Positions 1 through 64,000 of a stretch of DNA of 64,000 bases are shown in pieces. The DNA lies in NCBI GenBank assembly GCA_020891255.1, contig BQFW01000010.1, forward strand, positions 1,116,001 through 1,180,000. Reading direction: 5' to 3'. Below the pieces are notes generated by a model, which was not told the origin of the DNA, searched no databases, and worked only from the letters and a program-made list of their open reading frames with translations. Within the stretch, counting starts at the first letter, position 1, and every line of letters starts with the position of its first letter. The position numbers were made by a program, and so were the translations under genes. Source of the DNA: Entomortierella parvispora E1425. Taxonomy: Eukaryota > Fungi > Mortierellomycota.

Positions 1-1052
1 TTGCGACGCGGCTGGGTGCGCTGCAACGGTTACGCTGTGCACCACGCACTGATAGCAAAAAAATTTTCTGAAATCAGAATATTTGCTGAGTGTGCAGGAA
101 TGGTGATGATGTCTGATCTCTCAAGACCAGGCATCGATGGAGGGTGATGGTGGAGAGGAGGATGGAGGCACTGATGCACAGAACAAGAAGAGCGAAGGGG
201 ATGGATCGACGGATGGATGGATGGATGCAGCGGATGGGGATGGATTGGAGACAACGCTCTGCTGTAGCAGGGGTTACATACGATCTTCGTGAATGGGAAA
301 GGATAAAGGGAAAGAGCGAGCAGCAGCGAGTTGGTTATTATTCTTGCCCCGGGTGGCTTGTGTTTGCCTCGCCCTCGCTTTCTAGCGTCCCTTTCTGGCC
401 ACACGCACTCCATCCATCCACTCGTCCACGAGGGACCAGTGCCGGCCGCGAGAAAATATTTTAAGGTCTTGTTTTTTCAGTCTGTCTTGCCCTCCAATGC
501 AAAGAAAAAAATTATTTTTTCGCGCCCCGCTCGCTGTTGTTGGTCCAGTCTTGGCCCGGTCTCGCTCTCTCCCCCTCCCAGACAGTGCAGGCGACCACCC
601 CCGCGGGCGACTGGCTGTGCCAGCTGCCTCGTCTGCTCTCGCCCGCATTGTTGGCCCATCCAGAGAGAGAGACCAGGCCAGTGGATAGAGCCTTAGGTCC
701 CTGAGGCTGCCTGTCCGAGTGGCTGCTCGGTCATATATGACAGTGGGGTCAAACACCCAACCAGTCAGCGCCCTCTTTGACTGAAGGAGACCCTCGCTCA
801 CTACACCTGTGGAGTCATCCCGTTCCTTGTTCCTGGACACCTTCTCTCTTCACTACCACACTTCATCCCCCACCCCCTTCCTTTCCTGCTACCTCTGAAC
901 AATTGCACCCTTGAATTCGCCTGTGCACCCACTCGAAGACTGCATCGCATCGCATTGCATCGATCAATCACCTCTGCCGTGCAGCAAACGTGGACGCACA
1001 GACTCTTGACCCTGCATCACCGTCAACAGAGACAAACACAGACTCTTTGGAC

Positions 1053-2809
1053 ATGGCACAGCAGGCTGGAATATATGCCGCAACGGCCGTTGGTGTCATC
1101 GCCTTGCTTGGCGTCGGTGCTGGCATCTTGTACAGAAAACATTGCCAGGACAAGATGGAGCAACAGGCAAGGGAGCAAGTCATTCAAGAACGAATGCAGC
1201 ATGCTGCGGGTATGATGCATGAAGCAATGACAAAGGGCGAATGATGTCCTAGGACCTTGAAGCTGGTCTGTGTAACCAACCAAGGTCGACTCTGACTGTT
1301 TTTTCTCGTCGTCCCTGCTCTACAGATTTGAATTTGCCTCCGTTATATGTTGATCACGAACAAGACCCTGTTTGCATCTACGAGCACGAACTGCCCCCTG
1401 ACGCTCTGCCTCCTGTCCAACCCATCCTTGTCCACTCTATCTCCGAGGATCATATTCTCATCCCGCCCGAGGAGGACCCCCTGGTGGTGTCACCGACAGT
1501 GCAACGGACTTTCTCGGCTCTTGGGATGCCGGTAGATACAGTTGCTGACGAATCTTTTGTGGTGATCGAGGAATTGAATGCTATGGATACAACTGAGGCC
1601 ACAGTGACAGAAACAACTCGGCTTCCGAATGTCGCCATCGCCTCAACTTCCCCCTCAGGAACATCGACACCACAGACGAACCAGAGTAATACTAGTTCGA
1701 CAAGACCTTCTCTCGTTATGAGACTCACTGGACTCTCAGGACTATCGACTCCTACCTCGATGTCCACTCCTCCAGAGGGCGCATCACCTGCCACATCGTT
1801 CACACAAGCACAATCTCCTGCCGCGGCAGTGTTGTCACCCAGAATCATTGATCGAGAGATGTTGAACCGAGCTAGACTACGGGCACCACCTTCCTATGAT
1901 GTTCCCAACAGAGTGATTGACCGATCACCTCATATGATCCAATACCTTTCTCCAGAACATCCTCAGGATGACTTTTATCTTCCCTCGGCATGTGTGCGGG
2001 ACGACTACTTCGGTCGGGTTCGTGTTCGTGCACACACTGTCTCCCACCCACCTCAGTCATCACTGCATCAGCAACATCAGCTTTCCGAAGCAATTGCAGG
2101 CAACGAGAACCGACCGGAGACACCTCGTTATTCTCTCGAATTCCCCTCACATGTGCCTCACCACCAACATCTTGAACGGCACCAACGAGCCAGAGCTTTG
2201 GCCACTATGGAGTCTTCTCCAGAACCTTCCTTGAACGAACAACAGTCTTGGGATGGAGATATCGGCCCTCAGTCTATCAGAATGGAAGCTCGATCATACT
2301 CGCAACCCTACTATTCTTCTTCAAACATGGAGTTGGGCATTGGCAATTCTCCTTCTTCTCTGAGAAACTACAGCAGCTCTAACAGAAGCCGACCGATTGG
2401 TATGCGCTCAAGAGCCTCCACGCTCGGCGAATCCTCAAAGCTCTTGATTCAGAGAATGCAGACCCTATGGAAGAAAACAGCAGCCCAACAACAACAGCAA
2501 CAGCAACAGCAGCAACAATTGACAGGCTTGGGATTGAACCTCCCTATTCCCACCGAGGCCTCTGCTGATGAGGAAGCAACGGCTATCGATTACCCCGCTA
2601 TTGTGACTTCAACAACGGATGAGACAACAGAAGACACCCAGGACGCCGTTGAGACAACAGAAGACATCGAGCAAGGGTCCAATGAGACCGACGACGCCAC
2701 CGAGAACAATCTTACTTTGCCTCGAATTTTGCTTTCACCGTCGTTATCGGAGTCTTTGCCCGAGCTGTCCTCATCAACTACTTCCCCCTTGCCCATCCTG
2801 GCCTCTTGA
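1053..2809 (+). CDS. Single-pass membrane protein with long disordered Ser/Pro/Thr-rich cytoplasmic tail; join(1053..1209,1326..2809)
   Basis: ATG at 1053 is followed by a hydrophobic helix (GIYAATAVGVIALLGVGAGILY) and then RKH. GTATGA donor at 1210 and TACAG acceptor at 1325 join the 990..1244 and 1328..2809 ORFs in frame (G|AT=Asp). An upstream exon cannot be excluded. Confidence 0.7.
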
Positions 2810-3024
2810 TTTCCACAGGGGGGGCTTTTTTTCTCTTACATGTTTACGTCTACTAGAACGAATATATACCTTTTTTTTCTTCACGCTATTGCGAGTTACA
2901 ATTTGCGCTCTTTTTTTTTTATGGGGAGACTGGGCAGACCAATATGGTACAATTGCGCTAGTGCGATGCTAAGAAATTCTGTTTGGTGCCCCTGCGTGCT
3001 CCTTTCTCGTTCTTCTAATGTTGT

Positions 3025-4500
3025 TTACGCTTCTAGGATCTTGAGAGTGTTGTAGAGCAGATCTGTGTACGCATCCAAAGGGCCTGGGGCACAGAACCTT
3101 GAACAGTCACCATCGCCCATCCTTCCATCAGGTCGCAAAGCAAACATCTTTTCCGTATCTAGGAAAATACCACCGGCCGCCTCGACAATGTGTTTAGCCA
3201 TCTTGTTCTGGCGCTGGATATCTGCCAAAGTAGGGCGGAACACCATCTTTGGATCTTCGTTGTCCTTTGTCCGTTCTGGCGACTGGTCCAGAGGTGTCTG
3301 AAGCATGGTTCCAGGGACGGTGGACCGGCCATCCTTCCCTGCCATTGCCTCATCTTCGCCTGCCTCCTTGAGTGCTGTACAGTTGTTGGAGACTGGGTGG
3401 GTGGCGCGATAGATGAACATGGTCTTTGGGTAATACCTCCAAAGGTATTTGATCGTGAACACCAACTCGTTCAAAAATTCCTCGTCCGGACGCCAGACTA
3501 AGCCCTTGTTCAATAGCACAATGTTGTACTCTTGCAATAACTCATCCGTAGCCCAAGGTTGCTCCACAGTTGACGCACTCGGAAACTCCTCCTTCTCTGG
3601 ATCAATGGCCCATGGTACTGAGATGACGTCGTTTCTTGAAAACTTCAAATTGGACGTTGCACACAGCTCATGAGGACTCCGGTGTAAACAGCCAAGTTCA
3701 CCATGGCACACAAACGGCTTCTGAACCGCACTCAAAAGGACATCGTGAAGTTGATACTGCGTCACGTCGCCCACGATCATCAAATTACGCTGTCTGAGTA
3801 CCCGGCAAAACTTTGCGGCCTCGAATGGCTCATACACTGTCGAGGGTGCAGCCCGGACCTTGGAGAGAGGTAATTGTCCGCAAATGGTCTCGTTCGGCAC
3901 CCACTTGTACTTTGTTGCTTCTCGAACCACCCATCGATCGTTTTTCGCATCCAGCTCGCCAAGATAATGTACATGGCCTTCTTCACCCTCATGCGCCTGC
4001 GCTTCTTGATCCAAAGACTCCATGAATCGTCCATCGCAACGACTAAAGCGACTGTCGCCGAGGTGAGGTATCCCCGGAGGCTTTGTGAGTGCGTGCCCGT
4101 CTATCCGAACCCATGATCCATTTTGTGTCCAGCACTGGATCTGGTCTCGAATCTGTTGAGCTCGTTCCCTGGTCTGGCCTTTGATCGTGGCTCCGTGGAT
4201 ATTATGAGGGATATCCTTGCCAAAGACCCGAAGCGCCTCTACTTGGACAATCGTGTCGGAAAGTTTGTCCAGGATGTCGAGCTCCTTGAGTGAAAGGGGC
4301 ACGGTGGGGTGTCTGTTCCGGACAGGGTCACCAAAGCTACCGCCGCTCATGAATGCCTCGTTGCTGCTGTCGCTGCTGTCGCTGCCACCAATACCAGGAA
4401 TATGAAAGGATGTACGGTAATAGATTCCCAGTTGGATGAAGATTATGCATGCAAGAAAGCCAACAATGGGCCTAGCGCCCATTTCTGGGAGAGAATGCAT
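3025..4500 (-). CDS. Type II membrane protein with TBL/PC-esterase-like (SGNH-related) domain
   Basis: N-terminal TM helix (IVGFLACIIFIQLGIYY). TBL-like layout: C..GSWV, YKWVPNETIC, FCRVLRQRNLMIVGDV (cf. LRGKxLxFVGDS) and C-terminal DCSRFCAPGPLDAY (cf. DCxHWCLPGxPDxW). Confidence 0.65.
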   Translation of the reverse strand: MHSLPEMGARPIVGFLACIIFIQLGIYYRTSFHIPGIGGSDSSDSSNEAFMSGGSFGDPVRNRHPTVPLSLKELDILDKLSDTIVQVEALRVFGKDIPHNIHGATIKGQTRERAQQIRDQIQCWTQNGSWVRIDGHALTKPPGIPHLGDSRFSRCDGRFMESLDQEAQAHEGEEGHVHYLGELDAKNDRWVVREATKYKWVPNETICGQLPLSKVRAAPSTVYEPFEAAKFCRVLRQRNLMIVGDVTQYQLHDVLLSAVQKPFVCHGELGCLHRSPHELCATSNLKFSRNDVISVPWAIDPEKEEFPSASTVEQPWATDELLQEYNIVLLNKGLVWRPDEEFLNELVFTIKYLWRYYPKTMFIYRATHPVSNNCTALKEAGEDEAMAGKDGRSTVPGTMLQTPLDQSPERTKDNEDPKMVFRPTLADIQRQNKMAKHIVEAAGGIFLDTEKMFALRPDGRMGDGDCSRFCAPGPLDAYTDLLYNTLKILEA

Positions 4501-4667
4501 TGTGTTGCTCGTGTGCTGTAGTGCAAGAAGAGAAATGAAGGTGACAATGAGGAAAGTCGAAAAGAATGAAAGGATGGATAAAGGAGGAGGAGGAGGACAA
4601 GATTAAAAGAGCGAAGGAGGCAACATGCAGAAAGAATGACAGTGAGGGGAGATGAAAAAAGAAAGAA

Positions 4668-4691
4668 GAGAGAGAGAGAGAGAGAGAGAGA
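4668..4691. repeat. (GA)n microsatellite
   Basis: Uninterrupted AG dinucleotide run in the intergenic region upstream of the TBL-like gene. Confidence 0.85.
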
Positions 4692-6015
4692 AAAAAAAGA
4701 AAAAAAGAAAGAACAGACAACAAAGAAGGCCGTTTGTGCTCGTTTCTGCACTCCACCAAGGAGGATGGGCAAGCCCCTGCCTGCTGTACCCCCTTTTGTC
4801 TATTTTTTGACAATGGTGCCCGTTCTCTTCTGCTTCTCTGCCTCGCCCATGACGGCAGCGACAATAAGGCAGGTCAGAGGGCCTTGTTGTGGAAATACGT
4901 CGAGGAAACAGCCCTCCGCCTTTGCGAGCAGAGCATCAAACAAGCTGTCAAAACATCTCTCATGATATCCAGCGTCCAAGCGTCTATCCCAAAAGAGGAG
5001 AAGCCCTGTCCACCGCCCAACTCTGCCTCTCGAAGGGGCCGCCAAATGTTATTACGGAAATGACATAAAACGATAATCTCGACTTCAAGGATCACACTTG
5101 CAGGAACAACGCTGTTTTGAGAGTTTTGAGCCCACTTTGTTGTCAAAAATGTATTCCCATGCCACCCACAGCGATCAACGGCGAATCTGATCAAGCCCTG
5201 CTTGTTGCTTGGCGCAAGGCGAGCACAGGACGGAGTGAAAGGTAAGATTATAACAGGAAAAAAACCGAGGATTGACCTCTGCATGGTTATTCTTGCACCA
5301 GGAGGACAAAATAGCCGAGTTTGCTCTTTTCTCAAAAAGCTCTCGCTTTGCCTTTGTGCAATTGCCATAGGAGACGCGGCTACGAATAACAGCGCCAATT
5401 GCAATTTGAAATAGGGTAGATGATGCCCATGTTCTAAAACCTGCGGTGCGCCTGGTTCCATCGACTCTGCAGGGTCGGGATACATGCAGTGAATCGTTGC
5501 ACCCCAATGGAATTAACTCCCCAACCTGATTACCAACCTTTCCTTGCCTGCGAAGTCTAAAGCAGCAATGCCGTCAATTCGTTTTTCATCTTGTCGCACC
5601 TATTCTCCGTTCGGGAGGTTGGAAACATCCAACGGACTTTTAGATAACCGCCGCATGGGCCCTATCTCAGAGTCGCAAAACAAAAAATCAAGAAGCGCGC
5701 AAACCAGCCACGAAAGCTTGAAACGGGGGTCTCGCCCCACCAACGGATTTCTGCTTTTGGACCCTTTTTGATTCACGAGGATCGGGTCTTGTCTTTTTTT
5801 TTGTCTTTGCTACTTCCTTGCAGCGCGCCTATATTACTTGGGCCACATTGACGCCTTTCCTCTTTCATATCTTGCTCATCATCCTTTCCAAAGCACCCAA
5901 GAAACACTCTACCCCTATACCACAAAATCTGAGAGCACAATCTCCACACCCACTCCACCTTTACGCCCCACCCCAATCTGCGCCCTTCTTGCACATCCCA
6001 CATCTTACACAAAAC

Positions 6016-6848
6016 ATGGAAAACCCTCAACAACAACAACCCATGACCGCCGTCCGGGTTATCAGTGCCGCCAATGGTAACCCTGGACCCCTGGGACTCT
6101 TCGCCTTCGCAGTGACAACCAGTAAATTGAAGATTGAGCTAACTAAAGCTCTACGCTGAGCAGTTGAACATTCAATCTATACCTTTCGAGGAACACAAGA
6201 AAACGCCCTAATACCCGTAAAACTCCTGTCTTTTGTAATACTATTAAATTAGTCATTGCCAATCTATACCATATTGGCGCCGGCGTGCCACCGGATGGCG
6301 GAGACGCTCTTCTTCTCGGCTTTGCATTATGGTACGGAGGCATTGTCCAGATTCTAGCCGGCATGTGGTCCATGAAGGTCGGCAACACATTCGAGGCCAC
6401 AGCCTTTTCATCCTTTGGTGCCTACTGGGCTGCCTATGGATTCATGTTCCTTCCCGGATCTGGCATTCAAGAGTCGTATGCCAATGCTCCACCAGAGGCC
6501 TTCCAGAATGCGTTGGGTATTTTTATTCTCGTCTGGGCATTCATGGCCCTTATTTTGACTGTGGGAACGACCCGATCCACGATTGCAACCGTGCTGATGT
6601 TTGTCTTCCTGGACATCCATTTGCTGTTCTTGGCCGGTCAAGAGTTTGGCCATCATCCTCCAGGAGCATACCCACAAAGGATCGGATGCGCGTTTGGCAT
6701 CTTGACCGCACTCTTGGCATTTTGGAATGGGGCTGCTTCCCTTTGGCTACCCTCCAACAGTCATGTCCTTTTGCCAGTTGGACATCTGAACTGGGGTCAG
6801 AAGCGAGTTATCGGTCGAGACACTAAGCAACAAGTTTACAATGTATGA
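6016..6848 (+). CDS. GPR1/FUN34/YaaH (Ato/Ady2/SatP-like) acetate/ammonia transporter; join(6016..6121,6253..6848)
   Basis: Signature NPGPLGLFAFAVTT, then GFALWYGGIVQILAGMW and NTFEATAFSSFGAYW, with several TM helices. The GTAAAT..TTAG intron restores the frame. Confidence 0.92.
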
Positions 6849-7007
6849 TACAACATCCAAAAACAGCAGCAATGATAGTAACGAATAAACGGATTGGAAC
6901 CATGCATCAAAAAAAGTGCAAATTGGTGGCGTCGATAATTCGTCACCTGATACACTGACTCAAAATCTTCGAGCAACAGATGAGCATTCATTCCCTTACC
7001 ACTCACC

Positions 7008-8513
7008 ATGACCAATCCCGCGGTGGCAAAATGGCTAGAAGAGATTGCCTCGGCTAAAGCAAAGGCTCAAGCTAAGACACCCAAGGTGTCTCCGCTGAAT
7101 ACCATTGCCACGGACAACGGCTCAAAAGTCGCCTTGAGTGGATCGCAGTCCAATGATCTATCAAAAGGCAAGACGATAATGTCCGCTTCTCCGTATGGTA
7201 TATTTCCTTTATTTGATCTCAAGACCCGCAAGAAGCAGCTTAGACTCGTCTTACCTCCACCTCCTACCAAACCTGGCCCGGGCGAATGCTGTGGGAACGA
7301 TTGTAACCCATGTATCAACACTCTTTATCAAGAAGATCTAGCCGAACATCAAGAACGTGTCCGTAATTTAAAGGCCGCATATGAACACGCCTGTCTAGAA
7401 TTGGAACGCGGGAAAGAACAGGATGACTTCTTGCCTGCGCCCTCTTCCCCACTATCAACAAAATCAACGGCAATAGTGCTAGAGGACAAGGATCAAAAGA
7501 CTGGAGGAATGAGCCTTCGATCGTATCGACCATTCAAAATCCTGCGAAAGGATTATTTGAACGACAACACGCTCTTGGTGGTTTGCGACACACCAATGCC
7601 ATCACCGCGGGGAACCCCTACGGAAGCGTTTCCACCCGCAGTAAACAGGTCAGGCCTAGGGGATGGTCCCCTCGAAAGCATGTTTCATATCTTGATCCGG
7701 TTCAGGAACGGCTCAGATGATTATCTCACCAAGGCCTTTACGCCCGTTGCATTGAAGGCGGAAGGTGACAGGAAAGACGAGGGCATGGAGGGCAAGCTGA
7801 CCTTTATGATTAAGCTTTACCCGACACCTCATCTGACCTCGGACATGTTTCGTAGACTACGAGTGGGACCTGAAGGCGATGACAGCAGCATGTTGTACCT
7901 GCGAGGGCCGATTCATACCAGTCGAACCCCACTCAAGGATGGCTCTATCGATACTATACCCCTACCAGAAGCAGCAAGAAAGACAAGGGCAAGGAATCAC
8001 AGGATAGTCATGATCGCTGCTGGATCAGGGATCACCCCTATGTACCAACTCTTGCAGCGCTTGCATCACGATGAGATGCAGGCGGATCGCCATGGAAACT
8101 CGAGGCAAGAAATAGACCTGATATATTGTAATCGTACCAAGAATGATATATGGCTACGGCAGGAACTTCAGCAACTGAAAACCGACCCTGCAATTGCGGA
8201 CGAGAGTCCTGCTAACCCATGGAGACGCAGGACGGTCCGGATCCAACATGTTCTCTCATCTTCTTTATCGAATCATCCTGACGAAAAGCAAGAGGAGGAG
8301 TACTTCCATTCAGGACGAATCACACTTGATTTACTACGCGATACTCTCCAACATAGCTTGCAGAAGGAGCCAGTCGCGGCCGAAGACGACACTCTTCAAA
8401 TTTTGATATGTGGCCCACCATCCTTTAACACAGATGTCTCGAGGATGCTCCTTCAGCTCGGGTACTCGTCATCGTCGCTAGAAAATCGTTGCGAGATTCA
8501 TATTCTGGAATGA
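7008..8513 (+). CDS. NADH-cytochrome b5 reductase-like (CYB5RL-type) flavoprotein with N-terminal Cys-cluster 'oxidoreductase-like' domain
   Basis: PPPTKPGPGECCGNDCNPCINTLY domain; FNR-family motifs IKLYP, YLRGP, MIAAGSGITPMYQL, LIYCNRT and ILICGPPSF; single-exon 501-aa ORF. Confidence 0.85.
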   Translation: MTNPAVAKWLEEIASAKAKAQAKTPKVSPLNTIATDNGSKVALSGSQSNDLSKGKTIMSASPYGIFPLFDLKTRKKQLRLVLPPPPTKPGPGECCGNDCNPCINTLYQEDLAEHQERVRNLKAAYEHACLELERGKEQDDFLPAPSSPLSTKSTAIVLEDKDQKTGGMSLRSYRPFKILRKDYLNDNTLLVVCDTPMPSPRGTPTEAFPPAVNRSGLGDGPLESMFHILIRFRNGSDDYLTKAFTPVALKAEGDRKDEGMEGKLTFMIKLYPTPHLTSDMFRRLRVGPEGDDSSMLYLRGPIHTSRTPLKDGSIDTIPLPEAARKTRARNHRIVMIAAGSGITPMYQLLQRLHHDEMQADRHGNSRQEIDLIYCNRTKNDIWLRQELQQLKTDPAIADESPANPWRRRTVRIQHVLSSSLSNHPDEKQEEEYFHSGRITLDLLRDTLQHSLQKEPVAAEDDTLQILICGPPSFNTDVSRMLLQLGYSSSSLENRCEIHILE

Positions 8514-8857
8514 AGATTAAAAACGAAGTGCACGAATATGTAATGACAGGATTTCTTTAATGGTTTATTCTGGAGCACGGCCGGATCAAATCGGTGAACT
8601 GGTATATGGAAAGGGGGGATGACCAAATGGTGGCGCACTCCTTGATTAAATAACCGAAAAAAGAAGAGATGGATCCGATAGGGATATGAATGCTGGTGCC
8701 AATGAAGCGAAGGATGGGTTGAACTGATCTACAGGGATGAAGGGGGATATATGGTACACAAGTGGGGGGGAAAAAACTAAAAAAAACAAGGGCAGAAATA
8801 CAATTCGAGACAGAGCAAAAGAAAAACTGAACAGGACAATGAAGGCGAAACAACTCT

Positions 8858-10642
8858 CTACCCTTGATGATCGATCCTTTGGTCATTGGACTCTTGGACT
8901 TCAGTCTCGGTCCATTTGTGCTTCTCTTCTGGAGGAGAGAGCAAATGGGTCTTGACGATGTTGCCCTGTTGATGCGAGGCCATTGTGGTCGACTCTACCA
9001 ACGTAGGAGCAAAGACCATGGAGGATTGGCTCATGGCGGTGATCAATGGCTGTTGCTGTTGTTGCTGTTGCTGTTGCTGCTGAACAGACATGAGCCGCTG
9101 GAGCTGAAATTGCTGCTGCTGTTGAAGCAATTGCTGTTGTTGCAGAAACTGTTGCTGTTGAAATTGCTGTTGCTGCTGTTGGATTTGCATCGCGGCAAAT
9201 AAATGCCGTTGCTGTTGTTGGAGCTGAAGCTGTTGTTGCCTTTGCTGTTGAAGCTGAAGTTGGAGTTGCTGCTCTTGCTGTTGCTGCTGTTGCATGGCAG
9301 CGGAGGCAGGGACGAGCTGACGCTCTCGAAATTGAAGCAAGGAATTGCCGACCCTTTGAAGTTCATCGACCTTGACATTCAGCTCAAACTTGGTCGTGAA
9401 GAGGAACTCGAGCTCGAGCTGGTTTAATTCTGGCAAGCTCAGACCTCCAACCTATTGAGGGAGAACAGTGTTGTCAGAAAAACAGAAAAGAAAAAAAAAA
9501 AACTTGTGGAACATTGGACATTTGGGAAATGAACAGAGAACCGAAACTGTCTGCAGCGAGCTCTTGTCACACAGCACCATTTCAGATTCAAATCGAAAAA
9601 AGTGTTGGGAAAAGGGCGCGGGGGAAGTTGATGGGTTGTTATTTTTTACCTTGGCATAGCGTGCGTTGGAATAAAAGAGATCTGACGTGAACTTTGCTGC
9701 AACCATCAAACAAGTGATCAACAATCGATGAATGTTGAAGCTGTTGACTCTGAAGCCATTTGTGGTTGTTGTTGCAACCGCGCCGGAAGGCGTTGCTGTA
9801 GTTGCCATCTCTTCAACAGACGTCGTGCAGGTGGTTGTTGGCGATGGTGATGCAGCCACGCGGGACCGCTTGCACGATTCTTGTTGTTGCTGATGATGAC
9901 GTTGGTCCTCTGTCGGGTCTCTGCCACGTTTTTGGATGATAGGCAAATCCTGGGCGGAGTTGGAGTTTGATGACGATGCTGGGCCGCAAAAAGGGTCCCG
10001 AGACGATAGTGATGATGATGATGGACAGGAGTTTGAGGAAGTTGATGAGGCTGTAATTGCGGTACTGGCTGCGGCGGGAAACTGGGAAGATTGAGAGGCT
10101 GTTGAAAAAGGGGGTGTTGATAAGGAGGATGATGTTGATGGGGAGCAAGGAGAGGGCATTGGCGTGGCTAAAAGCGTGGAATTCATTGGTGTCCCACGAC
10201 TTTGCAGTGGCAGCTCTTGTTGCAGTTGATGCAGCTGCATGCCCTCTAGTCCACCGATCCGATCCAAAAAGACAAGCACGTTCAACAGCACCTCGTTCGT
10301 GAACGGGATATACTGAAGGACCCTTGTCAAGTAGGCCTCGATCGAGATTCGTGGGACAGCTCTTGAGTGAAAGAGAGTGACGGGATCTCTGGAGGGGTCA
10401 TAGAGACTGTCATTCTTGTGAACAAGCATCGAGAGCAAGGAGGACACGATCAAGAGCGTGTCCTTGACGGGGTGTTGAATGACGTCGAACTGGGGAGTAG
10501 CCATCATGGTTGGAGAGGAAGAGGAAGAACAAGGAGAAGAAGAAGCGGCGGTGTTGGTATATGTCTTTTCCTCAGGCTGGGGAGTGGGAGGGGGGGAAGG
10601 AGTGGTTGTGTTTGGTGTGTCCATGGTCGCAGTAGTGGTCAT
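8858..10642 (-). CDS. Pho80/Pcl6-7 family cyclin with polyQ tail; complement(join(8858..9451,9650..10642))
   Basis: FHSRAVPRISIEAYLTRV and NSFNIHRLLITCLMVAAKFTSDLFYSNARYAK|VGGLSLPELNQLELEFL across a GTAAAA..ATAG intron. The ATG at 10642 is the likely start. Confidence 0.9.
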
Positions 10643-12498
10643 TGTGGAGGAAGGCCGTGAAGGGATATATGGCTGGGGGGGTACGCTGAAGACAGAGCAG
10701 TGCTGTGGCCGAAGTGTGAGATCTGGAGCAATGCTAGAGTTGTAAGTGGCGCTGCTGCATGGAGATGCCTGTGTCAAAGATATACGAAGATGAAAGAGTT
10801 GATGGAGAGACAGAAAGGAGAGGAAGGGAGAAGGAAGGAAGAACGAGCAGCGAGACGTGCTAGTGGATAAAGGAACAGGAAGAAAGAAAGACAGGGAGAC
10901 AAAGAAAGAAAAGAGGCAAACGGATGGTGGGTGAGACGTGGTGCACTGTTCCTTTTGTTCATCCACACAGGTTTCTTTTCTTCCCTCGCACAAGTTTAAA
11001 CGACAAGTCGATTCACGTTCCTGCTTGGAGCCAGGCCAGGAGTGTCTCGTTGTTTTGATTGTTTCCATCGTTCTCGGACGCACCTGCCACACGGTGCAAG
11101 CAGCAGGGCACATGTGTGCAACCATCGGATGGGCGAATTGTATCTGTGTGTCCCCCTCGCTCCTTTTGGCCGTTGGAATGAAAGGAAACAGAGGAGGGAT
11201 GCAGGCAGAAATAGTGTGACGAGTCAGCGCGGGCCCTTTGCACACGTTTTGGAGACACTCGATGTGGAGAAACGGCGGGTGGTCGCACGGCGGCTGTTGA
11301 TTGGCTGCGCGATGTGTCGGTGTGTCGGGTGTGCATTTGCGCCTGTGTGTGTGCCTGGCTTCTTTTCTCTCTTTGGCTCCGCTGTCAAATCGAACTTGTC
11401 GAGTCTCACGTCGTCCGCACCCTTTTGCTCAACCTTGCTTCCAGCCGTTCCTGAGTCGGATGCTGTTGGCTCGCTGCCACTGAACGACGCTGGGTTTTTT
11501 TTTTTTACACTTTTCTTCCTTCGATCTCTTATTCTGTTTACTGTACATATTTTCATATGGCTGCTCTGCGAAAAAAAACCTGTTTCCGGAGGATTTTCTC
11601 AGTGTATGAGCATCCAGTATCCAGATCACTCCAGCTTAGAAACTCAGGGGGGCCAGCAAAGGCAAGATGGCCACGACGGCACCATGATTTGCACCATGCA
11701 TGTGTTTTTCTTTGCGCTAGAGCTTTGTCCTTATGTCAGACCAATGGATATCTTTATGTAAGTACCTTATGAATCCATCCAACACAGTATCTCTGATCAG
11801 TACCCAAGAGCCGGTACCGGCCATGATGGCCATGAAGAGCTGAAAATAAACAATTTGTGCCTCCGCATGGATCTTGAGTCTCGACACTTGGCACCAAATT
11901 GGCGTCTTCTCTTTCATGCCGTTGAAGACTTTTGCAAACTATGTTGCCTGTCCCTCGCTTTTTACTGGAAGGTGAAGACACGCCTCTCTACCAATAGTTT
12001 CGTTCCATTGGACTTGTCATGATCCTGTGCCTGCCCCTGCTGGACAACCTACTGTACCGACCAAGAGAAAGTGGGCTCATCCCATGTGTTGCTTTCTGAC
12101 CTGATGTAAGCCTTCTGCTGAGCTGTTGAGCTGCTGAGGGAAATAAAATACGACTCCGATAGGGGCTCAGCATAGGAACAGGAAGATACAATGAGCGGGG
12201 TGCTCCTTTCCACGAGTCTCGAAGCCATCACCTTCAATAGCCACCAGTGATACTCTTGTCCGTGTAAGATGGAGACTCCCTATGACCAATGAAAAGGCCA
12301 ATATTGGCGAGCTATCCTTGCTGCTGCATGTCTTTAACGAATAAATGAGATGGGATGAAGCGTACTTTAATCACTACGAGCTGAGGGTCTATTACTACCA
12401 AAAAAAAGATGACCTCTTTTCTTTCTTTCATGCCGTCTCCGTCTTGACCTAAAGAACAGCAAGCCTTACGATTGTTGTTGTTGCTACTGAGGTCATCA

Positions 12499-13680
12499 CT
12501 AACTGTTCCTGCTGTTAAGTTCGCCGTTCTCTTCGTCAGAGTCATAATAGTGATAGGAATGGTTCTGATCACTGTGAGTGGGACTGGAGTTGGCATTGAT
12601 TTGGTTGTTGTAGTTATAGTCGTAGTTGTAGCTGACGCTGCTTAAATCGTTGTAACCGGCGCTGCCAGGATCGTTGTAGCTGTAGCCAGAGTTGTACTGA
12701 TAATGGTTGCCGAGCTGGCTACCGTGTTGATTGGCTTGGTAGGCATCGTTTTGAACGCCAGCGTTGTTTTGAGCATAAGTGTCATGGAGGGTATTCAATC
12801 TATCCAGGATACGTCGGTTGTCAAGCATGGTTTCGCCCATTATATCAAATTTTCCCTGCAAGTACTGCATCTCTCGCCGAAGCTGCTCAAAGATGGGCTT
12901 GTAGTATTGGTGGAACTGTTCATGAAACAAATCCTCTACTTGATCGTACGACAACAAGTTCACTCGAAGTTCATAAGGAGGCAGTGGGCGGGGGGGTGGG
13001 GTTGGATTTCGGAGACCCTCCGACGACGATCGCGGCAAAGGGGGCTGAGGAAGAGGAGGAGTTGAATGGGGGTGGATGGATGGAGATTCGTGGAAAGATT
13101 GTCTGGCCTCCGCTGCTGCCGTTGCCTCTGCTCTCGTAGCAGCGCTTTGTGAACGCGCTGAACGAAATTGGGGTGGTGGGTACGGTTCTGCGTTGGAAGG
13201 TGCTTGGCGAGGGCTTGAATGGCTCGAGGTGGAGGAGCACGTGTAGACGACTCGCTGGGTGTGGACTGGTGAACCACGCGACGCCCTGCGCGATGAACTT
13301 GGAGAGGAGTGTCTGGCTGGCGATTCTTCGAGCAATGGGGATAGTGGGGCAGAAATAGCAGGTCGTCGTCTCTGGCCTTGGTGGGTTCTCCTGGGGGAAA
13401 GACACTTGGGTGAGTCTGAATTTACAGAGCTCGAGTCAGAGCCTGCAGTCGCCTCGTTGTCAGGAACGTTGGGGCCATGAATGGGATCGCTAGAGGCCCC
13501 ACCAAGGGGAGGGACCTCAGTACCGATAGGATCGGGACCTTGGGAAGGACTGCTAGAGGAAGCGGCGGATGGTGGATCGCGAGAAGCTAGGCTGTAGATG
13601 AAAGAACTCTGTGAGGGAGCATCAATGGGCTGGTCGGACGGCTGGTCGAGGGGTTGATGATCAGAGTCAGGACTGGACAT
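12499..13680 (-). CDS. Hypothetical Ser/Pro-rich disordered protein with a short coiled-coil segment
   Basis: Long stop-free ORF from ATG 13680 (MSSPDSD). One helical block (YELRVNLL...RRILDRLNTL) and an N/Y-rich tail; no recognised domain. Confidence 0.6.
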   Translation of the reverse strand: MSSPDSDHQPLDQPSDQPIDAPSQSSFIYSLASRDPPSAASSSSPSQGPDPIGTEVPPLGGASSDPIHGPNVPDNEATAGSDSSSVNSDSPKCLSPRRTHQGQRRRPAISAPLSPLLEESPARHSSPSSSRRASRGSPVHTQRVVYTCSSTSSHSSPRQAPSNAEPYPPPQFRSARSQSAATRAEATAAAEARQSFHESPSIHPHSTPPLPQPPLPRSSSEGLRNPTPPPRPLPPYELRVNLLSYDQVEDLFHEQFHQYYKPIFEQLRREMQYLQGKFDIMGETMLDNRRILDRLNTLHDTYAQNNAGVQNDAYQANQHGSQLGNHYQYNSGYSYNDPGSAGYNDLSSVSYNYDYNYNNQINANSSPTHSDQNHSYHYYDSDEENGELNSRNS

Positions 13681-14099
13681 TTTTTTCGGAAAAGTGGACT
13701 TTGATGGAGGTGAAGGTGGGGATGAAGATGAAGTTGAATGTTGATAGTTGGGATGCAGGATGGTTGACACAGTTTATATATCGAATGTAGACCCAATGAA
13801 GCAGGGTCCACATCTCACATTGAGGAGAATTCTCTTTGTCGTGTCCACGCTAAATGTTGATCGGGCCCTCTTTCTCCCCGCGTGGCTCCTTTGCTCCCCA
13901 AAGACTACCTCGGTGGCTTTCCTTTCCCCCGAAGAGTAAGTGCATCCACAACTTTTTTGCCCCATTGTCCCTGTCACCAAACAAACACATATCGCCGTGT
14001 TATGTAGAAAATGCAAAGTGGGTATCGGTTTATTGTTGTAATGGAGATTGAAGAGAAGGGTGAAGCAAGCTGGCACAGCACCGCCGCCGCCTCTTCGAT

Positions 14100-14840
14100 T
14101 TAGCGCCTGCTTGTGTGCTTGCTGCTTCGGATCTCGTCCTTCTCATCCAGTTTCTTTTCAAAGACCTTTTGGAAAGACTGTGCGTCGATCCTCTTTGTGG
14201 CCATTGTACCGTCATCACTGTTGCCTTTTGCAAAGGCAAGGTTGTGCTTGAATCGGATTCGTTCCTCCACTTCAAGGATTTGACTCTTGCCATGATGACG
14301 ACCGCCGCGTCCGCGGTAGACTGAGGAGCTTGAGGAAGAAGAACTACCTGAACTGTAGCCGGTGTCCTCGTCCGAGTCTTGATCGTCCTGCTGTTGGTGT
14401 TTGTGCTGCTGCAATTGCAGAATCTCCTCCTCTGAAAGCTTGTTTCGTCGATCGGCGCGCTTGTTCGATCGGTCAACATCCACCAGTTGAGAAAGCTGAG
14501 TTGTTCCCTGCTGCTTGTTATTGTTGTGATTCTTCTTGTCCTTCCTGCGCTTGTCTCCGAGATCTTGCTCGAATTCATCGCTGCTGCTGTTGCTGTTGCT
14601 GCCGTTCTTGAGACGCAACTCTTTCTTGCGTTGAATGGTCTGGTCCTCAGAGGAGGCTGCTGTAGATCGTCGAATGAGATAGTTGACAGTCGATCGCTCG
14701 CGGCTCTTTTGGATTCTTTGGGATCGTTGGCGATGAGCGTCCTTGAAATCGTTCTCGGGGAAATGAAACAAGTCGAAAGTAGAGGTAGTATCAAAAGAAG
14801 AGACGGGAAAAGAAGTGATCTGATCGTGGAAGGTGGTCAT
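14100..14840 (-). CDS. Hypothetical basic low-complexity protein (start uncertain)
   Basis: The ORF is open from 15056. A TATAAAAG at ~15005-15012 on the minus strand suggests the in-frame ATG at 14840. K/R-rich, no recognised domain. Confidence 0.45.
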   Translation of the reverse strand: MTTFHDQITSFPVSSFDTTSTFDLFHFPENDFKDAHRQRSQRIQKSRERSTVNYLIRRSTAASSEDQTIQRKKELRLKNGSNSNSSSDEFEQDLGDKRRKDKKNHNNNKQQGTTQLSQLVDVDRSNKRADRRNKLSEEEILQLQQHKHQQQDDQDSDEDTGYSSGSSSSSSSSVYRGRGGRHHGKSQILEVEERIRFKHNLAFAKGNSDDGTMATKRIDAQSFQKVFEKKLDEKDEIRSSKHTSRR

Positions 14841-15198
14841 GTATGTCTGAAGTTGGGCCTGTTGAAGCTTGGTGAACTTGAAGTTGGGGATGGTGGAAAG
14901 AGTTGTTGGTTGAGAGAGAGGTGTGGGTGAGTTGGATGCGCCGAGAATGGTGGAAGATGTGCTTTGATGTTGTGAGTGAAGAAGAGGTGCAACATCCTTC
15001 TTTCCTTTTATACGGCGTGTAGGCAGCAGTTGACTTTGAGGACAGGGCGCCATCAAAGCGAAACTTTAATTTCCCGCAGCACTGCGGGCGCTTTTTATTT
15101 AGTTTCCTGCGGGCCAAGAGCCCCTCAGGGAAATGACGTTCATTGTGCAACCACCGTCTCCTCTCTCCCCTCTCTCACGGCTGCTCTGATGCAAGACG

Positions 15199-17503
15199 TC
15201 AATTGTGCACTGGGAGGGACTCCTGCAAAACAAGAAGGAGCAACATGCGGCGGCATAGATTCTCGGCATGAACTAATCGCGAGTTGATATCCGACAATTT
15301 CGAGCTCTGCACCTGCACCATCTTGTCCTCGATCGTAGTTGCGATCTTGCCCCTGTATTTGCTTCAACCAGAGCAAAAAAAGAGCGTTAGACGAGACCAG
15401 CCACAGTTACAAGAGATGGACTCAAGACCAATCGAAAAAGGCCATTAGAATTACTTACTTGATGCCTCCTTTACTGGTTTGTCCAACCTTACTTGACGGC
15501 GGAAGACTTACAGAGTCTGGTTACATCAAAAGAACTAGCGTGTTGAGTACTATGCTCCTCAAGAGTGCCATATGCCTTGAGATCATACAGAAGTCACATA
15601 CCATTCGAAAGTGCACCACTAGGACCGGCAGCATTGGAGCTGCTTTGATAATCTCCAGGCGACTGATGTGAGAACTGATAGGAAGATGGAGTCCTTGTAG
15701 GGGACCATGGGTATGACTTTGCACCAGATCCAGCTTGTGGCTGCTGCTGCTGCGCGTTTGAATGATGATGCAAGACAGGCGACGTCGGCCTTGGTGTTGC
15801 TTGTCCACTCTTACCTGCATGATGATCATCAGCATGCCCCTGACCTCCAGAAGGAACGTTTGTAAAAGATGAAGAGGACAACCTTGGCCTATGACCATAA
15901 GCTGCCTGAGGAGGCTGTGGCATCTGAGAAGTATGAGAATGTCCATCAGAAGCAACTGTTACAGACGTGACTGAGGTCAGCGTAGGCAATGATGCAGGAA
16001 TTGGCGGCGTTGATGGTGTTGATGAAGGTAGTGCTTGCTGGAGATAACTAGCAATTCCGCCTCCCCCAGAGCTTGTCCCTCCTGTCAATTGAAGGGCGTA
16101 TGCCGCACAGACCAGTTGTGAGTCTCGAATGTAGAATTCAATGACGAAGTCTTCGCTCAACACCGGGCTAAAGATCTATATAGATATATAAACATCAAGT
16201 TAGCAAACATGCAGTAGAACTAACAGAGACAAGCATTTGTCAGAGTTACCTTTGGATCACACACTCGGAATGGGTAGAGCTTCTCCTTGCTCGGCTTTGC
16301 CATCGCTTCGATTGCGGCACGAAGGTGTCTCTGCACCAATTCGAGTAAGGTCGTCAAGGCTCGCTTTGATTCGAAAATTTCAGATGCTCCAAGAGACGAT
16401 GCGGTAGTCGCTATTAATGCCAATCCTGGTGTGCCCCAATAATCTTCTAGGCGGCAAATTGCTTGATCCGTGTGGTTCCGTACGTCGTTCAGTTGTTCCA
16501 GGAAATAAGGCTGGGTCAAATGTCCTGGTGGTTTGCTCGCACTTGTTATTGGAAGAACAGCTTGCTGTTGTAAAGAGGGCGCAGAGGGCGCAGTGGATCC
16601 TGTGATTTCACTCGCAGTCGTAGTCGTTTCTGATGCCGTCGCCGCTGTCGTCAAAGTACTAACGGATGCAGCTTCGGATGGCCCCCCCGGTGTGTTTGAG
16701 GCTTGCCCCTCGCCGCCTCTTTCGGCATCCTCCAGGCCCGTTGCTTCTGGTGACGGATTGGTTTCTGTTTTCCCGGCTTTTGTGGAGGAATCTGCTGTCG
16801 AAGCGGAGGTGGCGACGGCGGGTATCGTTTCTATGACTGGAGCTTGAGATATAATGGCGGCTCTTACAACAGGAAGCTTTGGCAGCTTGATCGTCATATC
16901 CTAAACACATTAAAAGAAATTGGCGAAGTCATAAATACTTAAGGTAAACGTGGAAAGGGTCCTTTTTGGCTGTGGGTTTGTGTTGACGCGTCCTTACCCC
17001 TTTGACAATATAACTTCCAGCTAGGGTAACAAATCCTTTGAGAATGTCATTGCTAACCGGAAAATTAGAAATAATAAAAGGATGAGTATGCAATTGCAAA
17101 AGCCAGAATCCACAACTCGGTCCTGATTACCCTTACTTTGGTGATGATATAGCCAAAGTCTGAGCGCCTTTGGCATCATCTTTCAATTTTGCAGCCTCCC
17201 GACATGCCTAAAAATTGAGAAATTCGTTTACATTAATAACGCCTTGGAAAATATAACAAAAAAAGAGGATTGTGTAAACTATCTCTGGGGTTCTTACAAA
17301 GAGCGCATCTTGGATATCTCGGAGATTGGGCTCGACTTGGGTGGAGAGGAACCACGCTTGCTCCGCACGCTAGTTAGTGAAAAAGGAGGAAAATGAACTG
17401 TAAATGTCAATGCAAATGGACAATCGTTCGTAGACATCTGCTGGCGTACAAGAACTTTCTCCTCTTCGGCTAATTCATCCTCCAGTGGTGTCAATGGCGG
17501 CAT
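15199..17503 (-). CDS. RAV2: RAVE complex subunit 2 / ROGDI-like protein; 8 exons (17503-17450, 17369-17298, 17207-17137, 17052-16998, 16900-16250, 16175-15602, 15516-15459, 15361-15199)
   Basis: All seven introns are GT..AG and phase-consistent (1698 nt, 565 aa). The product contains RAEQAWFLSTQVEPNLRDIQDAL, TLAISSPNNDILKGFVTLAGSYIVKGDMTIKLPKL, FSPVLSEDFVIEFYI and EDKMVQVQSSKL, which resemble Rogdi/Rav2 blocks. Confidence 0.75.
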
Positions 17504-17834
17504 CTTCAATGGTGTCGAAGGGAACAAAAGAAACAGCGAATGCGATGACCATGAAATTGGCTTCATGTTGAAAACGTGACATGTAACACGATTTGGTGGC
17601 GCATCAATGTATCCAAAATCGACTTCTTGCACCGCTCTTCCTCTCTTTTCAGCATAGTCCTTGGGCCTCACAATAACATGGGGCGGCCAAGTTATCTTAA
17701 GGAGAAAAGGAACAGGGAACTCGACCCATCATTGCATGCCCAAACACTGAAAACATTTCTAAGTTCTTTAATTGCCCCTTTGGCTGAGAGAGGTGGTTTT
17801 GTGCATGAAAAATATGTCGACACATGTATTAAGA

Positions 17835-19304
17835 TCAATCCAGAGTAATAGACGGGAAAGATGGTAGGGCCGGCACTTCTGGAGCTGAAGCGTCTGGTTT
17901 GAGTTCGACTTTTGGTGGCTTTAAAGACGACATCGAAGCACCAGAAGCTGGTCTTGTGGCCCGTGGGATAGGTGGGGGAATCATAGGTGTCTGTCCTTCT
18001 GCGAATGAACCGCTGGGTCGAGCACTTGAAGAGGCCTTTGCTTTCGGTGGCTCCTCTTCATCCAGGAGGAAATCGTAAAAGCCCGGCGATGGTTTTGAAG
18101 ATGGACTGATTGGTGGGGGCGGGGTGTAACTTTGGAGGACATTGGACATGGCTGAAGCCGAGGCAGATCGTTTGTATCCAGAAGACGCCGTCGAAAGCGA
18201 TGAACCCACGGGGCTCAGAGTCCTGCTGGGCGAGACGGGACCATTAGGTGACTGGGAGGTCGGTGACATTGCAGAAGCTCCGGGGGAGTCTGATCGACGC
18301 AAGTTTTGAGTATTAATGCGGGGTTGCTGGTACTGGTGCTGTTGATATGGGCGGGCTGTTGTCACAACAGCAGCTGACGACGCAACCAAGGGAATAAACT
18401 CGCCCATTGGACCAGTGCCTGAACCCGGCCTGTTGCTCGATGTGGTCAGACTCCTTGCAGCCTGAGAGCTCGGTTGGAGGGTCGAGGGAGTGGACAATGC
18501 AGGATTGAGACTGGAGTTGGAATTACTGCTGTCCGTGCTAGACAATTGCTTCGTCAACGGAGGCCGCTGCTGCCTCTGATGCCCCTGTCCCAGCTCTGGA
18601 TGCTGTCCGTTCTGCTGTTTGAGAACCTCTAGTGGGGGTACCTGGCTCTGATATTCGAGTGGTGATTTTTTAGCAAACCACTCTGGCTGCTGGTTAAGCA
18701 ATACCTGTCGATTAGAGAGATATCTTTGCTCGTGTATTTTGTTCTCCCTTGGCTGATGCAGGGGTGCTTCACCGCCTTCATCATTGTAGCCATACGTAGA
18801 CGAGCCTTCTGAAGACTTTTGCATCATACTCCTTTGGTGATAACGCTCAATCTCGCTAGCTTCTCGACCTCGTCTCCTTTTTGCTCTGAACACAAATCCA
18901 GCGCCCACAAGTAACAATACTACAACTCCAGCAGCGACGATACCAGCAATCATTCCAGTGTTGTTTGTAGACTTTGAAGCGCCACCATTTGATTCGGACC
19001 CTGTGGAAGAAATAGGTGCTATAGATGAGGTCGTTGTGTCAACAGGGGCTACTATGGAAGTGGCGACATTGGTGGTCGTTGCAGCGATCGGGGTATTAGA
19101 GGTGATGGCAGAAGTGGGCGGTATTGCTGGAGGCTTTGGAGCTGTAGTCTTTGGCTTTGGTACGGTAGTCTTTGGGGGAGGTTTTACAGTTGACGCTGGT
19201 GGTGCTGGTGCTGGTGCTGGTGCGGCAGCAATATGTGCATGTGGGCCGGATGGAGTGGGGGCCCGCTTTTGGAGTTCCGAGACCGGTGAGCCCGGTAGAG
19301 CCAT
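17835..19304 (-). CDS. Mid2/SKG6-like single-pass membrane protein (P/T/S-rich ectodomain); 5' end uncertain
   Basis: Thr/Pro-rich stalk, TM helix GMIAGIVAAGVVVLLLVGAGFVF followed by RAKRRRG, and a disordered tail. No signal peptide at ATG 19304, so an upstream exon is possible. Confidence 0.7.
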   Translation of the reverse strand: MALPGSPVSELQKRAPTPSGPHAHIAAAPAPAPAPPASTVKPPPKTTVPKPKTTAPKPPAIPPTSAITSNTPIAATTTNVATSIVAPVDTTTSSIAPISSTGSESNGGASKSTNNTGMIAGIVAAGVVVLLLVGAGFVFRAKRRRGREASEIERYHQRSMMQKSSEGSSTYGYNDEGGEAPLHQPRENKIHEQRYLSNRQVLLNQQPEWFAKKSPLEYQSQVPPLEVLKQQNGQHPELGQGHQRQQRPPLTKQLSSTDSSNSNSSLNPALSTPSTLQPSSQAARSLTTSSNRPGSGTGPMGEFIPLVASSAAVVTTARPYQQHQYQQPRINTQNLRRSDSPGASAMSPTSQSPNGPVSPSRTLSPVGSSLSTASSGYKRSASASAMSNVLQSYTPPPPISPSSKPSPGFYDFLLDEEEPPKAKASSSARPSGSFAEGQTPMIPPPIPRATRPASGASMSSLKPPKVELKPDASAPEVPALPSFPSITLD

Positions 19305-20925
19305 TAAGTCAAAGGCACCAAGTGTGGTGGATGGTGGCAGGGGAGAGGAATCAAGTGGATAAGAAAGAAGAGAAGAAGAAACGACCTTTTCACGAACAGG
19401 TGAAGGACAGTCGACCAACTGACACAGGGGCGGCAGGGCCGGAGAGGGACGGGGATAGGTGGGGGAAGGAACAAAAAAAAAAAAAAAAAAAAGAAATGTG
19501 AAGTGAATGGAATAAATCGAATGAATGAAATCCAGCGGGATGAGACAAAAAAGGGCGGTGGATTAAGCAAGACAAGGCAAGGCAAGGCAAGAAGGAAGAA
19601 CCTCTCGCTGCTCACAAGCAACCCGCGTGCGAGAGAGAAAGAGAGAGAGAGAGACTGAGAGAGACCTTTTGTTGCTGCATTTTGTGTTTGTTGTTGTCGC
19701 ACAAGGGGCAGGCCAATTTATTGTCAACATCAATCCGAGATCCTAGATTGCTGCTTTAAACACAGAGTTGCTCCAAGAAAGAACACTGAGAAGGTTGGCT
19801 AAAGAGCAAAGTGTGTTCCTTGTTTGCACCCAATGCTTGAACCGGCTTGGTGTTTCCTTTGCCACGCCAAAGGTGGCTGGATCAAGAGATGAAATGAAGG
19901 AACTAGAGAAAGAAAAGGGAACAAGGGAGGGAGGCACGCAAAAGAGACGACGATGAGACAATAAAGGTGAGAGCTCAGTGACATTAGTATCTAGCACGAG
20001 AGACCATTCCTGTTGCGCCACTGAAAAGTTCAAGGTTCCTGGGAGAGTTCCATTACAAGGGACCTGCTCTCAAAGATGCTTAGCCCAGCAAGCATGCTGG
20101 TCATGTGACAGGTGCTGGATTTTTTGGTGGCGTCCCCACTGATTTCTTGGGGTCAGACCTTCTCGGAGAGTGCATTTCGGTCAGTCAGCGCAATTGCAGG
20201 ACTGCTCACTTCAGCCAATTGCTGACTTTTTTTCATGCCTTCCTTACACACAACTCCTTCACACCCTTGCAGCCTCCCTCCTGCACGGGTTACTGTCAAT
20301 GCAGGTGAGGCTGTCCTGTTTTGAAAAAGAGATGTTGGCATGTTGGGAAAGTGGCGAATGAGACAGCAGGACCAGTGGGATCGACGATCTGAGGGTGCTG
20401 ATATCCATTTGGCGAAATGTCACAATCAATCCAGAGATCAAGAGATCTAAAAATCCGCTGTTACTTTGGACGGGCAGAGTTGTGAACAGGGAATCTTGGT
20501 GAATCAACAAACCCCAGAGGTGAGTGGACCATGGCCCAAATGTTAACAGAGTGGAGGTGGCGATGAGCCAACCCGAGACCAGCGAGGACACTTTGCAAGG
20601 TTGATGATCCTCTGAGGTTTTCTTTTGATTTTTTTTTTTTTTTTTTTTTTTTTTGGGTCAACGTGAGAGTGAACACCGACGAAAGACCTCCCAGGATCAA
20701 GAACCAGCCGCGACTCACTCGCTCTGTTTCCCACTACAACAACAAACAACAATAACCTTTTCCCCTCTCTGCCTCTTACCTCTCTTCCTTCTCTTTCCTT
20801 CACCTTTCTCTCCATCCCCTTCTGGGCTGCATCCATTCCTGCCTCCTGCATTCGACTCCATTCTTTTTTTCCCTTTTTTTACGAGTCACTTTCTTCCTTC
20901 TTGCACCCTTATATCACACTTCGCC

Positions 20926-22608
20926 ATGTTGGACTCATTCTTTGGGTCCCTCTCCGAGGCTGTCTCGTTCCCTGAGGATCAGTTGCGCTGCCTTTCTGCC
21001 TTGCTTCTCTCATATCCCCTTGCTCTTGCCTTCCGCTTCCTGCCTAGCAACAACCCTGGACTCAAACATGTTGTCTCAGTCTTGACTTCGTTCTTCCTGA
21101 TCGTCGTCGTCGTCGATGATCTCGTTGGACTGATGCACTTGCTCGGATCCAGCATTGCAGTGTGGAGAGTAATGGGCTCCGTTCAGGGAAAGTGGGGACC
21201 CAGGATCGTCTTTATCGGAGTCATGCTTCACATGAGCGTCAGGTATGTCCGGAACAGGGAAACAAAGAATGACTGACAGAAGCAAATTTAAGCTACAATC
21301 CGCTGTGCTGTGCCTTGTAATTTCTTCCACCCCCCAAAAAATAAGCAAGAAATCTCACCGTATAAAAACCGCGTCCTTCCCTGTCATAGCCATTTGATCC
21401 GCCAGTTCAACGACTACCGTGGCTACAAATTGGACCATACCGGTCCCCAGATGATCCTCACCATGAAGCTCACCTCCTGGGCATTCAACGTCTATGATGG
21501 TCGCCGTAATCCCAAGGAATTGAGCAGATACCAAAAGGAGCATGCCATCACCCAGTTCCCTTCGCTCCTTCACTACCTCAGCTATGTCTTTTTCTTCCCT
21601 GCTGTCTTGGTTGGACCTTCGTTCGAGTACATGGATTACATTCGCTTCATTGAGCTCTCGCAATTCCGAGATGCCAAGACTGGAAAGATTCACTGGCCCG
21701 CTGGGCGGATTAGATCTTCGATGCAGTCCTTCTTCTTTGCCTTGATCGCTTTGGCCTCTCTTGCTATCTTGGGTCCCAAGCTGGATGTCCTTTGGACCTT
21801 GGACCCTGCCTGGAAAGCCCTCCCCTGGGTTTTGCGATTTGGCTATGTTCAATTGGCGGCGTTTGCAGCTCGATTCAAGTACTATGCTGTCTGGAAGATG
21901 GCCGAGGGTGCTTGTGTAATGGCTGGATTCGGTTACAACGGTCAGGACCCCAAGACAGGCGCTGCTCTTTGGGACGCGACTTCCAACATCAATGTCTGGG
22001 CTTATGAGACTGGTCAGAGCATCAAGACTCTGGCTGACAACTGGAACATGGGCACCAACAAATGGTTGAAGCACTCTGTTTATTTCAGAGTCGTTTCCCC
22101 TGGAGCCAAGCCTGGCCCCATCGAGACTTTTGCGACTTTTGGCGTCAGTGCGTTTTGGCATGGATTCTACCCTGGCTACTACCTTATGTTTGCGTCCTCC
22201 GCTACGGCATTGACTGCCGGTAAGCTGTTGCGTTCTCACTTGAGACCCCTCTTTATTTCTGTTGCGACGGGCAAGACTCCCTTGGTTTACAACATGCTGG
22301 GCATGTTGTTGACCCAGGCAACGATCAACTACATGTCCATGTCCTTTTTGCTCTTGACGTTCCAGGACAGCATTCAAGTCTGGAAGGACCTTTACTTTGT
22401 GGTCCACATTGGCATTCTCTTCATCACCGTCCTCACCCCAGTGCTATTCCCTGTCAAGCGCAAGTCCAAGAAGGGAGCCGAGAAATCTGAGAGCGAGAAG
22501 GTCAAGGAGTTGGCTCATGATGTGGCCGAGGAAGTTGCTGCCGTTGCTGTCGAGGCCCCCATTGAGGTCTTGAATGACGCCTCGTCTGCCAAGCTCAAGG
22601 TTCTCTAG
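20926..22608 (+). CDS. ALE1: MBOAT-family lysophospholipid acyltransferase; join(20926..21242,21390..22608)
   Basis: DHTGPQMILTMKLTSWAFNVYDG, YLSYVFFFPAVLVGP, WNMGTNKWLK and SAFWHGFYPGYY (catalytic His); GTATGT..ATAG intron in frame. Confidence 0.93.
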
Positions 22609-23117
22609 ATGTCTATCCTCCACTTTTCCAACCCGTCCCTTTTCTTTTCTAGTTTAGCCTCCATTCTTGCATTTTTACAGCATCCAACTGTTCACCCATA
22701 TATCCACAGTTAAAATTGTACAAGTATCCTTTCACTCTTCTTTTTTTTAAAAAAAAATGATACAATCTGCTTAGAGATATTCCTCTATTCCATGTTGCGG
22801 CGGATCAGTGGGTATTTGGGATACAGGATGATCTTTTATCTGCTACTTGCAGCGTCCACCATTCTCCGGTATTGGATCAGCGGCGAGTTGCATTTGATCA
22901 TTCATCGGAAATTAGCCGCAGAAGGATCCCTTTGATCTTGCCTATTATCAATAATGTCTCGTCGACGACTATAAAAGCGAGGGATCCAGGGCTCAAAAGG
23001 ACGGTCCCACATCAACAGCTCTACTGGCAACAACTGCTCCAAGCTCAGCACGGCCATAACCTGCTCTACATCCCCTCTCAATCAAAAACTCCTTGCGCGC
23101 TCTATTCCTCAAAAAAA

Positions 23118-24371
23118 ATGAACTGCTCCCTTCTGCGCATCACCGTTGCTTTGACCTTGGTCGCATGTGTGGCTCACGCCGCTCCCATCCTTTCAACCTC
23201 TGGATACAATTTCGATTCGTCCGATGTGGCTTCTGGGGACACGTCTTGCGATAGCAGTCTTGGTAATTGCGATCAAACCGTGAGCTCTGGCAACGTCGCC
23301 CTGGGGTCAACAGTCAACGCGGTGCCTATCACTCAGGTCACTCCTGTAACCCACTATCAGTCTTTCGTCCAGGCTTTCGCTCCTATTGTCCAGTCTGCCT
23401 GCGACGACACGTCGGATTTGGATGACTCGGATTTCATGAACACGAGCCCCATGAGTGGCGGCAACGATTTCTATTCGGGCTTGGGATCCTGCATTCTTGA
23501 CAACAACGACATGAACGGTTTTTATCAGGGCACCGGATCTGACAACATAGACACGTCATTGTCTCCTCCTAATCGCCGTCGCGACCTTTCCGACGCGTCA
23601 AATACCCCTTCCTCTACTGCCAATGTCCAATATCCAGATTCGACTGACATCTCGACGGACCCCTCGAATTCCTCGGACAGCTCTTGGGACCCGTCCGATA
23701 TGTCTTCCATCTGCAGCCAAAACGCCCAAGCCCAGGGATGTGATACCTGGATCCCCGCCCAGAATGTCAACCTTGGCTCTACGGTTAGTATGGTCCCATC
23801 CACAGCCGTTTCGCCTTCGACCTATTACCAGCCTCAGGTCCAGTATCTGCAATCTGACATACAGGCCAGTCCCGCCCAGTCGAGCAGTCTGCCTCAACAG
23901 AACGTGAACCTGGGATCCAACGTCGCGATCCAACCCCTGACCCAGGTCTTGCCCCAGACTGTGTACCAGCCTGAGGTCCATCAGATGGCAACCTCTGTCC
24001 AAGCCAGCGATGTAGGGGACCAGTCGCTGCCCCAGTCCAGTGTTCAGTTGGGATCCTCAGTCCAGATCACGCCCACCGTCTCTGTCACGCCCTTGACTCA
24101 ATTCCAGAACACGGTCCAGTCCTTGCCGTTTACCATTGATGTCGAGCCCTGTGACGCCAGCGATACTTCGGATTATGGCAATAGCGTCTCTCCCTTCACT
24201 TCCGGTTGGTCGTCGCCTTTGTCGTCGTCGTCGTCGTATCTCAATCCGTCCATTGGTTCTTTCTCTGGTTCCGCGGTTTTGCCTGTTGCCTATCCCGGAG
24301 TTTCTTCTTTACCCATGTCTTCCCGCTTCGGATCCTCGCTCGGCTCGGTTGGCCCAGATAACTGCCAGTGA
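23118..24371 (+). CDS. Secreted acidic Ser/Asp/Gln/Val-rich protein with four ~37-aa internal repeats
   Basis: TATAAAA at ~22971; signal peptide MNCSLLRITVALTLVACVAHA; repeats of the form (N/S)V(N/A/Q)LGSxVxxxPxxxVxPxTx(Y/F)Q. Confidence 0.8.
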   Translation: MNCSLLRITVALTLVACVAHAAPILSTSGYNFDSSDVASGDTSCDSSLGNCDQTVSSGNVALGSTVNAVPITQVTPVTHYQSFVQAFAPIVQSACDDTSDLDDSDFMNTSPMSGGNDFYSGLGSCILDNNDMNGFYQGTGSDNIDTSLSPPNRRRDLSDASNTPSSTANVQYPDSTDISTDPSNSSDSSWDPSDMSSICSQNAQAQGCDTWIPAQNVNLGSTVSMVPSTAVSPSTYYQPQVQYLQSDIQASPAQSSSLPQQNVNLGSNVAIQPLTQVLPQTVYQPEVHQMATSVQASDVGDQSLPQSSVQLGSSVQITPTVSVTPLTQFQNTVQSLPFTIDVEPCDASDTSDYGNSVSPFTSGWSSPLSSSSSYLNPSIGSFSGSAVLPVAYPGVSSLPMSSRFGSSLGSVGPDNCQ

Positions 24372-24900
24372 GGGAAACGACAGAACGGGATCTTTTACGC
24401 CATCGAAGGCAACGTACATGTACAGCACTATCGTTCAATTTCCCTTTCGTTCTCAGCATTTTGGTTAGTTCTTTTGGATGAACATTTTCCCTGCCAATAA
24501 AAAAAAAAATCTTGACAATTGAGTTCTTGGGCTTGCTCCTTTTAGCGCCTACCTTGTCCTCGGATCCCACTTGCACATGTTGTTCAAGGGAGAAGAAGAG
24601 GTGGAGGGGAGGTCAAGAGCTTGTTCTACTAGAGAACATGGCTGTTATCACCACAATGAAAAAGGTGGGTTTTTTGGAGGTAGGGATTGCATTTTATTGC
24701 CGTAATAAAAATGTACAAAGGGTGTGGGGGGGTGGGGGGTGTATCGCGTGAAAAACAATGGGTAGGGATGATGACTTTCAACGGATTTTCAAATGGTTTC
24801 CCAAAAAAATGTTGCCTGCAAAAAAAAATTGATGAAATTGGATGAAGGAACGATGAAAATAGAAAACGAAAAGGGGATCTCCCAGGTAGAAGAATCCTTC

Positions 24901-27200
24901 TTACTTGGCCACGAAGCGGTGGGAAGCCTGCAAACCTGTCCTGTCGAAGGCGTTGAGGTTCTTGTGGGCAACAATCTGGTAGCAGGTGGCAGATCCCTGG
25001 CGGGAGATAATGGTGCTCCAGGCGAGGAAAAGCTCCCAGCATCTGTACCAGCGCTTGCCGTAGGTGGCAGTGATCGACTCCTCGTTCGACTTCCAGTTCA
25101 AGTACCAGCGGTAGATGGTGGCAGAGTAGTGAACACCAATGGTGTCAACGTTCTGAACCTCGAAACCTGCGCACTCAAGCTGCTTAATGACCCAGTAAAG
25201 GGGCATGGAAGCATCAGCACCGGGGAAGACGTACTTGGCCATGAAGAGACCCCAGATGAAATCCTCGTACTGCCAAGCAGCACGAAGACCAGCAATCTGG
25301 AGGAAGAAGAGACCATCGTCGTTAAGCATATCCTTGACTTGGAGCAAGAACTCATTGAACTTGCGGATTCCGACGTGCTCAGCCATCTCGAGACAGGTAA
25401 TCTTATCCCACTTCTCGCGAGGGATATCACGGTAATCCATGCACTTGATGCGGGCCTGGGAAGCGGGAACGCCGTACTCCTTGATGCGGTTGTTTCCAAA
25501 AGCAGTCTGGTTAAGACCGAGGGTAATACCAGTAGAGTCAGTTCCGTAGTTCTTGGCAGCAAAGGCAGTGAGGGTACCCCAACCGCATCCAATATCGAGA
25601 TGGCGTTCACCCTTCTTGAGCTGAATCTTCTCGCAGACGAGTCTCAACTTGTTGTCCTGGATCTCCTCGAGAGTCTCATTCTTGTTAACATCAGACATAA
25701 TACCAGAGGTGTAGATCATACGGGGTCCAAGGAAAGCAGCATAGAAGTCATCACCCCGATCGTAGTGGTCGCGGACCTGGTCCTCGTCCTGCTTCTTGGA
25801 GTGCCAAAGGGTCTCGGGGATCCACTGAGTAACGAAGAACTTGGCCTGGCTAGCGGTCATGTGGAACACAGTCCAGTCGTGGCGGTTCTCAAGCAACTGC
25901 AGCATGTCCTGGTTAATGTCAATCTAATATACCGGGAATCATAAGATAGTGTGTGGTTAGATCAAAAGTACTCTGTCAATTCAATTGCTTCCGGTTGTCG
26001 CGTTGCGCTCAAGCGATATCCCCTGAATGCGCGAAATAAAAAGGGGCATCAAGAGAGGGGCAGGAACAAGTATTTTTTTCCCTTCCTCTGCCTCATCCAC
26101 AATCTCGGTTTGATACTGTAGCGAGTTTTTCCTGTGGTCCTCAACACAAACTTTGTGATCTTCACCTCAAACTGAACGATAAAAAAACAACCCCGCTCAC
26201 TGCCAGCAACTCTTGGGCGCCAAACTCGGAGGAAATGATGACGCCAAATAACTAAGCGCATCTGTCCCGCCAGAGAGAGCGCCGTGTGTTTTGTCGACCA
26301 GCGCATACACATGTGCTCCCACCCTTCATTGGCTCTTCTCCAACCCGCTCGCTTCTTGAAAAAGGGGGGGGGGGGGGGGGAAAGGGGGGGGGAGAAGAGG
26401 AGATCAAAAATAGTGGAACCAAAAGCGCACAAGAAAGTGGAGAAAGACCTTGAGATCCAGACGGGACACGAGACCAGAAACATCACAGATTGCTCCAGAT
26501 TGCACCCTCCCGCTGCATCTTCCATGCGATGACCAATCTCGCCATAACGAGATCAAAATCAGGAAAAATGAGGTAGAAAAGTGATCAACTGAAAAGCACC
26601 ATTCCCTGTAAACAGGGACACAAATAACGATGCAAGGCTGGATCACCGTCGCCCTGACCATCCCTTCTCCTCGGGTGGTGCGCCTCAAAACAAACACGAG
26701 CCCAAAGGCTGCGAAAAAAGGAGAAACTGGGGATTCCAAGGGGTTCGAGAAAGAAAAAAGAGGAAATTGGAAAAAAAACCAACAATACATCGAATATGTA
26801 CCTTTCCATCAAAGTAGGCCTCAAAGAAGGTCTCCATGGGGATTCTGTTGGAGCCCTTGTACTTCTGGAGGGAGGGATCGATGATGTTCAGGTAATCCTC
26901 GACCTTCTTGCCAGGAGTCTGGACGCGGTTGTTGAGAGGCAACGCGAACTGGGATCCATAAGTGAAGTAGGCAGCAAAAATGGGGAGAGCAAGACCGATA
27001 ACCAAAATAGGGTAGGACCAGAGAGGCAACTTGAGGAAGGAGACAATCATGAATGGAGCACCGAGGATGACTCCAGCGAGATGGAGATTGTTGAAGGTCT
27101 CGAATCCAGCGACCTCCACAGGGAATTCCGGGTTCTTGATGCTAGGGTAGGAAGTCTTCTTCCAGCTTGCGCCGGGCTTGACGGTTGAGGTGGGAGCCAT
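24901..27200 (-). CDS. MTS1: Sphingolipid C9-methyltransferase (CFA-synthase-like SAM methyltransferase); complement(join(24901..25923,26802..27200))
   Basis: N-terminal TM hairpin; IPMETFFEAYFDGK|IDINQDMLQLLENRHDW; DHYDRGDDFY, LGPRMIYTSG, HLDIGCGWG, CLEMAEHVG; 878-nt GT..AG intron. Confidence 0.9.
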
Positions 27201-28642
27201 CTTGGTCTTTCTCTTCTCGGGGAGGGAGGGATGAGGGGAGGAAGGTGGATGAAGAGAAAAGAAGAAGAAGAAAAGACAGAAAAAGAAGATGGGAAAAGAG
27301 ATGAAGGCCAGAGGGACCTCGAAAAGGGGTATTGAACTCTATGGCGGGATTTGGCCGATAAACAAAAAGGCCTCGGTGCCCATTCAATACTCGCTGTAGA
27401 CTACTGCAGGCAGAAGGGACCCTACTGTAAACTACCCTTCGGCTCTCTCTTCCTCCTCGTCTTTTCCTCTCTCCTCCCACACAGACAGACAGCAGACAGC
27501 CGTCGCCTGCCTGCCAATGAACACAGCCATGGTGGATTGGGCAGATTGGCGCTTTCTATTTCCGCCTTGCTTGTCTGTCTCTGGAGTCTCGTTGTCGTCT
27601 TTGTCGTGCTTTTGTCCTTCTTTTCCAGCCCAGCCAGAATGTACCTATTCTTGACACGGTTCCACAGGATCACAGAAGCGTGTTGTTGTTGGTATTTTTT
27701 TTGCCTGTCGCCGTTGTCCTCCTCTCATTCCTGTAATCGTGCAGGCCAGCGGGAACGATCGAGACGCGAGAGGCTGGAGATCACTTTTATTCTCTTGCTC
27801 ACTCGCCCACTCACGATATCAGTGCACTCTATTGACTGGTGGACCCGTCTGAAAGACTACTCGATCAAGACTACATGGGAAATGGACGTGGGGATTTTTA
27901 GGCTATCGCTCTTCGCTTCGCCTCTTCTCCTTTGTCTTTTTTCTTTTCTTCTCGCCTCTGCCAATCAGCCTTCGATCCAATTCGCGCGGCTGATCAAGGT
28001 TGCCTTATTGTTGACCACAGTCTTCTCACTCTTCTTCGTACCTCCACCCATGTCTATGAGTGATAACATTGTTCTTTTTAAGGTACCTAGAGTGAGGAGA
28101 GTGAGCTTTTCCACAATTTGCAAGCTTAAAGGACAGGCTGAATGTCATTTTGAGGGAAATCGTCCCACTTCTTTCCTGCAGAGAAGAAATAGAAACGACC
28201 AAGACAACCAGATGGAAAAAAAAAAAAAAAAAAAAAAAAAGAGGAAAAGAATAAATTGGATGAAAAGACCGACAAGGTATTCTAAACTTGGTCCCTCCCA
28301 CTGGTCCCACAGACGGTGCCACAGGGTGCCAGGTCCGGGGTCTCGTCTCTTGCTCCCATTCTTTGTTCCCATTTCTTTTTCTCTTTTCCCACTTGAACTC
28401 TAAGTAGCTTAGGCATTGCACCAATTGCAATTGAACAGCAAGCAAAACAGCACAACAATAAGAGCTTTCGAGAGACGAAAAGTTTCCAAATACAGTCCAC
28501 GTTTCGTCCCTATACAGTAGCACCTTTGCCAGGAAGACACGACTCCTCAGAGACAGAGTGGAGGTTGGTTGCCTTCAAAAAAAAAAAAAAAAATTGTCGA
28601 GCAGCGGTAAGCTTGCAAGCGGCCAAAAGCTGGGAGTCAAAA

Positions 28643-28725
28643 TGGTAGAAGTGGGATTTGAACCCACGCCTCTCTCGAGACCGCAACTTGAGTGCGGCGC
28701 CTTAGACCAACTCGGCCATCCTACC
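28643..28725 (-). tRNA. tRNA-Leu (CAA), intronless
   Basis: GGTAGGATGGCCGAGTTGGTCTAAGGCGCCGCACTCAAGTTGCGG...GGTTCAAATCCCACTTCTACCA; anticodon stem CCGCA/TGCGG, long variable arm. Confidence 0.95.
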
Positions 28726-28859
28726 TTTGCTTGATGGAAAGCATTTTTTTCAGTACATGATATGTACAATGTCATAAATCACGTGATGATATTGATGTCG
28801 ATGTATCTGTCACGTGCATTTCTCTGTATAACATGACTTAAAAACAAAAATAAATATCG

Positions 28860-28932
28860 GGGGATCTAGCTCAAATGGTAGAGCGCTCGCTTAGCATGCG
28901 AGAGGCACTGGGATCGATGCCCAGGTTCTCCA
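28860..28932 (+). tRNA. tRNA-Ala (AGC)
   Basis: Full cloverleaf; anticodon loop TTAGCAT; G3:U70 alanine identity pair; ATCGATG T-loop typical of eukaryotic tRNA-Ala. Confidence 0.95.
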
Positions 28933-29062
28933 GTCTTCATTTTGCTCGACGTTCAGACGAATGTAGGGTGACACCTTTTTTGCTCCGATAGCATAGGGGC
29001 ATGGTTCTCAACACAACAACTGAATAAACGGGTCTGCGATATGTGTTGCCAACCCATTACAA

Positions 29063-30261
29063 CTACAACTTGGATGGAGGTAACGCGCAAACGTCGTCCT
29101 CACATTCGGTTTGCCCAGCGGCAGCGGCCGCATCTTTTCTTTCTTGGACCTGAGCATCCTGACGTTTCGCTTTTGAGATAACAGCCTCCTCGAGATCGAC
29201 GCCTGAGATTTGACTGCAGACCTCCAAGATCTTGCTGATGGGGGCCAAGTTTCCGAGGACGGTTTCTTCAAACTGATACGCGATTCCTTGATGACCTTGA
29301 CGGACAATGTATAGACCTCCAAAGATACGGCCTTCACCTACCAATAGGTTTCCACGAACGCCAGAGCGCAGATTACGGATGGCATTGAACCAAAGACTAG
29401 GTCGCAAAAGTTGATCGATTGAAGCCCATCGCAACTTACCGCCACTTTTTTTTGAAAAAAAGAAGTAGGCATGGAGATTTTTTTGTCAGTCATCGCTGTC
29501 GTCGTTGTCGTCGTGTTTGCCAATAAAATATGATTGTCCAGAAGGATCGAGGAAAGTGAAAGAGTTGATACATACCCTAACGCTTTGTAGAAACCCTTGG
29601 ATCTGTCGTAGTAAGTCTCACCTCCGTTCCAGTAGTCTTTCTGGAAAGTAGCTGCGCCCAACTTTTGATGAACGACCACAATCATGCGGAAACCCTTTTT
29701 GCCCAGGTGTTCGAAACTGTGATTAGAATGCTTGTTATTTATCCTTTTTAAAGTGCATGAGTGAATGTCGACCGTTGGCAAGAGTTCATTTCTTCCTACC
29801 ATCTCCTTCTCGATCAGCTCACGATGCTCATCCAGGATATGAGCTTCTTCACGACAGAAAGGGCAACCGGGACGACGAATAACTATTGTGGATAGACCCC
29901 GAATTAATCAGAAGTTTGCAAAAAAAAAAAAAAAAAAAAGAGGCTGCAACCAAAAGTAGGTGGATGTGTTGTCACTCGTCCAGTGACATGTGCAACGACC
30001 GCTCAGAATGGCGTGTTTCTGTTCAATCTGTCTTTGCCACCTTTCCTTCCTTGCATTTTTCTGAAGCACCATCATAGCTGTTGCAGGTGCGGCCATAACT
30101 TGGCTGGCCATCTAACTGATATTCCTTTACATACCGACGATGATCGCAGGCTTCTCCTTCCAGATCTCATTGGCCTGGAACGTGCTCTCGATGTCCTTGT
30201 TCAAAAAGTCCGTCAGCACCACGTCGCGAATGGCACTATAGTTTTCAGATTGGTCAGCCAT
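29063..30261 (-). CDS. PRXL2/FAM213-like (AhpC/TSA-2) thioredoxin-fold protein; complement(join(29063..29444,29576..29694,29800..29882,30135..30261))
   Basis: VIRRPGCPFCREEA (CxxC), YYDRSKGFYKALG and GNLLVGEGRIFGGLYIV; four exons total 711 nt in frame. Confidence 0.85.
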
Positions 30262-31919
30262 TGATGGTTGTGTATAAAAAAGGATGTGGGCGTAGTAGAG
30301 ACGAGCGTCGGAGAGGAAAGTGCGTCGATAAGGATGAATGGATGCAACAGAGAGATAGGAACTAACAAGAGGACGACGAGGAGATGGTGAGAAGGGGGAA
30401 AGAGCGAAGAGAACAGAAAGAAAATGAAGATAAACACTGAGATGAAAAGTAAAAAGAAAACGGTCCCCTTCCCACAGTATTTGGCTCAAGAGAAGAGAAC
30501 AAAATGACAGGCTAAAGTGCCCGATCCTTGCGCCATTCGCATTTTGCTCTTTTGCGCTCTGGTTCTTTTATTTGGACAGTGTTGACCTCGGTGGAATTGG
30601 TTGGCCCAAACGTCGGCTGCTTTTCTTGGCGTCTAGACATTGTTTGTCGTGTCCCTCCTCAAGCATTGAAAACGCGACTAGCACGAGCCACCATCGCGAT
30701 GACAACAACAATGCAGTCAGGTTGTCGCGTTCCCAAAGAGTAACGTTTCGGCTCATTCATGAATAAGGTCAGAAGACAGACGCCATGTGCAGTTTTGTGT
30801 TTTGGAGAAATGAAAAACAGGGTATGGGTGGTTGGGTGCTTGTGCACACAATTGACTTTTCACAGCATGGACCACTAGACAAGGTTGAGCAACCTTGCTT
30901 CCTTGTGTATGTGGCAGTCCCTCGATCGAAACTAGAGAGTCAATATGCCTGGACAGCCGTTGACTCTCTTTGACGAGGAACAGGAGCCGTAGTAGTTGGC
31001 TTGAATGAGATGAATGAGAGTTACCTACAAGCAACCACGAGTCCAAGGTTGAGCACGGTCGTTAAAATGCAATGCTTTGATCTATATGTTGTGAAGACGC
31101 GTGGACAAGTGCAGTGCGCTGTCAAAACAAATCTGATCTGGTCGTGTGAGAAGGCCCAAGTGGTCCACCCGAGAGGTCCATCGGTCATCGTACCTATCAT
31201 CACATTACGAGTTCCCGGTCCTCACCATATCAACCTTGAGCGCAACATCTAGAAGCTTTGACGAAGAAATGAAAAGTAGCAGCAGTAGTGGAAACACAAC
31301 GACCCTAGACAAGATGACAAAGCTATCCGCATATAAGGAAGGAGAGGGGCCCCAAAACGCGATCGAACTTTCCAAGATCCTGTTTGTTGCCTGCCAGTTG
31401 CCAAAAAATGGCAAGCTGGCAAATAGTTTTACCCAAATCCATTTTTTTTTCTTTGTCAGTGGTTTCGTTTCTGCGCAAATTGGACAGCAGCCAGTGGACG
31501 TACGCCGCGCTTTCGGAAGAAACACTTCAACGGCACAGCCGTACCCGGGAAGACGGCAGAATTGGGCAAGGAACATACAAAGGAAGCCACAAGCAGGCAA
31601 GGAAGGAGCGAAGGAAGGAAGAAAAGGAGGAAAAGGAGGAAAAGGAAGAAAAGGAGGGGCGGGCAGGCCAGGGGCCGATCGCTCGATAACAACGTGCATC
31701 CCCCTGAAGGAGCAAGACCCGCCGCCTGCGCCATAAATATCGTCTCAATCCCGCCTACTTCCCTTCCACTTTCTTTACTCGCTCGCTTTTTTTACATTCC
31801 CATCCTTTCATTTCCTTTCTGTCTTTTCTCTTCCGCTTTCTCCTCATCCGTTTCTTCTCATCCTTTCTTCTCATCCTCTTCTTTGCATTCATCCCCACAC
31901 CAAATCACAGCTCGATTCA

Positions 31920-34443
31920 ATGTCGTCCCAAGGTTCAGACACGTCCTCTGTACATTCCAAGCACCCCTACACGGAACCCAAGCAGGTCGAGGCCCTGGCT
32001 GCTTTCCGCACCCTTCTTGGTGCTGATAATGAGAAATACGACGATGGAGTAAGTTATTCATTACCTCTTTTTTATTGAGCTTACATGTCCACGAGGGCAT
32101 TTCCTTTAACTTGATCACATTTCATGGACAACGCGAATGCATCATTACAGACTCGAGGACGAAAGTACCCCCAACACAGGAAGGCAGGAAGGAGCAGATT
32201 CTGTCCACTCGCTTGTTCTAGCTGATATGCAGCGACCTGGGCATGACTACCATCGCCCAGAGATAACGACAGGAAAAAAACAAGGAGATCGCAGCCACTC
32301 TCACCTTGCCGGTTCTAATCCCGTCTCTGACCGTTTGGCTCGTTCTTTCGATTTCTATTTCTGATCTGCTCAATCGTGGACACCTTCAAATAGGAACTGA
32401 TGCGGTTCATTGTCGCCAGAAGCTACGACTTGGTAAGTAATCAAGACATCCCCGTCATCTCTTGATTCGAGAGGAGGTTGGGTTTTATTACCACGGTCTC
32501 CTTCGCCCGTGCCTTCTGTGTCCCTGTGTCTTTTTTTCAGGAACAAAAGAACAGTTCCATTTTGGTCGTCTGGGTGGAAGGACCCTCTTGTCCCCCTGGA
32601 CTTTGTGCTCTCATTCCCGCGCCGAGGACTGTTTGGTTGGCTGGCCGGTTGTGTGGTGTTACAACGATGTCATGATTTGAGTTGCGCTGGTTCCGATGAT
32701 ATCAGCCAGAACCTTGAAATGAACGGGTGGATGTCGTGAGTCAAACCTGTTGTAGTGCTTGGCCCCTGACCGCTGTCTTCTCTTGTCTTTTAGCCCGGTG
32801 CCCACGCGCAGCTGCTTGCCTCTCTGGAGTGGAGAAAGACCAACAATGTCGACGATCTCCCTATCCCAGGACCCCACAACTCAAATGGCGTCATGTACGG
32901 CGTGCGCGGATGGCATTCCGTTCCAGACGCCAACATCGAGGCAGGACACCCAAACGTCCCAGAACATGCCGTCAGACTGCAAAAATACATGGGAGGAAGC
33001 AGTCTTCATAAGTGGGACAAAGCTGGTCGTCCTATTTATATTGAGCGCATGGTAAGTTCGAGGGATAGAACTGGAGAGAAAAAATAACAAGCGAAGCTAC
33101 AAACACGCCAAAAAAAGATGAAGACTAACTAGACGATCTGCTTCAACTATTTAGGGCCAGCATAATGTCAAAGGATTGGCAAAGAATGTCACGACAGCCG
33201 AGCTCGTTGACTATCATATTCGCTGCACAGAGTTTGTCCACAACACCATCTTGCCAGAGTGTGAGGAGCGCTTTGGAACGGACGACAAGGTCATTGACAA
33301 GGAGACTGTCATTTTCGATTGCACGGGCATGGGCTTCCACCGTAAGGGAACAACTCGACAATCTTGTTTGAGGATACCCACATTTGTAAATGTGCAACTG
33401 AAGATGCCTACTATTTTTTCCTTTAGAGCTTCATATGGATGGATTGAACATGTTGCGTTCCCTGACTGATATGGACCAGAAGGCTTACCCTGAGCGTCTC
33501 GGAAAGCTCTTCATTGTCAACAGTCCTTATGTTTTTGTCAAAGTGTACTCTATGATTAAGAAGTGGCTCGATCCCGGTGGTAAGGATCAACAGCAGGATC
33601 TAACTGACAGCGCTAGATGATATTCATCCTATGCTTTTGTACTTATCATGAACTTGTTTTCATTTATAAACAGTCATCGAGAAAATCCATATTCTTGGAA
33701 AGGATTTCAAGTCAGTGTTACTGGATCATATTGATTCTGAGAACTTGCCTGAGTTCCTTGGAGGAGAATGCACCTGTAGCCACATGCCTGGCGGTTGTGT
33801 GCCCTCCGTAGTCATGAACAATATCAAGCCTGTGGAGACAGCACCTCCCACCAACGCCAACCTCTTGGCTGTTCCCACCTATCTCCGTCCTCGATCATCA
33901 TCGAGTGCCTCCGCAACCTCGATCATGGACTATGTCATGCCAGGGCGCCCCAAAGATGGCATTTACCAGATGTTCTCAACCATGGCTCATGGCAAGGCTT
34001 GCGAGTATGAGTTTGTTGTCGCAGATGAGGATGTGGAGGCTCAGCCAGAGGTCCTTATCAAGTTCAGAGTGAAGGGTGTTCGCGCGGCCTGCGAGGGTCT
34101 TAATTTTACAGTCGTCCGCTTTGAATTCGGCGAGAAGGCTGACAGTGGCACAGTGTAAGCGCTTATTTGTGTTCTCTGTTCGATATTAACCATGCTATTA
34201 CTACTATGAACTGACCTGACTCCTTTCTCTTTCTTGTTCCTGGTCTTTAGTGTTGTTCCTACCAAGTTCTACTCGCTTTCAGAGTGCCCCGAGACTGGAA
34301 GCGGTGTCGAGGTCACGTTCCATGCCAAGGAAGCTGGTCTCTACGTGATGTCTTGGAAGCCAGAGAACCAGCGCGGTTTGGTTCAAATGGAGTATGGTGT
34401 CAAGGTCGATGGTATCTTGGGGGAGAGCTCGGACTCTCCCTAG
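31920..34443 (+). CDS. Sec14-like CRAL-TRIO lipid-binding protein with C-terminal beta-rich (GOLD-like) extension; multi-exon
   Basis: Exons give ELMRFIVARSYDL, SLEWRKTNNVD, HKWDKAGRPIYIERM, ETVIFDCTGMG, YPERLGKLFIVNSP and IDSENLPEFLGG; the C-terminal exon has GLYVMSW. Confidence 0.85.
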
Positions 34444-34742
34444 ACGATGTTCTTTTATAGAAGGAGGGTCTTATTCCCAAAAGCCCCTTTCACTTAATAA
34501 TAAACAGCTTTCATGTTGCACTTGAGAAGACCCTGGCCCCAGATTCCCAGCCCTTTCGTTTGAATTGTGATTCATGTTTTAATAAATTAGGTGGGCTGCA
34601 TGGTACCAGACCGCACAGTCGCTCCCTTTTTTTTTTTTTTTTTTTTTTTTTGGTATATCGTGCTTTTCACTACATACTCAATAGATATGTGCTCACTGCC
34701 CACAGGGCAGGAATTGGTGGAATACAGGACAGGTCAGAATTC

Positions 34743-35912
34743 TTAGTTGGCTCCGCCGTTGTAGACCAACTTGTTGGGAGATCCGTTGAGGTTACCCTTG
34801 ATATGACCAGGGGTGGCAGAGCTTGTCAACTTGTCAAACAAGTCCTGGGCAGAGTTCAATCCTCCCTGGGACAGGTACAAGGCTGCGACACCGACGACAT
34901 GAGGGGTGGCCATGGACGTTCCCGAGATGGTGTTGCTGGCATCAGTGCCACCGATCCAAGAAGAGGTGATGTCCACACCAGGTCCGTAGATCTCAACACA
35001 GGAGCCCCAGGATGTGAATGAGGCCGAGCTGTCCTTGTTGTCCGAGGCTGCCACGGTAAAGGTGTTGGGGGCACCGGAGGGGGAACCGTCACAGGCATCC
35101 ACAGTCTCGTCGTTACCGGCGGCGACAATCAGAGGGATGTTGGCAGAGAAGAGGCGACCAGCGGCATCATCAATGGCTTGAGACTTTCCACCACCCAAGG
35201 ACATGTTTACGACAGACTTGCCGGGCTTGGCATGCTGGGCAACCCAGTCCATACCAGCAACGACACCAGAGGTCGAACCCGAGCCCTGAGCATCCAGGAC
35301 CTTGACACCGACGATCGAGACCTTCTTGGCCACACCGTAGGTCGAACCACCGATGGTACCCGAGACGTGGGTGCCGTGACCGTTCTCGTCAGTATCAGCG
35401 GAGCCGTCCACAAAGTTGGCAGCCAACTTGGCACGTCCTCCAAATTCCTCGTGCTCAGCATAGACACCGGTATCGACCACATAGGCAGTGATACCCTGAC
35501 CGGCGGCATCGTTGTAAGAGTAAGGCTTTGAGAGATCCAAGTCCTGCTCGGAGACACGGGTCAAACCCCAGGAGGGAGGAGAATCTTGCTGACCATAGAT
35601 CTTCATGACCGCGTCCTGTTCCACATAGGCCACCTCGCTTCTGGCCTGAATCTCCTTCAAGGCAGCAGGGGGGAGGGAAGCATGGAAACCGGGGATGGCC
35701 TTGTATTGACGGTGAACCTTGGGCTTGACACCGCGACCGTTCTGACGCTTGGCGATGGCGTCAAACTCGGACTGGAAGGAGGCGGCCGAGTGACCATCCT
35801 TGAGGACGACAATGTAGGAGTCGGGGATAGGCTTGGCGTTGTTGGTAGGGGCCAACAACGGAGCGGCTTGAACCAGGGCAATGCAGGCGGCGAGGAGAAC
35901 GGTGTACTTCAT
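34743..35912 (-). CDS. Secreted subtilisin-like serine protease (S8A, proteinase K type) with I9 propeptide
   Basis: Signal peptide; YIVVLK...YVEQD prodomain; catalytic VDTG, NGHGTHVSG and GTSMATPHV; single exon. Confidence 0.96.
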   Translation of the reverse strand: MKYTVLLAACIALVQAAPLLAPTNNAKPIPDSYIVVLKDGHSAASFQSEFDAIAKRQNGRGVKPKVHRQYKAIPGFHASLPPAALKEIQARSEVAYVEQDAVMKIYGQQDSPPSWGLTRVSEQDLDLSKPYSYNDAAGQGITAYVVDTGVYAEHEEFGGRAKLAANFVDGSADTDENGHGTHVSGTIGGSTYGVAKKVSIVGVKVLDAQGSGSTSGVVAGMDWVAQHAKPGKSVVNMSLGGGKSQAIDDAAGRLFSANIPLIVAAGNDETVDACDGSPSGAPNTFTVAASDNKDSSASFTSWGSCVEIYGPGVDITSSWIGGTDASNTISGTSMATPHVVGVAALYLSQGGLNSAQDLFDKLTSSATPGHIKGNLNGSPNKLVYNGGAN

Positions 35913-38619
35913 CTTGAGAAGGGAGGGGATGAGGTTTGGTTTGGCTTAGAGGTGGGTTCTTGGGAAAGAGAGAGAGAGAAGAGGAGGTGGAGAGGAAGCT
36001 GAGGAGGCAATGTGGATTGTTGAATGAAAAAAAAAGAGAATGGTGTTGTCCATGGGTCTCTTTATATACGTATTTCCGACCTGAGAAAGACACGCGAATC
36101 CTGAGTAACGTTTAATGGTTCAATGGACTATCCATTCACAGTTTTTCGCCATGACTCGATTCAATTGATGACCCCCAATGCTTAGCCGCCAAAGGTGAGA
36201 GAAGCTCGTGGAAGGCGATAGACAGCATCCAGTAGAGAGCGAATGTGCGCGCCTATCTCTTCACCTTTCCTTTTCTCTGTGTGAGCGTTAGTCAGGGCCA
36301 GGGCAGCGCGCCCTGGGTTTGTATTCATGAGATTCTCGGATGACGAGATCGCAATCCCTGGCAATATTGTTTTTTTGTTTGTGTTCTCCATCCTCAAATC
36401 AACGGTTAGTGAGGAGAGCAAGGAGAGGGAAGAAGGCTGCTGGACCAGCACCCAACCTATCCTTCGCGCCCAAATTGGCATGATTGTGGTTGCACAAAGG
36501 GTCCTGTCCGTTCCCGAGGAAAAGACAAAAGCGGGCTGAGAGTCTGAGAGCCATGTTTTTTTTTCTCATGCAAGGGCCAAAAAAAGTTGATCCTGCAATG
36601 AAACGCGTGTTCCTGCATCGTCAACAAACGTTGACCATTGGTGGGAAAAAAAAACCAACTAAAATCATGCCCTGTTATTCCCACCACCCTCTCTACACAT
36701 TTTTCACCGTTGCAGAACATTTAGGCCGTTTTTTTTCTTTGTGTCCATCTCCTCCATGCACCTTTTCGCCACCCCCAGGGACCATGGGACCATGGGGGCC
36801 TGATGAAAAAAAAACATACTAAATTGGAATCAATATGGCATTGTGCGACCACTCTGGTCGACCACCATGATCGTCAACCCGCCTCTCCACCCCTCCTCCA
36901 ATCCGTTCTTTCGAGATTCTACAGTGGACGACGCAATACATGAAGGGAGGCAAACGAAGGATCCGTGGTTTTCATTCAGCTCACCCCTCCTCCCCGAAAG
37001 TTATTAAGCTCGCCCACAAGCTGTCTTTACTTCCCCTCCACCTAATGGCAAAGAGTGCAGTAGTATTTCTGTGTCCCTGACAGGCTGGTGGGCACCACAG
37101 TTTATCACAAGACTCTCGCTCAAATAGAGGCGATTAGTCAACATTTAGCACATGCAAAAGCGCTACTATGGGTTAGTCCAGGGCGCTGACGAGAACACAG
37201 TCTAAGCGATTTTTTTTTTCAAATGGAGTGTTTCCCTGGGAGCTTGACCCCCCATGGAGGTATTCATGTACCATTGCTGTTGTAAGTGGGCTAAGGCTAT
37301 TGCTTTTACCCGGAGAAGGCCTAAAAAAATGTAAAAACGAGATGGCGAGGAGGGCGAAGGTATCTTTGAACCTGGAGTCAGGAAGGGACTAGAACGAGCA
37401 CTAGAATGCAGGTACGCGACCATTCTTCTTTGTCTAGAATCCACCATTACCGACACCTGAATGAGGAGACCAGCGGCGTGGAAAGCTATATTACGTGCAT
37501 GAGGGTATATTCAGCATCTAGAGGAAGGCGCCCGTTGCATGTGTTTACAATCGCCTCACATTCCCAAAGGAAGAGGCCCAACTTCTTTCCTCTCATGGGA
37601 AATTCCGAACCAAAGTGCCTATTGTATTCTCTATAGATGTGCTGTTCAGCGGCTCAGGGTTGAAGGGAAAGTAAAGAAAAACATTGCCAACAGAATAACA
37701 TTGCCAACTAAACAACAAAGGCAGGAACCCAAAAAAGGAATAGTCGGCATGTGGTCGTCTTTGTTTTTCTTTTTGGAATACCCGGTTCAAGTTTTGAGCA
37801 ACAGTGAGCAGTTCATTCGACCATTACAGGCGAGAAGGAGAGGACCCTGAGCGATAGCAAATCGCCTTTCTTTTGTTTTTAGAGATCCGTGGGCCATTCG
37901 TTTCCCCGCACACTGGGTGAGGTGTCCAACCGAAAGTGAGAGCTGGAGGTCTTGTGGTCTGGTGAAGGCCCACCAATCCCTCCAAGAGCGATCTTATCGA
38001 TGGCAATCGTGAAGTTGAGTAACGGCCCCTTGATGCAGGTGCATTTGCGGGAAGTTGTGTGTGCAATCCTTTGTAGTTTGGACACGGATGACTTTGAGAG
38101 CAATCTTTTGTCCGCAAGGGTCCTGTGAGGTTTTTTTTTTTTTTTTTTTTTTTTTTTGCCCTGGGAGGCTTGATGACGCCATGGTCAACGCGCCCCTGAT
38201 ATCCCTGACCGCCCTGCATCGTCCACGCCTTCTTGTTTCTTGGTATGTTCACCATCCGTAGAGGCGCAACTTACATCTGTGGTATCACGTCGTCTTTTTC
38301 ATTCATAGAGTGTCATACAAGAGGGTAATGATTGTATTGATTTCTTCCATTTCTCTAATTTTCTAGATGTTATTGTACACGTCGTTTTTTCCTCAATTTT
38401 TCACTATCACGCCATCTGCACCGTATAGTACAGTACATCCAATGTGGCATGAGGGTTCATCTTCGGCTCGTGAATTGTACCTAGCCAATGTACAAACGCT
38501 AAGGGTGGGTGCAACTGCTCGAGCACAGGGAGAAGGTCGTTGTCTACCCTCGTGGCATTCTCTCAAAATTTTCACACGAGGGGGTTCTTTTTCTGTGCCT
38601 CTGAAGAACGGGTTCCTGT

Positions 38620-41157
<2,538 letters not shown>

Positions 41158-41764
41158 GAGGATGTGATGTGTCGTGCGTGGGTCAGTCTTTTCGGAGGAC
41201 GATTGGACGAGAACACAGGCAACAGGGTGATGCAGAGAGGGAAATGAGGAGAAGCGATGTGGAATCAGGGCAAGCGGGGGCAGCTGCACTGGTCTGCTCT
41301 CTGTTCTTTTTTTGAGGAAGAACGTCGATCAGATAAGACACGCACGTGACCATTATATGTTCCCCGTGTCGTCCCGTCCCGTCCGTGTCCCGCCGTGCGG
41401 TCACTGACCTGACACAGCGACAGGGACGGCGATCGGTGGCGCCAGGATGGGCGGGGCGAGCAAGAGAGGGCGAGCGAGCGAGCGAGCGACAACACAAAAA
41501 GAAGCCAAAAGAAGATCATCTCTCTTTTTTTCGTTTCTCTTTTTTTCTTTCAACTCCTCTCTCCTCTCTATCCCCCGCGGTCGAATTCATAATGTAACTA
41601 TCTGCGCATCATCTATACTTCACATGCTCTTTCATTGCCGCTGCTGTTGTCCTTCCTGTCTCTTGCTGCTGCTGATCAGGCCCCACCCTGCCTGCTGCCG
41701 GCCCTGAATTCTTTATTTTTTTTTGTTTCTTGTAATGTTTTCTGCGCAGGTTCATCTCCTTTAG

Positions 41765-43517
<1,753 letters not shown>

Positions 43518-46238
43518 ACGTGCCCTCCTTCTGGGCTTGTTCAGAAAGAACGAAAAAAAAGTTGCATTACCCACGATCCCAAATTTGTAGATAGACAAAA
43601 AATAAACAAGAATTTTACGCATCAAATAACACATACCATAGGGCTTGGCGTCACCATGCAGATATCAACAGTCGGCTCGGCTCTTTATACTACAGGAACA
43701 TGCACAGTCTCGACAGACAGAGGCACGCGTCTATGATGATCCCCCTTCTTTTTTTGTGCCTCAGCCATTCACCGATATAGGTCTGCCCCTGCCCTCGCCT
43801 TCATGCCTCCTTGTACTTCGTAGTTAGCCCCATTTCAAAGTCTCAGATGACCCCATCCATTGGAGTGGCGATATTATTTTAAAACTTCTCAGTTTTGCTG
43901 GTAAGCACAAGTTTCTAGTCAGGGTGAGTTGATTCTTCCTCAAGGAAAAGGAGTTCTATCGCCTGCCTACGCGATCTATAATAGCTGCCCTTGACATACC
44001 AGACTTCGATACTCGCACAGACTGATACGATCCCTGTTCTTCCGTCGACGGTACCCGGGCAAAGATGATGAGGGAGCAAGAGACGACGATGGCTCATGCA
44101 AACGCAATCGGATGCTGTGGAACCTTGTTGGCTTTCAGAAAGTCAAAGCGCAGGGCGTAGCCTGGACAACGGACTATTGTTGCTATCAAAACGGCACATA
44201 TTCTCCGCATGTCCAAAGAATGCTCAGAGCGATTGTTCCTTCTCCATCTTGAGAGTCGGCGCCAACTAGTTTATCCTGCCACCTCCTCGTAGCTTAACAA
44301 AGGGCGTCCAATCGATCTTTCCAAAAGTCTTCGTGAGTCTTTCGTAAGATGAGCCAAAGAGCGAGGTTTCTCCCCCCTTCGTCAATGAAAAAAAAATAAG
44401 CCTGTCTCTTACTATTTCACATCGTGAGCAATAATTGTGCTTGTTCCAGTCCACTCAAGCATAGGCTAGGATACCATGTACGTATTGGTCGTAGTTTGCT
44501 CCATAAATCTGTTTGTAATGCGGACCGGACCTTTGCGATGCCAGGTACCAGAAACATGAAAAATTGGTGGCGTCGTGACGTGCTTTCATTTTGGTGGCAA
44601 AAGAATACTGTCCACGAACTTTTGCTCAACATAGTGGAGTACAACTCTTTGTCGTTACTTTTCGTCCGCACAACACAACTTTTTGTCCGCACAGCTCGTT
44701 CCAGACAATAGGGAACTATGGTATTGAGTATCTAATCTCTCTCTTCTTGCGCTCGTTGGATGCCCTTCTTGGAATGGGGGGAGTGAGTATCTGCTTCTCA
44801 TGACGTTCCAACGAAAACTCTCGCCTTTTTGTCCCAAAACGACCAGGAGATCTTTTTTTTTTTTTTTTTTTTTTTTTGCGTCAAATAAAAATGATCCCTT
44901 GCATCAGGCGCGAACCAAGGTGACACAAGTCAATCGTTTTCTTTTAAATTCATTTCTTTTTCTTTTCTTTATGGGGCATCCATACTGGGCACTTGCGGTG
45001 ATTCGTCCCCCCCCGCGTGGTTGTCTTATTTTCATTCATTTTACAAGAAGAAGGGAACCGTGGCGGGAGCATAAAAAGGGTCGGTGCGGTAACCAGAACA
45101 TGTTTCAGGTACCTTTCAGGTCATGAATCCTCCTCATTTTCATCCGAAGATTTATTCAAAGAGCGAGTCAGGAAGAGAGTGATGAGAGACAAACGAGAAC
45201 AGGCAAGGGCATGTCTTGACGTAAAGTTCTAAGAAATGACAATGTCAATAAAGAGAGTTTTTTTTTGGCCGTCGGAAGCGACAGGAAAGGGATCTGTCAA
45301 AAAAAAAAAAATAAATAAAAAAAAATGATGTAAGGAAGTTAACGCGTGCGGAAGGCGAAAGACCTTTCTTAAAAGAGGCTGTTGGTATTTATTGCTTTAG
45401 ACTATGAGAGACCACGTGTGAATAAAAGAGGTCGTCGAAGAATAGAACAAAGACTTTTGAAGTGCAGTGGACATTGATCGTTCGATTTGCGCAAAACGGG
45501 GACAAATGAAGAAAAAACAAAGAGAAAAAAAAGTCAAAAAATAGTTATGCCTGGGTCAATGTGTGGGAACGGAAAAGCCCTCCCATGGTGAGGATAAAAA
45601 CAGGAATTGAGGAAGATCAATTCTAGAAGCGGACCTTGGACCCACAGGATCTGATTAGGAGAGCTTTTGCACTTTCAACACGAGACCTTACGACACGGCG
45701 AACGGGTAAATTAGGAAGAGGATCCATACAGTAAAGCGATGGTGCCCAGATCACCACTGACAACAGAAAGAATTTGAGAAAGACAAAAACGAAGAAGAAC
45801 ATTGAGTTGGGTTTAAATCCGTCCATCTTTGTGTTTTGCTAGATCTGCAGAACAAAAAAAAAAAAGAAAAAAAAGGGGGGTGGGGTGGGGTGAAGTTGGT
45901 CGAACAAGCTGTTGACAAGGTCACTCATCTGTGTGCACCTTTTTGTGGTCAAGAAGATCTTGCGTGTTGTGTCATCATATGAAGACATTGGAGAAAAAAC
46001 CAACAAAACTGCATCGTTGTTCAACACAGAGCCTGCGGCGCTCAGCGCCTTTGCTCATCTTCAAGCCACCCCTTCAGTGAAAGAGCGCGGGGGACATGAG
46101 TAAGCAAGGTCAGTGTAAGCGACCCAGAGGAAAAAGGAGAACGCAAGAAAGAGAAAGAGGTCTCACACGGAGAGAGAGAGAGAGAGCTGTTCAGTGAATG
46201 AACTTTAATTCGTCGTTTTTTTTCTCAGGCCAGGTGAG

Positions 46239-46692
46239 TTATCAGATTGAAAAACACAAGCCTCGACGCCCTCGACTCATCGTGCATACCCGGGTAAAGA
46301 AAGTCTGAGAATGAGCCAAACAGCAGAGGGAAAAACAACCAAACAGCTAAGGGCAGAGCGGAGTGCGTTCGTGCCTGAACCTAATTGCGCAAAAACTAAA
46401 AGAAGCAGAACACTTGGAACAGTCCATCTACAACATACTGTACCCAGGAAGGCCGCTCTCGCCCCTCCCCGGGGTTTTTTCATGTTGCTGAATGAACGAG
46501 TGAGTTATCAGATCGAAAGAAATGGCGGAGGGGGGATTTGAGGCCCAGCCGGGTGAAGTGAGACGACAAACAGAAATCAACCGTTCCTGAATCAATCAGT
46601 TCCTCAGTCACTCAGTCACTCAGTCACTCAGTCACCCACTCAGTCACCCACTCAGCTCGCCTTCCTTCGCGCGCGCCAAAGGGATCTGATAA
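46239..46692. promoter_or_regulatory. Three exact ATCTGATAA GATA elements (46239-46247 minus, 46505-46513 minus, 46684-46692 plus) upstream of the repeat surface-protein gene
   Basis: Read directly from the sequence. They match the ATCWGATAA consensus of iron-responsive GATA repressors (SreA/Fep1/Sfu1 class). A TATATAA follows at 46807-46813. Confidence 0.7.
46603..46655. repeat. Tandem array of CTCAGTCA octamers (five full copies, two CCCA spacers)
   Basis: ctcagtca x4, ccca, ctcagtca, ccca, ctcag, located between the second and third GATA elements. Confidence 0.85.
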
Positions 46693-46918
46693 CAGGTGCC
46701 ATTGCGGAATGGAATGCCTTTCCCCCGCCTGCTTTCCACGCCCGCCGTTTTCACAGTCGATGATCAGTCTGGCCCGGTCTGGCCAGGGTCAGAGCCAGCG
46801 CAAACATATATAATCTCGTGTCGCCGCTTTTTTTTCTTTTCTCTTTTCTTCTGGTCCCCTGGTTTCCCCTTCTCGTATTCCCTACCCCCTTCACCTCAAT
46901 CGAACAACAACCACCGCA

Positions 46919-49900
46919 ATGCATCTCGCTGCAGCTGTTGTTGTCGCCTCTTTGGCGGCGGTTGCAAATGCTCAGTCAGCATACTTCCCATTCACACCTG
47001 AAGGTTCTTGCGTTTCTGGATGCACCAACGTAAGTCTCCCTTCTATTGCTACTGCAGCCCTTAGTCGCTCCTCTCAGTTACCATATTCGCGTCTGACTTT
47101 CAGCGATCTGTCGTGCATGGAACAGCCCTCTCTAACGTCGATGCTTCCTTCTCTGCATGGAACAATAGTCTGTCGGAAAGGCCATCTTCGATGGATACGA
47201 CGATCTGGATGAATATGGACCTAACTTCATCAAGTCGCTCTCATTCACTTTCGAGCGTGGCACTCCCAACACTGTCGCTTTCATGACTAAGGCTGGTATG
47301 TGCATGGGCAAGTGCCCACAGCCTGAGTTGGATCTGTACACTGATAACTACCCTATCAAGCTGGCCTGGTACAACTCCCACAAGGGCGACACACCTCCCG
47401 CTCGCCCAGTCTCCACTACCACTACCACCACCACCACCACCACCACCACTATTGTAGCCCCTACCACCACTACCGACACCCCAACCACCACCACTGCTGC
47501 CCCCGTGCCTTCCCCTACCTTCATCTCCGAGTACTTCCCCTTCTTCCCTGATGGCCCTTGCGTTTCTACATGCTGTCTTGTAAGTATTTACCATGTCTGC
47601 CATCATCACTGCCTCCAAATATTCTTCCAGTTCTCTAATGTCGCGTTGAAATCCTTAGACTGCCGGTCTCAGTTTCTTCCCCAACTACACTGAGGATCCC
47701 ACGAGCCCTTACTTCTTGGAGTCTCTTTCTTATACCTTCGAGCGCGGTTCGCCAAAGACCCAGGCTTTCATGGCCAAGTCTGGTCGCTGCATTGCCTCTT
47801 GCCCCAAGCCCGAGCAGGAGCTTTACCAGGGACAGTACAACTCAAAGTTGGTTTGGTACCAGTCTAAGGTCCCTGTTGCCTCTCCTACCCCCACCACCAC
47901 TACGACCACCGTCGCTCCTGAGCCCACTGTCGCCCCAGTTGATCCCGCCTACCCCTTCCAGCCCAACGGTGCCTGCGTTTCTGGATGCACCAACACGGTC
48001 GGTGTTGCTATGTTCCCCAACTACTCTGAGGACCCCAAGTCTCCTTACTTCATCGAGTCTTTGTCGTACACATTCGACCGCGGTTCCCCCAAGACTGGCG
48101 AGTTCATGACCAAGGCCGGTATGTGCATGGGCAGATGTCCTCAGGCTGAGCTTGATCTCTACACTGAGCAGTACCCTGCTCAGTTGGAGTGGTACAATGC
48201 CCACAAGCCCACTGTCACCGAGGCACCCGTCACCACCACCACCGAGGCACCAGTTGTTCCCACCACCACCGAAGAGCCTGTTGTCCCCACTGAGGCTCCA
48301 GTCACTACCACCACCACCACTGCTCCCGAGCCCACTGTCGCCCCAGTTGACCCCGCCTACCCCTTCCAGCCCAACGGTGCTTGCGTTTCTGGATGCACCA
48401 ACTCTGTTGGAAAGGCCATGTTCCCCAACTACTCTGAGGATCCCAAGTCCCCTTACTTCATTGAGTCCTTGTCCTACACCTTCGATCGCGGCTCTGCCAA
48501 GACCGGCGAGTTCATGACCAAGGCCGGTATGTGCATGGGTAGATGTCCTCAGCCTGAGCTTGACCTCTACACTGAGCAGTACCCTGCTCAGTTGGAATGG
48601 TACAATGCCCACAAGCCCACTGTCACCGAGGCACCCGTCACCACCACCACCGAGGCACCCGTCACCACCACCACCGAGGCACCAGTTGTTCCCACCACCA
48701 CCGAAGAGCCTGTTGTCCCCACTGAGGCACCAGTCACTACCACTACCACCGCTGCTCCCGAGCCCACTGTCGCCCCAGTTGACCCCGCCTACCCCTTCCA
48801 GCCCAACGGTGCTTGCGTTTCTGGATGCACCAACTCTGTTGGAAAGGCCATGTTCCCCAACTACTCTGAGGATCCCAAGTCCCCCTACTTCATTGAGTCC
48901 TTGTCCTACACCTTCGATCGCGGTTCCGCCAAGACTGGCGAGTTCATGACCAAGGCCGGTATGTGCATGGGCAGATGTCCCCAGGCTGAGCTTGATCTCT
49001 ACACTGAGCAGTACCCTGCTCAGTTGGAGTGGTATAACAACAATAAGGGCGGCGTTGTCCAGCCCACCACCACTGAGGCTCCTGTTGTCCCAACTGAGGC
49101 TCCAGTTACCACCACTACCACTGATGCCCCCCAGCCTACCGTTGGACCCGTCAACCCCGCTTACCCCTTCCAGCCCAACGGTGCTTGCGTTTCTGGATGC
49201 ACCAACTCTGTTGGAAAGGCCATGTTCCCCAACTACTCTGAGGACCCCAGCTCTCCTTACTTCATTGAGTCCTTGTCCTACACCTTCGATCGTGGTTCCG
49301 CCAAGACTGGCGAGTTCATGACCAAGGCTGGTATGTGCATGGGCAGATGTCCTCAGGCTGAGCTTGACCTCTACACTGAGCAGTACCCTGCTCAGTTGGA
49401 GTGGTACAACAACAACAAGGGCGGCGTTGTCCAGCCCACGACCGGTCCCGTTACCACCACCGACGCGCCTGTTCAGCCCACCGCTACCACCACCAACACC
49501 CCCGTTGTCCCCACTGGCGGCCCTGTCAACCCTGCTTACCCCTTCCAGCCCAACGGTGCCTGTGTTGCTGGATGCACCAACACTGTCGGAAAGGCAATGT
49601 TCCCCAACTACTCTGAGGACCCCAGCTCTCCTTACTTCATTGAGTCCTTGTCCTACACCTTCGAGCGCGGTTCCGCCAAGACTGGTGAGTTCATGACCAA
49701 GGCTGGTATGTGCATGGGCAGATGCCCCCAGGCTGAGTTGGATCTCTACACCAACCAGTACCCTGCCCAGTTGGAGTGGTATCTCAAGAACAAGGGTGGC
49801 GTTGTCCAGCCCACGACTGGCCCTGTTACCCCCACCAGCACTACCACCAGCACTCCTACCGTTCCCACTGGTGGTCCCATTACTCCTCCCACTGGCGGCT

Positions 49901-51435
49901 TTGACTACCCCTTCAAGCCCAACGGCGCCTGTGTTGCTGGATGCACCAACTCTGTCGGAAAGGCCATGTACCCCAACTACTCTGAGGATCCCAAGTCCCC
50001 CTACTTCATTGAGTCTTTGTCCTACACCTTCGATCGCGGTTCCGCCAAGACTGGCGAGTTCATGACCAAGGCCGGTATGTGCATGGGCAAGTGCCCTCAG
50101 GCTGAGCTTGACCTCTACACTGAGCAGTACCCCGCTCAGTTGGAGTGGTATAACAAGAACAAGGGCGGCATTGTTCAGCCCACGACTGGCCCTGTCAACC
50201 CCACCACTACCACTGGTAAGCCCACTGTCCCTACTGGTGGTCCCGTTACTCCCCCTCCCGGCGGCTTCGTCTACCCCTTCAAGCCCAACGGCGCCTGTGT
50301 TGCTGGATGCACCAACTCTGTCGGAAAGGCCATGTTCCCCAACTACTCTGAGGATCCCAAGTCACCTTACTTCATTCAGTCCTTGTCCTACACCTTCGAT
50401 CGCGGCTCTGCCAAGACTGGCGAGTTCATGACCAAGGCCGGTATGTGCATGGGCAAGTGCCCTCAGGCTGAGCTTGACCTCTACACCGAGCAGTACCCTG
50501 CCCAGTTGGAGTGGTATAACAAGAACAAGGGCGGAGTGACCAACCCTGTTGACCCCACCAACCCTGTGGATCCCACCAACCCTGTGGACCCCACTAATCC
50601 CACTGGTCCCATCACTCCTCCTCCCGGCGGCTTTGACTATCCCTTCAAGCCCAACGGTGCCTGTGTTGCTGGATGCACCAACTCTGTCGGAAAGGCCATG
50701 TTCCCCAACTACTCTGAGGATCCCAAGTCCCCTTACTTCATTGAGTCCTTGTCCTACACCTTCGATCGCGGCTCTGCCAAGACTGGCGAGTTCATGACCA
50801 AGGCCGGTATGTGCATGGGCAAGTGCCCTCAGGCTGAGCTTGACCTCTACACCGAGCAGTACCCCGCTCAGTTGGAGTGGTATAACAAGAACAAGAACGG
50901 AGTGACCAACCCTGTTGACCCCACCAACCCTGTGGATCCCACCAACCCTGTGGACCCCACTAATCCCACTGGTCCCATCACCCCTCCTCCCGGCGGATTC
51001 GATTACCCCTTCAAGCCCAACGGCGCCTGTGTTGCTGGATGCACCAACGAGGTCGGAAAGGCCATGTTCCCCAACTACACTGAGGATCCCACGTCCCCTT
51101 ACTTCATCGAGTCCTTGTCCTACACTTTCGAGCGCGGTTCCGCCAAGACTGGCGAGTTCATGACCAAGGCCGGTATGTGCATGGGCAAGTGTCCCCAGGC
51201 CGAGCTTGATCTCTACACCGAGCAGTACCCAGCTCAGTTGGAGTGGTACCTCAAGAACAAGAACTTTGGTCAGATCAACGGCACCTTGACCGCCACCGGT
51301 ACCGCCGTTGTCTCGCCCACTGGCCCCGTTGTCTCGCCCACCAACACCCACGATAGCAGCGCTGTCAAGTTTGCTACCTCGGGTATTGCTGCGACCATCT
51401 TGGCTGCCCTTTGCGCGGTCGTTGTTGCCATTTAA
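46919..51435 (+). CDS. GPI-anchored cell-surface protein (~1432 aa) with 11 tandem ~85-aa 4-Cys domains and T/P/E-rich linkers; join(46919..47029,47169..47579,47659..51435)
   Basis: Signal peptide MHLAAAVVVASLAAVANA; unit YPFxPNGACVxGCTN...FMTKAGMCMGxCPQxELDLYTEQYPAQLEWY; GPI-type C-terminus DSSAVKFATSGIAATILAALCAVVVAI; two phase-0 GTAAGT..TAG introns. Confidence 0.88.
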
Positions 51436-52148
51436 AACATTTATCATAGTTCCAATTGCATTTTAGCCAACTTTTCATAAAAAAAAATCATTTTGTTCAT
51501 TCAACTCTTTGGTCAAATTTACTGCTTTCTAGGGTGCTTGGGAAAGAGCTGTGTAACAGAGAAGGGGGGAAGAACAGAGTGACGCGTGGAGGGAGAATGT
51601 GGCCAATTGGTCTTGAATAGGAGTGCAAGCTTTTCGGGCAAGCATCTGAAGGCGCGTTGCTGGGAGGCGATAGGATTGGGCTATTGTCGTCTATGTGTGG
51701 CCATAAACCCCTTTTGTGTGTGAGGGTGAAGGAGAAGCAGAAGAGGAAGAGAAAGAGAAGGCAAAAGATAAAGGGAGAAACGACCGTGCAGCCAGCATTC
51801 AAGCATTCGGAAGAACAAACAAACAAACCAAACAAACACGCAGCAGGGCAAACAGCTGCATCCTCATGCTCCCCTCGCGTGGGCCAATGGGCATCGAGGC
51901 AAAAAAAAATAAAAAAAAAGAGTGGTCCAACAACGCGCTTCCTTTTCTTGGTCAGTGTTCCCATCCATCTGCCGGGCTGAGATTGCATTCTGTTCCTCCT
52001 TCCCTTCCCTTCCCGTCCTTGTCCCCTCGCTCCCGCCCTCAATCATCCGTCCTTCTCTCTGCCAGAGACGCATCCTGCCTCTTGCATCTGTCCATCTGAT
52101 AGACCATCAGTCCACCTCTCCCCTAGCTCATCCCCACAGCCCCGCCCA

Positions 52149-54885
52149 ATGAGCGTAATCCAGGACGACTCTGACACCATGACGGCTTCATTCTCCGCGG
52201 CCCCAGCCGTGGCCCCGCCCTTTGAGGTTAGCGACCCCTGGGGCGCTACCACAGCTAGAGGATTGAACCCGTTAGACTTGAGCAACATCCTGTGTAGGTG
52301 ACAGTCTCTTTCACTGAGACCAGCTGGAATGGGTCCCATGGGGAAGTTTTTTTGTGCCTTTTGTTCAGCAACTCTAACAGTCGCTTTTGTATCTTGTCGC
52401 TTTGTCGCCACCAACATGGGGATTCTTGTTACGTAGCAGGAATGCCCTTGCCAAGTATCTACACCACCGCCTTTGATCTGGCCCAGCCCTCAGGCGGAAA
52501 GATCACAGTGTCTGCTATCCACAAGATTGTGGCTGTCAGTGGATTGCCGTCTGCATCAGTGAATCAGGTACCAACCAATAGACTGTTTGGATTGCCAAGG
52601 ATACTTCATACCGATGATGAGGTTCTCACTAGGAAGCAGAGGCAACAAGTACTCAAAATAATAATCCTCTTGATGGTCATAGATCCTGAACATCGCTGTG
52701 GCGCCAACCCGATCAAGGATCTCCAAGGGGGAGTGCAGCGTGACGTTGGCCCTTGTGGCAATGGCCCAGAAGAATATGGATCTGTCGATCGAGAATCTGA
52801 TTGCGCACCGGGAAGGTAATAGCGGGAAAAATACAACTCTAGTCACTCCCATTGCATTGAGGTGCTTGTCGAGTACTGATATCTTTGTTGTTATTGCGTT
52901 TGTTTAGACCTACCCATTCCCCATCTGCCAGGTCTCGAAGCGATTGACTTTGGTAGCGCCAGGGAGACCAACATTTATGCAACGAGTTCGACGCTGCCCC
53001 TTCAACACCACCCTGTTCACGTGGGTAGTGCAGTCTCGGATCCTTGGAGAAGCTCCGTGGTATCCACTCTCAAGAATGGCAGTGGAGGATACCCACCTGC
53101 ACCCTCAAGCTTGGCATCCCCGCCCATTACTTCGGATCAGATTAATCGGGATGCAGACCCGGAGATAACCCGCAAGGATATGTACCAATGGTTCTTGCAC
53201 CTGGACACGATCAGGATTAGCTTTGCCCCCGAGAAAGAAGGCATCTTCTTATTTAAGCATACCAACTACATTGTGGAGTCAAAGGTAGAACGGAGAATGG
53301 GGAGTATGATGGATATTTCATTGTTCTCTGTCAGTTTCGCTAATAGTGTTTTACTCTCATTCATAGAACCGACAAACGACTGTCATCAGGAGATATAGTG
53401 ATTTTTGGTGGCTGCTGGAGGTCCTTGCCAAGCGATTTCCTTTCCGAATCTTGCCCAACCTGCCACCCAAAAGACTCGGAGGTAAAAATTGCAGATATAT
53501 GATGTAAAGCGACTGCTGTGAGAACTCCTTGCGTTTATATTAACCCGTCTCTTTCATTTATTTAGTGGCGGACGAGGCATTCCTGGAGCGCCGACTGAGA
53601 GGTCTGACCCGATTTATGAACGCGCTGATGCGTCACCCTGTCCTCAAAAACGATCCGTTGGTGATTTCCTTCTTGACAGAGCCAGTCGTAAGTCTATTTC
53701 CAATTTTTTTTATTTTTTTTATTTGATCAGCTGGAGGACATTCTTTGACCTGACCGACCTTCGAACATGCTTTTGTCAACTGCTTATATCCAGGAACTGG
53801 CTCTTTGGAGAAAGAATGTAGTCATTTCGACCGAGGACGAGTTCATTGCCAAGATACCCATTTCGGAGACACTCTCGAAGCAAATTCCCATGACTTTGGA
53901 CCTGGAGTTGGAAACGATTAAGAGACGCTTGCCTGCTTCGATTGAGTATTACCGAAACATGGTTCATGTTTTGGATCGTGTCCAGAAGAGAACCGAGGCC
54001 AACGCTGGAGATTATACCCGATTCAGTCTTTCGATCAAGTATGCCCAAGATTTTCAATAGGATCCAAGGATTTAGAAAGGATCACCTGAATGCCGTATGC
54101 CCTGAAATGGTTTTGCTGATACTAAACAAACCCATTTCTTTTTCTTCCTTTAACTAGAGCCTTGGCTGATTGTGAGAGGCAATGTCATATTGAAGAATGT
54201 TACAACTGCGGACAGTTGAGTCATGGATATGACAGGATAGGAACGCATCTTCAACAAACTGGAAACTTGCTCGAGCATGAGGCCCGGGATACACGTGAGG
54301 GCATGGTCGAAAGTTTGAAGCGTCATCGGGACTTGTTGGTCTCTGTGAAGGAGCTGTTGTTAAGGCGAGACCACGCACGAGACATGGGCAACATGACCGA
54401 AGTCTTGAAGAGAAGAGTAACGGCTAACGAGGCCAAGCTGAAGACGCTCAGAGCCTCGGCTGCGACGGCTGCTAACGCTGCAACATCGAACAACGCCGAC
54501 CCTGCTGCAGCGGCTGGAATTTACGATTATCAGATCGAGAAGGTCCTTCACAACATCCACTCGGTAAGGACTATTAATCCTCTAGCAAGAAAAAAAAAAA
54601 AAAAAAAAAAAAAAACGAAATAGACTCTCTAACCTGTCCTTTTTTTCTTTTACTCGCTCTCAGGATCAAGCAGAATTGGAAATCCAAGCACAGAGGGCTA
54701 TCTTGGTTCAACACACGCTCTGGATGGAGATTACTTTTTTCCACAAGAACCACGCGTTGATTGCGGGCATGTATCAGGCCTTTGTGCACGAGCAGATGAA
54801 GACGAGTCAGAGTCTCTTTGACAACTGGAAGTCGCTTTCGCCAGTTGTTCATGATCTCCCCATGGATGTGAATGGATTCAACTGA
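52149..54885 (+). CDS. MVP1: Sorting nexin Mvp1/SNX8 (PX-BAR); multi-exon
   Basis: [48 protein letters not shown] and [12 protein letters not shown], followed by a BAR-type helical C-terminus. Confidence 0.9.
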
Positions 54886-55060
54886 GAAAAAAGAATGGTA
54901 GTTAAGAGTCATCTTCATTCGTCTGATAGCGTATCGTGGAGAGACTTGGTGCCTCTTTTTTTGCTTCACAAATACAAAATCGATTCTCAGAGATATTTTC
55001 TTCATTTTAGCTTTATTTTCTTCATTGTTCTTCTTCCTGCTTCGTAAAGGGTGTTTTGTA

Positions 55061-58000
55061 TTAGATGTAGAATCTAAAATGAGAAAGAGCATGTTGAGAG
55101 TTTGGTCAGTTGAACAATATCATCATCTCATCAAAACGACAGTTTGCAGCGAGCGGTACTTACTTCTTGTTAACGAGGAAGAGCAGCAAATTGACGTTGA
55201 CCTTGGCCATGTCGTCAAAGAGACTCATAATCTGGATATTGTTGAACTGGCACTGCAACAGATCCTCCAATCTCAATTCCATGGTCGACACAGGCAGGCG
55301 GACCATCATGATCGAAGTCTCGGCCTCGATCTGGAAGAGACCCGGCTCATCACACGAGATGGTCAAGGAGATCTGAGAGTACTGCTTGGGTGAAATACCT
55401 TCCAAGTTGAGCAGGACACCCTTCTCAAACAACTTCTGGGCCGTGTACTTGAACGATCCAAACTGCGGCACCTTGCCGTGTCGTTGGAGGTTCCGCATAT
55501 GGAAGTACTGCTTGGTGAACGGCATCACGTATCGCTGTTTCTTACCCTTCTTGGTCGTGATGTTGTTCATACAGGACTCGACATAGTCATGGTAGGACTT
55601 GATCTGACCCTCCAGGAACGACTTTTTCTCGTTCAAGTTGCTCAATGTCTGCTTGACCTGCGCCAGTTCGCCGGCACGTTGCAAACGACGACGGTGTTTG
55701 GTGCGGATGTCGACTGCGATCGCATTGATCATATCTTGGTATCCGTTCTTGCGCGTCACCTTTCCGGTCGACTCGAGTTGGAGAATGCCATCGATTGCAT
55801 GTTGCTTCAGCTCCGTGAACCGCATCGCGTTCATGTCCAACATGTTGTTGCCCGTCGTCCTCAGGTGCTCGTTCATGCTCGATTCAGAGTTGTTGTCGAT
55901 GCGGCGTTGATGGTGCTGATGTCGGTTCATCTCTGAGGCCTTGAGCTCCTGCCAGGCCTGCTCCTCATGGATAGTGGCACGGCGTTCCAAGATCTCCATC
56001 AGGTTCTTTCCCGATTGAATACGAATGATCGACAGAATGTAGCGTTTCGTCTCCACAAAGAGATGCTTCAGATCCATGTCTGGATCATCCAAGTTGGCCG
56101 TGAATCGGTTCTGGAGCGTCAAGCAGACTTCACCATGACCGATCGAGTGCTCCTCATAGCCCGCGGGTGGGTTTCCGAGTTCGGACAGGATCACGCGCAA
56201 GGGGTCGTCCATCTCGGGCGCAAGGATATCGACCTTGTCAATCAACATGGCGTGCATCATGAAGATCTCATGAGGCGACATGTAAACCGTTGGGCGGATA
56301 GTATTGACTTGATCTACATACTCGTTCACTTCGAACTGCTTCTCCGGTTCCACAACCTCGGTGACTATTTGTGATGGGGAATTGATTAAAAAACCGTAGA
56401 CATTTCAACATGTCGGATACCCTTTCCATAAACACAGCGCTATTCACGTACCGTTCTTGAAGTAGGTGGCAAAGCGGTTTCCAGCATACTCAACGTACTC
56501 GTTCAGTGGCGTCAAACAAGTGTTCTCACTAGCAAAGAGCTTGCCGACCGAGATTTGGTTCAGCATCTTGGAGATCTCGGCCAAGTTCTTTCGCTGCTGA
56601 GGGTTGATAACTCCTTCAATGACATCGAATCCCTCCGGAGCACTATAAACACACGCGATGAAAACAAAAAGATATGTTAGCATACATCCAAAGTAAATTC
56701 TGTAATGGCTTTCTCAGACAAAAAGGCAAGCTTACACAATCGCAGGGTTGAGGTATCGGTAGTAGATCAAATGACCCACAGCCTTGGAAATGTTTTCCTC
56801 AGACTCTTGAGGGAACTTGGACCGGAGAGCGCTTCCGACTTCCTTGGCAATGTAACGAATACCATAGGGCATCTTTGGCAAACTCTCCAAAATTGCGTTC
56901 AAAAACATCTCTGTGCGAAGACGAAGCTCCTGCAAGTGACGGATATAAGTCGCACGCGTCTCTGGATCCTGGAGTGCTTCTTGGTGGTCAATCTGGAGTG
57001 GGCGCTCTGAAGGACGACCGGTCCTCAATTCCTCGTTGTTGATACTTGCTTTGTAGATCTAGTAGTGGACAGTCAGTGTTAGTGTCTGTAAAGGATTTCC
57101 ATCAAGTTATCATCTTTGTTGTAAGTATTTATCTCACCATCAGAGGGTCGCTCTCCAAGTCCAAAAAGTCTTCTTCCAAAACCCCTTGAACAAGACGTCC
57201 AAGAAGATCACGCAAGTAGCGACGTTCTTTGGCTCCACGGACGTAAATCATGACCATCTTCACAAACATGAAGTTGCCTCTCATAAAGTCATTAACGTTG
57301 AGAATCTGGTCGACTTCCTCAAAGATGGATTGCTAAACACACGACAAACAAATAGTCAAGAGTGATGGATGTCAATTGATGCTCTCCGTCGGAATAAAAG
57401 TGGCCAGTTTTTATGTCTTGGATTCCTTACCTTGAACAACTTGAGCAAGAGATATTCTTCACGAGAGTTCTGGGCATATCCAAACATGGTCAGCACGACA
57501 CCCTCAATCTGCTTCTTGATCCGGTCCGTAAACAGTCCGGTCTTGGACATCATGAAGAACAGCTTGCTGAAATAAGATGGTTGAGTCTGAAGCAGATAGA
57601 ACAGCTGCTGGTAAAGGACCAAACGGTCACGACTCTCGCGGTCTAGAGATTTGAGCGTGTAAGGGTTGCTGGTGGCAGAGATGGGCATCGACATTCTACG
57701 TTGAGCTTTCTTCTTTGTGAGAGAGGTCGTGGTCTTGAGGACCTCATCTAAAGTGATATGGTTCTGAACCAAAAGTGCGATCTTGATGTCCAGTTCGTTT
57801 AGTTGTGCGTCTGATTGAGTGTTCTCGCGAATCCTGCGGATGACCAATTGACGAAGGTTTTCTAACTCCAGTTCTTCCTCAAAATCAAAATCACTGTCGT
57901 TCAAGAGGTGAAGGAACGACTTCAGGGTTGTGATGGGTGGGTTCACACCGGTTGCTATAGGAATCATGGATAGGTTTGGTTAGGGGACTTGCCTACCTCA

Positions 58001-59664
58001 GGATTTAAAGTCCACCAACCAGTCGTGTTGTTTCCTTACTTAAACTTCTATAGGCATCGCCAGCGGCCTTGGCACGGAAGACACTTTGCATCTTGACGAT
58101 ACTCTGCATATTCTCATGGTAAAAGTGTTGTCTCTCGAGGTATTTTTTGCGTTGGAGATGTCCACGAAGATGGGCTTGGATCTAAATCATCAAAACAGAT
58201 TAAAGAATAGTAAGTACGGGTGAGGAGTGGTAATGTTCTCTCCCTGCGGATCCATGTACGTACTGTAACAACTTGGGGTTCACACGCATAGAGGTGGGCC
58301 ATCCTGTTTCTATACTGTCTCCGCACAAGCTCTCCACGGCCCTGCGCTTGCACCTGAACCAGGAACTCCTCCATATCTTCATGCAGCTCGCGGCGCGCCA
58401 AGAATCTCTTGCGATCCAGGGCTCCACGGAACAGATGCTGACAGTGAGCGATCGAGTCTGCATTGTTGGCCCAGAAGAGATCACGCAACTCCTGGTTCGA
58501 AAGCAGCGTCTCTGGTTCCTCCTCTTCCTCTGGCTCCTCTGGGATAGTCTCTGCAATAGCCAATTCTGGCTCGTTCAGTTCCTTGGCCAGGGCTGATCCA
58601 ATGTTTCCGAAACTGGGCATGGAAATTCCAGCGGCATCCAGTCCCTGACGTGTCGCATGGATCTCTGCGTCTGTGAACTGAAGCTCTCCGACCAAGTTTT
58701 TGATGTTGGGTGCTAGTCCCTTGGTGGCGAGCATATGACTGAGAGCATGGATACAGTAAATGACCTTGGGAATGTTCTTCTTGTCGTAGAGATCTGTCAG
58801 CTCAAAGATAAAGATCTCTGGCAGCTTGAGCTTGCGCATAGCCTTGAAGAGACAGTTGATGTTGTCTGAATGTTTGTACTGCAACACGGGGTGCTATTTC
58901 ATGAAATGAAATGAGGTCAGTGTAAGTGCTGGTGAATGCCCTCTCTTCATGTATCGTGCAGTAACGACCATGTCTATCCTGCCGTCCGCATACCTCAAAG
59001 ATCTTTCTCACAGAGGTGGGGTCAAAGTAGCGGGCAAGCTTGGCGAGTACTACGCCATTGCGCAGACTCTCTTCCAAGGTGGTAATGGCGTCGATTTCCT
59101 CATTGATACAGGCCTCAATCCATCTAAAAGGCAAAGCAGGGTCAACAATGGTCAGATTCGGAATAGCAAGCGTTTCGATCGACATCAAAGAGAAGCTGGT
59201 CAGGTTGCTACGAACATACTCTTTGGCTTCTCCGATGTGACAAAGGTAGTCATAAGCCTGCACTTGTTTGCGAGACTGGTCCATCCATCGGCCGCCGCGC
59301 GCACCCTCGTCTCTCGTCAATCGCATGCGACCCTTCATTCCTATGTGGGTAGCAGTGTAGACTGGTGAGCCATCGCCTGATCTCTATTGTTTCACAGTGA
59401 CCTCCAAGACCGTGTTGTCGCTCTCGTATTGAAAGGGGGGGCACCTTTCTAGAGTCTGAACTTTGCATGCACGGTGTCTAGCTCTCAGAACGCGTTCTGG
59501 GCTCTCTCTCTGCACCCAAAAGCGGGTTTGCCCAAGGGTTCAAAGCACACACGCGACTCTCTTCATTCGTCCATCAACGGAAAAAGGGACTCACCAGTGA
59601 CATCTTCCGTCTCAGTGGACAGGGTCAAGTCTGCAATGGATGAGACCGAGATCAAAGCCGACAT
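55061..59664 (-). CDS. IQG1: IQGAP-family protein (CH, IQ, RasGAP and RasGAP_C domains); multi-exon, start uncertain, 13-nt final exon 55061..55073
   Basis: AYDYLCHIGEAK, LEESLRNGVVLAKLA, ELTDLYDKKNIPKVIYCIHAL, YGYAQN/FGYAQNSREEYLLLKLF-type block, YYRYLNPAIV|APE, GSFKYTAQKLFEKGVL and NVNLLLFLVNK|KFYI*. Confidence 0.93.
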
Positions 59665-60833
59665 GGGCCTCACTTCTCTTGCAGAAGTCGTGTTTGACAG
59701 CATTGTTCCAAATAGCCCTCTTGGGTTCCGTTGGCCGCTTTTTCGTGCAAGTTGTGTGTTGTAATAAAAAAAAATCTGTAGTTGAGGATTCTAGTCCTGC
59801 CTCGTCCCGACTTCTGTTTTGCTGGGTTGTTTTCGTACTGTGTGTGGTAAAAAGGAATACGTTGTTAGAAAATGGTCATTAGACGAGCAATGAGGACTGG
59901 AATGTCAACGATGCGTTCCAATGAGAAGGGTGAATGAACGAACGAATGGGGGAATGAGTGAAAGAAGAAAGAAAAGGGAAGGGAGCAAGCAGGAAGAGAG
60001 AGATTCCTCTACCCACACCGGCCATGCGCGCAGATCGAGTCAAGAGACAAAAAAAGGGGGGAAAAGTCACCCGGCCATTGTAGCCGCAATACACACTGCA
60101 CAGGTGGGACGCCCTCCCTCGCCAATGACAGCATTGTGCCCTGCATCAAAGGATATCCTCCAGCCACTTCATAGGAGAAAGAGAGAGGGAGGGAGAGAGA
60201 AAAAAGCCGGAACTAATATCTCAGGGTGAAAGAAGGCAGGCGGAGACACCCAAAGGGTGTGGTGCCTCTGCTTTTGTTTCCACATTTTGCAGGCTGTGGT
60301 TCTTTGCTCCTTGCTGCTGAGGAAATGAAGAGTCGCCCTCATCATGTAGCGCAAAAGAGGATAGGTCTCTACCAAAGAAAGGAAAGGGGGTGGAGGATAA
60401 TGAAGCTTGACACCGTTGCCCGGAATGGGCTACTTCACTTACAAACGCGCGTCTCCTGTGGGGGTATCGACCGTTAGTCCACGCACAACAAAGGGGTCAA
60501 GTGATCAATACTTTCAGGGGCAGGGTATTTCTGGTGGTGGGGTATACAGGCCACTGGTATGTTGGCGTTGTGCAGGTTGATGGAGGGTTAAAAAAGAGAG
60601 AAGAAAGGAGGAGAGGGGCAGGCAGGAGAGGAAAGAGAAATACGTTGAAGTCATCTAAAGACAACACCACGTGATCATATCTACTGCGATCAATGAAACT
60701 GATCTCATTCGTAAAAATAAAGCTGAAAGATCACAAAAGATACACCCCTTAAGTTTGAAGGTGCTCCGATGAACGCGCTCTGTGCGCGGACTTTTTTCCT
60801 GCACCTTGCCCTCTTCACCGCCATTCCCGAACA

Positions 60834-63800
60834 ATGGAGGGAAACGATTACGACACAATATTAGACGACGATCCCGGCGAGTCCTTCGTGGAACAACTTG
60901 AAGTCCTGGAATCGACGGACAATTCGGTATGTTTACTATGATGACGGTCAACCCTCATTGACTCCACAGCTAGACAACAACAGACTTTGGAAATGCTTGG
61001 AATGCTAATGCCCTTCTTCATTTGTAGGTATCCATTACGTTTCAAGATGATGACGAATTCTTGAAACGAGCCCACGCATGCTTAAGACTTGAACCACAAG
61101 ACCTCCCGCTTGAGCGTCAACTGATGCGCGTCTGTGATGAGCCCGAGCCTTTGCCTCGCAACGAAAAAATTGGCGGAACTTTAAAGGTCCTACAAGACGC
61201 GTACGGTCTTGTCGTTGATGATGGAGCAGAGAGTCTTGCGGGAATAATTGCTGGCGTCTTGAACAAAGTACTGACAACAAACTTCAGGATAAGCATCGGG
61301 CACATGGAGGACACCAATAGCGAATTTTTGGACTTACCCCCTACAAGGCTACTACTACGACGCCTGGCCGAACTCCTCAATGTCGCCATTGTTATTCCAT
61401 CCACACGGCTACACACCCAAGTTTACAAACCAACAGGACCGCCTTGTTTGTATGTCGGTATTTTGCACGTGGGCAACTCCTTCGAACAAGTCTCGACATA
61501 CTCGCCTCTCTCCTGCTCTCTCGTTTCACAAAAGTCTTCCCCGGCCGCTCCTTCGAAACCCGCCGCAAGATCAGCCACTGGATCTGTGTCGCCCCGGGCT
61601 TGCGGAATTTAGATCCTTCAAGAAGAAGAATCAGTCAAGGGATTTTCCGAAAAAAATTAAGATGGATGTGGCAATGCCAGCACTTACAGTCGAATGGTAA
61701 GCTCATTAATATTTATATCCAAATCGTTTTTGGTTTTTTTTTGTTTTGTTCTGAAATCGTCCTTACAATAACGACTCTTCAACTAGCCGCCACTTTTTGA
61801 CAAACGAGATCGACATGCAAGTTAAAAAGGCGCTCAAAGTCAAGGGTGTCGATGACCAATCTCTGCGAACTAAATGCGACACCATGAAGTCTAAGGAACT
61901 ACGCCGAGTCAGGACGCCTCAAACAGTCCTAGCCAAAACAACATCTGTCATAGAGCCCGCTCACGATATGGCCCCAGGCAGTTGGGATGCAGGTGATGTC
62001 GCCAAAAAAATGAAGAAGGAGAAAAACGACATCGCCGACAAAATGGAAGAGCAAGAAGACTGGGCTCCGCATCACGAATATCTCCAGACGGTTCGAGATA
62101 ACTTTGATGAGCTATGGCGAAAGGCCCTGAACAAGAACCGGTCAAAGGCGGACTCTGTGCCAAAGGAGAAGGAGCCTGAGGTCCAGCTGCGAACCATCTC
62201 CGTACCATTAGAGAAGATTCTGCGAAAAGACTTTCAAGATGCCGATAAAACGGCCATCAAAGAATTGCTGACTCAAAAACAGGAAGCAATGTCATCTCAT
62301 ATGGAGGAGCTCCAGTCGGCACTCGCCATGGCCCAACTAGAGGTTAGTGAACGAATGGACATGCACTGGTGGAGCATCATGAGCTGGCAATTGACCGTAT
62401 GTGATCCTTTTATGGTTTGTAGGTGCTGCAAGGACGGTTTCATTCCGAGCAAGGCTCCACCAATGAATTCGATATTCGTCAAATTCTCCCTGAGGCTTTT
62501 AAAATCCGCGATACCGATCTCATGGAGAGTCCTTCTATCAAAGTCCCCCTGGTTGCAGACGATTTCCAGCTGAACGTAAAGAGATATTGTAACGAGGACG
62601 CTCGGAGGTCACCATTCGAAAGGGACAGCAAGGACCTGTTCAATCACGATTGTATCGTGTATATCGCAGCACGGCTCGTACAAGAAGTCTCCGAAAAAGG
62701 CAAATCAAAAAAAAAACAGAAGCCTGGCAGTGATAACGAAGACTTTGGTTCAGATGGTAGCGACGCCGAAGTATCTGACCAAGATCCTGAGGAAGATGAC
62801 CACGACGTGTGCGAATCTGGTCCAAGCAGTCTAACAAAGCCATCGTTATCGGCAGGTACCAAGCGCCAACGGCCTTCCACCAATGCCAGCCAGTCCGCAA
62901 AAGCTTTGACGCACCCTGTTTGGAACGAATTGGCGGCTTTCGTCAGACAAGCGTGGAGTGGAGATGATGAATTTGCCACGAATGCTGTATGTCCAAAAGG
63001 CATGTCTCAATCACGCCCAGAGGTCTTAAAGACAATTGCCACCAGCTACCATAACATTTGGAAGGCAAAGCTATATCTCGACCTCAAACGGGCGGTTGTC
63101 CGTTACTTGTTGCGACTTCATCTTCGACCGCTTGGGGAGCAGCGATATAGAGATCAGAAGAAGAGGTTCGCGGAAAACAAGGCGTCAGAGGCAGCCGAGA
63201 AATTGAAAAGTCCGTATGTGCGCAGAAAAGCCTACCGCTGGACAGCAAAGAAGGTGCTTGTTCAACTGGACGAGGCCATCAGCACCTGCAAGACGGCTTG
63301 GAATGGTAACATCTTGGAGTTGCGGGATCCTCTCGACTTGAAGGATAGACAGTCCCGGATTGCTAGGGTCAGCAACGTCTTCCGACTGCTCAGAGATGTT
63401 GTTGACAAGACCAAAGCTGCAGATAAGGACATTGGTGATCTCAAGCTCAAACTTGACCGGGGCGGTAGCAATGATCAAAGTAGCAACAGCGAAGTAATTC
63501 CGACTTCGTACGACATCATAGAGTTGGCTCAGGAAGGGGATGACTTTGATGGCGAGTGTGATCTTCAGGAGGAAGACGACTTTGATGGCGAGTGTCAAGA
63601 GGAAGACGGCTTAGACCAGGCAGAGACGGAATCGGCACCCGAACCGGAGGTCGTCAGAGGTAAGGCAAAAAAGTTTGGCTTTGAAATACATCACAAACTC
63701 AGATGTCGCCCTAACAATAACGACTTGTTTTGTAGATGCTTTGGAACCAACAGGCAAACACCTTCGTGGGCTGGAGGCTGTCACCTGCCTCTTGCTTGAC

Positions 63801-64000
63801 AGATCTGACTGCCCTTCTCAGGTTACGCCGGCATTCGTTCGTGAATACCTCTTTGATGAGGAGATGTTCAACGATACTGAAGTCAGCACGGTCGTCCAAA
63901 TTGTCAACCAACTGCGACCCTATACTCCAAAACGAGATGACGAAAACAAGCTACATGAACATATTCTCGTGTTGGGCCCTTTCTGCATGCTCGCCAATCA
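60834..64000 (+). CDS. Large spliced gene truncated by the window end; probable Fanzor1-like (TnpB-derived) protein, N-terminal/REC region only
   Basis: Exons 60834-60926, 61028-~61696 (with an internal frame break), 61787-62342, 62423-63659 and 63736->64000, joined by canonical GT..AG introns. Motifs RTISVPLEKILR, VRYLLRLHLRP and VNQLRPYTPKR...LGPFCMLAN resemble, from memory, Mucoromycota Fanzor1-type proteins. No RuvC residues are visible in the window. Confidence 0.5.

Follow-up and report, generated by a model that had tools for sequence, protein, structure and literature searches.

The locus studied here raises the question of whether a group of ATCWGATAA boxes, lying upstream of a gene for a repeat-containing surface protein in a Mortierellomycete, belongs to an iron-responsive GATA circuit, and of what the product of this gene might do for the cell. 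The first-pass annotation of the window (the whole 64-kb stretch of DNA analysed) had reported three perfect GATA boxes in this promoter, and an exact-motif scan of the window found them as described: ATCTGATAA occurs at positions 46239-46247 and 46505-46513 on the minus strand and at 46684-46692 on the plus strand, i.e., 680, 414 and 235 bp upstream of the ATG (46919), in agreement with the interval of about 230-680 bp given earlier. The sequence likewise bears out that each promoter box extends to a 10-mer (GTTATCAGAT or ATCTGATAAC). The two distal boxes (box 1, 46238-46247; box 2, 46504-46513) both read ATCTGATAAC on the minus strand, and the proximal box 3 (46684-46693, plus strand) reads GGATCTGATAAC and stands about 115 bp before the likely TATA box. 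Boxes 1 and 2 lie in a common 19-nt context, GTGAGTTATCAGATYGAAA, at 46234-46252 and 46500-46518, and the flanks beyond these 19 nt are unrelated, so that the pair is not a segmental duplication. A fourth copy of ATCTGATAA, at 54527, is located in a gene for a sorting nexin (Snx8/Mvp1), inside a coding exon. When the dinucleotides of the window were shuffled, the mean was 0.36 copies per 64 kb, close to the earlier estimate of about 0.5 exact 9-mers, and at least four copies occurred in none of 100 shuffles. Furthermore, in the 2.5 kb upstream of the repeat-protein gene, all three WGATAA cores carry the ATC prefix.

When either base was accepted at the W centre of the motif, the scan of the window added a single site, ATCAGATAA at 41328-41336, a number within chance expectation. 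This site lies between two divergently transcribed genes, one for a diflavin reductase (39117-41289, minus strand; FAD_binding_1, Tah18/NDOR1-like, Tah18 operating in cytosolic Fe-S assembly) and one for a thioredoxin reductase (41789-43517, plus strand).

The thioredoxin reductase gene is separated from the repeat-protein gene by an unusually long stretch of 3.4 kb (43518-46918), which is AT-richer and gene-poor, contains long poly(A)/poly(T) runs, and holds no recognisable gene and no ORF matching the repeat-domain family. Between boxes 2 and 3 lies a (TCAGTCAC)n microsatellite (46592-46655), which is much shorter in a close metagenomic relative (L009), showing that the spacing of the boxes is not fixed. 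Downstream of box 3, a TATATAA element (46807-46813, plus strand), read from the sequence as the likely TATA box, is followed by a CT-rich leader region, and the ACATATATAA block of this TATA/leader region is also present in L002, L003 and L009. The gene itself, on the plus strand, comprises three exons. Exon 1 (46919-47029, 95% identical in L009) encodes the signal peptide and the start of repeat 1; exon 2 (47169-47579) the remainder of repeat 1, a Thr-rich linker and the start of repeat 2; and exon 3 (47659-51435) repeats 2-11, the Thr/Pro linkers, a hydrophobic C-terminal tail resembling a GPI signal, and the stop codon. The two introns (47030-47168 and 47580-47658) have GTAAGT...TAG borders, and the first one, placed after CTN/CTD, occurs at the same position in a 116-aa single-domain paralogue from Linnemannia (L001 and L003).

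The three exons join into a stop-free coding sequence for a protein of 1432 aa, with a signal peptide, 11 copies of a domain of about 85 aa, Thr/Pro-rich linkers and a GPI-like tail. Each repeat of the window protein has four cysteines, arranged as two CxxxC pairs. At the C-terminus, read by eye from the translation, a stretch of small residues precedes a hydrophobic tail of 16 residues, in the manner of a GPI signal; together with the signal peptide and the Ser/Thr-rich stalks, these are the features of GPI-anchored fungal wall proteins. The earlier description of the product as a surface protein thus appears sound as far as the translation can tell: it is predicted to be secreted, Cys-rich and GPI-tailed, and it belongs to no Pfam family. 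Pfam matches to DUF6438, DUF2865, Meleagrin and others were rejected, as no single stretch passed and the scores are the summed noise of 11 repeats. A profile search against PDB sequences gave no match. The last repeats and their NPVDPT linkers (50266-51261) are nearly identical to one another, which suggests a recent amplification or homogenisation of the repeat array.

Full-length homologues with about 60% identity occur in Entomortierella chlamydospora, Linnemannia zychae and L. exigua. Scoring one repeat against 1.84 billion representative proteins returned only 79 relatives, which by name belong to Mortierellaceae, many Mucorales (including Rhizopus delemar RO3G_11245), Umbelopsis, Basidiobolus and Malassezia; two long matches (Macrostomum and one other sequence) were set aside, as they look like low-complexity noise. 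Most members of the family are small proteins with a signal peptide, a single 8-Cys domain, a Ser/Thr linker and a hydrophobic tail, which is GPI-like in the Mucorales members too. Relative to these 8-Cys members, the Mortierellaceae repeats have lost two Cys pairs. Both Linnemannia loci additionally encode the 116-aa secreted single-domain paralogue mentioned above, divergent from the multi-repeat gene (L001, 3251-3723, minus strand; L003, 2239-2740, minus strand) and preceded by a box pair about 580 bp before its start; a divergent paralogue of this type is absent from the 64-kb window. A literature search for RO3G_11245 found no paper, and the hypoxia sheet of Lichtheimia Table S7, as far as that sheet was available, does not list it. 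The family, like the MFS transporter that often accompanies it (see below), is uncharacterised.

The presence of the motif in orthologous promoters had been named beforehand as a check on the boxes, and it was found there: in 14 of 15 informative family loci, between two and five copies of ATCWGATAA stand at most 1.2 kb upstream of the family gene, in promoters that otherwise defy alignment. The loci with boxes come from Mortierellaceae, Mucorales (including RO3G_11245 of R. delemar), Umbelopsis, Basidiobolus and soil metagenomes. Within 1.2 kb upstream, there are four sites in Sporodiniella, two in Actinomortierella, five in Basidiobolus, three in R. delemar RO3G_11245, three in Umbelopsis, and three or four in each of five soil-metagenome contigs. 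The sole exception among the 15 is the Malassezia pachydermatis locus (L014), which has no ATCWGATAA, and the Apophysomyces locus (L004), with only 39 bp upstream, was left out of the set. When the loci were pooled, 47 of 59 sites fell in the 17.4 of 198 kb (9% of the DNA) that lie upstream of family genes, a 41-fold density with a binomial probability of 8e-39; leaving out the window, which had been ascertained by the motif, 44 of 54 sites remained upstream (3e-31), both probabilities overstating independence, since the loci are related by descent. Several of the sites counted as lying elsewhere belong to the divergent single-domain paralogue of the Linnemannia loci. The extended form of the motif is equally concentrated: the ATC prefix is carried by 47 of 57 WGATAA cores in family promoters versus 12 of 179 elsewhere (Fisher test, 3e-28).

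The Mortierellaceae promoters show how the boxes persist. In the three named loci of this family (L001-L003), all 15 ATCWGATAA sites are upstream of the family gene; a plus-strand proximal box recurs at -185 to -240 in L001-L003 and L009, and the farther boxes of L001-L003 are mostly on the minus strand. Four Mortierellaceae promoters that were compared cannot be aligned (mean column identity 52%), and MAFFT does not superpose their boxes. An unbiased k-mer comparison nevertheless found 9- and 10-mers common to all four, and these are only pieces of GGATCTGATAAC; shuffled versions of the same promoters have no 9-mer in common. Since the boxes are conserved as islands in diverged promoters across phyla, they are functional cis-elements of one regulator, and a 10-12-mer persisting in otherwise scrambled promoters over such distances is a clear footprint of selection. 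Further sites were noticed in two of the family loci. In Basidiobolus ranarum (L007), three additional ATCWGATAA copies lie within 80 bp (4181-4259), past the 3' end of the MFS gene, and may belong to the promoter of another gene. In E. chlamydospora (L002), one box (3802-3810) is located 275 bp before a Peptidase_M13 (endothelin-converting-enzyme-like) gene that adjoins the family gene.

As to the factor that binds these boxes, ATCWGATAA is the motif derived for the SreA regulon of Aspergillus fumigatus, in which the generic HGATAR is barely enriched, and the in vivo sites of Urbs1 and Fep1 also fit it (PMC2610380). The boxes studied here match this published consensus, as the first-pass annotation had proposed; the consensus is derived from Dikarya and the host is a Mortierellomycete, so that the binding factor is uncharacterised in the host lineage. 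With their ATC-extended GATA core and the multiple copies kept in orthologous promoters, the boxes resemble SreA-type operators in sequence and arrangement. In Mucorales, the GATA proteins Znf4 and Znf8 of R. microsporus have been described as SreA homologues (PMC12638772), and ATCWGATAA has been reported in silico at the rhizoferrin synthetase (rfs) promoter of Mucor lusitanicus (PMC9226013). The regulatory element is of a known kind, found in a new lineage. Judged from the sequences, the boxes are cis-elements of the iron-repressor type that are both conserved and functional, and that they confer iron repression is the best-supported reading, which we consider quite likely.

In many species the family gene has a transporter of the major facilitator superfamily (MFS) as its partner. 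One orthologous MFS is the immediate upstream and divergent neighbour of the family gene in Basidiobolus (L007), a metagenome contig (L013), Malassezia (L014) and Umbelopsis (L015), and these four MFS proteins are 32-46% identical over both halves. The locus of Rhizopus arrhizus (L016), entered from the MFS, has the same organisation: a divergent family member adjoins the transporter gene, and the 655-bp spacer shared by the two contains the only two boxes of the locus. Consecutive locus tags indicate that the MFS adjoins the family gene in Apophysomyces and Umbelopsis as well, and in about ten further Mucorales both genes are apparently carried by the same contig, which is consistent with pairing. 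The MFS partner is absent from the 64-kb window and from the Mortierellaceae loci. Of the 18,950 NCBIfam models, those of MamH and MamZ, iron-related transporters of magnetosomes, gave the best matches to each half of the transporter (E values from 3e-17 to 1e-10). Scores of 38-63 bits against cut-offs of 300-650 bits make the fungal protein at most a relative within the MFS and not an equivalog; a bacillibactin exporter and efflux pumps are among the weaker matches. For the Basidiobolus MFS, a protein atlas gave generic MFS names only. The iron-induced 'siderophore transporter' of Lichtheimia, LCor01340.1, was considered as a representative of the partner MFS and rejected: it is a 592-aa SIT-type protein and has no family neighbour.

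The Malassezia pachydermatis locus keeps the pair of MFS and Cys-domain genes (L014, 4259-6573) without ATCWGATAA. The nearest sequences to its MFS are those of Malassezia nana and one other sequence (both 71% identical), followed by Umbelopsis (56%) and Mucorales (about 50%), a closeness that suggests either a horizontal transfer of the pair into Malassezia or its unusual retention there.

The predicted fold of the Cys domain was compared with those of known proteins. AlphaFold (AF2) models of the 4-Cys repeat (pLDDT 93.9) and of an 8-Cys Rhizopus domain (pLDDT 91.9) are both compact four-helix structures. Foldseek searches gave no E value of 4 or below against the PDB and no significant match against Swiss-Prot, and the best VIA Z scores against solved structures, 4.1-4.2, correspond to no convincing match. 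After the family's own members, the nearest named structural neighbour is CFEM, and only weakly: eight AFDB clusters of CFEM proteins have TM scores of 0.46-0.58, the first ESM Atlas match from outside the family is a CFEM protein (TM 0.55), and Csa2 (PDB 4Y7S) ranks 5 and 11 of 48,161 with Z scores of 3.7 and 3.4, values of TM (0.46-0.58) and Z (3.4-3.7) that are within noise. UniRef also names three members of the family CFEM, including Basidiobolus members. At the sequence level, the Pfam CFEM model (PF05730) matches none of the Basidiobolus members so named by UniRef, none of 47 members at E values up to 10, none of six full-length members at E values up to 0.001, and no part of the main exon (47659-51432) at E values up to 1. 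The eight-Cys spacing of CFEM is not found either, as the repeats of the window have four cysteines and the Mucorales members have eight with another spacing. Moreover, CFEM has been reported to be absent from zygomycetes and chytrids (PMC4530338). In view of the negative Pfam searches, the weak similarity of fold and this reported absence, we do not file the domain as CFEM; it is CFEM-like in architecture and may be a remote CFEM relative. Hence, the earlier statement that the surface protein uses a different domain family holds for sequence and is less secure for structure, where CFEM recurs, weakly, as the nearest neighbour.

Together, these data support the proposal, which we regard as probable on sequence evidence, that the locus combines operators for a SreA/Fep1/Urbs1-type repressor with a surface protein capturing an iron-bearing ligand. 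The three boxes would be the operators of the host's own two-zinc-finger, iron-responsive GATA repressor of this type. Under iron sufficiency, the gene would be kept off by repressor bound at the boxes, which lie 115-560 bp before the TATA box; under iron starvation, the repressor would leave them and the gene would be expressed. The product would be a GPI-anchored wall or surface protein displaying 11 disulfide-stabilised four-helix domains on Thr/Pro stalks. We infer that these domains capture an iron-bearing ligand at the surface, which might be ferric rhizoferrin or another chelate, heme (only one possibility among these), or Fe itself. In the ancestral and still widespread form of the system, the gene for a GPI protein with one 8-Cys domain would stand head-to-head with that of a dedicated MFS, the two sharing a box-filled intergenic region. 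In favour of this reading, the iron-repressed CFEM hemophores have a parallel architecture to that of the protein, whose signal peptide is combined with the Cys domain, an S/T linker and a GPI-like tail. That the protein serves iron acquisition is plausible, with chances that we see as about even. A further-reaching proposal, which we put forward tentatively and consider doubtful, is that the CFEM hemophores have in the four-helix Cys domain a relative older than Dikarya, or else an analogue of independent origin, and that this domain, with the MamH-like MFS, would constitute an ancestral SreA-controlled module for the capture and import of an iron ligand such as heme or ferric rhizoferrin.

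Other explanations deserve to be weighed against the proposed iron-repressor operators. That the box cluster is a chance occurrence, or a by-product of local duplication with no regulatory role, might be suggested by the 19-nt context common to boxes 1 and 2, but the flanks past these 19 nt are unrelated, the expectation is only 0.36 copies per 64 kb, and the motif recurs before relatives in 14 of 15 loci whose promoters are otherwise unalignable; the cross-species data refute such an origin for practical purposes, and we give it next to no credence. A more substantial alternative is that the boxes are functional and bound by another GATA factor, i.e., a nitrogen (AreA/NIT2-like), light (white-collar-like) or developmental regulator, the surface family then answering that signal and not iron. 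Both Mucoromycota and Mortierellomycota have expanded families of GATA zinc-finger proteins, and all Rhizopus GATA factors assayed in vitro by DAP-seq bound similar regions, amino-acid, carbohydrate-transport and sulfate genes being enriched among the targets (PMC12638772), so that another member of these families could own the sites; many boxes also read GATCTGATAA, which makes a GATC-containing variant of the motif possible. The near-obligatory ATC prefix (47 of 57 cores), however, is a signature of the iron regulon (PMC2610380) and not a feature of single-finger HGATAR sites, and both the reported occurrence of ATCWGATAA at the Mucor rfs promoter (PMC9226013) and the resemblance of the neighbouring MFS to MamH and MamZ argue for iron. 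We therefore regard control by another GATA factor as unlikely.

If regulation by iron is accepted, the protein could still be something other than an uptake receptor: it might act in wall remodelling, adhesion or protection, or buffer metal or redox state through its paired CxxxC motifs, and the MFS would then be an exporter, e.g., of rhizoferrin. With its long Thr/Pro stalks and 11 tandem domains, the protein has the typical build of an adhesin or a structural wall protein, the weak MFS matches to efflux pumps and the bacillibactin exporter point in the same direction, and no fold match in the Foldseek search of the PDB or the VIA comparison indicates a binding pocket. Against this stand the recurrence of CFEM as the nearest structural neighbour and the head-to-head pairing, across phyla, of an extracellular binding-type domain with a transporter, an arrangement that one would sooner expect of systems for capture and import, like S. 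pombe Shu1/Str3 or the Candida CFEM proteins. A role outside uptake is thus a possibility that we take seriously while finding it rather improbable.

The acquisition of iron is of central importance for Mucorales and related fungi, whose iron regulation has been approached, in the literature that we searched, solely in silico or through homology. For Mucorales, that literature names as iron components the reductive FTR1/FET3 system, a single siderophore transporter, heme oxygenases and Fob1/2. In the present loci, a family of surface proteins, lineage-wide and uncharacterised, and its dedicated MFS are marked by a motif that was known from Dikarya. New here are the multi-repeat, putatively GPI-anchored protein, the statistics across phyla, the pairing with the MFS and the comparison of structures. 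These sequence comparisons suggest that the iron-GATA circuit is older than Dikarya. The surface family and its often-adjacent transporter form a testable candidate iron-uptake system, providing concrete candidate genes in the tractable Rhizopus and Mucor, for which the prediction is induction by iron chelation. Should the ancestral-module reading be true, both iron-GATA regulation and hemophore-like uptake would predate the split between Dikarya and zygomycetes, and the iron acquisition of mucormycosis agents would include two components that have gone unrecognised, RO3G_11245 and the MFS-linked Rhizopus paralogue.

Several known systems resemble parts of the one described here. In both of its halves, the fungal MFS matches the MamH and MamZ magnetosome transporters better than any other NCBIfam family, but the scores are far under the family cut-offs and the window contains no such gene. 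The CFEM hemophores of Candida albicans (Rbt5, Pga7 and Csa2) are likewise secreted or GPI-anchored proteins with small helical Cys-rich domains, and the Mucorales members have eight cysteines, an S/T linker and a GPI-like tail; they differ from the present family in that the latter has no Pfam CFEM match, another Cys spacing and, in the window repeats, only four cysteines. In S. pombe, Shu1 (a GPI-anchored Cys-rich heme receptor) and Str3 (an MFS heme transporter) are both repressed by Fep1. The present proteins have no sequence relationship with them, and their genes are paired and divergent in many species, though not in the window; the likeness lies in the combination of a Cys-rich GPI surface protein and an MFS transporter under an iron-GATA repressor, which we propose by analogy for the present family. 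As for the boxes, they differ from the operator arrays of SreA, Fep1, Urbs1, Sre1 and Sfu1 in Ascomycota and Basidiomycota by their occurrence in Mortierellomycota (and in Mucoromycota and Basidiobolus), where the repressor is uncharacterised, and by their target, an uncharacterised protein family instead of a siderophore or reductive-uptake gene. Like these arrays, however, they have the identical consensus ATCWGATAA, often as RATCWGATAA, and they are present in several copies, in both orientations, within about 1 kb upstream of the gene.

Follow-up and report, generated by a model that had tools for sequence, protein, structure and literature searches.

A candidate iron-capture wall protein with eleven copies of a new four-cysteine domain in Entomortierella parvispora

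What would a soil fungus display on its surface by repeating a small four-cysteine domain many times over on a glycosylated stalk, and does the promoter of such a gene indicate what the array is for? This question is raised by a locus in a 64,000-nucleotide stretch of the Entomortierella parvispora E1425 genome (contig BQFW01000010.1, positions 1,116,001 to 1,180,000; hereafter the window, to which all coordinates refer). A first-pass annotation made from the letters of the DNA had placed a repeat protein at 46919-51435, and reading of the sequence now resolves these boundaries as a three-exon gene on the plus strand, join(46919..47029, 47169..47579, 47659..51435), with its ATG at 46919 and a stop codon ending at 51435. 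Both introns are of GT-AG type and phase 0, and each directly follows the first CxxxC-xx of a repeat unit (units 1 and 2, respectively). The splice model is consistent with the annotated orthologues (P0001-P0003). The gene is laid out as follows:

46806..46812, plus strand: TATA-like element TATATAA, from sequence inspection only
46919..47029, plus strand: exon 1, with the signal peptide (~18 aa) and the first part of unit 1, to CVSGCTN; the N-terminus matches orthologue P0001
47030..47168, plus strand: intron 1, GTAAGT...TAG, phase 0; a same-position intron is found in the C13 and C17 paralogues
47169..47579, plus strand: exon 2, which completes unit 1, then codes for a poly-Thr linker and opens unit 2 at 47523
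47580..47658, plus strand: intron 2, GTAAGT...TAG, phase 0, placed in unit 2 as intron 1 is in unit 1
47659..51435, plus strand: exon 3, which completes unit 2 and carries units 3-11 with linkers of Thr/Pro and VDPTNP type, ending in the GPI-type tail and stop codon
47941..51267, plus strand: array of units 3-11, without introns, which group in the unit tree as a clade specific to this species; the units start at 47941, 48349, 48781, 49153, 49528, 49897, 50263, 50629 and 50995 and are 273 nt each
51352..51432, plus strand: GPI-type C-terminal signal as read by inspection, small-residue DSSAVKFATSG, then a 16-residue hydrophobic end (51385-51432)

The encoded protein contains exactly 11 units of ~90 aa, each built as CxxxC ... 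CxxxC with ~45 residues between the pairs, and Tandem Repeats Finder reports the array at periods of 432 (score 1778) and 366 (score 3035). Units 3-11 share 81-96% mutual identity and display the motifs YPF, GACVxGC, FMTKAGMCMGxC and LYTxQYPAQLEWY, while units 1 and 2 entered the searches only as their post-intron parts, the exons having been searched one by one. Between units, dN/dS is ~0.18 at dS values of 0.1-0.66, which indicates old units held under purifying selection rather than chance similarity or a recent artefact. The linkers are 52-69% Ser/Thr/Pro, VDPTNP repeats included. By inspection, the protein begins with an apparent signal peptide (MHLAAAVVVASLAAVANA, followed by Q) and ends in an apparent GPI signal (DSSA small residues, a short spacer and the hydrophobic end). 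Comparable ends are found in the orthologues and in single-unit relatives, most of which have the GPI-type tail. The protein thus combines the features by which GPI wall proteins are recognized from sequence, namely a signal peptide, an omega region with spacer and hydrophobic end, and a Ser/Thr-rich stalk. AlphaFold models the unit as four helices (pLDDT 94) that pack confidently into a bundle, with one CX3C motif on helix 1 and the other at the turn between helices 3 and 4. Most of the first-pass description is hence upheld, including 11 tandem four-cysteine copies, paired CxxxC motifs with conserved flanking residues, helical character, mucin-like or VDPTNP linkers, and a domain array on Thr/Pro stalks with a GPI-type tail.

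The domain had also been called unrecognised, and it kept that status. Single units matched no Pfam family, and readings as WSC, LysM or CBM domains, already discounted at first pass, found no Pfam support. A search with the whole exon did return Pfam matches (DUF6438, DUF2865, Meleagrin and others), but none included a single passing stretch and all disappeared when single units were searched, so that we rejected them as noise summed over repeats. No PDB sequence was matched by the unit, the family profile or the Basidiobolus protein P0039, and matches of a Basidiobolus-type protein profile to the PDB were confined to low-complexity tails. Structural comparison of two models with Foldseek and VIA-align yielded matches at noise level only, the ESM Atlas offered no usable match, and the family was not described in the literature that we searched. 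Small Tim proteins of the mitochondrial intermembrane space also carry two CX3C motifs, pinned by two disulfides. The likeness to them is one of motif only: both have two CX3C motifs on helices, and disulfide pinning is probable in the family unit, but small Tims differ in compartment, size (~45 residues separate the motifs here), helix number and function.

Relatives of the unit are few. A profile search of 1.84 billion proteins recovered only 109, all unnamed, from Mortierellaceae, Mucorales, Umbelopsis, Basidiobolus and Malassezia. Four family loci are present in this genome: one for the 11-unit GPI form, one for a GPI form with a single unit (P0004), and two, C17 and C5, for a soluble form that also has one unit. 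A reading of the subtelomeric C17 and C5 copies as truncated pseudogenes is ruled out by their splice sites, which show an intact two-exon gene, and by a stop codon that is kept in a metagenome orthologue (L024). Across 134 distinct units, the core four cysteines are near-universal, and additional cysteines occur strictly as co-occurring pairs (both in 68 units, one alone in 0), as disulfides behave. An Asp (D31 of the unit) within Y-S/T-x-D-P is near-invariant across the family. Proteins from other species have 3-7 units (partial records included) versus 11 here, and a unit tree identifies the 3' units as a species-specific expansion. In some Basidiobolus relatives, the GPI tail is replaced by a CBM19-like chitin-binding end, although this match is weak and, at 19.3 bits, falls short of the 20.1 cut-off.

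The relation of this family to CFEM domains is less simple than the first-pass annotation, which held that the unit does not fit CFEM, had suggested. The CFEM consensus includes eight cysteines, PxC[A/G]x2Cx8-12Cx1-3[x/T]Dx2-5CxCx9-14Cx3-4Cx15-16C, and a conserved Asp that serves as haem-iron ligand (PMC13586796). For the window units the earlier claim stands, as only C1, C2, C6 and C7 are present and Pfam CFEM was matched at no E-value listed. It does not extend to Basidiobolus homologues, which display all eight cysteines in CFEM order (C-x3-C-x7-C-x18-C-x-C-x15/16-C-x4/5-C-x15/16-C), with gaps of 18 between C3 and C4 and 15-16 between C5 and C6 when set against the consensus. With hhalign, homology between the forms from Mortierellaceae and Basidiobolus has a probability of 99.1%, and P0039 passes the Pfam CFEM model PF05730, albeit marginally (23.1 bits, E 7.6e-5, gathering cut-off 22). 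In the same scan, six other Basidiobolus-type proteins did not match this model, including P0060, which UniRef labels a CFEM-domain protein. Members of alignment A4 had no CFEM match among the first 25 of 49 families listed. Likewise, the family did not match the sole canonical CFEM domain of this genome using BLASTP or hhalign, the latter with a single sequence as target, and a search for CFEM homologues for profile-profile comparison found none. Taken together, the CFEM-like spacing in Basidiobolus and the Pfam result for P0039 suggest that the domain may be a reduced CFEM relative, which the fold searches do not confirm.

The nearest known system is that of the CFEM haemophores of Candida albicans (soluble Csa2, GPI-anchored Rbt5 and Pga7; PF05730; structure 4Y7S), which are iron-regulated and act in haem-iron acquisition. 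Both groups are fungal, secreted proteins, those of the present family by prediction, with a small, helical, cysteine-stabilised domain, a Ser/Thr-rich stalk and a GPI anchor, and both include soluble as well as anchored paralogues. They also have in common a C-x3-C at the start, a later C-x3-5-C, and a conserved Asp after T/S. D31 may correspond to the CFEM haem-ligand Asp (Csa2 Asp80), the likeness being one of motif. Csa2 is a helical basket; the family unit is predicted as four helices, and the fold searches with two models stayed at noise level.

Evidence on regulation comes from the promoter, which had been linked to iron at first pass. Three exact boxes of the iron-type GATA motif ATCWGATAA lie less than 700 nt from the ATG of the 11-unit gene:

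46239..46247, minus strand: box 1, ATCTGATAA, 680 nt before the ATG, aligned with the soluble paralogue promoter
46505..46513, minus strand: box 2, ATCTGATAA, 414 nt before the ATG, aligned with the soluble paralogue promoter
46684..46692, plus strand: box 3, ATCTGATAA, 235 nt before the ATG, kept in metagenome orthologue L022

Genome-wide, ATCWGATAA occurs 498 times in 38.9 Mb (~0.013 per kb), versus 207 times for the reversed control. All four family loci possess 3-4 exact boxes, with three before the C13 paralogue, where 0.01 would be expected, and four before each of the C17 and C5 copies. The promoters of the 11-unit gene and of C13 have nothing alignable, and alignment to the C17 promoter is restricted to two patches, those with boxes 1 and 2. 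Relatives of all three gene types on four metagenome contigs also have boxes. Elsewhere in the genome, ATCWGATAA clusters are found at a divergent pair of FTR1 and FET3 (multicopper oxidase), with six boxes, and at a ferric reductase locus, with nine. The 11-unit gene thus has the clustered promoter boxes expected in the regulon of an iron-responsive GATA repressor of SreA/Fep1/Sfu1 type, and the iron link proposed earlier is borne out in silico by its own cluster, the paralogue loci and these iron-uptake genes. Four two-finger GATA genes were found, none with a SreA/Fep1-type inter-finger C-x5-C-x8-C-x2-C in the stretch read. Overall, the boxes of the family predict iron-repressed expression.

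On balance, we give about even chances to a wall protein that is repressed by iron and serves to capture a ligand carrying iron, for which haem is the favored candidate. The product would be a secreted, heavily O-glycosylated, GPI-anchored cell-wall protein presenting 11 compact four-helix domains on Thr/Pro stalks, with each domain probably held by a twin-CX3C disulfide core. An iron-responsive GATA factor most likely represses transcription via the three ATCTGATAA boxes, so the protein would be made under iron scarcity. Each unit may then bind an iron-bearing ligand, haem being suggested by the likeness to CFEM haemophores, from which the domain may descend. The 11-unit form could act as an outer-wall antenna that works together with the soluble one-unit and short one-unit GPI paralogues and hands the ligand inward, similar to the relay that the soluble and anchored CFEM proteins Csa2, Rbt5 and Pga7 form in Candida (bioRxiv 10.1101/2022.05.25.493415). 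A soil saprotroph may, however, have less need of haem than a blood-borne yeast.

In one alternative, the protein would likewise be iron-repressed and wall-anchored, but what it retains in the wall, by its units or by the entire glycosylated array, would be ferri-siderophores or Fe(III) destined for reductive or transporter pathways. Saccharomyces cerevisiae Fit1-3 are repeat-rich, Ser/Thr-rich GPI mannoproteins that are induced by iron starvation and raise iron capture by the wall. The protein studied here is likewise a GPI-type, Ser/Thr-rich and internally repetitive wall protein candidate, a likeness for which no sequence relation is expected; the promoter evidence is equally supportive of this alternative, and a soil saprotroph or root associate would more obviously draw its iron from xenosiderophores than from haem. 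Yet FIT genes are controlled by Aft1 instead of a GATA repressor, and FIT repeats are short and lack a folded, cysteine-stabilised domain, whereas each unit here is conserved and well folded, and the sole family-level sequence hint is to CFEM. We consider a FIT-like role unlikely.

It is similarly unlikely, in our judgment, that the protein is a structural or adhesive wall mannoprotein of variable repeat number, for which iron control would reflect wall remodelling upon starvation without any ligand capture. The variation in unit number and the 3' expansion in this species are typical of adhesins, and the CBM19-like end of some Basidiobolus relatives points, weakly, to the wall itself. A purely structural or adhesive role is hard to square with a conserved, anchorless, soluble one-unit paralogue, with iron boxes kept at every family locus in the genome despite otherwise diverged promoters, or with aromatic, Met and Asp positions that are exposed at the surface and yet under strong purifying selection. 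We attach very little probability to the idea that reduced CX3C pairs chelate iron or copper, or shuttle electrons at the surface: metal binding is within the reach of CX3C pairs and the gene has a link to iron, but the secretory route ends in an oxidising wall, accessory cysteines in relatives pair as strictly as disulfides would, and the CX3C motifs, on helix 1 and at the helix 3-4 turn, are part of the packed bundle that is predicted.

How yeasts and other Dikarya capture iron at the cell wall, through CFEM haemophores and FIT mannoproteins, is well documented; for early-diverging fungi, the literature searched here contained no account of it. The domain reported here is new, in that neither a Pfam model nor a solved structure exists for it and its relatives are all unnamed. 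With iron-switch boxes at this gene and at every smaller family gene of the genome, the family is a candidate, open to test, for a role in capturing haem or iron in these fungi. More tentatively, and with distinctly less confidence than in iron-ligand capture as such, the protein could represent the multivalent, outer-wall tier of a haemophore or iron-capture system, ancient and so far undescribed, in early-diverging fungi (Mortierellomycota, Mucorales, Umbelopsis and Basidiobolus) and Malassezia. Such a system would be based on a reduced sister of CFEM that retains only the twin-CX3C core, and would comprise a three-tier relay of soluble unit, short GPI unit and 11-unit GPI antenna under an iron GATA switch. 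Some relatives come from Mucor and Apophysomyces, Mucorales genera that include human pathogens, and iron is central to Mucorales infection. If the proposed function is correct, Mucorales would possess a so-far unrecognised route of haem or iron uptake. If the domain does derive from CFEM, the origin of the CFEM superfamily would predate Dikarya, which would contradict the statement of a review on CFEM origin (PMC13586796).

The 11-unit gene, in a window of contig 10 (1,116,001-1,180,000) of a 38.9-Mb assembly of 20 contigs, was resolved into three exons:

join(46919..47029, 47169..47579, 47659..51435), + strand: 11-unit gene, three exons

The two phase-0 introns (GTAAGT...TAG) are each placed two codons past the first CxxxC of a unit, and at either junction the surrounding residues of the spliced frame all agree with those of the annotated orthologues P0001-P0003. 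Searches were run exon by exon, with units 1 and 2 represented by their post-intron parts. The predicted protein begins with what looks like a signal peptide and carries 11 units, and its last 27 residues resemble, by inspection, a GPI signal. Units 3-11 align without gaps across 91 residues at 81-96% identity, with invariant positions including YPF, GAC-V-x-G-C, FMTKAGMCMGxCPQ, and LYTxQYPAQLEWY, and Tandem Repeats Finder detected arrays with periods of 432 and 366 in the gene. Linkers between units are 52-69% Ser/Thr/Pro, and each unit contains one N-x-S/T sequon (NYS or NYT) adjoining an invariant Asp. Pairwise dS between units ranges from 0.11 to 0.66 with a mean dN/dS of 0.18, and the unit copies are therefore old, each being kept by selection. 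The first-pass annotation, which had described a GPI-anchored protein with 11 tandem four-Cys units, these motifs, and T/P-rich linkers, was thus right in every checkable particular, the anchor being a prediction from the GPI-like C-terminus.

A single unit matched no Pfam family and no PDB sequence, consistent with its initial description as an unrecognised domain; Pfam matches of the whole exon were summed noise, with none for the single unit. A confident AlphaFold2 model of the unit (13-row alignment, pLDDT 94, pTM 0.81) predicts four helices (11-24, 37-45, 50-63, and 68-88), in agreement with the helical character noted earlier, and puts the first CX3C within helix 1 and the other one at the turn between helices 3 and 4. 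Fold searches with unit models were negative. Nearly all of 134 distinct units have the four core Cys, the fifth and sixth (after SLSxx and before WY) occur together in 68 units and singly in none, and an N-terminal and a C-terminal Cys likewise co-occur. This strict co-occurrence suggests a pattern of disulfides with a twin-CX3C core and optional clamps, of which the Mortierellaceae form would be the minimal version; both the disulfide pairing and the pockets of the unit are what we infer from sequence.

Mortierellaceae and Basidiobolus forms of the unit are homologous (hhalign probability 99.1%, E 4.8e-19), and the Basidiobolus units have eight Cys with spacing 3, 7, 18, 1, 15-16, 4-5, 15-16. 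Compared to the CFEM consensus spacing of 3, 8-12, about 5-10, 1, 9-14, 3-4, 15-16 (PMC13586796), these share the Cys order, including the CxC and the final gap, but have a longer C3-C4 loop which contains the family motif DPxSPxFIxSLS. One Basidiobolus protein (P0039) reached 23.1 bits on Pfam CFEM, slightly above the cut-off of 22, and another (P0060) bears the UniRef name CFEM-domain protein, while the six other Basidiobolus-type proteins in the same scan as P0039, P0060 included, had no CFEM match. The original statement that the unit does not fit CFEM holds for the window units, which have no listed match to Pfam CFEM, and calls for qualification in view of their Basidiobolus homologues, with eight Cys in CFEM order and P0039 above cut-off. 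On balance, we lean slightly towards a unit domain that descends from, or is sister to, CFEM, and we do not count the window domain among the members of CFEM. Reduced CFEM folds have precedent in ferric reductase N-termini, which retain 6/8 Cys (bioRxiv 10.1101/2022.05.25.493415). The genome's single canonical CFEM domain (contig 6, locus L015, G000:C6:2289733-2292921, ORF 1432-1935, + strand; Pfam 30.9-32.7 bits, cut-off 22) was compared with the family as a single sequence, and neither hhalign nor BLASTP detected any similarity. It is fused to collagen-like GAPG/PGHPG repeats and sits in a Mortierellomycota genome, outside the range given by a 2026 review, which confines CFEM to Ascomycota and Basidiomycota (PMC13586796).

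When 1.84 billion representative proteins were searched with a profile, 109 relatives passed E <= 0.001. They come from Mortierellaceae, Mucorales (Mucor, Apophysomyces, Backusella, Circinella, Radiomyces, Dichotomocladium, Chlamydoabsidia, and Sporodiniella), Umbelopsis, Basidiobolus, and Malassezia, and all those with names retrieved are 'hypothetical' or 'secreted' proteins. In most relatives, a signal peptide precedes a single unit, which is followed by a Ser/Thr tail; the GPI-type end that usually completes the protein gives way in a few Basidiobolus members to a weak CBM19-like chitin-binding domain. In Basidiobolus ranarum P0024 and P0090, these ends score 19.3 and 15.5 bits, both below the cut-off of 20.1, and would represent a second means of wall attachment for the domain. 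The P0101/P0120 cluster (64 members, metagenomes only) includes distant eight-Cys GPI-type family members, a type present on >100 metagenome contigs, up to 375 kb, from a eukaryote. A word-based search with exon 3 recovered only three multi-unit proteins, with 6-7 units each, from Entomortierella chlamydospora, Linnemannia zychae, and L. exigua. Besides the 11-unit gene, this genome has three further family loci:

contig 13: P0004 paralogue, predicted one-unit GPI-anchored protein, 157 aa, orthologues across Mortierellaceae
contigs 17 and 5, close to the contig ends: soluble paralogue, two copies, each with two exons and encoding a secreted one-unit protein

One paralogue outside the window matches EMPS_09488 of Entomortierella parvispora at 100% identity, which assigns the genome to this species of Mortierellaceae. 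The intron position is common to all paralogues in this genome. The two soluble copies are 98.7% identical and end ...LDTPPPRP-stop without an anchor signal, with an identical stop in a metagenome orthologue (L024). Their loci (L012, G000:C17:9058-12312; L014, G000:C5:7779-11006) place the gene ~10 kb from contig ends, and the compared upstream 1.3 kb is also 98.7% identical; this block looks like a recent subtelomeric duplication. In the unit tree, unit 1 has orthologues in the other species, as does unit 2, and the soluble paralogue clusters with unit 1. E. parvispora units 3-11 form a separate clade, and expansion or homogenisation of the 3' array therefore took place in this lineage.

Iron-responsive GATA repressors of fungi (SreA, Fep1, Sfu1, Urbs1) have ATCWGATAA as their extended site. 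The window contains 5 such sites for 0.82 expected, including three upstream of the 11-unit gene:

46239: box 1, 680 nt before the ATG
46505: box 2, 414 nt before the ATG
46684: box 3, 235 nt before the ATG

Genome-wide, the site occurs 498 times vs 207 for the reversed control, i.e. ~0.013 per kb, and the expectation for three-site clusters, as given from this density, is about 0.014 per kb over the whole genome. Three sites lie upstream of the contig 13 paralogue and four upstream of each soluble copy. For pairs on the same strand and no more than 300 nt apart, the genome-wide count is 20 vs 0 for the control. Among the loci with such pairs are those of the canonical reductive iron uptake genes: a ferric reductase (nine sites in the locus) and a divergent FTR1 permease/multicopper oxidase pair (six in the intergenic region). 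The promoter of the 11-unit gene has no alignable similarity to that of the contig 13 paralogue, and aligns to the contig 17 one at two short patches only, precisely those with boxes 1 and 2. Boxes are also present on metagenome contigs with relatives of all three gene types, although the promoter of the 11-unit gene's metagenome orthologue (L022) is 86% identical overall, and box conservation there alone says little. The canonical CFEM gene has no ATCWGATAA in its fetched locus, including 1.5 kb upstream. The genome's four two-finger GATA genes (L026-L029) all lack a SreA/Fep1-type Cys-rich (four-Cys) inter-finger region (0/4):

G000:C4:28150-28620: two-finger GATA gene L026
G000:C12:1245492-1246121: two-finger GATA gene L027
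G000:C15:830327-830908: two-finger GATA gene L028
G000:C2:1150855-1151745: two-finger GATA gene L029

Between boxes 2 and 3, a (TCACTCAG)n / (CTCAGTCACCCA)n microsatellite (46575-46655) is shorter by ~35 nt in L022, and box spacing therefore varies. Sites also occur near other genes. Within 41328-43517, a Pyr_redox_2 flavoprotein gene with several exons (41789-43517, + strand), which may encode an iron-regulated flavin oxidoreductase, has a ATCAGATAA box 460 nt upstream, and a second Pyr_redox_2 gene (L019:5056-5940) has two boxes upstream. On contig 11 (L018, G000:C11:485000-493000), a ATCTGATAA box pair at 4013 and 4036 lies ~1.3-2.5 kb upstream of a phytochelatin synthase gene (6501-7844, + strand), with an open frame (5367-6497) in between, and may serve either. 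Another exact ATCTGATAA site (54527-54535) is found downstream of the 11-unit gene, near small unannotated ORFs.

No paper describing the family was found in a literature search. What is new for the 11-unit gene is its anatomy and, for the family, the picture of three architectures, the orthology of units 1 and 2 by position, the analysis of how Cys co-occur, the footprint shared by paralogue promoters, and the negative fold searches. We propose that iron shortage would lead to the production of one ligand-binding module in three forms, namely a free unit, a single unit with a short GPI stalk, and eleven units borne by a long GPI stalk that is glycosylated, where expression under iron shortage, wall location, and ligand binding are what we infer for the family. 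Candidate ligand contacts would include the conserved Asp, the N-terminal aromatic YPF, and the FM and WY positions. Haem is the favoured ligand because of the CFEM lead, the main alternative being retention of ferri-siderophores in the manner of FIT proteins, and the 11-unit protein may instead have an adhesin or structural role. The proposed three-form layout matches the haem relay of Candida, which consists of secreted Csa2, wall-resident Rbt5, and Pga7 at the membrane (bioRxiv 10.1101/2022.05.25.493415).
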